IMG/VR virus record: IMGVR_UViG_3300020045_005319
Span: 1-37,809 of that record
Length of the DNA stretch: 37,809 bases
Strand: one strand, 5' to 3'
Source: a virus
Lineage: Duplodnaviria; Caudoviricetes
Positions 1-37,809 of the stretch are shown here, one piece after another. Numbering within the stretch: position 1 is the first letter of the stretch; each line of letters opens with the position of its first letter. Below the pieces are notes generated by a model. The model was not told where the DNA came from. It did no database searches and saw nothing but the letters and a program-made list of their open reading frames with translations. A program made the position numbers and the translations under genes.

Positions 1-14
1 CAAAAACAAATGAA

Positions 15-1382
15 ATGACTGAAGAAGAAAAAGCTGCTTTAGAATTGGAAAGAAAATCCAAGGAAAACGCAACACGTTCGGCAGCCGCGACCGAAGAGCG
101 CGCGCGTATCAAAGGTATTTCGGCACACTGTAGAGCTTTAAATCTCGGTCAGGAAGTTGCGGATGCTTTAATCGAAGAGGGTGTTGACCTTGCTACGGCT
201 GGACAACGTGCCTTGGTGGAATGGGAGAAAAAACAACCTGTAAATCCAAATCCAACTGTACAGCAAGTGCAAGACGATGCGGAAAAAACACGTTCGGCAA
301 TGACTAACGCATTAGTGCTTAGAATTACGCCAAACGCTGCACAAGTTATGGGTGAAGAAAACGTAAGAGCTGCACAAGATTTCAGAGGAATGTCTTTGTT
401 AAGACTTGCTGAGGAATCTTTGGTGAGATCAGGTTTAAACGTCCGTGGTTTGTCTCCAAGAGAAATCGCCAAAGGTGCTTTAGGCGCTAAAGTTCGTGGA
501 GCGCATCACACAAGCGATTTTCCATTGTTATTGGTAGATTCGTTCACAAGAACACTGAGAGCGCAATATGCATTGTACCCACGTACGTTTGAGTCTTGGG
601 CTAGACGTTCTACTTTGCCTGATTTTAGAGAAATTACAAGAGTTCAGCTGTCTGGATTAATTGGAAATTTTGACGAGGTTCAAGAGCTTGGAGAATACAA
701 AGCTGGCACTATGTCAGAAGCCTCTGAAAAGTACAAACTTGCCAAATTTGGTAAAATCATTGGTATTTCTTGGGAAGCTATCATTAACGATGATTTGAGC
801 GCATTCACCAGAATTCCTCAAGCATTTGCGATGAAATCTGCTCAGAAACAATCTGATTTGGTTTACGCAATTTTGACTGGAAATCCAACAATGGGAGACA
901 CTGTCGCATTATGGAATGTAGCGACTCACAAAAACTACACCTCTACAGGTACAGCCTTATCAGAAACCAGTTTGGACGTTGCTTTCCAATTGTTTAGAAA
1001 TCAAAAATCAATTGAAGGAGATTTCTTGAATATCGCTCCAAAATTCTTGATTGTTGGTCCAAAAAATGAATTAGTTGCCAGAAAATTAACCTCTACTAAT
1101 TATACGCCTGCTAAGCAGTCAGACATTTCAGTAGCTGCGTTAACTGGATTGCAAGTAATTGTTGAGCCACGTATCACGGATTACGCTTGGTTCTTGGTTG
1201 CTGATCCAGCAATGATCGATACTGTTGAGTACGCTTTCTTAGATGGTGAAGAAGAACTTTTCATCGAGCAAAAAGAAGGATTTGACGTTGACGCTTTACA
1301 AATCAAAGCAAGAATGGTTTTCGGAACTAAAGCAATTGATTTCCGTGGAATGTACAAAAATGCGGGTGCTGCACCAGCATAG
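15..1382 (+). CDS. Major capsid protein (Gifsy-2/Mu gpT-like); possibly the 3' part of a protease-capsid fusion
   Basis: Motifs HTSDFPLLL, LPDFREITR, FGKIIGISWEAIINDDL, DTVEYAFLDG, DFRGMYKN. The frame is open back to base 3 (AAA ACA AAT GAA ATG), so the true start may lie outside the window. Confidence 0.9.
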   Translation: MTEEEKAALELERKSKENATRSAAATEERARIKGISAHCRALNLGQEVADALIEEGVDLATAGQRALVEWEKKQPVNPNPTVQQVQDDAEKTRSAMTNALVLRITPNAAQVMGEENVRAAQDFRGMSLLRLAEESLVRSGLNVRGLSPREIAKGALGAKVRGAHHTSDFPLLLVDSFTRTLRAQYALYPRTFESWARRSTLPDFREITRVQLSGLIGNFDEVQELGEYKAGTMSEASEKYKLAKFGKIIGISWEAIINDDLSAFTRIPQAFAMKSAQKQSDLVYAILTGNPTMGDTVALWNVATHKNYTSTGTALSETSLDVAFQLFRNQKSIEGDFLNIAPKFLIVGPKNELVARKLTSTNYTPAKQSDISVAALTGLQVIVEPRITDYAWFLVADPAMIDTVEYAFLDGEEELFIEQKEGFDVDALQIKARMVFGTKAIDFRGMYKNAGAAPA

Positions 1383-1391
1383 TAAATAATT

Positions 1392-1423
1392 AGGAGGCGG
1401 TTTAATTATCGCCTCCTTATTTT
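1392..1423 (+). terminator. Intrinsic terminator after the capsid gene
   Basis: AGGAGGCGGT-loop-ATCGCCTCCT followed by TATTTT. Confidence 0.75.
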
Positions 1424-1454
1424 AAAACAACGATTAATTTCTAAAAAATATAAA

Positions 1455-1769
1455 ATGAAAAATTACATTCAAAAAGGATGCTCGATTGAAGTTGTCGCTG
1501 GGGGCGCAGTTGCTTCTGGATCCATTGTTACCGTTGGCGCTACTGCTGGTATTTCAGCAGGTACTTACGAGACTGGAGACGTTGTAGTTGTAAATCTTGA
1601 CGGTGTTTATAACGTCGGAAAAGATGCTTCTGTGATTGCTCAAGGAGCTAAATTGTACGTTGCCGCTGGAGTTGCTACAACTACTGTTTCGACAAACGTA
1701 TTTTTAGGCTACGCTCACACGTCTGCATTGACTGGTGACACAACCGTAAACGTTCTTTTAGCACGATAA
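1455..1769 (+). CDS. Capsid decoration/cement protein (DUF2190-like)
   Basis: MKNYIQKG start, Gly/Ala/Val-rich 104 aa, directly after the capsid gene. Confidence 0.8.
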   Translation: MKNYIQKGCSIEVVAGGAVASGSIVTVGATAGISAGTYETGDVVVVNLDGVYNVGKDASVIAQGAKLYVAAGVATTTVSTNVFLGYAHTSALTGDTTVNVLLAR

Positions 1770-1770
1770 A

Positions 1771-2112
1771 ATGAATATATTTGACTCGCTTAAAAAACAG
1801 GCTTTCGACGTTGTTGTTGATACAATGGGGTACAATGCTGCTTGGATAAGCGGGTCAGATACATTTACTGCTAGAGTTGGATATAAAGACCCAAGCGAAA
1901 AACAAGAGCTTTCAGGAATAGATTCTTGGAATCCAGACGAACCATTTATGGAGTATCGAGTTGGTTTTTTTGAAAATCTAAAAACGAGAGTTGATACAGG
2001 AAATCTGGAACACGTGACAATTGAAGGCATTGGATATTTTGCAGTTGTAGAAGTGAAAACGAAATACGACGGTGAAACGTTTATAGCAAGATTGCGACAC
2101 GCAACACCATAA
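1771..2112 (+). CDS. Putative head-tail joining protein
   Basis: Size, beta-rich composition and position between decoration protein and tail terminator. Confidence 0.55.
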   Translation: MNIFDSLKKQAFDVVVDTMGYNAAWISGSDTFTARVGYKDPSEKQELSGIDSWNPDEPFMEYRVGFFENLKTRVDTGNLEHVTIEGIGYFAVVEVKTKYDGETFIARLRHATP

Positions 2113-2115
2113 CAA

Positions 2116-2628
2116 ATGAATTACGAAGACTTAGAAAACGAAATCGTGGCTAGATTATCACCGTTTATGACGGCTGGAATCACAGTTGAAAAAATTCCAG
2201 AATTGGAATCGGAACGACAAAAGCCATTGCCTACAAAAGCAAAGTTTACCGTAATTTACGCAGGTTCTGAATATGGAAGCGCATTAAGTACTGCCCAAAT
2301 TTCACAGGAAGAAAAGATTTTCATCCAAATTTTAATTGAAAGTACATTTTTACGTGGAAATTTTGGAGTTTACAATTTAGCCAGTCTTCTAAAAAAAGCA
2401 TTAACAGGTTTTCAACCTTCAGGATGCAGACGAATACAGGTTACAAAACATCACACTATAGGCGGTGAAAATGCTGAAAAAATCAATAATCAATGGAATT
2501 ACAATGTAATTTTTCAAACTACATCGCTACACGTTGAGGATTTCGAAGAGGATTTGACGCTTATTTTACAAAAAATTACTCTTGTTGATCAGCCAGACGG
2601 TGAAATCAATATAATCGAAATAATTTAA
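2116..2628 (+). CDS. Tail terminator/completion protein (Mu Gp37-like)
   Basis: ENEIVARL...VIYAGSEY...LLKKALTGFQPSGC pattern; directly precedes the sheath gene. Confidence 0.7.
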   Translation: MNYEDLENEIVARLSPFMTAGITVEKIPELESERQKPLPTKAKFTVIYAGSEYGSALSTAQISQEEKIFIQILIESTFLRGNFGVYNLASLLKKALTGFQPSGCRRIQVTKHHTIGGENAEKINNQWNYNVIFQTTSLHVEDFEEDLTLILQKITLVDQPDGEINIIEII

Positions 2629-2646
2629 TTAATTAATTAATAATAT

Positions 2647-4059
2647 ATGGCAGCTAACTATTTACATGGTGTCGAAACCATAGAGATTGACCAAGGCGCA
2701 AGACCTGTTCAGGTAGTGAAGTCTTCGGTTATTGCGCTCGTTGGGCTTGCTCCAATTGGCACAAAAAATGAGCCTATTTTGGTTTTGTCGCCAAATGACG
2801 CTGCTCAGTTCGGGCAACAATTGCCAGGATTTACAATTCCACAAGCTTTGGATGCTATTTTTAAACAAGGGCCCGCAACGGTAATTGTTGTAAATACGTT
2901 CGATTCTGTAACAAATACCGAGCAAATCACACTTGAATCACATACAATTGTAGGTGGTAAGTTGAAATTGTCCGCCGCTCCAATTGGAGCTGTAACGGTA
3001 TTTTTGACTGACGGTACAACTCCATTTACAGGTGTAGAAGGGACAGATTATTCGATTGATGCTTTCGGAAATTTTACAGCTTTATCTGCTGTAGCTGCTG
3101 AAGACTTAGTATTGAAATTCACGTTCAAAATATTGGATTCTGGAACCGTTACTTCGGCTCAAATCATCGGAACAAATACATCTGGTGTCCGCACAGGTTC
3201 AAAATGTTTGGAATTGGTATTTAATACTTTTGGATTCACTCCGAAAATATTGATTGCGCCAGTTTACATTGAATTGGTTGCCGTTGCAACCGAGTGGATT
3301 GCATTAGCCGAAAAGTACCGCGCTATTGCATTGATTGATGCTCCTGTAACAACTACAGTATCTCAAGCGATTGCGGGACGTGGACCAGCGAGTACAATTA
3401 ATTTCAAAACATCAAGTTACAGAGCATACTTGTTATGCCCTCACTTGAAAGTTTACGATGCCGATTCAGATTCAAATATCAATGCTCCATACAGTCAATT
3501 TATGGCAGGTGTGATGGCAAACGTAGATTTGAACGAAGGATATTGGGTATCGCCTTCAAATCATGCTATTCAAGGAATAGTAGGGACTGAATATGTCGTA
3601 ACCGCTTCGGTTAATGACGCTTCTACAGAGGCTAATTTACTTAACGAAAAAGGAATCACAACTACATTCACTGGTTATGGAACCGGAACACGTACATGGG
3701 GTAACCGTTCAGCAGCGTTTCCAACTAACACAGACCCTAAAAACTTTATCCCGATTCGTAGAATTGCTGATATTGTTCATGAATCATTAGAGCAAGCTAT
3801 GTTGCCATTTATTGACAAACCAATAAATCAAGCGACAATAGATGCGATTAGAGATACTGGAAACGGTTTTTTCAGGACTTTAATTGGTCGTGGAGCTGTT
3901 TTATCAGGTTCGAAATGCACTTATTCTGCTGATAACACAGCAGAGGAATTGGCACTTGGTCATGTTGTTTTTGACTTGACATTTATGGGACCAGCTCCAG
4001 CGGAAAGAATCACATTCAAATCGTATTTGGATATTAATTTATTAACTCAAATAGTCTAA
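2647..4059 (+). CDS. Contractile tail sheath protein (P2 FI-like)
   Basis: ANYLHGVETIE start; GYWVSPSN, EANLLNEKGITT, TWGNRS, PAERITF motifs. Confidence 0.96.
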   Translation: MAANYLHGVETIEIDQGARPVQVVKSSVIALVGLAPIGTKNEPILVLSPNDAAQFGQQLPGFTIPQALDAIFKQGPATVIVVNTFDSVTNTEQITLESHTIVGGKLKLSAAPIGAVTVFLTDGTTPFTGVEGTDYSIDAFGNFTALSAVAAEDLVLKFTFKILDSGTVTSAQIIGTNTSGVRTGSKCLELVFNTFGFTPKILIAPVYIELVAVATEWIALAEKYRAIALIDAPVTTTVSQAIAGRGPASTINFKTSSYRAYLLCPHLKVYDADSDSNINAPYSQFMAGVMANVDLNEGYWVSPSNHAIQGIVGTEYVVTASVNDASTEANLLNEKGITTTFTGYGTGTRTWGNRSAAFPTNTDPKNFIPIRRIADIVHESLEQAMLPFIDKPINQATIDAIRDTGNGFFRTLIGRGAVLSGSKCTYSADNTAEELALGHVVFDLTFMGPAPAERITFKSYLDINLLTQIV

Positions 4060-4062
4060 CAA

Positions 4063-4584
4063 ATGCCACAAATACAAGTAAATAGACTGACCAACGCCAA
4101 CGTTTACGTTGATGGTCAGTCGCAGCTTGGAAAAGCTGAAGAGGTGAATTTACCAGATATTACATTTATGCTTTCCGAGCATAAGGCACTTGGTATGATT
4201 GGTAAATTTGAATTGTTTTCTGGAATTGATAAATTGGAGGCAACAATAAAATGGAATGCATTTTACGCAGACGTTTTGAAAAAGTTTGCTGATCCACGAA
4301 AAGCAATGAAATTGCAAATTCGTAGTTCCTTGGAAACTCATGATTCTAACGGGTTGGTTGCTGAAGTTCCGTGTGTAGCATATTTGACAGTACAGGCAAA
4401 AAACTTCCCTGCTGGAAATTACAAGCAACACGACAACGTTGAGGCAACTAGCAAATTGACGTGTACGGCCTACAAGCTTGAAATAGATGGTAAAGAGGTT
4501 ATCGATTACGATGCTTTGGCGAACATTTATTCAGTTGACGGAATAGATATATTCGCTACTTATAGAGCGAACATAGGAGGTTAG
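4063..4584 (+). CDS. Major tail tube protein (P2 FII-like)
   Basis: NANVYVDG..LGKAEEVNLPDI...YKLEIDGKE..IYSVDGID; follows the sheath gene. Confidence 0.93.
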   Translation: MPQIQVNRLTNANVYVDGQSQLGKAEEVNLPDITFMLSEHKALGMIGKFELFSGIDKLEATIKWNAFYADVLKKFADPRKAMKLQIRSSLETHDSNGLVAEVPCVAYLTVQAKNFPAGNYKQHDNVEATSKLTCTAYKLEIDGKEVIDYDALANIYSVDGIDIFATYRANIGG

Positions 4585-4606
4585 TTAATTTAAAAGAAAG
4601 GAGATT

Positions 4607-4637
4607 AAAATCGATGCAGAAATGTATCGATTTTTTT
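4607..4637 (+). terminator. Intrinsic terminator after the tail tube gene
   Basis: AAAATCGATGCA-GAAA-TGTATCGATTTTTTT. Confidence 0.85.
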
Positions 4638-4667
4638 GTTTTAATTAAAAATAAACATTATGTTTGC
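4637..4667 (+). promoter_or_regulatory. Bacteroidota-type promoter with TAAACATTA box (copy A)
   Basis: TATGTTTG -7 element at 4659-4666, overlapped by TAAACATTA at 4652-4660. Confidence 0.7.
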
Positions 4668-4670
4668 AAA

Positions 4671-4748
4671 CGTAAATCGCTAGTAGGTAGCAATTAGATT
4701 TGGGGAAATCTTAAAAACCGATATATTTTATGTATATCGGTTTTTTTT
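4671..4748 (+). ncRNA. Candidate small RNA (~78 nt, three hairpins)
   Basis: Lies between promoter A and terminator AAAACCGATATA..TATATCGGTTTTTTTT; hairpins AATCGCTA/TAGCAATT and AGATTT-GGGG-AAATCT; no ORF. Confidence 0.5.
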
Positions 4749-4778
4749 ATTATATTTACGTTTTAAAACTTATCACAC

Positions 4779-5078
4779 ATGGAAAACAAAAAAACAGCAA
4801 AGTCAGTTAACCCGAATGCGGTTAGCTCAGAAGAAAGAAACATTTATCAAGAATTCGATTTACCAAGCGGTAAAAAATGCGTAATAAAACGTTTCAAAGG
4901 AAAACACGTTCAACAGGCGCAACGATTAATGAATTCAGACGGTTCAGATATGGCAGAATGTTTAGCTTCAATACTTGTTGAGATTGACGGAAAGCAGGTT
5001 TTTAAGGATGAATTTGAAGAAATGGACGGTGTGGATTATTTAAAGATAATGACCCCGATTAACCAGCTTTTTGTGTAA
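4779..5078 (+). CDS. Tail assembly chaperone (P2 gpE/Mu gp41-like)
   Basis: Position between tube and tape measure; FEEMDGVDYLKI motif; ends in slippery CTT TTT GTG TAA. Confidence 0.85.
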   Translation: MENKKTAKSVNPNAVSSEERNIYQEFDLPSGKKCVIKRFKGKHVQQAQRLMNSDGSDMAECLASILVEIDGKQVFKDEFEEMDGVDYLKIMTPINQLFV

Positions 5079-5221
5079 CGCCAGAACAATTAATTTTTCT
5101 GGCACATTTTTCAAACACATCGTTAAACATTTTATTTGAAATGGACGGAAACGATGTTCATTATTGGTTTGTTGAAGCGTTGAAATTACACGAAAAAATG
5201 AATCCGCCTTCAGAAACATAA
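5072..5221 (+). CDS. -1 frameshift extension of the tail chaperone (gpE+E'-like), 49 aa CVTPEQLIFLAHFSNTSLNILFEMDGNDVHYWFVEALKLHEKMNPPSET
   Basis: The -1 frame is open from the CTTTTTG site (5067-5073) to TAA 5219-5221; E'-like M...W...A pattern; missing from the ORF track. Confidence 0.8.
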   Translation, partial: CVTPEQLIFLAHFSNTSLNILFEMDGNDVHYWFVEALKLHEKMNPPSET

Positions 5222-5251
5222 AACCGCACCGATAACGGTTGCGGTTTTTTT
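5220..5251 (+). terminator. Terminator-like hairpin before the tape measure gene
   Basis: AAAACCGCACCG-ATAA-CGGTTGCGGTTTTTTT. Confidence 0.75.
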
Positions 5252-5264
5252 ATATAAATTAATT

Positions 5265-6944
5265 ATGGCAAAAAAAACATTTGAAGTTGCATTACTCTTA
5301 ACAGCCAAGGATGAAGCGACACGAATTATCGCTGCCGCTGCTGCTAGACAACGCCAAATTATGGCAATGTCGGAGCGTGGAGATAGAGCTTTTGCAACAG
5401 GCAGAACAGCAGGCGCAATCGGGTTAAGTATCGGGGCTGCTTTGGCTTTACCATTGAAGGCAGCTGCTGACATGGAAAGTATGAACATCGCTTTGCAAAC
5501 TTCATTCCAAGGAAACCAAAAAGAAGCGAAAGCTGCATTCGATGCAATAAACAAATTTGCTGCAAAAACTCCTTACGGTTTAGAGGAAGTAATGACTGGG
5601 TTCATTAAATTGAAAAATATGGGCCTTGACCCATCCGAACAAGCTTTGACCGCATATGGTAACACGGCTTCGGCAATGGGTAAATCATTGAATGATATGG
5701 TTGAAGCGGTTGCTGATGCTGCAACAGGGGAATTTGAACGTTTGAAAGAGTTTGGTATAAAAGCTAAATCAGAAGGTGAAAACGTAACCTTCATGTTCCA
5801 AGGCGTAAAAACTACTGTTGGCAAAAATTCCAAAGAAATAGAACAGTACTTGAAATACATTGGAAATGTAAAATTTGCAGGAGGTATTGAGGCACAATCT
5901 AAATCTGTTAAGGGTATGATGTCTACTTTGAAAGACGGTGTTATAATGACTGCTTCAAAGATCGGAACTACACTTTTACCAAGGCTAAAAGAATTGATAA
6001 ATCAGGTTACGCCTGTGATTGATAGAATATCTGCATGGGTAAGTAGAAATCCAAGATTAACTGAAGGCATTTTAAAAGCTGCTGCTGGAGCCATGGCTTT
6101 GAGTTTAGCTGTATCGGCAGCTTCTTTTGCATTTGGAGGTATTTTTAAAGTGATTTCGGCAGGAATGGCAGTTATGAATACCTACAAAACAATTATGATT
6201 ACCGTGACAGCAGTACAGAACGCTATGGCATTTTCTGCTTTAGCAGGGGGTTCGGCAATGCAAATATTAACAGCTGCATTGAGTGCTGCTAACTTGGCAT
6301 TTTTGACTTCCCCGATATTTTGGATAGTTGCTGCTATTGCTGTTGCCGCATTCTTGATTATAAAATATTGGGACCCGATTAAGAAGTTTTTTGCTAATTT
6401 ATGGACTAATATAAAAGCTATTTTCTGGAAAGCAATAGATTTTGTAAAAGAATGGGGTTTATTGTTTCTTGGTCCAATTGGATGGGTTATAAAAGCGTGG
6501 CAAATGGTTCCTGATAAATTTAAAAATATTGGAGCCGATATAATAAACGGTCTTTGGAATGGAATAAAAGATAAAGCAGCCGCATTATTTGATTTTGTGA
6601 AAGGAATCGGTAAAGGCATTGCAACGGCTTTCAAAACAGTCCTTGGAATCGCATCACCTTCAAAAGTATTTATGGATTACGGGGTAAATATAACCGAAGG
6701 AGCTCACAACGGAATCAAGAAAGGGCAGGATAAAGTCGTGGGAGCTTCCCGAAATATGGGGGGTGCTATTAAACCAACTGCAAGCCGTGGCGGTGGAGGT
6801 GGTAATTCATCGGTTTCAGTTACGTTTGCGCCTGTAATTAATGGCGGTTCTGGTGATGTAGCAGGACAAGTAAAAGCGTTGATTCCTGAATTGATTAGAC
6901 AAATTGAGGCTCAGATGCAAAGAAAAGCAAGATTAGCTTATTAA
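5265..6944 (+). CDS. Tail tape measure protein
   Basis: FAAKTPYGLEEV, AVADAATGEFERLKEFGI, periodic Trp/Phe amphipathic repeats, LGIASPSKVF. Confidence 0.95.
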   Translation: MAKKTFEVALLLTAKDEATRIIAAAAARQRQIMAMSERGDRAFATGRTAGAIGLSIGAALALPLKAAADMESMNIALQTSFQGNQKEAKAAFDAINKFAAKTPYGLEEVMTGFIKLKNMGLDPSEQALTAYGNTASAMGKSLNDMVEAVADAATGEFERLKEFGIKAKSEGENVTFMFQGVKTTVGKNSKEIEQYLKYIGNVKFAGGIEAQSKSVKGMMSTLKDGVIMTASKIGTTLLPRLKELINQVTPVIDRISAWVSRNPRLTEGILKAAAGAMALSLAVSAASFAFGGIFKVISAGMAVMNTYKTIMITVTAVQNAMAFSALAGGSAMQILTAALSAANLAFLTSPIFWIVAAIAVAAFLIIKYWDPIKKFFANLWTNIKAIFWKAIDFVKEWGLLFLGPIGWVIKAWQMVPDKFKNIGADIINGLWNGIKDKAAALFDFVKGIGKGIATAFKTVLGIASPSKVFMDYGVNITEGAHNGIKKGQDKVVGASRNMGGAIKPTASRGGGGGNSSVSVTFAPVINGGSGDVAGQVKALIPELIRQIEAQMQRKARLAY

Positions 6945-6948
6945 AATT

Positions 6949-6978
6949 TGTTTAATTAAAAATAAACACTATATTTGC
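6949..6978 (+). promoter_or_regulatory. Bacteroidota-type promoter with TAAACACTA box (copy B)
   Basis: TGTTTAATTAAAAATAAACAC followed by TATATTTG at 6970-6977. Confidence 0.75.
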
Positions 6979-6981
6979 GTA

Positions 6982-7222
6982 TAATTAATGTGAAAGATTG
7001 ACCCACACGTAAACAGGCGTATTGAAAATACGTAACTTGCACAGGACGGTTATAGCACTGTGTGGCATTAATTAAATAAAAAAAAAGAACTCGATAAATA
7101 GAGAGCAACCGTAAAGACGCTGTAGTTTAGTGAACATGGAAGGCTTAGATATTCGAGTACCATTCTCATGTAAGACTAAATTCTTTTTGTAAAACCGTGT
7201 TGTATATAGCACGGTTTTTTTT
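6982..7222 (+). ncRNA. Candidate structured ncRNA (~240 nt, two domains plus terminator)
   Basis: Starts at the predicted +1 of promoter B; stems 6982-6990/7066-7074, 7003-7008/7060-7065, 7017-7023/7027-7033, 7082-7089/7181-7188, 7126-7131/7175-7180, 7134-7138/7167-7171; terminator 7191-7222. Confidence 0.6.
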
Positions 7223-7246
7223 ATTATATTTACAAAAATAATTTTT

Positions 7247-7366
7247 ATGAAAAAATTAATTATATCGGTATTTTTTCAAGTAGGCGTGAATGTAATCGGG
7301 ATTCCTGAAATAATCAAACATGACTTATCGAAAACGGTTATTCATAAATCAATTTTTCACACATAA
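7247..7366 (+). CDS. Small hypothetical protein, 39 aa (MKKLIISVFFQVGVNVIGIPEIIKHDLSKTVIHKSIFHT)
   Basis: AT-rich leader; stop overlaps the next start (TAATG); missing from the ORF track. Confidence 0.5.
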   Translation: MKKLIISVFFQVGVNVIGIPEIIKHDLSKTVIHKSIFHT

Positions 7367-8223
7367 TGTACGCCCAATTAGGAAATATACGTTTCGAAGG
7401 ATTGAAAGGCTTTTCAAATTTCTCGCATGAGCGTGGTGTAAACTACGCCCAACACGACTTAATAAACGGAAAGCCTCGCTTGCAGTCCGTTGGCGACAAC
7501 TTAGATAGTATTTCATTTGGAATGTATTTACATTCTGAATTTACCAATCCTGAAGCTGACATTGAAACATTACGTCTTGCAATGCAGAATCGTGAAGTTT
7601 TGCCTTTGCTTCTCGGAAATGGTCGTATTTTAGGGTTTTTTGTGATTCCTAGTTTTTCGCAATCCAATTCGTTCACTGATCCGTTGGGAAATTTGATTGA
7701 AGTAACTTTAAATATTGAATTACTGGAAAGTTTTTCAGATGACCCTTTGAGAGAAGCGGAATTACAGGCTATAAATTTAGCCTTTGCAACTTCACAAAGA
7801 AATTCAAATGTGCGTTCGGTTTTGCCTCCAAAGTTGTCACAGGGAATGACTATAAGTACCGAGATTTCAAATATTCAAACATCGGCAACGGTAACGAATA
7901 TTTACACAGCAAATATAGCCGCAGTTCCGGGCCGTTCAGAATATTGGAGCGGAAAAATAAGTAAATCACTTACTGATATTGAAAAAAGTTTAACAACGGT
8001 TCAATCTACGCTGTCAGATGCTTCACAGTTGCAAGATTTAGCCGAAGATATGCCAGTAGCTTTGAATGATGTTTATGTGCGAGTTCAGAACATGAAAGCG
8101 GTTTTACCTGTTACAGACATTGAAGGTTTTAAAATTTTAAACCAACAATTAAACGGTTCGGTTGTAAATTTGAATTCAACAAACTTAGATATTTCCAATA
8201 ACTCTATAATCCGTAGAATATAA
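7366..8223 (+). CDS. Tail tube initiator (P2 gpU-like) with C-terminal extension
   Basis: MYAQLGNIRF...YAQHDLINGKPRLQSVGDNLDSI...PLLLGNGRILGFFVI. Confidence 0.88.
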   Translation: MYAQLGNIRFEGLKGFSNFSHERGVNYAQHDLINGKPRLQSVGDNLDSISFGMYLHSEFTNPEADIETLRLAMQNREVLPLLLGNGRILGFFVIPSFSQSNSFTDPLGNLIEVTLNIELLESFSDDPLREAELQAINLAFATSQRNSNVRSVLPPKLSQGMTISTEISNIQTSATVTNIYTANIAAVPGRSEYWSGKISKSLTDIEKSLTTVQSTLSDASQLQDLAEDMPVALNDVYVRVQNMKAVLPVTDIEGFKILNQQLNGSVVNLNSTNLDISNNSIIRRI

Positions 8224-8444
8224 TGGCTAATTTTGTAGAATACGTAGCAAATCAAGGAGATAGATGGGACACGATAGCGTTTAAGGCTTATGGTGATGCA
8301 ACACTTATAAATGGATTAATTGAGGCAAACCCAACTATTGTTATTTCGCCTATTTTTGAAATCGGGACACGTGTAATCGTGCCAATTTTAGAGCAAGGAG
8401 ATATACAGATTGATAGCGAATTATTACCACCTTGGAAACGATAA
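8223..8444 (+). CDS. Tail protein X (LysM-like)
   Basis: QGDRWDTIAFKAYGD...LIEANP...LPPWKR. Confidence 0.92.
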   Translation: MANFVEYVANQGDRWDTIAFKAYGDATLINGLIEANPTIVISPIFEIGTRVIVPILEQGDIQIDSELLPPWKR

Positions 8445-8455
8445 AAATTTAAATT

Positions 8456-8740
8456 ATGTATAAATACATCATCACTTGGATTGTAGTTTCAATACAATCA
8501 GCTCCTTGCCCTGATGCAAACAAAGTGTCGGAATTTGGAACACAAAACAGATCAATGATTTCTTGTGCTGTTTATCATGCTCAGACGGTTAAAGAAAACA
8601 AGGAACGTGTTTTTTACTCAAAAGATAGCGTAAACATTTTTATGAAAAATATAAGAAATTACAAACCAACTGGTTTTAATTTTACCATGGAGGATAAAAT
8701 AGAATATATAAAATTAGATAGTTTATTATTGAAAAAATGA
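8456..8740 (+). CDS. Hypothetical protein inserted between gpX and gpD
   Basis: 94-aa ORF coupled to gpD by ATGA overlap; no recognised motif. Confidence 0.6.
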   Translation: MYKYIITWIVVSIQSAPCPDANKVSEFGTQNRSMISCAVYHAQTVKENKERVFYSKDSVNIFMKNIRNYKPTGFNFTMEDKIEYIKLDSLLLKK

Positions 8741-9858
8741 ATGTAGCTATCCCAAAATTTACAGTACTCTACAACAGTAAAAATATCACAGCCGATATTT
8801 CTAAACACATGCTATCGCTCACTTACAACGATAAGACAGAAGGCGAGAGTGACGAAATAGAAATTGAAGTTGAGGACGTGGATTTGAAGTGGCAAAATTC
8901 GTGGTATCCAGAAAAAGGCGCAAAACTAACCGTTACTATCGAATCATTGAAATGCGGTGTTTTTGAAATTGATGAAATACAGCTTTCTGGCCCACCTGAC
9001 GTGGTAACTATTCGAGGTATGGCAACTGGTATTGTAAACTCATTACGCACCAAAAAATCAGATGCTCACGAAAGCAAAACTTTAAAGCAAATTGCTGAAA
9101 AAGTAGCCTCAAAAAATAATCTTACAATTCAAGGAACTATTCCGGATATTACTTTTGGTAGAATTACTCAAAACAAAGAAACTGATCTAGCCTTTTTAAA
9201 GCGAATTTCTCAGGAGTACGGGGTTTTGTTTGCTGTGCGTGAGAATATCATCACATTCACGTCAATTTACGACGTGGAGAAGCGTAATACAAGTTTTTCA
9301 GTTGATAAATCTGGAATTTCAAGCTATTCGTTAAAAGATAAAGCCGATGGCATGATAAAAAACGCCTCGGTCAAATCAAAATCAGCAAAAAAGAATGAGC
9401 CAGTAACTGCAAATTTGGATTTTGAGAAATACAAACAGGAGCAAGGATATTCCAGCGATACACCAGTCAATCAAGATGAAGGCGTTACGCATACGAAAGC
9501 TGAAAACAAACAGCAAGCCGAAGCGAAAGCCAAGGCAATTATGCATTTATCGGCAGGAAATCAAATGGAGGGAAATATTGAAATGCAAGGAACGACCTTG
9601 GCAATTGCGGGCAATAACTTTCAACTAACTGGACTTGGAAAATTATCTGGTAAATATCATATAAAATCTAGTTCGCATAAAATTGACAAATCGAGCGGAT
9701 ACACAGTTGGTTTGGAAATTAAACGTTTGAATTTACCTGCCAAATCCGAGCAAATTACGAAGCCAAAAAAGAAACAACAATCAAATAATGTTGCGGTTCG
9801 AAATTTTAAATTTCCTGACAATAAATATCCTTACGGAAATCCAACAAAAATACAATAA
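8737..9858 (+). CDS. Baseplate hub protein (P2 gpD-like)
   Basis: SLTYNDKTEGESDEIEI, CGVFEIDEIQLSGPPD, QNKETDLAFLKRI. Confidence 0.92.
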   Translation: MNVAIPKFTVLYNSKNITADISKHMLSLTYNDKTEGESDEIEIEVEDVDLKWQNSWYPEKGAKLTVTIESLKCGVFEIDEIQLSGPPDVVTIRGMATGIVNSLRTKKSDAHESKTLKQIAEKVASKNNLTIQGTIPDITFGRITQNKETDLAFLKRISQEYGVLFAVRENIITFTSIYDVEKRNTSFSVDKSGISSYSLKDKADGMIKNASVKSKSAKKNEPVTANLDFEKYKQEQGYSSDTPVNQDEGVTHTKAENKQQAEAKAKAIMHLSAGNQMEGNIEMQGTTLAIAGNNFQLTGLGKLSGKYHIKSSSHKIDKSSGYTVGLEIKRLNLPAKSEQITKPKKKQQSNNVAVRNFKFPDNKYPYGNPTKIQ

Positions 9859-9876
9859 TTTATTTATCTTTGAAAA

Positions 9877-10491
9877 ATGCTAAGATTTGGAAATATAACC
9901 GAAGTTGACCCTGCTAAAGGTTATGCCCGTGTAACATTCACGGATGACGGCATTGTTTCAGACTGGCTGCAATTCGTCGTTATAGGAGCGATTAAAGACA
10001 ATTTCTCTCATACATTCTCGGTAAATGAGCAAGTCGCTTGTTTAATGGATGAAAATTCAGAAGAAGGCGTTATTTTAGGCGCAATTTTCAACGACAAAAC
10101 GCCTCCAAATAATGCGGGTGACGGTATTTTTAGAGTAAAATTCGATGATGATTCTGTTATTGAATATAATCGAAATTCACACGAATACAAGCTAGATATT
10201 AAAGGAAAAATTAACATTACAGCTCAAACTGAGGTTAATATAAACGCCGTGAATGCTAACATAACTGCGATTGCAATAGCGAAAATACAAGCCCCAGCGA
10301 TTCAATTAACGGGCGCAGTTGCAATTTCAGGAGCTTTAACCGTTGGAGGCACAATCACGGCTCCAGGCGGCGGTGCAATATCAGGAGATTTAAAAGCGAC
10401 AGGCGATGTTCAAGCAGGCGTTGTTTCGCTTAAAACACATAGACATACAAGTACAACGAACGGAAATCCAACGAGTACACCAATACCATAA
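9877..10491 (+). CDS. Baseplate spike (P2 gpV-like)
   Basis: LRFGNITEVD..ARV..SDWL, EGVILGAI, C-terminal iron-binding HxH (SLKTHRH). Confidence 0.93.
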   Translation: MLRFGNITEVDPAKGYARVTFTDDGIVSDWLQFVVIGAIKDNFSHTFSVNEQVACLMDENSEEGVILGAIFNDKTPPNNAGDGIFRVKFDDDSVIEYNRNSHEYKLDIKGKINITAQTEVNINAVNANITAIAIAKIQAPAIQLTGAVAISGALTVGGTITAPGGGAISGDLKATGDVQAGVVSLKTHRHTSTTNGNPTSTPIP

Positions 10492-10925
10492 TGGCTACGA
10501 AATTAGAAGATATAAAAGCGACCAACTGGCAACTATCTAATCAAATGATTGGGCAAGTTGTTGAAGGTATTGACGATATTCGCCAATGTATTGGAACTAT
10601 TTTGACGACAACCAAAGGAAGCGATCCGATGCGTTTATTGTTCGGTTCCGATATTTGGCAATTTATAGATAATCCTGTAAATACAGCCGTGGCCAATATT
10701 TCTGCTGAAATAATTGATTCAATCGGTAAATGGGAACCAAGGGTGAGGATAAAAGAATTGACGTACAATATAACAGGAAGTAAAATTGATTTCGAATTGA
10801 CTGCAGAATTATTAGAAAGCGGAGAAATCACGCAAATTTTATTTTTCATCGATAGACAAAAACAAATTGATCCTTCGGTTATGGGGCGTGCATTTAGTAG
10901 TGGGTTTGATTTCGGATTTTCTTAA
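10491..10925 (+). CDS. Baseplate wedge/sheath initiator (gpW/gp25-like)
   Basis: DIRQCIGTILTTTKGSDPMR..FGS...WEPRV. Confidence 0.92.
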   Translation: MATKLEDIKATNWQLSNQMIGQVVEGIDDIRQCIGTILTTTKGSDPMRLLFGSDIWQFIDNPVNTAVANISAEIIDSIGKWEPRVRIKELTYNITGSKIDFELTAELLESGEITQILFFIDRQKQIDPSVMGRAFSSGFDFGFS

Positions 10926-10935
10926 ATTTTAAAAA

Positions 10936-11412
10936 ATGAGTACACTAACGGAGAGACAGAATTTAATAAATGCATTAATAGACAATAATACGGGTCTCAT
11001 AAAACCTAAAATGGTGCGTGAGGCTTTGACAGCTTTAAACCTAGCTATTGTCGTAACCGAACCTTCTGGAGTTACAGCGGTTTTGCCATTATTATACGAT
11101 AATTTCACAAATCAATTTTCAATCAGTCCGGCTACGGAATTACAGGACGGTTACCTGAAAAAAGAGGATTGGATAAAATTTAACACCTCCTCTACTGCGC
11201 CACAAGCAGATAAAATAACAATCAAGCACAAAGGTTGGTTTAATAGCGTAAAAAACACAGGTGAAAATATCGAACTTGGTGACATTTGCGAAGGTTGGAA
11301 TGCTGACTATACTGAATTTATGGAAGCGGGAAGATATATTATCTTAGCGGGCGACCAAGATACAGCTAACTATGAAATATTGTCATCTTACGGAGTGGCT
11401 TTAATTCCGTAA
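10936..11412 (+). CDS. Hypothetical structural/fibre-associated protein
   Basis: ATELQDGYLKKEDWIKFN resembles spacer motifs of phage fibres; lies in the tail region. Confidence 0.5.
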   Translation: MSTLTERQNLINALIDNNTGLIKPKMVREALTALNLAIVVTEPSGVTAVLPLLYDNFTNQFSISPATELQDGYLKKEDWIKFNTSSTAPQADKITIKHKGWFNSVKNTGENIELGDICEGWNADYTEFMEAGRYIILAGDQDTANYEILSSYGVALIP

Positions 11413-11450
11413 TTTTAAAAAAAAATTAAAAACCCGAATTAATTTATATT

Positions 11451-14159
11451 ATGAAAAAACTTATTTTATTTTTAACCTTATTATTTGTAGGCATTTCGGC
11501 AAATGCTCAATATACACCTTCAAATAGCCTGAATTATATAAAACTTCTAAAAGTGCCGCCTGTTGGTTCAGTAGAAGATAGCGTATTGGTTTTCGATGGG
11601 TCGGATTCGTTTGTAAAAATGCGTCCTTCTTCTGAGTTAATCACAAAAGCAACGCCTACAAAATCAGGGGTTGTGAAAACTAATGCGTTAGAAGCTGATC
11701 CTGTTGTTTACACTAAAACATCAGTTGATAATGCATTGAAATTAAAATCATATTTATCAACTGGCTTATTAAAAAACGGATTGGTTCAAACTAACGCAGA
11801 TCCTACAAAATTTAATATTACATCGGGAATAGGTATTATTTCAAATTTCGACGACCCAGAAAATCCAACAAGTGTTGTCGTTAATTTTCCAGCGTTTACA
11901 GGAATCACTCCAGCCTATTTAACTACATCAAATATTACTTATATAGCTATAAATAGTACGCCTTCAGTTGTAATGCAAGCAAGTCCATTTACGTCAGAAC
12001 AACGTAGGGATTTAATTATTTTAGGAGCTGCTATTCATTCAGATTTAACCACTATTAATTTAGTAAATAATATTTCTGCTCCGACAAATGCAGAAACAAA
12101 TCAGCTTCACGACCTAATGGAAGTGATTGGAGCTTTGAATGTTTCTGGAAATAAATATTCAGCAAACGGAGTAAATTTATCGTTAAATAAAAGCGCAGGA
12201 GAGATATTTAAGTTAGGAGTTAATTTTGCAAATGACTGGAAACACCCTCATGATTTAGATATTGCAGGTCAAACATTATTATCTTTTAGATATAGAACGC
12301 AAAACGGTACTGAAGGAAGTGACGTTACGGTTTTAAATCCAGCCGTTTATGATTTAGCAAATGTGCTTACCGCCGTCCCTTCAAATAGGTTTACAATACA
12401 AACAGTTACTCTATTTCAAACAGGGCAGACTAGAATTCAATACGGACAAAATACATACGCTACGCTTTCAGAAGCGGAAGCGGCTATTTTAACAAGGTCT
12501 TATATTGCCGAGAGCAATATTGCCACAAATGGAATAACAAGAGCGTATATTATTGTTAGAAATAACGCTACAGACTTGACAAACGCAACTACTTCTAAAA
12601 TAATAGAAGCTCAGAAATTTGGAGGCGTTACTTCTGGAGGCGTTGCTTTGACTTATGCTAATATAGTGGCTGCTTTAGGTTATACACCTGAAAATGCAGC
12701 TAATAAAGCAACAGATTTTACTGTCATAAATGATGTAAAATATCCAAGCACACAGGCGGTAAAAAATGAATTAAAAACAAATTCAATTACAAATAATAGT
12801 AGTGTTATAGGAGTTACAACAACAGACGCTTTAAATAATTTAGACGCAGCCATGGTTCATAAAACAGGTTCTCTATCTGAAAGTATTACTGGGGCTAAAA
12901 CTATTACAAACTCTACGTATGTAAGGACTAATTATTTCGATTTTATAAATAATTTTAACTCAGGGTCAAATAATAGAACAGTAGATAATTCACCGTTAAG
13001 CATTCAAAACAATTTTGGAGGAATAGGTTTTCATTTTGACAATCAATCTACAGGATGGGGAGGGTACGGATTTAATCAATCTAGCGGTGTTTTAATAGGC
13101 CTTGACGCTACTACTTCATCAACTGGAGACCTATTAAGATTTTCAAAAAACGAAGTTACGACTGCAGGTATAAAACACGATGGTAGTTTATATACTACTT
13201 TTGGAAAATTCGGAACATCTGCAAATGTAACAGCTCCGCAAATAACAGTTACAAATGGTTCAAACCCATCGGTTATAGAGTTTCCAAAAACAGGCTTTAC
13301 AATGGTTGGTACTGTTGGGGCTTTAGGCAGTTATGAAATGAATATGAGTACCAATATGGACTATACGACAAGCCCAGGCACTCACAGATTTTATGACAAT
13401 ACTAAAGACGCTACATGGTTAGCTATTGGCGATTCTTTTTGGCAAATGCAATACGCCCCAGCTTCGGTTGCTGCGGGTGACGTTTGGAATATTGCAGGAC
13501 AGCCAAGACCTTTGTACCAAAGAACTGATACGGGGTTAATGCGGGTAAACACAACAGTAGCGCTTAGTGGTGTAGGGACTATCGGGGACGCTATGTTTGC
13601 GGTTAGAAGATCAGCGGGATTTGCAAGTATAGCGGGAGAGAATGATTTGTCTTTAGAGGGTGCAAAAACTAAAGGTGTAGCTGCTACTATTTACTTGAAT
13701 ACTTATAGTACAGGAAATGTCTCTTTAGTTGCAGGAGGGGGTAAGGTAATAGTAGGCACTACCCCGGCGACAAGTTCTGGAACTTATGACGTTTTAACAA
13801 GAAACACAAGCACTGGCGAGGTGGAAAAAGCGGCAAGCTCGGCGCTAAAAAATTATAAGACCTATACAGCTTTACTATCCCAAACAGGCACAAACGCACC
13901 AACGGCCATCGTTTTAGAAAACACTTTAGGAGGAACGGTAGTTTGGACAAGATCGCTAATAGGTAACTACGTAGGTACATTATCAGGAGCTTTTACCACA
14001 AATAAAACGGCTGTCCTGCATGGTAATGGGACTACAAATACCATAGTATCGTCTATTGTCAGTAGTGTTAACTCCGTAGGAATAGTGACCACAACAGCGG
14101 GGGCAGGGGCGGACGGACTACTATCGAATACCACTTTAGAGATACGAGTATATCCATAA
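11451..14159 (+). CDS. Large tail-fibre-like Thr/Gly/Ser-rich protein with an N-terminal Sec signal peptide
   Basis: MKKLILFLTLLFVGISANA|Q signal; fibre-type motifs KATPTKSGVVK and LGYTPENAANK..YPSTQAV. Confidence 0.6.
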   Translation: MKKLILFLTLLFVGISANAQYTPSNSLNYIKLLKVPPVGSVEDSVLVFDGSDSFVKMRPSSELITKATPTKSGVVKTNALEADPVVYTKTSVDNALKLKSYLSTGLLKNGLVQTNADPTKFNITSGIGIISNFDDPENPTSVVVNFPAFTGITPAYLTTSNITYIAINSTPSVVMQASPFTSEQRRDLIILGAAIHSDLTTINLVNNISAPTNAETNQLHDLMEVIGALNVSGNKYSANGVNLSLNKSAGEIFKLGVNFANDWKHPHDLDIAGQTLLSFRYRTQNGTEGSDVTVLNPAVYDLANVLTAVPSNRFTIQTVTLFQTGQTRIQYGQNTYATLSEAEAAILTRSYIAESNIATNGITRAYIIVRNNATDLTNATTSKIIEAQKFGGVTSGGVALTYANIVAALGYTPENAANKATDFTVINDVKYPSTQAVKNELKTNSITNNSSVIGVTTTDALNNLDAAMVHKTGSLSESITGAKTITNSTYVRTNYFDFINNFNSGSNNRTVDNSPLSIQNNFGGIGFHFDNQSTGWGGYGFNQSSGVLIGLDATTSSTGDLLRFSKNEVTTAGIKHDGSLYTTFGKFGTSANVTAPQITVTNGSNPSVIEFPKTGFTMVGTVGALGSYEMNMSTNMDYTTSPGTHRFYDNTKDATWLAIGDSFWQMQYAPASVAAGDVWNIAGQPRPLYQRTDTGLMRVNTTVALSGVGTIGDAMFAVRRSAGFASIAGENDLSLEGAKTKGVAATIYLNTYSTGNVSLVAGGGKVIVGTTPATSSGTYDVLTRNTSTGEVEKAASSALKNYKTYTALLSQTGTNAPTAIVLENTLGGTVVWTRSLIGNYVGTLSGAFTTNKTAVLHGNGTTNTIVSSIVSSVNSVGIVTTTAGAGADGLLSNTTLEIRVYP

Positions 14160-14182
14160 TTAATAATTAAACACAAATAAAC

Positions 14183-14389
14183 ATGAAAGATTGGAAAACA
14201 ACATTGGCGGGATTTCTTCCCGGAATTTTATTAGCCGGAAATGCTTTATTGGAGGCGTACGCAAATGGTTTTTTTGACGGAAAGACAGGAAAGCAGTTAT
14301 TGGTAGCGGTGGCGTTATTTTTAATTGGGTATTTTGCTTCGGACAAAAAACAAAAAATAGTAGGCGGACGTCCAGATGACAGAAAATAA
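14183..14389 (+). CDS. Holin-like small membrane protein (2 TM)
   Basis: MKDWKTTLAG start, two hydrophobic segments, basic C-terminus. Confidence 0.6.
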   Translation: MKDWKTTLAGFLPGILLAGNALLEAYANGFFDGKTGKQLLVAVALFLIGYFASDKKQKIVGGRPDDRK

Positions 14390-14693
14390 AATATTATGGG
14401 TGGCTACGATAATATCGATAGCCACCTATCAATTTTGGGGGTATTTACCAATAGGCAGTTTTTATATCGGAATGTCTTTATTTGTGCTACTACTTTCTTT
14501 AGTAATTTTTTACCAAAATCCTAAATTATTCATTTCTTTTTTCTTACTTTGTATCGCCTTCAATAATTTACTTGATGAATTGTTTTTTGACCCAAAATCG
14601 AACGGCATAAATGAGATAATCATAGTTTTAATTTTGCCAATAATATGGTACTTAAAAATAAAAAATAATGCCAGAAAGAATCGTAAACAATGA
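14376..14693 (+). CDS. Small multi-pass membrane protein
   Basis: About four hydrophobic segments in 105 aa, basic C-terminal tail. Confidence 0.65.
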   Translation: MTENKILWVATIISIATYQFWGYLPIGSFYIGMSLFVLLLSLVIFYQNPKLFISFFLLCIAFNNLLDELFFDPKSNGINEIIIVLILPIIWYLKIKNNARKNRKQ

Positions 14694-15027
14694 ATTTTAT
14701 ATTTTTTTGACTAAAATAATATTTCCCGCATTTTTAGCAGTGGGTATTAAAATAGCGATTGAAATGAAAAAAAATAAAACTAGAGTAAGTTTTTTTAATA
14801 TTTTTTTATCGATGCTTATAGGCGTTGGTAGTGCTTGGTTATCTAGCGATATTGTATTAAACAATTGCGATGTTGATAATGTGCCAATAGTTATTGCTCT
14901 TATTGCTATAACTTCCGAAAAAATAGGAGAATTTTTGATATATAAATTAAATGTAGATTTATTCTTGACGGCTGTATTTGATGGTTTTTTTGAATACTTG
15001 AGCAACATTTTTAAAATAAAAAAATAA
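14668..15027 (+). CDS. Holin-like membrane protein (~3 TM)
   Basis: Three hydrophobic segments, basic loop KKNKTR; coupled to gpJ by TAATG. Confidence 0.55.
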   Translation: MPERIVNNEFYIFLTKIIFPAFLAVGIKIAIEMKKNKTRVSFFNIFLSMLIGVGSAWLSSDIVLNNCDVDNVPIVIALIAITSEKIGEFLIYKLNVDLFLTAVFDGFFEYLSNIFKIKK

Positions 15028-16133
15028 TGGCATTACCAATACCTAATTTTATAAACAGAGACGCTACAACGATTGTTAACGAAATGGTCGCTGATTACGA
15101 GTTGAGAACTGGCAGAACTTTAGAACCTGCTCAAGTCGAAACGCTTTTAATTAATGCCTTTGCATACCGTGAATTATTGCTTAGGAATCAGATACAGGAC
15201 GCTTCTTTACAAAACCTTGTTGACTATGCTAGATTTCCAATGCTGGATAATTTAGGGGTTTTGGTTGGAGTGGTTAGGTTGCCTGCTGCATTGGCTCAAA
15301 CAAATTTGTTGCTGACTCTTGTTAGCGGTCATGGAGACGTTGTTATTACTGCTGGATTACGTGTGAATTCAACAGACGGAAGAGCAGTTTTTGAGCTTGT
15401 GGAAGATACTCAAGTGTTGACAGGAATTGATACCGTTTCGGCTACGTTCATAGCTCAAACAGCAGGAAAAGCCTCTAATGATTATGCGATTGGCACGATA
15501 TCTGTCATTTTAGACCCGCAGCCATATTTGGCAACGGCTTCGAATACTTCAGTTACTGCTGGCGGTTCAGACGAAGAAACAGACGAACAATTACGTGACC
15601 GCATTAAACTAGCTCCAAGTGCATTTTCAAATGCTGGGAGTTACAAGGCGTATGAGTTTTGGACAAAATCAACTTCTCCATTAATTATTGATGTAGCAGT
15701 TACAAATCCTATTCCTGGAACTGTTGAAATTTTTCCGTTAATGGCAAATTTAGCAACCACGCCAACTGAAATACTGGAGGCCGTGGACGCTGTTCTGAAC
15801 GCTGATAGAATTAGGCCATTGACAGATACTGTTGTAGTGACTTCGCCAACGGCTGTAAATACTGCAATAACTGTTGGATTGATTTTGTACGACGGAGCTG
15901 TTCAGGGTGATATTTTGCCAGTAGTAATAAGTAATTTAGAAGCATTTCGTGATGGAAGAAGAAAATTATTAGGACAAGATGTTGTTATCGATCAAATCAA
16001 AGCATTATGCATAATTGACGGTGTTTACAAGGCAAATGTTACCGTGCCTGCAACTGATTTGGTGATAACTGAAACTCAATTTGCAAACATAACAAGTATT
16101 AACGTTACTGTAACAGGTACTAATATAGGATAA
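15027..16133 (+). CDS. Baseplate wedge protein J (gpJ/gp47-like)
   Basis: LDNLGVLVGVVRL, GGSDEETDEQLRDRI, SNAGSYKAYEFW, IRPLTDTV. Confidence 0.95.
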   Translation: MALPIPNFINRDATTIVNEMVADYELRTGRTLEPAQVETLLINAFAYRELLLRNQIQDASLQNLVDYARFPMLDNLGVLVGVVRLPAALAQTNLLLTLVSGHGDVVITAGLRVNSTDGRAVFELVEDTQVLTGIDTVSATFIAQTAGKASNDYAIGTISVILDPQPYLATASNTSVTAGGSDEETDEQLRDRIKLAPSAFSNAGSYKAYEFWTKSTSPLIIDVAVTNPIPGTVEIFPLMANLATTPTEILEAVDAVLNADRIRPLTDTVVVTSPTAVNTAITVGLILYDGAVQGDILPVVISNLEAFRDGRRKLLGQDVVIDQIKALCIIDGVYKANVTVPATDLVITETQFANITSINVTVTGTNIG

Positions 16134-16134
16134 T

Positions 16135-16218
16135 ATGAAAGATATGGAAGATGGCACTTTTGTCGACAAAGATGCAGAATGGGAAGAAATACTTGCTAAT
16201 GGCGGTACGCGTAGATAA
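16135..16218 (+). CDS. 27-aa hypothetical peptide (MKDMEDGTFVDKDAEWEEILANGGTRR)
   Basis: Exactly fills the gpJ-gpI gap; starts 1 nt after the gpJ stop and its stop overlaps the gpI ATG. Confidence 0.5.
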   Translation: MKDMEDGTFVDKDAEWEEILANGGTRR

Positions 16219-16889
16219 TGAGCCAAACTAACGAAAATATTTTAGCCGATTCAATTGCAGGTGTTCCACATTTAGCAGCGTTCGACGCAATGGTTGCATC
16301 ACGCATGAATTCAATTGAATTAGAGGCTCTTTTGGTTTATGTTATTGATAGCGTTTCCGCTTCGGCATTACCTACATTAGCACGTCAATTTGATGTTGAA
16401 AAATATATAGGCTATGGAGTAGCTACAAACGACGCGCAACGCAGAGAAATCATAAAGAGAGCTATAGAACTAAAAAGATACATGGGTACCGTTTATGCTA
16501 TTCGAGAAGCAATGCGTATTTGTGGCTACACAGATGCTATTTTGAACGAAGGTATTGATACGGGTAATCCGTTAATTGATTGGGCCCGTTTCGCTATTGA
16601 ATCGGAATTGGGTGATACGGTTGGACTAGACGGAATTTCGCAATCAAAATTAGCTAAAATGATTCGTGAATATAAAAATGTTCGCTCATACCTTGAAGGA
16701 ATTTCATATACAATTGGTATCTTTGACACTTTAGGGCAATTATTTGATGAATTGAATATAATTTACGATTCGCCTACAATGGAAGAGGATTTAGGTCATA
16801 AATCATTTTTATATAACGGCGCTTATAATTATGACGGTTCACAAAAATACATTGAATCAAACGATACATTAATTATTAATATAGCATAA
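16218..16889 (+). CDS. Baseplate/tail protein I (P2 gpI-like)
   Basis: LPTLARQFDV, RREIIKRAIELKRYMGTVYAIREA, EYKNVRSYL. Confidence 0.9.
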   Translation: MSQTNENILADSIAGVPHLAAFDAMVASRMNSIELEALLVYVIDSVSASALPTLARQFDVEKYIGYGVATNDAQRREIIKRAIELKRYMGTVYAIREAMRICGYTDAILNEGIDTGNPLIDWARFAIESELGDTVGLDGISQSKLAKMIREYKNVRSYLEGISYTIGIFDTLGQLFDELNIIYDSPTMEEDLGHKSFLYNGAYNYDGSQKYIESNDTLIINIA

Positions 16890-16892
16890 TCT

Positions 16893-17327
16893 ATGGAAAA
16901 ATTACAGATAAAAGGCGTTTTCTATCTCGAAAAAATTTGCGCCAAAACAGGCAAAATTTTAGAGGTTTACACCGACAACAATTTAGTCGTGAACGGTGGA
17001 CGCACAGCAGTTACCAACTTGTTAGGAGCTGGAACATCTGGAAAACAGTTGACTAAAATTTCATTCGGAACGAACGGAACCGCGCCAGCAGGAGGCGATA
17101 CGGCAATAACAGGGGCGTTTACTAAAGCACTTGGAGCGGTAACATATCCAACTATTTCAAGCGTTAGATTTGCGTGGACTTTGGGGGCCTCAGAAGGCAA
17201 CGGACTGGGTATTCGTGAAGTTGGATTATTGTGTACCGATAATACTCTTTTTGCTCGCAAAACACGTGCCTTAATCGATAAGAATTCAGACATTATTTTG
17301 AACGGAAGTTGGACAATATCATTTTAA
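16893..17327 (+). CDS. Tail fibre attachment/collar protein
   Basis: NLVVNGGR, FGTNGT, IREVGL..LFARK..K...W motif; follows gpI. Confidence 0.7.
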   Translation: MEKLQIKGVFYLEKICAKTGKILEVYTDNNLVVNGGRTAVTNLLGAGTSGKQLTKISFGTNGTAPAGGDTAITGAFTKALGAVTYPTISSVRFAWTLGASEGNGLGIREVGLLCTDNTLFARKTRALIDKNSDIILNGSWTISF

Positions 17328-17331
17328 AAAC

Positions 17332-17811
17332 ATGGCAAACTTAACAGAATTATCACAATGGGAAAGCGGAATTTATCAGTTAGAAACTACAGATCCTGTA
17401 GAGGCGGGCGCAGGAGGTATTTCAAATGAGCAGGCTAGACTATTGGCGAATAGGACTAGTTGGCTATATAAATTCATTCCTAAAAATAGAGGTTTGATAT
17501 CTGGTGTTAATGTGGGAAGCGGGTCCGTAGGAGCTGCCTATGCAAAAAGTGGCGATATAGTTTCAGCAACAAAAACGGCAAATTTAGGAGTCGGAGATGT
17601 GATAAGAATAGTTTTGTCAAACACAATGTCAAGCACTAATTACAAAGTGATTGTGTCTGTAGAGAGCGTAGGAACTCTTTCGGACGACAACGAGATAAAA
17701 CAACCTATCTGGAAAAAAGTAAGCGAAAACACTTTCGATTTCTTCATAGAAGAATTGGCAAGCGTGTCTCAAAATTTAACTATTCATTTTGATGTAATTT
17801 CATTAGACTAA
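17332..17811 (+). CDS. Short tail fibre protein
   Basis: [35 protein letters not shown] is a typical fibre N-terminal anchor. Confidence 0.75.
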
Positions 17812-17821
17812 AAAATTAAGT

Positions 17822-18277
17822 ATGATAACAACGGCTCAAATAATTAAAAAGTACGGGAATCCAGACCCAGAAGGAAAATATCTTGAAATGATAGATTTAC
17901 CTTATCCAATGATTTATGATGGGAAACAAGTTCTAAGAATGCGTTGCCATAAATTAGTTTCAGAAAAATTTAAAACTATTTTTTCTGAAATACTGAAAAC
18001 ATACGGAATAGAAAAAATTAAATCACTTGGAATAGATAAATTTGGGGGTTGTTTTAATTTTCGTGTTATGCGTGGCGGTTCTGAATATAGCCGTCATAGC
18101 TGGGGTATTGCAATTGATTTAGACCCTGAAAGAAATCAATTAAAAGAAACGTCTAAAACGGCAAGATTTGCACGTCCAGAATATAAAAAGATGATTGATA
18201 TTTTTTACAAACATGGATTTGTTTCTTTAGGTCGTGAAAAAAATTATGATTGGATGCACTTCGAAATCGCAGAATAA
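17822..18277 (+). CDS. Endolysin, M15-family Zn peptidase
   Basis: [19 protein letters not shown] and DWMHFE zinc-ligand motifs. Confidence 0.9.
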
Positions 18278-18366
18278 TATAATCTTGGGAGTAGCCACCA
18301 AATAAAAAACGTGAGGTGCTTATATTCAAAAACCTATAATTAATTTTATCGGTTTTTTTTATACGC

Positions 18367-18391
18367 AAAAAACACGCCCGAAAGCGTGTTT
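18367..18391 (-). terminator. Terminator hairpin for the leftward operon
   Basis: A-tract then AAACACGC-CCGAAA-GCGTGTTT, between convergent operons. Confidence 0.65.
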
Positions 18392-18414
18392 AATTACATA
18401 ATCAAAAAAATATC

Positions 18415-18446
18415 AAAAACCTATCGATTGTAAAGATAGGTTTTTT
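18415..18446. terminator. Bidirectional terminator between convergent operons
   Basis: AAAAACCTATC-loop-GATAGGTTTTTT. Confidence 0.75.
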
Positions 18447-18471
18447 ATTTTATAATTAATATTTTTTATTT

Positions 18472-19182
18472 TTAAAAATCGTCATCGTCGTCGATAATTT
18501 CTGTGACAGGAGTTTCGGAAACTACTTCTGTATCAGTTTCGAATACCTCTGAAAACGTTTCGTAAACAATCGGCTCGTTTACTACGGTGTTGTTGATTTT
18601 TTCTACAGCTGAATTGCTTGTAGGCTCAACATAACCAATGTCAATGATTTCATCAGAGGTTTGAACACCTGCCAGTACTTCGGGACAGAACACTCTACAA
18701 AAAAAAGTTGCTGCGCGGTACATAAGCATCTGTTCCGGCATTGTTTTCCATTTAGAGCCGTTTTTATCAAGCCATCCTTCGGCTTTAGCCATCACTACAG
18801 TAACCATGGTTCCTCTTAATTGCTTTCCGTTTGATTTTCTTGTAGCTATTGCGTAACAAGATTCTCTATCTTCTGAAAACACAAATTCCAAAGCATCTTC
18901 AAAAAATCCCGACGCATTTACTTTATTGATTACATATTCTGATTTCCAACCTACGTTTCCTTTGACAATTTGCATGTTTTGCATAACTTCCAATACAGAA
19001 ATTTTAACTCGGTGTGACATTTCCATTGCTACCATGCAATTTGCCGCGCTACCTCGGTAGATTTCTGGAACCATGGTTGATTGCATTAACGGCACAACCA
19101 TTCTTTGTGCCTGTTGAAAAGCGTCCATACTATTAAATACAGAAACTCCCTGTGACTCGTTTAATACTGCTATTTCATTCAT
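18472..19182 (-). CDS. Single-strand annealing recombinase (RecT-like)
   Basis: STMVPEIYRG..NC..A...MQNM.IVKG, MAKAEGW..K..SKWKTMPEQMLMYRAA.F.R..CPEVL.G; in an operon with exonuclease and SSB. Confidence 0.8.
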   Translation of the reverse strand: MNEIAVLNESQGVSVFNSMDAFQQAQRMVVPLMQSTMVPEIYRGSAANCMVAMEMSHRVKISVLEVMQNMQIVKGNVGWKSEYVINKVNASGFFEDALEFVFSEDRESCYAIATRKSNGKQLRGTMVTVVMAKAEGWLDKNGSKWKTMPEQMLMYRAATFFCRVFCPEVLAGVQTSDEIIDIGYVEPTSNSAVEKINNTVVNEPIVYETFSEVFETDTEVVSETPVTEIIDDDDDF

Positions 19183-19206
19183 TTGATAAGTTTTTTAAAT
19201 TATTGA

Positions 19207-19437
19207 TTATTGATTGTATTTTTCGTCCCAAGCTTTTATTTGTTCAGGTGTTTTTAGCCAGAACAAGCAAGGCCTGTCTAAAGGCATAGCAGTAGCAGAA
19301 ATTAACCCTAACATTTCATCATATCCAACGCCAACTGCTGTCTTGCCTTCAAATTCAACATTGAAGCATTTTGTTTGATATTCGGTACCGTCTAGATTTT
19401 TGCCTATGTGCGGTTTTATAGTTATTTCGCTATTCAT
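19207..19437 (-). CDS. Hypothetical protein
   Basis: 76-aa ORF tightly packed in the leftward operon. Confidence 0.7.
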   Translation of the reverse strand: MNSEITIKPHIGKNLDGTEYQTKCFNVEFEGKTAVGVGYDEMLGLISATAMPLDRPCLFWLKTPEQIKAWDEKYNQ

Positions 19438-19439
19438 GG

Positions 19440-19823
19440 CTAAAATGAAAGATCGTCTGGGTCTTCAAAATTACTCGTAGCCTGATTAACTGGCATTGTA
19501 GGTTGTTGCGGTGCTGGTTGTTGTTGAACAGGCGCTTGTGCTACGTGCGAAACTCTCCAGCCTTGAATGTCATTAAAATAACGAGCCTGTCCTTCTGGAT
19601 TAACCCATTCACGACCCTTCAAATTGACTGATACATTTACCTGGTCGCCAATCTTGGTTGTCGCAAGTAAATTACATTTATCCTGCACGAAATTTATTAA
19701 AATGTGCTGCGGATACTGTTCGTCAGTTGTAACTACTAATTCTCTCTTTTGAAACCCAGACGTACCGACATCGATTGTCTCGCCCACGAATTTCACTTTT
19801 CCAATTACGTTTATTTCTGCCAT
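19440..19823 (-). CDS. ssDNA-binding protein, DUF3127 family (OB fold)
   Basis: FQKRELVVTTDEQYPQHI..F.QDK, NLKGREW, YFNDIQGWR, Q/P linker, acidic DDLSF tail. Confidence 0.9.
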   Translation of the reverse strand: MAEINVIGKVKFVGETIDVGTSGFQKRELVVTTDEQYPQHILINFVQDKCNLLATTKIGDQVNVSVNLKGREWVNPEGQARYFNDIQGWRVSHVAQAPVQQQPAPQQPTMPVNQATSNFEDPDDLSF

Positions 19824-19859
19824 AATATTTTGCGTTGGTCGCCACCGTTAGAAATTAAA

Positions 19860-21056
19860 TTATTTTTTTTTAGTTATTATCGTTAAACCTTCTGGTTTTG
19901 TAACCCTACTTAATGCAACGTACATTTGCCCCTTTGCGAAACATGGTAAAGTTAAATCAACTGTTACTTCGTCAAACGTAAGCCCTTGTGATTTGTGAAT
20001 GGTGAGTGCGTAGGCTAGTTTTATTGGATACTGAGTAATTGACCCCAAATCTTTTAATTCAAGCATTCCTAATTCTTCGTTAAACACATAATCTTTTTTG
20101 GAAAATTTTTTTTGCTCTAATGCGTAATGTTCGCCTTTTACCTCGATAAAATATTTTCCTTCATTCACGATAAATACGCCTAATGTTCCATTAACTAAAG
20201 GGTTGTTTTTGCTATTAGCGAGATACATTATTTTCGAACCGTCTTTAACGGTTATTATCGGATCAAGATTAAAGTCAGTCGCCTTTAAATTGCCTTCAAT
20301 TTCAGCTGTGAAAACGTGTTTTTCTCCTTCCAATGAATTTAGTCCTTGAAAATTATATCTTTCAACCGTGGCGTTGTGTGGGGCTAAAACAATTCCGTTT
20401 GCTTCATTCTTCACGAACTTTCTGAAATACTCCGCTTTTTTACCGTTTCTTACAATATTTAAATTTTCAATAAATTCATTGTCAGATTGTCTTAGAACTT
20501 CATCAAGTTCAATTTTAACTACATTTATTTTTTTGTAGATATTGGCGAAATCAAATGTAGTGCCTCCGTATTCTTTAAGCATTACCGAAACCATATTATC
20601 ATCGGCAACAATCCCAAGTTGTGCCATATCGCCAATAAATATAATTTGAATTTGTGTTAAATCCTTGCAACCGTTTTTAATTAAAGTCCAATGTATGCCG
20701 TCTAAAATATCAGGTCTTAACATCGATACTTCATCTATTAAAATGGTGTCGATGACGTCAAAAAGCCTTCTCTTTGAAGGCTTAACAAAATTGCATTCTT
20801 TAAATGTTAGTACTCCGAAAGGAGGCAATGAAAATGTCAAATGAATTGTTGCACCTCCTACGTTGTTTGCTGCTATTCCTGTCGGAGCTAAAGCAACTAC
20901 GTTTTTACGCTGTTTAGTCAGCAAGCGTATTAATTCTTTAGTCACGAAAGATTTTCCCGTACCTGCCTTCCCTGTCAAAAATATATTTTCGCCATTTAGT
21001 CCAGCTTCTATAAATTCAGTTTGTTTTTTGGATAAATTATTTTCTTTAATTTCCAT
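19860..21056 (-). CDS. Pif1/RecD-like SF1 helicase
   Basis: TGKAGTGKS, APTGIAA, IDEVSM, GDMAQL, QYPIKLAYALTIHKSQGLT, YVALSR. Confidence 0.95.
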   Translation of the reverse strand: MEIKENNLSKKQTEFIEAGLNGENIFLTGKAGTGKSFVTKELIRLLTKQRKNVVALAPTGIAANNVGGATIHLTFSLPPFGVLTFKECNFVKPSKRRLFDVIDTILIDEVSMLRPDILDGIHWTLIKNGCKDLTQIQIIFIGDMAQLGIVADDNMVSVMLKEYGGTTFDFANIYKKINVVKIELDEVLRQSDNEFIENLNIVRNGKKAEYFRKFVKNEANGIVLAPHNATVERYNFQGLNSLEGEKHVFTAEIEGNLKATDFNLDPIITVKDGSKIMYLANSKNNPLVNGTLGVFIVNEGKYFIEVKGEHYALEQKKFSKKDYVFNEELGMLELKDLGSITQYPIKLAYALTIHKSQGLTFDEVTVDLTLPCFAKGQMYVALSRVTKPEGLTIITKKK

Positions 21057-21059
21057 AAT

Positions 21060-21860
21060 CTACCTATTAAACGCCCATGCAGGCAATGACACTTCGCTTA
21101 TTTTTTCATCGTAACCTTTCCAAATTCCAGTTTCCAAACATTTTACGTATGTTTCGCAATTACGCAGATATTCGTCACGGCCTAATTGTCTGCTTTTACC
21201 ATCTAAATAATGGACTCCAATTTTGAACGGCTCAGTTTTTTCAATATTTACGAAAACAAAACCAGAACGGTCGTTTCCGCAGGTCTCCAATCCGTCTAGA
21301 TAGAAGGGGTCTTGCTTGTAATACTTATATTCCCACGCTGATTTTCCAAAACCGTTAGGCGTTGCGTCTTCGGTTGTTTTTAAATCCACAACCAAACCAC
21401 TGGTATTGTCCAACCAATCAGGACGTATTTTACAACGTGCGCCAGTATTCGGTTCATTAAACATAAATGTTTGTTCTGCTAGTCCGTTTTGAAACAATAA
21501 TTTTGCCGTCGGATGCTTGAAAATAGCATCACGAATACGCCTTACGGTATCGTAATCAACTACATCAATAAGTGTTTGATTATTAGCTTCGCACATTGCC
21601 GTTAACGATGCTGATTCAGCCTTTCCGATAGTTGTACGCTTATCAATTGTAGGCATCGGAACGTAAGTTTTTTGAAACTCGTTTGGCTCTAAAACCGCCA
21701 AATGTACAGCTGTGCCAAATTTCATATCCTTAGTAGGCTCTTGTTTTTCACGTTCTGGACGTAGATAATGCCACCAGTAATCTAATGAGCTAGATTCTAT
21801 CATATCCAGTCCTGATTTTGAAATACTGGACGTGTCGGAGTGGTATTGCTCGTTAGTCAT
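21060..21860 (-). CDS. PD-(D/E)XK exonuclease (RecE/exonuclease VIII, DUF3799-like)
   Basis: Likely start MTNEQYH at 21860, coupled to the upstream stop; ISKSGL, FGTAVH, CKIRPD, VDLKTT. Confidence 0.9.
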   Translation of the reverse strand: MTNEQYHSDTSSISKSGLDMIESSSLDYWWHYLRPEREKQEPTKDMKFGTAVHLAVLEPNEFQKTYVPMPTIDKRTTIGKAESASLTAMCEANNQTLIDVVDYDTVRRIRDAIFKHPTAKLLFQNGLAEQTFMFNEPNTGARCKIRPDWLDNTSGLVVDLKTTEDATPNGFGKSAWEYKYYKQDPFYLDGLETCGNDRSGFVFVNIEKTEPFKIGVHYLDGKSRQLGRDEYLRNCETYVKCLETGIWKGYDEKISEVSLPAWAFNR

Positions 21861-22123
21861 TATAATTGAGATAAACGAGTTTTGAATTCTTCGAAGGGAA
21901 TGTTTACGACACTTCCCCAATTAGGAAAATTATCAGGAACAAATCCTTCATTTCCTTCAAGCATATAAAAAGAAAGGTCTCGCAAACAAAGCGATTCCGT
22001 TTCTATATCCTTACATTGACCATATATTAAATTCTTTTCAAACAACAGCTTCCAAATTTCGTGACGTTCTTCTATGGCAGAACCTTCTAACGTCATTCCT
22101 TCAAATTCTTTAAATGCACTCAT
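21860..22123 (-). CDS. Hypothetical protein, first gene of the leftward operon
   Basis: 87-aa ORF downstream of a minus-strand promoter; coupled to the exonuclease by TAATG. Confidence 0.7.
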   Translation of the reverse strand: MSAFKEFEGMTLEGSAIEERHEIWKLLFEKNLIYGQCKDIETESLCLRDLSFYMLEGNEGFVPDNFPNWGSVVNIPFEEFKTRLSQL

Positions 22124-22150
22124 TTTCGATATATTTTTATGATTATGTTC

Positions 22151-22216
22151 TGCAAACCTATAACAAACTTTTCGAATAAAAAAACTTTTTTAATTAAATT
22201 TAATGTTTATATTTGC
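22151..22216. promoter_or_regulatory. Divergent promoter pair (includes copy C of the box)
   Basis: Minus-strand TAGGTTTG (22153-22160); plus-strand TATATTTG (22208-22215) overlapped by TAATGTTTA (22201-22209). Confidence 0.75.
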
Positions 22217-22239
22217 AACAACATTAAAACACTATATAA

Positions 22240-22518
22240 ATGGAAGAATTAAGACCGTATCAGAAAAAATCCATTGAGCATTCAATGGAATCAGGAAAAA
22301 CAGTAGTTATTGAAAGCAAAACCACTTCCAAAACTCAGATTGAAATTATTCGTGAAAAATGCGAGTTAAAAGGATTGAATATCTACGATGTGTTAAGAGA
22401 GGCGAAAGTTCCTCAAACAACCGTTCAGAATTGGAAAGAAGACCCAAAAGCCTTCAAAACATTAGCTAAAATAAATTTGGCTATCGAAGTATTAAGCGAA
22501 AAACAGGAAATAGTATGA
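22240..22518 (+). CDS. Cro-like HTH regulator
   Basis: GLNIYDVLREAKVPQTTVQNWK helix-turn-helix; first gene after the divergent promoter. Confidence 0.7.
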   Translation: MEELRPYQKKSIEHSMESGKTVVIESKTTSKTQIEIIREKCELKGLNIYDVLREAKVPQTTVQNWKEDPKAFKTLAKINLAIEVLSEKQEIV

Positions 22519-22817
22519 AAACAATAAACATAGAAACTATAGAGTTCCCAACAGGAGCTGAGGCTTCGGAAAACAAAAATTATCCGCATAGTGGATTATT
22601 TATCGCTAGAACCAAAGACGGTTCTTCAGACTTAAGGCTAATTGACAAGACGATTAAAACTAACTTCTGCATCGTTCCTGAAAGTGTTTTTAATGGCATT
22701 TTTGAAAACGTAGCGGTAAATAAACCCGTAGAATTAGAATCAGTTATTCAAAGTAATAACAAATACGAAGGTGATTTTATTCTTGAATTTGCCCGAATCC
22801 TGCTGAATAGAAAATAA
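22515..22817 (+). CDS. Hypothetical protein
   Basis: 100-aa ORF coupled by ATGA overlap. Confidence 0.7.
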   Translation: MKTINIETIEFPTGAEASENKNYPHSGLFIARTKDGSSDLRLIDKTIKTNFCIVPESVFNGIFENVAVNKPVELESVIQSNNKYEGDFILEFARILLNRK

Positions 22818-22820
22818 CAT

Positions 22821-24404
22821 ATGCTACAACTCAGAACCTATCAAGCTAAATGTGTTGCAGGCGTTCGTGAATGTTTCAGAAATTTAATTAAATCCGTTTT
22901 ACTCGTTTTACCAACGGGCGGAGGCAAAACTGTTATTTTCACTTACATAGCGCAACAATCTTCGCTTAAAAAAAAACGAGTTTTAATACTTGTGCATCGT
23001 GTTGAGTTATTGCGCCAAACATCGGCAGCTTTAAATCGATTCGATGTTGAACACGGCATGATAAATCCAGCTTATACGCCAAATTTCAACGCAAATGTAC
23101 AGGTGGCAAGCGTGCAGACAATCATTAAAAGACTGCATTATCTGACTGCTGTTAATTGGGAACCAGACACGATAATAATTGACGAGGCGCACCACGCCAC
23201 AGCAGGAAGCTGGCGAAAAATTATTGAATATTTCCCAGAGGCTTATTCTCTTGGCGTAACCGCTACCCCAATTCGTTCAGACGGTCAGGGGCTAGGCCGT
23301 AAATGCGGCGGGTTATTCGATGAATTAATTGAAGGACAAAATATGCCTTGGTTAATGGATGAAGGCTTTTTAGTCAGACCCCGTATTTTTGGAACTCCAG
23401 AAAAACTTGATTTGTCGGATGTGCATACAAGTATGGGCGACTTCAACAAAAACGATTTATCCAATTTAGTTGATAAGCCAAAAATTATTGGTTCCGCTGT
23501 CGCTCATTATCGTAAATTATGTCCAAATGCACCTGCAATAGTGTTTTGCGTTTCTGTTGCTCATGCTGAACACGTGGCGCAGGAATTCAGAAACTTCGGC
23601 TATCGTTTTTATTCCATTGACGGTGGTACAGACGATGTTTTGCGAAAACAGCTTATAGATGGACTAACCAATGGATCAGTTGACGGTTTGACTTCTTGCG
23701 ATCTGATTGGAGAAGGAACTGATATTCCGAGAGCCACAACGGCAATCGAATTGAGACCAACCCAAAGCAAGGGATTGAATTTTCAGCAACGAGGGCGTGT
23801 GTTACGTCCTGTTTATGCCGATGGTTTTGATCTCGAAACTAAAGAAGGACGTTTGGCAGCTATTGCAGCAAGCGAAAAGCCGTATGCGTTCATTCTTGAC
23901 CATGTAGGGAACACAGAACGCCACGGACTGCCATACGATGTGCAGGAATGGACATTGGACGGTGAAACGAAAAAACGAGGCAAGAAAAACCAAGAAATTG
24001 CAGTCAAAGTCGATATGTGTGAAAGTTGTTTTGCTGTTTATGAACCCACTCCAGTTTGTCCAATGTGCGGACACGTAAATAAGAAACGTGATACCACGCC
24101 TAAACAAATTGAAGGTGACCTGCAAGAGATTACAGCAGAAACTTTAATCCGTAAAGAAAAGAGAAAGGAGCAAGGTAAAACCGAAACGTTGGAAGACTTA
24201 AAAAAACTTGCTGCCGAAAGAGGTTATAAACCAGGCTGGGCAAATGCTATTTTTACTTCTCGTGAAAAGAAAGCTGAAAAGCTGGAATTAGAACGTATTC
24301 GAATTGAAAACGAACGTTTGGAAAAATTACGAATTGAACAGGCACAAGAAATTCAATTCGAAGAAGTACCTGCGGGCGAATTTGATGACGATTTAGATTT
24401 TTAA
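22821..24404 (+). CDS. SF2 DEAH helicase with C-terminal zinc ribbon
   Basis: LRTYQ, PTGGGKT, DEAHH, TATP, QQRGRVLR, CESC..CPMCG, GYKPGWA. Confidence 0.95.
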   Translation: MLQLRTYQAKCVAGVRECFRNLIKSVLLVLPTGGGKTVIFTYIAQQSSLKKKRVLILVHRVELLRQTSAALNRFDVEHGMINPAYTPNFNANVQVASVQTIIKRLHYLTAVNWEPDTIIIDEAHHATAGSWRKIIEYFPEAYSLGVTATPIRSDGQGLGRKCGGLFDELIEGQNMPWLMDEGFLVRPRIFGTPEKLDLSDVHTSMGDFNKNDLSNLVDKPKIIGSAVAHYRKLCPNAPAIVFCVSVAHAEHVAQEFRNFGYRFYSIDGGTDDVLRKQLIDGLTNGSVDGLTSCDLIGEGTDIPRATTAIELRPTQSKGLNFQQRGRVLRPVYADGFDLETKEGRLAAIAASEKPYAFILDHVGNTERHGLPYDVQEWTLDGETKKRGKKNQEIAVKVDMCESCFAVYEPTPVCPMCGHVNKKRDTTPKQIEGDLQEITAETLIRKEKRKEQGKTETLEDLKKLAAERGYKPGWANAIFTSREKKAEKLELERIRIENERLEKLRIEQAQEIQFEEVPAGEFDDDLDF

Positions 24405-24434
24405 AAATTATTTTAAATTATATTAAATATTTAG

Positions 24435-24453
24435 ATTTAATGTTTATATTTGC
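24435..24453 (+). promoter_or_regulatory. Promoter with TAATGTTTA box (copy D)
   Basis: TAATGTTTA 24438-24446 overlapping TATATTTG 24445-24452. Confidence 0.7.
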
Positions 24454-24468
24454 TTAAAATTAAATGTT

Positions 24469-24630
24469 ATGATTTACGCTCCAAAAATAGACTTCCAAGA
24501 TACATACTTCATATTTCGTGAAAACGGCCTGGAAGTTGAATTTAAAATAGTCGGTGAATTAATTCGATGCGACAAAAAACTTCACCCAGATGAAGTGAAT
24601 TTTATTAGAGAAAATTTAATTAAAAAATAA
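24469..24630 (+). CDS. 53-aa hypothetical protein (MIYAPKIDFQDTYFIFRENGLEVEF...)
   Basis: Directly downstream of promoter D and fills the gap to the next gene; missing from the ORF track. Confidence 0.65.
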   Translation: MIYAPKIDFQDTYFIFRENGLEVEFKIVGELIRCDKKLHPDEVNFIRENLIKK

Positions 24631-24634
24631 TTTT

Positions 24635-25075
24635 ATGTTCACTCCTAAAAAACTGGAATTCAAAATTTCAGAAGCTAAGAAAACCGAAGGACGTTATTGT
24701 TGCGCTTATCATTGCAAATCAAAACCATGTGCGAAAAAACGTGGATTATGTCATAAGCATTATCATGTATACAGACGACAAATTGACCCTGTTTATGATC
24801 GATACGTAAACTTCAAAGGAAATGCTTTGAGACGTGGAAAAGAATTTTTGATTACACTGCAAGAATTTCGCGACTGGTGCCAAGAAAAAGGATACATCAT
24901 TAAGCGTGGATACCGTGGTAAAAATTGCACAGTTGACCGAATTGACAACTCGAAAGGTTATAACATCGAAAATATCCAGCTTATTACAAATATGGCTAAT
25001 ATCCGAAAGTATCACGGCCACGATAAACACGTTACAGAATTACCAACAGATCACGAGGATTATAGTCCTTTTTAA
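24635..25075 (+). CDS. His-Me finger (HNH-like) nuclease-family protein with Cys/His-rich N-terminus
   Basis: CCAYHC...GLCHKHY and TVDRIDNSKGYNIENIQLIT...N..K. Confidence 0.7.
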   Translation: MFTPKKLEFKISEAKKTEGRYCCAYHCKSKPCAKKRGLCHKHYHVYRRQIDPVYDRYVNFKGNALRRGKEFLITLQEFRDWCQEKGYIIKRGYRGKNCTVDRIDNSKGYNIENIQLITNMANIRKYHGHDKHVTELPTDHEDYSPF

Positions 25076-25086
25076 AACTTATCGCT

Positions 25087-25389
25087 ATGGGTTACAATAG
25101 AAAATTATACTTGCTTAGAAAAAATATCATTTTCTATTCCAGAAATCACTATTTAAAATTTCTGAATAATAGCTGTAAGGGAAATGAATTGACATTTTTT
25201 GAAAATTTATTGTTATTTGGAAACATGCTCCATTATTTACACGGTTTTATGCGCAGAGAGAAAAAATTTACGACGCAGAAGCAAGTAGCCGAATACTATA
25301 TTAAATTATTTAATAGTGAATTTAGAGGCGACAGAATAATGCGTAAATATATAGACGACTTGAGGTTAATAATGTCTTACTACGATTAA
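25087..25389 (+). CDS. Hypothetical basic protein
   Basis: 100-aa ORF within the operon. Confidence 0.6.
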   Translation: MGYNRKLYLLRKNIIFYSRNHYLKFLNNSCKGNELTFFENLLLFGNMLHYLHGFMRREKKFTTQKQVAEYYIKLFNSEFRGDRIMRKYIDDLRLIMSYYD

Positions 25390-25407
25390 TAAAAAAAAAC
25401 TTATCAA

Positions 25408-25809
25408 ATGAATTCACAAGAAACAAACCTAGTCCGCAAAATTATGCTAAAACTAGGTGCAGACCCAAAAATTAGGATATTTCGCAATAATTCGGGCAAA
25501 TGCTGGATTGGTGCTTCCAAGAAATTTTCACACCCACAAACAGTAAATGTCAAAGCAGGTGACGTTTTAGTACAACAAGCCCGTTATTTCGATGCAGGTT
25601 TATGCCCAGGAAGTTCAGACCTTATCGGCTTGAAGGCAATTAGAATTACTCCTGAAATGGTTGGTACTGAAATAGCGTGCTTTATTGCTATTGAAGCGAA
25701 ATTAATAAATGGACGTGTTCAAGAAAATCAAATTAATTTTTTACAGATGGTCAACAATCTTGGAGGCAAAGGAATAATCTGTAGGGATGAAAATAATATA
25801 CCGATTTAA
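25408..25809 (+). CDS. VRR-NUC family nuclease
   Basis: IFRNNSG, GLCPGSSDLIG, FIAIEAK...GR....Q..F......GG. Confidence 0.9.
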   Translation: MNSQETNLVRKIMLKLGADPKIRIFRNNSGKCWIGASKKFSHPQTVNVKAGDVLVQQARYFDAGLCPGSSDLIGLKAIRITPEMVGTEIACFIAIEAKLINGRVQENQINFLQMVNNLGGKGIICRDENNIPI

Positions 25810-25811
25810 TT

Positions 25812-27110
25812 ATGAAAAAGTACAACAGAAACAAGAATGTTCACGAAGCTTCCTTAGAAAGGATTGAATATATTTTTAATAACTTCAATAAGATATACAT
25901 ATCGTTTTCTGGAGGAAAAGACAGCGGTGTAATGATCAATTTAATGATTGATTATATGCGTAAAAATAACATCACTAAGAAAGTAGGCGTTATGATTTTA
26001 GACAACGAGGCTAATTACAACCTTTCTTTAGAATTCATGCACAGAATAATCGAAGCTAATTTAGATTTACTAGACGTGTACTGGTGCTGCTTGCCTATTA
26101 CCTTGCCGTGTACCGTTTCTTCTTACGCTACAGAATGGCAATGCTGGGGTGTTAATGATGAAAAGAGGTGGATTAGCCCTATGCCGAAACAGAAGTATAT
26201 CGTTAACATGAAAAATAAACCTTTCGACTTCTTTGAAGAAAATATGCCTTACGACGAGTTTTGGGACAAATTCGGGGAATGGTATTCACAAGGCGAAAAA
26301 TGCGCTTGCTTAATTGGTATCAGATGCGACGAAAGTCTTAATAGGTTCCGTGCGATAATGAATGATAGAAAAGAAATGTTAGACGGACACCACTGGACAA
26401 AAAGAAACGGTGAATTTGTATATAACTGCTATCCTATTTATGACTGGAAAACAAGAGATATATGGGTAGCTAACGCAAAATTTGAATGGGATTATAATAA
26501 GCTTTACGATATATTTTGGAAAGCTGGTCTTACTATCGCTCAAATGAGGGTTGCCAGTCCTTTTATGAGCGAAAGCAAGTCGTCTTTAAACTTATATAGA
26601 GTTATAGATTCAGGTATTTGGTCAACTTTGTGCGCTAGAGTTCATGGGGCTAATTTTGTGGCTACTTATGGAAAACAAATAAACTACAATAGTTTTAAAT
26701 TACCAGAAGGACATACGTGGAAAAGCTTTGTAAAATTTTTATTAGATACTTTACCAAAGGAGGTTTCTGAAAATTTTAAGATGCGCTTCATTCAATCCTT
26801 CAAATACTGGGGCAGGGTGGGGCGCGGACTGGATGGAAAAACAATTTCAGAACTCAGAAAAAATAATATTTCATTTAAAATAAATGGAAAAACAGCCCAT
26901 GGCTCAAAAGAAAAGTACAGAGTTGTCATTCAATCCTTCCCTGATCACTTGGATATGTTGAAATGTCATAATAGCGATGTAGCTTCGTGGAAGCGTTTTG
27001 CGATAACTATATTAAAAAACGATCATACCTGCAAATATATGGGGCTATCTCCAACTAAAAGTCAAGCTATTAGACAGCGCGAAATAATGCAGAAATATAA
27101 AGGCTTATGA
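25812..27110 (+). CDS. PAPS-reductase-fold (PP-loop) protein with DUF3440, IbrA/YbdN-like
   Basis: SFSGGKDS, LIGIRCDESLNR, YPIYDWKTRDIW, MRVASPF, SWKRFAITILKND. Confidence 0.9.
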   Translation: MKKYNRNKNVHEASLERIEYIFNNFNKIYISFSGGKDSGVMINLMIDYMRKNNITKKVGVMILDNEANYNLSLEFMHRIIEANLDLLDVYWCCLPITLPCTVSSYATEWQCWGVNDEKRWISPMPKQKYIVNMKNKPFDFFEENMPYDEFWDKFGEWYSQGEKCACLIGIRCDESLNRFRAIMNDRKEMLDGHHWTKRNGEFVYNCYPIYDWKTRDIWVANAKFEWDYNKLYDIFWKAGLTIAQMRVASPFMSESKSSLNLYRVIDSGIWSTLCARVHGANFVATYGKQINYNSFKLPEGHTWKSFVKFLLDTLPKEVSENFKMRFIQSFKYWGRVGRGLDGKTISELRKNNISFKINGKTAHGSKEKYRVVIQSFPDHLDMLKCHNSDVASWKRFAITILKNDHTCKYMGLSPTKSQAIRQREIMQKYKGL

Positions 27111-27463
27111 TAAGATTATTCGTGAATTGGGAACTGTGGGAATGTTATAAAAATGGAATGTACCGAAGTGAGCCAAAAGAAGAATTCTATCTAAAAGAAG
27201 CTATAAAATTCATGTCAAATACCGAACTATTTGCAAAAGCAATGAACGAAGTAGTAGGCAAATGGAATTACACGATGCTACATCATTTAACAAATAGTTC
27301 TTTAAATAGACATGCGTTCGTTGGCCAGTGTGCTTGCTCTTACGCTATAAATTGCCCTGAATATATAGTTAGATTGGCATGGAAGGAACTGACCGAAAAG
27401 CAAAGAAATGACGCTGATTTTGAGGCTAAAAAAATAATAAACAATTATTTAAAGGATAAATGA
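27107..27463 (+). CDS. Hypothetical Trp/Cys-rich protein of the IbrAB-like cassette
   Basis: Coupled by ATGA overlaps on both sides; WECYKNGMY, LTN...NR.A.VGQ.AC, AW..LT..Q. Confidence 0.75.
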   Translation: MIRLFVNWELWECYKNGMYRSEPKEEFYLKEAIKFMSNTELFAKAMNEVVGKWNYTMLHHLTNSSLNRHAFVGQCACSYAINCPEYIVRLAWKELTEKQRNDADFEAKKIINNYLKDK

Positions 27464-27702
27464 GAGTCAGAATTGAAAATTATATAAAGGACTGGGAAGA
27501 AAAATGTTACTACAACGGAATTCCAGATGAAGTGCCAAACGAAATAAAAGATAAAGTTCCATCCTGTAAAAAAATAGCCATAGCTATTTTGAATAACGAT
27601 GTAACATTGAAATCTTTAGGATTGACGGGTAAAAAATCAGTATACTATAGTATTTTAAAAAAAATAGAAATAGACGAAAGAAACAAAAATAATGTTATTT
27701 AA
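27460..27702 (+). CDS. Stand-alone paralogue of the IbrA-like C-terminal domain
   Basis: IPDEV...VPSCKKIAIAILNND...LGL aligns by eye with FPDHL...VASWKRFAITILKND...MGL of 25812..27110. Confidence 0.7.
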   Translation: MRVRIENYIKDWEEKCYYNGIPDEVPNEIKDKVPSCKKIAIAILNNDVTLKSLGLTGKKSVYYSILKKIEIDERNKNNVI

Positions 27703-27707
27703 AAAAT

Positions 27708-27749
27708 TGTTTATCCAAAAATAAACATTATATTTGCTTATTATTAATT
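27708..27749 (+). promoter_or_regulatory. Promoter with dyad TGTTTAT-N6-ATAAACA (copy E), driving ectC-like and parB-like genes
   Basis: TGTTTATCCAAAAATAAACATTATATTTGCTTATTATTAATT; near-identical to 34134-34175. Confidence 0.8.
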
Positions 27750-27763
27750 TAAAACCTATCAAA

Positions 27764-28138
27764 ATGAAAATTGTAAACATTAAAGAATTAGAAGGAACAG
27801 ACAGAGACGTTTTATTCACAGGCGGTAATAGTGTCCGTGCCTTAGTGAAAAGTGATAACATGGGATTCGGAGTGTGCAAAACATATATTCCAGAAGGAGG
27901 ACCGCACCATTGGCATTACCTTAATCATTTGGAGGCATGTTACTGTATTTCAGGGTCAGGAATTTTGACAAATATAGAAACAAAGGAGGAACATTATATT
28001 AAAAAAGACGTAATGTATGTGCTGGATAAACACGATAATCATACTTTTGAAGCTTTGGAAGACGTTGTTTTGATTTCAATATTCAACCCGCCATTGACGG
28101 GAACTGAGTTTCATGATGAAAACGGGAATTACTTGTAA
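27764..28138 (+). CDS. ectC: Ectoine synthase family cupin (solitary EctC)
   Basis: Start reassigned to ATG 27764; GTDRDV, D.MGF, HY.NHLEA.YC..G.G, Y.LDKHD.H, FNPPLTG.E.HDE.G.Y signature. Confidence 0.9.
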   Translation: MKIVNIKELEGTDRDVLFTGGNSVRALVKSDNMGFGVCKTYIPEGGPHHWHYLNHLEACYCISGSGILTNIETKEEHYIKKDVMYVLDKHDNHTFEALEDVVLISIFNPPLTGTEFHDENGNYL

Positions 28139-28149
28139 AAACAAAAAAA

Positions 28150-28836
28150 ATGGGAAATAAAAAATATTTTGAAAATCAAATGGAAATAAGAAATTTAGTC
28201 TCCGAGTTAAGAGAAACAATCGACGCTATAACCGACAATGATGAAAAAATTGACACTTTAAATTATGTTAGAGGCGAACTACATTCAGTAAGTCCTTTAA
28301 AGAATCATCCTGTTGATTTTGTTTTTTGGCAAAAATCAAACGAAGTTGAGGCAAACGAATATAATCCTAATTCAGTTGCGCCACCAGAAATGAAGTTATT
28401 GTACGAGTCGATTTTAAACGACGGATACACGATGCCTATAGTATCTTTTAAAGACGAAACTATAACAAGAATAGTAGACGGGTTTCATAGAAGAGAAACC
28501 GAGAGGAACAATAAAGACATTAGTGAATCGACATTTGGAAGAGTTCCATTGACGAGTATTAGAGTAGAGCAAACGGACAGTTCAAACAGAATGGCATCTA
28601 CTATCCGTCACAATAGAGCGCGCGGAAGCCATAGTATTGAATTAATGAGTCAGATAGTCTCTGAACTTGTTGAGATGGGCAAAGGTGACGCTTGGATATG
28701 CAAGCATATAGGAATGAGTATTGACGAGCTGTTAAGAATGAAGCAAATAACAGGTTTAGCATCTTTGTTCCAAAACAAAAGTTTTTCAGATAGCTGGGAA
28801 GTCGAGATAAGCGATAATGAAGAAGATCAAGAATAG
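28150..28836 (+). CDS. ParB/Srx N-terminal domain protein, IbrB/YbdM-like
   Basis: ANEYNPNSVAPPEMKLL..SI..DGYT.PIV, IVDGFHR, STIRHNRARGSH, C-terminal HTH-like segment. Confidence 0.9.
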   Translation: MGNKKYFENQMEIRNLVSELRETIDAITDNDEKIDTLNYVRGELHSVSPLKNHPVDFVFWQKSNEVEANEYNPNSVAPPEMKLLYESILNDGYTMPIVSFKDETITRIVDGFHRRETERNNKDISESTFGRVPLTSIRVEQTDSSNRMASTIRHNRARGSHSIELMSQIVSELVEMGKGDAWICKHIGMSIDELLRMKQITGLASLFQNKSFSDSWEVEISDNEEDQE

Positions 28837-28838
28837 TT

Positions 28839-28880
28839 TTTAATGGTAAGTATTTATTTTTACTTACCATTAATTTTTTT
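28839..28880 (+). terminator. Terminator closing the IbrAB/EctC cassette
   Basis: TTAATGGTAAGTA-loop-TACTTACCATTAA followed by T7. Confidence 0.8.
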
Positions 28881-28916
28881 AACCTAAATTTACCCCTCCT
28901 ATCAAAAAGCTATCAA

Positions 28917-31715
28917 ATGACTATCCAAGAAATAAAATCAAACTATCGAATTGAAGAGGTAATAGGTCAGCATATTTCATTGAAAAAACAAGGACCTGAA
29001 ATGGTTGGAAATTGTATTTTTCATGCAGACGATCACGCATCTTTAAAAGTTAATCCAATTAAGCAAAAATTCAAGTGTTTTGCTTGTGGTGCTGGTGGTG
29101 ATGTAGTTGATTTTTTCGAATTACAGGGATATACAAAGCCAGAAGCAATGAAGTTAATACAAAACAATTCTATTGTTTCTATCGCTTCGCATGAGTCAAA
29201 AGTTCAAGAATCTGTTTGGGTAAATGCTACTCCTGACCAGAATAATTTACCTGACCCGTTAAAACTCACTTTTAAAGATTACGGAACTCCTTCCAATACT
29301 TGGGCGTACCATGATGCAAACGCAAACGTTGTTTCTTTCGTTTGTCGCTTCGATTTGCCAGACGGTAAAAAAGATGTAATTCCATATTCTTACAAGTCAA
29401 ATGGTAAAACAGCACGTTGGCAATGGAGAGGACTTGACACGCCTCGTTTGTTATATAACCTGCACGAATTAAAATCACGTCCAAACGCAATCGTTCTGTT
29501 AGTTGAAGGTGAAAAAACAGCCAACGCAGCAAAACTATTATTTCCGAAATACGTAGTTACCACTTGGATAGGTGGGGCTGATGGAGTTAAAAATGCAGAT
29601 TGGACACCGTTACACGGACGTAAAATATTTCTTTGGGCCGATAATGATGTTCCTGGACTTCACGCTATGTTTGGCGGTTGGTCGTACAACGAAAAAACAG
29701 AAAAATACAGGCGTATTAAAGGAATTTCTGAGTTATTCGAGGCCAGTTTTAAGCAAATAAAAAACAGTCCTGAATTTCCTAAAAAATGGGATGTTGCAGA
29801 TGCTGTTTGGACACCAGATGAAGCACTTGAGTATTTGCAGGCAAACAAATCTGATGTTCCAACAGTTTCGGAACACGCGCCAAATGAGATTCCAGAGCCT
29901 GCAATAATTGAGGTGGTGAAGCCTGTTTTTGAATCGCCAATAGAAGTTATACCACCAGTTTTTAAACCAGTTACTCCAGAAGTTGAAGAAGTCGAAAACG
30001 TGCCTCAAAATCCATACTTTAAATGCCTTGGTCACGAAAACAACGGAGGCACTATTTATGTATTTTTCAACTATCGTACCAATTCAGTACTTCGCTATAC
30101 TTCGTCAAGTTTTTCTGGTTCCACAATTTTGCAATTAGCCCCTTTGAACTATTGGGAAGGGAACTACGGTAAAGATGGGCGTTCGGGTGTGAAATACGAT
30201 ATTGCAAGAATTACAGATAATTTGATTTCGATTTGTTCAAAACTAGGAATTTTTGACAATAATATGATTCGTGGCCGTGGCGCATGGATTGACAAAAAAG
30301 TTCCCGTAATTCACTGTGGAAGTCATTTAATTGTTAATGGTGTTGCGAAAAAATTTTCAGATTATAAATCGAGTTTTATTTATGAAGCTGGAAAAGAACT
30401 TGGTTTTAACCTGACTACGCCATTAAAAAAACACGAAGCTTACAAATTAGTTCAACTGTTAAGTCGCTTAAACTGGTCACGTCCTTTAGAAGCTAAGTTA
30501 TTAGCTGGGTGGATAGTTATCGCTCCGCTTTGTGGCGCTTTAAATTGGAGACCTCATTTATGGTTAACCGGTGCATCCGGTTCAGGAAAGTCAGAAATTA
30601 TAAAAATGTTTGTCAAAAACTTTATGCGTGAAATGTTTGTCGATGCTCAGTCGGAAACTACCGAAGCAGGAATAAGGCAATTTTTAAAAGCCGATGCTTT
30701 GCCTGTTGTTTTTGACGAAGCCGAAAGCGAAGATAAGAAATCAGCCGAAAGAATGCAGGCGGTTTTAAATATCATGAGAGCTAGTTCTACAAGTGACGGA
30801 GGTAAAATTATAAAAGGAAGTTCCGGAGGTGTAGCAGCAGAATTTAATATACGTTCGTGTTTTGCGTTTTCCAGTATTGCATCGGCTATTCACCAACGAT
30901 CTGACCAATCAAGAATAACTGTTTTAGAAATACTTCCTGATTTGTCATATGATAAAAAAGAACGTTGGACTGAAACGCTAAAAATGTATTACGAAACGGT
31001 AACTGACGAATATATTGAAGGATTTCAAAGCAGATCAGTTTGGCTATTGCCTACAATATTGAGAAATGCAAAAGTTTTTTCAAATGCCGCTTCAATCGTA
31101 TTGAATAATCAACGCACAGGCGACCAACTGGGAATAATTTTGGCCGCATACTACAGTTTGACTTCTGAAAGTGAAATTTCATTGGAAAGCGCAACAAAGT
31201 GGATGATTGAACAGGACTTATCAGAAGAAAAACTAGCCAACGAATCACGTGATGAAATTAAATTAATTAATCACTTGATGGGATGCGATACCGAAGTTGA
31301 AACGCCTTACGGAAAGGTAAAACGTACCATTGGAGAGCTTGTAATAATCGGGAGAGGTGATTTTATATCTGATGAAGAATCAAGCCGTATAAGTGCTGAT
31401 TTAGCTAATTCTACATTGAAACGCTTAGGAATGAAAACCAGCGGGGTTTATTTAATTATTTCTGACAATTCAGAAAAAATACGTAAGTTCTTGGAAAATA
31501 CATCATATTCAAGAAATTATCATACTATTTTGAGACGTGTTGAAAGTTCTGAAAAATTGAATAATACCACTTTTGGAAGTTACATTAAATCGAATGCAGT
31601 TAAGATTGATACCCGTTTGATATTTGGGGAAACTATTAAAGAGGAAGTTATTCAGGAAAAACTAGTCGAAAAACCAGAATACAAACAATCTGAAATAAAA
31701 TTTAAAAATTATTAG
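28917..31715 (+). CDS. DNA primase-helicase (CHC2 zinc finger + TOPRIM + P-loop ATPase)
   Basis: CIFH...CFACG, VEGEK, WADND, GASGSGKS, VVFDEAE. Confidence 0.92.
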   Translation: MTIQEIKSNYRIEEVIGQHISLKKQGPEMVGNCIFHADDHASLKVNPIKQKFKCFACGAGGDVVDFFELQGYTKPEAMKLIQNNSIVSIASHESKVQESVWVNATPDQNNLPDPLKLTFKDYGTPSNTWAYHDANANVVSFVCRFDLPDGKKDVIPYSYKSNGKTARWQWRGLDTPRLLYNLHELKSRPNAIVLLVEGEKTANAAKLLFPKYVVTTWIGGADGVKNADWTPLHGRKIFLWADNDVPGLHAMFGGWSYNEKTEKYRRIKGISELFEASFKQIKNSPEFPKKWDVADAVWTPDEALEYLQANKSDVPTVSEHAPNEIPEPAIIEVVKPVFESPIEVIPPVFKPVTPEVEEVENVPQNPYFKCLGHENNGGTIYVFFNYRTNSVLRYTSSSFSGSTILQLAPLNYWEGNYGKDGRSGVKYDIARITDNLISICSKLGIFDNNMIRGRGAWIDKKVPVIHCGSHLIVNGVAKKFSDYKSSFIYEAGKELGFNLTTPLKKHEAYKLVQLLSRLNWSRPLEAKLLAGWIVIAPLCGALNWRPHLWLTGASGSGKSEIIKMFVKNFMREMFVDAQSETTEAGIRQFLKADALPVVFDEAESEDKKSAERMQAVLNIMRASSTSDGGKIIKGSSGGVAAEFNIRSCFAFSSIASAIHQRSDQSRITVLEILPDLSYDKKERWTETLKMYYETVTDEYIEGFQSRSVWLLPTILRNAKVFSNAASIVLNNQRTGDQLGIILAAYYSLTSESEISLESATKWMIEQDLSEEKLANESRDEIKLINHLMGCDTEVETPYGKVKRTIGELVIIGRGDFISDEESSRISADLANSTLKRLGMKTSGVYLIISDNSEKIRKFLENTSYSRNYHTILRRVESSEKLNNTTFGSYIKSNAVKIDTRLIFGETIKEEVIQEKLVEKPEYKQSEIKFKNY

Positions 31716-31757
31716 TTTATTTAAAAATAATGTTTAAATTTGCTTATTATTAATTTA
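31714..31757 (+). promoter_or_regulatory. Promoter with TAATGTTTA box (copy F)
   Basis: TAATGTTTA 31728-31736 overlapping TAAATTTG 31735-31742, followed by CTTATTATTAATT as in copies E and G. Confidence 0.75.
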
Positions 31758-31768
31758 AAAAATACGTT

Positions 31769-31975
31769 ATGATAGCCGTTTTAGCCAAACATGAAAGAGA
31801 TTTTCAGGAATTGAATCTTCGTCCTAAAAACAATTTTAAAAGAATACATCATATTAATGATATTCGTGGAACTGATTTTGCAGGAGTTATTTTTACCTAC
31901 AAGTGGTATGAAGTAAGGCTACTTGTGGAGGCTTACGAATATCTAATTATAAGAAATCCTGAATTAAAATTATAA
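31769..31975 (+). CDS. Hypothetical protein
   Basis: 68-aa ORF directly after promoter F. Confidence 0.7.
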   Translation: MIAVLAKHERDFQELNLRPKNNFKRIHHINDIRGTDFAGVIFTYKWYEVRLLVEAYEYLIIRNPELKL

Positions 31976-31977
31976 CC

Positions 31978-32175
31978 ATGGCAGAGAAAAATTACATAGG
32001 CGTTCGATGGGTTTCTGAAATTCAGAAATGGAAGTCCCAAATAAGACATAAAGGAATTACGTATAATTGCGGCAACCATACCGAACAGAAAAAAGCAATA
32101 ATTGCACGTGATACTAAAATTATCCAACATGGATTAAGAATTAAACTTCAATATTTAAAACCAGTAGAGAAATGA
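31978..32175 (+). CDS. Stand-alone AP2-domain DNA-binding protein
   Basis: YIGVRW....KWKSQI...G....G......A..ARD......G pattern. Confidence 0.8.
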   Translation: MAEKNYIGVRWVSEIQKWKSQIRHKGITYNCGNHTEQKKAIIARDTKIIQHGLRIKLQYLKPVEK

Positions 32176-34046
32176 ACAAACTATCAAAACCAAAATCTTT
32201 TTCAGTTTCCAACGAAGCTATAGAAGTAGATTTTAAAGGCACAATTTGCGAATGTGCCAATTTATTGAAGTCTGGAATAATGAACCAGACTACTATTTTA
32301 GTCGCGTACGAAGAAAAGTGGCACGAAATTAATTCGCTCGATTTAGGAGCTGACAATTCAGATTTACAAGCGTTCAAGTCATTCGTGGAAGTGATGAAAT
32401 TATCATTGGCAGATTTAGGTATAATAACCGAATCCACTAAAAAAACATCGGTAATTTTAACTCACGATGATTTTGTGTCATTATCCAAAAAATTTCCGCC
32501 GCACGATTATATTCAGATTTCAAAACTAAATGATTATAATGTGAAATCTGGAGGTAAATCGAGTATTGACGAATTAAATGATTGGTTAAAAGTTTGCCTA
32601 AGAGACAAAATATCAATCGATGAATTAATAAGCAACAGAGAATTAGAAAAATCAAAAATAATTATGAAATCAGAAAAAATTGAAGAACTTGAAATTGGAG
32701 TGGACGGACAAACAGCGATTCCAGTTGAAAAATTTACGCCGCCAATAACCGAAACCGCTGACTATATCGATACCAGAATGAGTCAATTAACTAGTTTAGG
32801 GCTAAAATTTGACGTTCCAAGCGGCTCGTTTAACGGACTTGGGTATTTCGTAACTCAAAACAGCATTTCGGATGATTCAGAAGAAGATTGGGATACATTA
32901 ATAAATAAAATTACTCAGGAGAAGATCAAAAATAAAGTTACTCCTGCGGTGGTTGCCGAAATAATTCCTGCTTCTGAGAACATGCCAATTTCAAGTATTC
33001 CTGTGAAAAAACCAGTTTCGGTACAGGTATTTGAAAACTTCACTCCAGAACGTATTTCTGAATTAGTAGGGTTAAAAGAGAAGCAACTTGAAATTGTAAA
33101 AGCAAACCCCGTTGTTAAAATCACCGACAAAACAAGCTACGAAAAGGCTAAAAAAACAGCCGCTACATTATTGAAGGCATCGACTGCTATTGACGGAAAA
33201 GACGGTGTTGACGCTTTGGGTGTTCGATGTATAAATGCATTTAAAAAAATGTTTTCTTCTGAAACTGGAATCATAGCTAAACTAACACGTGATCCGTACG
33301 ATGAACAAAAAACAATTATTTCATCTTGGGAAAATGCAGAATTGTTACGTGAGCAGGCGGAACAGCGTGCTAAATTGGCCAAGATTAAAGCCAGAACTGA
33401 TGAATTGTTTGCGGTTCCGTTTACTTTTAACGGTTCGATTTACAGCATTGGAACAGTTTATTGTCTGCCGTCGCAAATAGAATCTGCTAGCGATGAAGAT
33501 TTTAAAGTAATTGTTGATAATGGGAAAGCGATTAAAACCGCTTTGGATGCTCAGGCGTTAATTGAAAGCGAAAAAGACAAAGAAATTGAAAAATTAAAAG
33601 CTCAATTGGCTGCTTTTGGTGCGTTAAGTGAATTAGGTAATACGGAGCCTGTAAGTAATTCAATGGGAATTCCTATTAGAAATATAGCGGCTGGAATCAC
33701 AGTTAATGAAGATTTAACCAAAAAAGAATGTTTTATTTCTGAACCTGCAACCGATAACGGTTCGGTCATCGTAAATAAACCTGTCGGAAACGGGCCAACG
33801 ACGACAGGTATACAAATGACAGACTACGCAATGCCTCCGCAAGAAAACGTTCTATTAAATCGCTTAGATTTAGAACACCTGGAACATATCAAAAAACCTG
33901 CATACATCAAATGTCGTGGGTATTACGTTCGCGGATTGAAAGAAGTCGCCATGTTAATTGAAGGCATATTGAATAATCCAGACGTAACAATAAAAAAATC
34001 AGTTAAAATAACTGAATTGGTTGAAATTCTTAAAAAATCGGTGTAA
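32172..34046 (+). CDS. Large hypothetical protein with coiled-coil segments
   Basis: 624-aa ORF coupled by ATGA overlap; no recognised catalytic motif. Confidence 0.8.
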   Translation: MNKLSKPKSFSVSNEAIEVDFKGTICECANLLKSGIMNQTTILVAYEEKWHEINSLDLGADNSDLQAFKSFVEVMKLSLADLGIITESTKKTSVILTHDDFVSLSKKFPPHDYIQISKLNDYNVKSGGKSSIDELNDWLKVCLRDKISIDELISNRELEKSKIIMKSEKIEELEIGVDGQTAIPVEKFTPPITETADYIDTRMSQLTSLGLKFDVPSGSFNGLGYFVTQNSISDDSEEDWDTLINKITQEKIKNKVTPAVVAEIIPASENMPISSIPVKKPVSVQVFENFTPERISELVGLKEKQLEIVKANPVVKITDKTSYEKAKKTAATLLKASTAIDGKDGVDALGVRCINAFKKMFSSETGIIAKLTRDPYDEQKTIISSWENAELLREQAEQRAKLAKIKARTDELFAVPFTFNGSIYSIGTVYCLPSQIESASDEDFKVIVDNGKAIKTALDAQALIESEKDKEIEKLKAQLAAFGALSELGNTEPVSNSMGIPIRNIAAGITVNEDLTKKECFISEPATDNGSVIVNKPVGNGPTTTGIQMTDYAMPPQENVLLNRLDLEHLEHIKKPAYIKCRGYYVRGLKEVAMLIEGILNNPDVTIKKSVKITELVEILKKSV

Positions 34047-34060
34047 TGAGATTTTTCAGT

Positions 34061-34094
34061 AAATTAAAACCCCAATTAATTTTGGGGTTAATTA
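34061..34094. terminator. Hairpin, possible terminator
   Basis: AATTAAAACCCCAA-TTAATT-TTGGGGTTAATT. Confidence 0.55.
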
Positions 34095-34133
34095 TCGGTT
34101 TATATTTTTTATTAAGTTTTTTAAGATTATAGT

Positions 34134-34175
34134 TGTTTATCTAAAAATAAACATTATATTTGCTTATTATTAATT
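34134..34175 (+). promoter_or_regulatory. Promoter with dyad TGTTTAT-N6-ATAAACA (copy G)
   Basis: TGTTTATCTAAAAATAAACATTATATTTGCTTATTATTAATT. Confidence 0.8.
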
Positions 34176-34191
34176 ACTAAAAAAATAAACC

Positions 34192-34311
34192 ATGATCACA
34201 ACAATTATCACCTTGTCAATTATCGCAATTCTTTGGATATTAAGCGATACAATTACCGAAATTTTAAGCAACGGAAAGCCTTTTGCTTCTAACGAAACTA
34301 AATGGAATTAA
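34192..34311 (+). CDS. 39-aa single-TM peptide (MITTIITLSIIAILWILSDTITEILSNGKPFASNETKWN)
   Basis: First ORF after promoter G; ends 1 nt before the next ATG; missing from the ORF track. Confidence 0.6.
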   Translation: MITTIITLSIIAILWILSDTITEILSNGKPFASNETKWN

Positions 34312-34312
34312 G

Positions 34313-34570
34313 ATGGATTTATTTACGTCAGTTTTATCATATATAGCTGTGTCGATGTCAATAGCGTTTTGGCTATCTGTTGTTTTTTATGGCAGGTTAA
34401 ATAACCAAAATAAATTATTGAAAAAAGAGTTGAAAGAATTGATTGAAATTAAAGAATCATTGATTAAAGATATTAAATTTCAAGCCAATGTCAACAAAAC
34501 GCTTCGAGAAGGTCTCGATGCAATAACTAAAAAGAATTGCCATGTTAAAAATATTCAAGAAGAAAACTAG
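34313..34570 (+). CDS. Membrane-anchored coiled-coil protein
   Basis: Start reassigned to ATG 34313 (MDLFTSV...); N-terminal TM followed by heptad pattern. Confidence 0.7.
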   Translation: MDLFTSVLSYIAVSMSIAFWLSVVFYGRLNNQNKLLKKELKELIEIKESLIKDIKFQANVNKTLREGLDAITKKNCHVKNIQEEN

Positions 34571-34757
34571 GGCACAGATAATTTGCGAAAAAGCAGAAAG
34601 CATTTTGCACGACATTTTAATTTCCGGACTAAGTGATGATGAAATTGCAACAGTTTTGATATTGCTTAAAAACGATGGTAAAAAAGTGTTGCAAAACAGA
34701 CAAAATGAGCTTACCAAGGAACTACAGGAAACTATCACGGCTATAAATCGATTATAA
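34542..34757 (+). CDS. Hypothetical protein
   Basis: 71-aa helical ORF within the operon. Confidence 0.65.
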   Translation: MLKIFKKKTRAQIICEKAESILHDILISGLSDDEIATVLILLKNDGKKVLQNRQNELTKELQETITAINRL

Positions 34758-34758
34758 T

Positions 34759-35076
34759 ATGAAAAACATTCAACCATACATCATTGCAGGCATGACTATG
34801 TTAATAGTTGTGCTTGCTTTTTACGTTTACTCGATGAATTCGAGCGTGGAACAGTATAAGCAAGAAATTGAACTTTTGAGGCTTAAAGAGGAAAAGAAAG
34901 TAAAAATTATCGACACAGGGATAATCATCGAAGCTATATCTATAAAATCTAGGAATACAGTTAAAAAATCAGATTCAATAATTAAAAAAATAACACATGA
35001 AACACCTAAAATTAGTGACACTACTGACAATTATATGGTTCAGTACATTAGAGATTTCCGCCCAAAACAAGACTGA
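34759..35076 (+). CDS. Putative i-spanin-like protein (N-terminal TM + coiled coil)
   Basis: YIIAGMTMLIVVLAFYVY TM; 3' end overlaps the next gene by 80 nt. Confidence 0.5.
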   Translation: MKNIQPYIIAGMTMLIVVLAFYVYSMNSSVEQYKQEIELLRLKEEKKVKIIDTGIIIEAISIKSRNTVKKSDSIIKKITHETPKISDTTDNYMVQYIRDFRPKQD

Positions 35077-35395
35077 TTCAATAAGTATTCAGCGTGAACA
35101 GATAAAAAACGTTTACACCGGATTAAAACAGTCAGAGGCTTACCGAGAATATTATTACGAGTGCCTGCAATCATCTAATGAGCTGAATCAAATAATAAAT
35201 AAACAGGACCAGGAGTTGCAAAAATCACTAAATGAGCTGAAACTACTGAATACGTATAACGAAGCTTTGAATAAACAAATAATAGATTCTAGCGTTACTA
35301 TCGAAAAGCTTAAGAATAATAAAATACCTTGGTATAAGCATCCGATTACTTACGGATTGTTAGGATTTGCAGGAGGAATATATTTAATGAAATAA
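34997..35395 (+). CDS. Exported coiled-coil protein with C-terminal hydrophobic tail (spanin-partner-like)
   Basis: Signal MKHLKLVTLLTIIWFSTLEISA|Q, coiled coil, PWYKHPITYGLLGFAGGIYLMK tail. Confidence 0.55.
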   Translation: MKHLKLVTLLTIIWFSTLEISAQNKTDSISIQREQIKNVYTGLKQSEAYREYYYECLQSSNELNQIINKQDQELQKSLNELKLLNTYNEALNKQIIDSSVTIEKLKNNKIPWYKHPITYGLLGFAGGIYLMK

Positions 35396-35397
35396 TA

Positions 35398-35428
35398 AAA
35401 AAAACCAGCTTATTAAGACTGGTTTTTC
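35398..35428. terminator. Bidirectional terminator
   Basis: AAAAACCAGCTT-ATT-AAGACTGGTTTTT between convergent genes. Confidence 0.8.
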
Positions 35429-35441
35429 GTTTTTATAATAA

Positions 35442-36503
35442 TTAAAATTCATCTTTATCTTCATCATCATCCCAATTATATTTAGCTGGTTCTTGATCTT
35501 CATCATCATCGCTATCATCAAATCTAGCGTCTTTTGGATACATATCAATATCGCCTTTAATGTCGTTTTCCCAATTGTATTTCGATGCAAAACCGCTTCT
35601 TTGCCAATTTTCAGCATTCTTGTATTCTTCTAAACTAACTTCTTTACCGTATAATTTAGGAATGAATTTAGGGATTTCAATAGGTTTTTCATCATCAATA
35701 ATTAAAGGCTTGTATTTATCAATTAATTCCGGCACGTTTCTATTTACATTTACTATATTGTGATTTCCATCGAAATAAAGCAATCTATAAAAAAACTCAT
35801 TTCTTTCTTTTTCACCTGATTTTAATCCTATTTTATCAAAAATATCACGAGCTGAATTAAACAACAAAGTTAATTCGTCTAATTCTTTAAAATGAACAGT
35901 TATAAGTCCTTTTGTAATTTCAACTTTTAATTTTTCTCCAATAAGACTTCCGTAAACAGAAGCGTGGTTTCTTATGGTTTGAACATTAAATAAATCAGAA
36001 GAAAATGATATGTTATACTTTCCTTCTAAAAAAGCCTCTTCAATTTGCTTTCTCACTGACAAAGCCTTCATTGCTCCGTTAAATCCATGACCTGTAAACT
36101 TAACATCATGTTTGGAGGCAATTTTTTTAGCGTACTTTGTTAGTGATTTTTCAAAATTATTTATAATAGAAACTATACAACTTTCTTTAGAAAGTATAGC
36201 TAAACGCTCTATTTCATAATTATCATCGTGTAAAACAGGTATAGATATACCATGTGAAGCATGTATTATGCGGTATGAGTTCTCTATATTTGTACTCACC
36301 CATTCATTATCTATAGAAACATCAATAACATCGTTTACCTCTCTTAAGGTATTTAAACCTGTAAATTCGTTGGTAACTTCTATCATTGTTGTTATTAAAG
36401 AATGTATGGTTTCATTTTCGTATATTACATTCTTATGTCCATAAGTCAAAGAAAAGAATACATCTTTATAATTTTCTCTTGTAATTAAAATTTTTTCATT
36501 CAT
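35442..36503 (-). CDS. Hypothetical protein with acidic C-terminus
   Basis: 353-aa ORF on the opposite strand, with its own minus-strand TATATTTG at 36551-36558. Confidence 0.8.
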   Translation of the reverse strand: MNEKILITRENYKDVFFSLTYGHKNVIYENETIHSLITTMIEVTNEFTGLNTLREVNDVIDVSIDNEWVSTNIENSYRIIHASHGISIPVLHDDNYEIERLAILSKESCIVSIINNFEKSLTKYAKKIASKHDVKFTGHGFNGAMKALSVRKQIEEAFLEGKYNISFSSDLFNVQTIRNHASVYGSLIGEKLKVEITKGLITVHFKELDELTLLFNSARDIFDKIGLKSGEKERNEFFYRLLYFDGNHNIVNVNRNVPELIDKYKPLIIDDEKPIEIPKFIPKLYGKEVSLEEYKNAENWQRSGFASKYNWENDIKGDIDMYPKDARFDDSDDDEDQEPAKYNWDDDEDKDEF

Positions 36504-36717
36504 AATTTTTTGATTTTTAAGTTATACGTTATTTTACAATATTTAAAACACAAATATAGTAATTTAAAAAACATAATAAAAATATAAAATACTTATTTAA
36601 AATATTAACAACAATTAATTTAAAATATTATAGTTAATTACCAATTTATTACTGGAAATACAAAAAATTTATTATAAAAAATAATGTATTTTAATTGCAA
36701 ATTGAAATAATAGTTAT

Positions 36718-36823
36718 ATTTTTTATCAATAATAATAGACAAAAATACTACAAAAACACACGTTTATTGACTTTAAAGCATTTAAATAATGGTATAAGCT
36801 TATTTTTTATTGTCCGCAAAACA
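36718..36823. repeat. Left arm of a perfect inverted repeat (at least 106 bp)
   Basis: Exact reverse complement of 37704-37809, checked base by base. Confidence 0.97.
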
Positions 36824-37007
36824 GAAATACAGACCTAGATATAAAGTAATAAACAGTGTTATTATATTATAACTTAATACCATTATTTATTTATCTTATG
36901 GGTAACTGTATATTATTATTACGGTGGCTGTAATTATCTTACAAATCAATAAATACTGCAAAAACAACAACAAAACACAATTTCATTATCTTTACAAAAA
37001 AAATGCC

Positions 37008-37661
37008 ATGGAGATACAAAATAGATCAATTCAGGAAGCTATGAGACGTATATCTGAAACTTACAGCAATATTTCAGGCGATGTATTACGTCAAGCCACT
37101 TCACGTGCTTTAAACCGTTCTGCATCATCAGGACGTACACTCAGTAATTCAGAAATTCGTAGAAAATATGCTATTTCGGCAAGTGTGTTGCAGAATGTGA
37201 TTAAAAATACTAATTCAACCTCGAGGAACTTGGAGGCATCAATCAGAGCGTCAGGAGCGCCGTTGTCATGGAATTACTTTGGAGCTAAACAACAATTAGC
37301 ACAAGGAACAACATCGTTTAATCGAAGAGGTGTAGCATTATCGAGATTAAACAGAAAAGCTAGATCGAATGCGGTAAGAGGTGTTACAGCAACGATTTTA
37401 AAGGGTAAATCAGTAAACCTACCTACCGCATTCATACAAGTAGCTAATGGAGGGCTTACGGTGTTCGCTAGAGGGCGTAATAAAGGCGGTGGCGAAGGGT
37501 TTGAGTTTAGTAAGCCACGTTTGCCAATTGGAAATATTACAACGCTATCAGTGCCTATGATGTTTGCTAATGAAGATATTATTACACCTACTACCAAACG
37601 AGTTATTGAAGTGCTAGACCAAAGGATTACGCATGAGCTGCATTATTTACTTACGAAATAA
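37008..37661 (+). CDS. Minor tail/neck protein, lambda gpZ-like
   Basis: Likely start ATG 37008; ATSRALNRSA......IRRKYAI, AFI, VF.R, RLPI.....SVP.M, R..HEL..LL pattern. Confidence 0.75.
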   Translation: MEIQNRSIQEAMRRISETYSNISGDVLRQATSRALNRSASSGRTLSNSEIRRKYAISASVLQNVIKNTNSTSRNLEASIRASGAPLSWNYFGAKQQLAQGTTSFNRRGVALSRLNRKARSNAVRGVTATILKGKSVNLPTAFIQVANGGLTVFARGRNKGGGEGFEFSKPRLPIGNITTLSVPMMFANEDIITPTTKRVIEVLDQRITHELHYLLTK

Positions 37662-37703
37662 GGCGATTTAAGGCACGAAAATATATTGAATGATATGATG
37701 ATA

Positions 37704-37809
37704 TGTTTTGCGGACAATAAAAAATAAGCTTATACCATTATTTAAATGCTTTAAAGTCAATAAACGTGTGTTTTTGTAGTATTTTTGTCTATTATTATTG
37801 ATAAAAAAT
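37704..37809. repeat. Right arm of the perfect inverted repeat (runs off the window end)
   Basis: Exact reverse complement of 36718-36823. Confidence 0.97.

What the first reader, a model, noticed from the sequence alone, without database searches (positions are those of the whole stretch)
6982..7222. About 240-nt two-domain structured ncRNA candidate inside the tail operon
Seen: the predicted +1 of promoter B coincides with the first base of a 9-bp closing stem (TAATTAATG/CATTAATTA) around a branched domain (CCACAC/GTGTGG; GCGTATT-GAA-AATACGT). An A-tract linker leads to a second domain closed by AAAAAGAA/TTCTTTTT with a long irregular hairpin (TTTAGT/ACTAAA, ACATG/CATGT, GAA/TTC, GG/CC), then a terminator. 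Two possible pseudoknots: ACTCGA 7089-7094 with TCGAGT 7153-7158, and ACGGTT 7046-7051 with AACCGT 7107-7112. It is more GC-rich than the other intergenic DNA and has no convincing ORF. Known: tape measure and gpU are normally adjacent. Inference: an independently transcribed functional RNA that I cannot assign to a family, such as an anti-defence decoy, antitoxin mimic or ribozyme.
Basis: partly seen in the sequence, partly recalled or inferred. Interest (0 to 1): 0.72.

Follow-up and report, generated by a model that had tools for sequence, protein, structure and literature searches.

The report
Orphan phage RNA in accessory-gene slot
Between two tail genes of an uncultured, likely Flavobacterium-infecting phage, a swappable slot that relatives fill with extra genes holds a promoter-to-terminator unit with no convincing protein gene, which likely makes a folded RNA of about 240 bases that would act as a decoy against a host defence; no relative of the RNA was found, so its fold and its job are predictions.

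Summary
The unit is real; its fold and function are unproven. A host-type promoter box (6970-6977) puts +1 at 6982. The tape-measure/gpU gap is a cassette slot. Of 40 distinct relatives, 17 are empty, 13 hold promoter-ORF-terminator cargo, 7 hold short ORF-less units and 3 hold both. The terminator predates the insert. The window's 213-nt ORF-less cargo is the longest such unit found. All listed helices exist. Without the terminator the fold is no more stable than shuffles (z -1.2), but seven compatible helices (P 0.001) and an open loop-loop pair, 7046-51/7107-12 (3 of 400 shuffles), are unusual, both measured post hoc. The second 'pseudoknot' is better read as a competing fold. No Rfam hit and no homologue in any collection searched, so covariation is untested. 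Best guess (0.35): a trans-acting folded decoy RNA. Boldest lead (0.07): domain 1 pairs weakly with a type II-C tracrRNA. The scan reported similar ORF-less cassettes and kissing-loop leaders on other DNA, not this sequence.

The parts
5265..6944 (+). Tape measure protein gene; its mRNA would run through the insert to the shared terminator
   Evidence: PHROG 28, E 9e-44; the terminator lies downstream of the insert
6945..6981 (+). Cassette promoter: TTTG at 6947-6950 (the -33 element, recalled) and TAnnTTTG box at 6970-6977
   Evidence: Similar blocks at 4635, 27702 and 34133; same offset in 11 relatives; consensus and spacing from PMC9723704
6982..7074 (+). Predicted domain 1: closing stem 6982-6991/7065-7074, hairpin 7017-7033, hairpin 7038-7064 with an open 13-nt loop holding 7046-7051
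   Evidence: Pair probabilities 0.95, 0.92 and 0.75; z -1.0 alone
7075..7081 (+). Single-stranded A-rich linker
   Evidence: Unpaired probability 0.88-1.0
7082..7188 (+). Predicted domain 2: closing helix 7082-7089/7181-7188, weak region with 7107-7112, long irregular hairpin 7124-7182; alternative fold through 7089-7094/7153-7158
   Evidence: z -1.0 alone
7046..7112 (+). Predicted loop-loop pairing 7046-7051 with 7107-7112 that would join the two domains
   Evidence: Both strands mostly unpaired; duplex -7.8 kcal/mol; 3 of 400 shuffles show such a pair
7002..7077 (+). Stretch with weak colinear complementarity to a type II-C tracrRNA; 7060-7096 also loosely resembles the CRISPR repeat
   Evidence: post hoc; P from 0.006 to 0.28 depending on test
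7191..7222 (+). Intrinsic terminator, older than the insert
   Evidence: z -4.9; near-identical hairpin just after the tape-measure gene in L045 and L046, and about 45 nt after it in L043
7225..7366 (+). Promoter-like box (7225-7232) and conserved 39-codon ORF (7247-7366) ahead of gpU; not part of the RNA
7366..8223 (+). gpU-like tail gene
   Evidence: PF06995; PHROG 788

Best explanation
A promoter-to-terminator insert without a convincing ORF fills a hypervariable accessory-gene slot between the tape-measure and gpU genes; it is predicted to make a two-domain RNA of about 240 nt that likely works in trans as a folded decoy, binding and occupying an RNA-binding host defence protein. Shown: promoter box, slot variability, lack of an ORF, older terminator. 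Predicted: transcription by the host housekeeping sigma factor from 6982, two domains, and the 7046/7107 loop-loop contact. Inferred only: action in trans, a protein partner, and that the partner is a defence protein.
For: Slot: 40 distinct relatives with gpU at least 50% identical; by my reading 17 empty, 13 ORF cargo, 7 ORF-less units, 3 both. This is the accessory-cassette logic of PeSL-bounded regions (PMC4122927, abstract). Cis action is unlikely: no gene lies between the RNA and the terminator, an antiterminator fold costs 11.6 kcal/mol, and gpU has its own promoter-like box. It is not an mRNA: the ATG at 7136 is buried, and the 56-codon antisense frame has no homologue. Structure signals. 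Base-pairing to the phage's own start regions is no better than chance (best of 53 start regions P 0.39-0.9 for four exposed segments), which leans towards a shape-based role. Precedents for shape decoys: pseudo-ToxI (PMC5086642, passages); rAcrVIA1 as described in 10.64898/2026.06.03.729762 (passages).
Against: No homologue was found, so there is no covariation and no sign of selection. The folding energy without the terminator is ordinary, and the helix-count signal fades at 7 bp or more. Both domains have near-equal alternative folds. The closing-stem arms look like ordinary cassette leaders. Ten slot-cargo ORFs of relatives were tested against Pfam (one hit, YopX) and PADLOC (none), so the slot is not shown to be an anti-defence site. 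No defence partner was identified. No transcript data.
Confidence: 0.35

Rival explanations
1. Relic cassette: a regulatory leader (kissing-loop attenuator type) or a small ORF whose coding part has decayed or been deleted; transcribed but without function.
For: Domain 2 has a hexamer at the tip of a long hairpin followed by a U-rich run, complementary to an upstream hexamer, like the 3' half of kissing-loop leaders in four relatives. 7066-7087 resembles ORF-cassette leaders. A + frame from 7094 to 7192 has only one internal stop. G+C equals coding DNA. It is a singleton.
Against: It fails the leader descriptor: no 5' hairpin with the partner in its loop, and no ORF behind. tblastx to fetched loci gave nothing convincing (best E 0.03). 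One stop in about 32 codons is common by chance (my estimate, about 1 in 3). The promoter and terminator are intact.
Confidence: 0.25
2. A trans-acting base-pairing sRNA that silences host or rival-phage mRNAs through its 25-nt single strand (6992-7016) or its loops, like a FopS-type sRNA and probably like the 40-60-nt units of relatives.
For: Ten of 40 relatives carry short ORF-less units in this slot; by eye some read antisense to start-codon-like sequence (L155, L156, L020). 6992-7016 is mostly unpaired.
Against: No start-region target in its own genome. No long complementary match in relatives or in the bacterial genomes searched. It is four times longer than the short units. Short-seed host targets could not be tested.
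Confidence: 0.2
3. RNA anti-CRISPR that pairs with the host type II-C tracrRNA (anti-repeat, nexus and 3' hairpins), blocking crRNA maturation and Cas9 loading.
For: 7002-7077 aligns colinearly with the reverse complement of the tracrRNA of G059 (L223) and G1163 (L225). Duplex energy ranks in the best 0.6% and 2.9% of 900 G+C-matched host windows. Shuffle P is 0.016-0.03 for L223. One of 48 spacers matches the phage family over 17-18 nt.
Against: Found post hoc among many comparisons. After paying for the RNA's own fold the ranks fall to 5.7% and 18%. Alignment P is 0.06-0.28. nhmmer with tracrRNA or repeat finds nothing in the family, window included. The spacer matches only 21-22 of 30. These genomes are not known hosts.
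Confidence: 0.07
4. Leader of the 18-codon peptide at 7136-7192.
For: The ORF ends at the terminator, as cargo ORFs do; an alternative fold exists.
Against: Its ATG is paired at 0.99 or more, and its start context is G-rich unlike the phage's genes. The leader would be 154 nt, against about 16-30 nt in 10 of 11 relatives.
Confidence: 0.05
5. Cis antiterminator controlling read-through from the tape-measure gene into gpU.
For: 7046-7051 can pair with the terminator's 5' arm (P 0.02), and 7051-7061 repeats its 3' arm at 10 of 11.
Against: The antiterminator fold is 11.6 kcal/mol worse. gpU has its own promoter-like box, and all 40 relatives manage without the insert.
Confidence: 0.04
6. Self-cleaving ribozyme or type III antitoxin mimic.
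For: Length and a possible pseudoknot-like contact.
Against: No Rfam hit. Recalled catalytic-core motifs are absent on the + strand, apart from one loose one-mismatch twister-like 8-mer. No tandem repeats, whereas type III antitoxins are 34-36-nt repeats (PMC5086642).
Confidence: 0.04

Closest known systems
PeSL-bounded accessory cassettes of T4-like phages (PMC4122927, abstract; PMC2839356, search listing)
   Same: Promoter-terminator units mark a variable site where unrelated cargo is swapped between close relatives.
   Different: Here the site lies among tail genes of a small Bacteroidota myophage, uses a TAnnTTTG promoter, and the cargo is non-coding. Recombination at the motif was not tested.
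Shape-mimic anti-defence RNAs: pseudo-ToxI of phage TE (PMC5086642, passages); rAcrVIA1 (as described in 10.64898/2026.06.03.729762, passages)
   Same: Independently transcribed phage or mobile-element ncRNA proposed to act through its fold.
   Different: No repeats, no identified partner, no sequence or model match. The likeness is by logic only.
vsgRNA, vscaRNA and rAcrIIA1 (10.64898/2026.06.01.729453: part 1, section 10 and passages; 10.64898/2026.06.03.729762: abstract and passages)
   Same: Phage RNA with its own promoter and terminator; loose likeness to a II-C repeat at 7060-7096.
   Different: Those are about 90-111 nt, carry a sense tracrRNA tail (vsgRNA, rAcrIIA1) and lie near Acr genes. 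This RNA is about 240 nt, is if anything antisense to the tracrRNA, and has no Acr neighbour identified.
Kissing-loop leader RNAs of Flavobacterium phages
   Same: A hexamer at the tip of a long hairpin before a U-rich run pairs with an upstream hexamer.
   Different: The partner is 107 nt from +1 and not in a 5' hairpin loop; no gene follows; an extra 93-nt domain precedes it.
FopS sRNAs of Bacteroides thetaiotaomicron (PMC11697453, abstract)
   Same: Bacteroidota trans-acting ncRNA; a model for the short ORF-less units of relatives.
   Different: No Rfam match; no start-region target found.
ROOL and GOLLD ornate RNAs (PMC12286853, search listing; PMC5737381, passages)
   Same: Phage-associated ncRNAs of unknown function, with loop-loop contacts.
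   Different: Much larger (recalled), widespread and supported by covariation; no Rfam match here.

Membership tests
Any Rfam 15 family | Score at or above the gathering threshold | tested here: not met
   0 hits in the window; best E 0.77 in 6900-7400, all far below cut-offs
Accessory (moron/PeSL-like) cassette | Own promoter and terminator around the cargo | tested here: met
Accessory (moron/PeSL-like) cassette | Cargo absent or replaced in close relatives | tested here: met
   0 of 40 distinct relatives carry it; 23 carry other cargo
Accessory (moron/PeSL-like) cassette | Exchange by recombination at the promoter-terminator motif | not tested
   Only inferred from shared boundaries
Structured ncRNA | Covariation among homologues | not testable with these tools
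   No homologue found
Structured ncRNA | Fold beyond chance | tested here: inconclusive
   Energy z -1.2 without terminator; helix set P 0.001 at 6 bp, 0.09 at 7 bp; open loop pair 3 of 400
Structured ncRNA | Discrete transcript | not testable with these tools
   No read data could be laid on the locus
vsgRNA / rAcrIIA1 | Repeat:anti-repeat stem followed by a sense tracrRNA tail | tested here: not met
   Sense alignment to two II-C tracrRNAs P 0.56 and 0.99; nhmmer none. Only one repeat type was available.
vscaRNA / Racr (solitary repeat) | A CRISPR-repeat-like unit able to pair with the tracrRNA | tested here: inconclusive
   7060-7096 against one repeat: P 0.02-0.05, 0.12 for the second; the segment is buried in predicted stems
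vsgRNA / vscaRNA | Acr or Aca gene nearby | not tested
   Neighbours are tail genes and a 39-codon ORF without a Pfam or PADLOC hit; no Acr library was searched
Type III antitoxin / pseudo-ToxI | Tandem repeats of about 34-36 nt | tested here: not met
   Best internal repeat 13 of 20; longest direct repeat 11 nt
Known self-cleaving ribozymes | Family model match or catalytic core motifs (motifs recalled) | tested here: not met
Known self-cleaving ribozymes | Self-cleavage | not testable with these tools
   Needs an in vitro assay
Kissing-loop leader (scan notes) | 5' hairpin at +1 whose loop pairs with the terminator tip | tested here: not met
   The descriptor finds L014, L228, L240 and L243 but not the window
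Kissing-loop leader (scan notes) | Tip hexamer of a long hairpin before a U-run pairs upstream | tested here: met
   7153-7158 with 7089-7094
Kissing-loop leader (scan notes) | A gene follows the leader | tested here: not met
   The strong terminator follows at 7191
tRNA / tmRNA | ARAGORN or Rfam call | tested here: not met
   0 genes; a T-loop-like heptamer at 7152 lacks its stem

The most novel reading that the evidence does not exclude
The RNA is an anti-CRISPR of a new type: its first domain opens and base-pairs along the host's type II-C tracrRNA, removing it from Cas9, rather than mimicking a guide. The tail-gene slots of this phage family would then be exchange sites for a battery of RNA-only counter-defence genes.
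Probability: 0.07. Interest if true: 0.9.

Novelty: new variant of a known kind. Interest (0 to 1): 0.45.

Why it matters
If the RNA is made and folded, it adds an uncatalogued ncRNA to a phage family whose cassette slots treat RNA genes as swappable cargo alongside protein genes; 10 of 40 relatives have ORF-less units in this one slot. The slot gives a clean test bed: the same promoter and terminator with different cargo. RNA-only counter-defence is a young field, and the vsgRNA preprint had no word match for Bacteroid or Flavobacter. An RNA that silences Cas9 by pairing with the tracrRNA did not come up in my search. If instead it is a relic, it is ordinary phage mosaicism.

Tried and rejected
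Homologue searches, all negative. Four pattern scans of IMG/VR gave 0, 6, 7 and 27 hits, all unrelated on inspection. blastn of GenBank phages and plasmids gave only short matches. 92 whole-record searches of related viral contigs (90 distinct) gave 3 records with matches of 24 nt or less; 8 metagenome loci were not searchable whole. Bacteroidota genomes matched in 0 of 2, 2 of 401, 1 of 281, 2 of 264 and 11 of 391; all lay at the A-rich linker except a 42-nt, 86% match in G362 without context, which I take as chance. A one-sequence covariance model found nothing in 1.07 Mb and 0.20 Mb of loci, and 1 of 30 records at E 0.013, inside what reads as an integrase gene. Sequencing runs: none was listed; this is no evidence on expression. 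Fremin 2023 viral candidate RNAs (PMC10690425; abstract and supplement list read): six motif terms were absent from the four readable tables, but the two alignment zips and three oversized files could not be searched, so prior listing there is not excluded. bioRxiv supplements (vsgRNA tables) were not seen. A covariance model of the four kissing-loop leaders was abandoned because the alignment was poor. Searches for more Bacteroidota tracrRNAs in phages and plasmids gave none usable. No prophage closer than 56% (sheath) was found, so the host is inferred. Literature searches without a description of this RNA.

Full report
Setting. The window is one IMG/VR virus record with a lambda-like head, a contractile P2-like tail, and recombination and replication genes. 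The host is inferred to be Flavobacterium-like: TAnnTTTG promoters recur, and 78 of 184 phage records matching the RecT-like protein are Flavobacterium phages. No close prophage was found.

The unit. The gap 6945-7365 holds a promoter (box 6970-6977), about 210 nt without a + strand ATG ORF of 25 codons or more, a strong terminator (7191-7222), a second promoter-like box (7225-7232) and a 39-codon ORF before gpU.

The slot. I collected relatives by gpU, sheath, tape-measure and primase proteins. Among 40 distinct gaps from relatives with gpU at least 50% identical (classes are my reading), 17 have no insert, 13 have ORF cargo, 7 have only ORF-less promoter-terminator units, and 3 have both. 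One ORF-less case, L012, has a second unit with an ATG frame running through its terminator. Eleven relatives have the same promoter at the same offset; in 10 an ATG ORF starts 53-67 nt after the tape-measure stop, where the window has none. The window's terminator is nearly the same as the one after the tape-measure gene in L043, L045 and L046, so the promoter and body were inserted ahead of an older terminator. The body is the longest ORF-less unit in my catalogue of 30 descriptor hits, several of which are false positives (213 nt; next 179, which lies antisense within a gene, and 130). The unit is therefore accessory cargo between separately punctuated tail genes.

The fold. All helices listed are present. 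The evidence for selection on the fold is mixed. Against: z -1.2 without the terminator and -1.0 per domain (12% of shuffles as stable). Both domains have alternatives within 1.4 and 2.2 kcal/mol. The closing-stem arms are self-complementary A/T motifs that resemble ordinary cassette leaders. For: seven non-overlapping perfect helices total 46 bp against 21+-8 (P 0.001), above all 251 sliding windows in z though 8 reach the raw value; P rises to 0.035 when both closing stems are trimmed and to 0.09 at a 7-bp minimum. The 7046-51/7107-12 pair has both strands open, as in 3 of 400 shuffles. These statistics were chosen after seeing the sequence. The 7089/7153 pairing forms first during transcription (prefix ending at 7160) and is displaced by the long hairpin, so it is best read as an alternative fold.

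Family searches. Rfam: none. tRNA and tmRNA: none. No homologue by patterns, blastn, nhmmer or a one-sequence covariance model in the phage, plasmid, viral-contig and Bacteroidota genome sets examined. Many close relatives exist in collections whose DNA I could not fetch, and the tools may leave out near-identical records, so 'orphan' means not found in those searched.

Mechanisms tested. Peptide leader: ATG buried, poor start context. Antisense ORF: no homologue. Decayed cargo gene: no convincing tblastx match. Antiterminator: 11.6 kcal/mol uphill, although a 6-bp match to the terminator arm has P 0.02. Ribozyme and type III antitoxin mimic: defining features absent. Antisense to its own start regions: chance level. 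Kissing-loop leader: I noticed the design in L014, then found it in earlier scan notes and in three more relatives. Domain 2 shares only the 3' half, which keeps the relic reading alive. CRISPR: I fetched three cas1 regions from Flavo-1-rich genomes, likely Flavobacterium; two gave a II-C repeat and tracrRNA. The RNA is not sgRNA-like. However, 7002-7077 is colinearly complementary to the tracrRNA: whole-RNA duplex P 0.016-0.045 for L223 and 0.05-0.10 for L225; domain 1 ranks 0.6% and 2.9% among 900 matched windows, and 5.7% and 18% after self-folding. nhmmer sees nothing. This is a lead, not a result.

Verdict. A non-coding transcription unit is likely (about 0.8, my estimate), and a selected structure is about even odds. 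I commit to a trans-acting folded decoy against a host RNA-binding defence protein at 0.35, by elimination and by precedent, with no partner identified. Relic 0.25, base-pairing sRNA 0.2, tracrRNA sponge 0.07, the rest 0.13. It belongs to no catalogued family tested. Prior listing in unread supplements (PMC10690425 alignment files, bioRxiv tables) cannot be excluded. Earlier scan notes hold nothing on this sequence. Interest 0.45.

Noticed in passing
window 4659-4748 (+); L049, L007/L060, L009/L051: Second ORF-less promoter-terminator unit between the tail tube and chaperone genes, about 75 nt, kept at about 90% identity in three other distinct relatives. No Rfam hit; no start-region target in the phage.
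   Followed up: partly
L073, L162, L168, L169 (tape-measure/gpU slot): A small family of ORF-less units with a variable 5' part and a shared 3' part holding a G-run before the terminator.
   Followed up: partly
L155:292-390, L156:1160-1240, L020:1592-1690: Short ORF-less units that by eye read antisense to translation-start-like sequence; no matching target in fetched loci.
   Followed up: partly
L167:5506-5600: ORF-less unit forming a long A/U hairpin with a Shine-Dalgarno-like loop, odd in a phylum that mostly lacks such sites.
   Followed up: no
L014:1319-1400 (+), L228:2073-2160 (-), L240:2109-2210 (-), L243:6740-6822 (-): Four kissing-loop leaders with four different pairing hexamers; no Rfam hit for L014.
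   Followed up: partly
window 7247-7366 (+): 39-codon ORF just before gpU, kept in many relatives down to L045 and absent in others; no Pfam or PADLOC hit.
   Followed up: partly
L009 / L050, tube-chaperone gap: tRNA-like insert with an enlarged central part behind a promoter-like box; no Rfam hit at gathering score.
   Followed up: no
L012:3260-3430: 130-nt ORF-less promoter-terminator unit in another slot.
   Followed up: no
window 27734-28138 and 25812-27110: Ectoine synthase-like gene behind a cassette promoter (Pfam E 2e-40), and a PAPS-reductase/DndC-like gene.
   Followed up: no
window 10955-10971; L225 array: One of 48 CRISPR spacers from G1163/G059 matches the phage family over 17-18 nt but only 21-22 of 30 overall.
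   Followed up: partly
window 5079-5222: A conserved reading frame follows the chaperone stop in relatives, consistent with a frameshifted chaperone extension (G/GT type, recalled).
   Followed up: no
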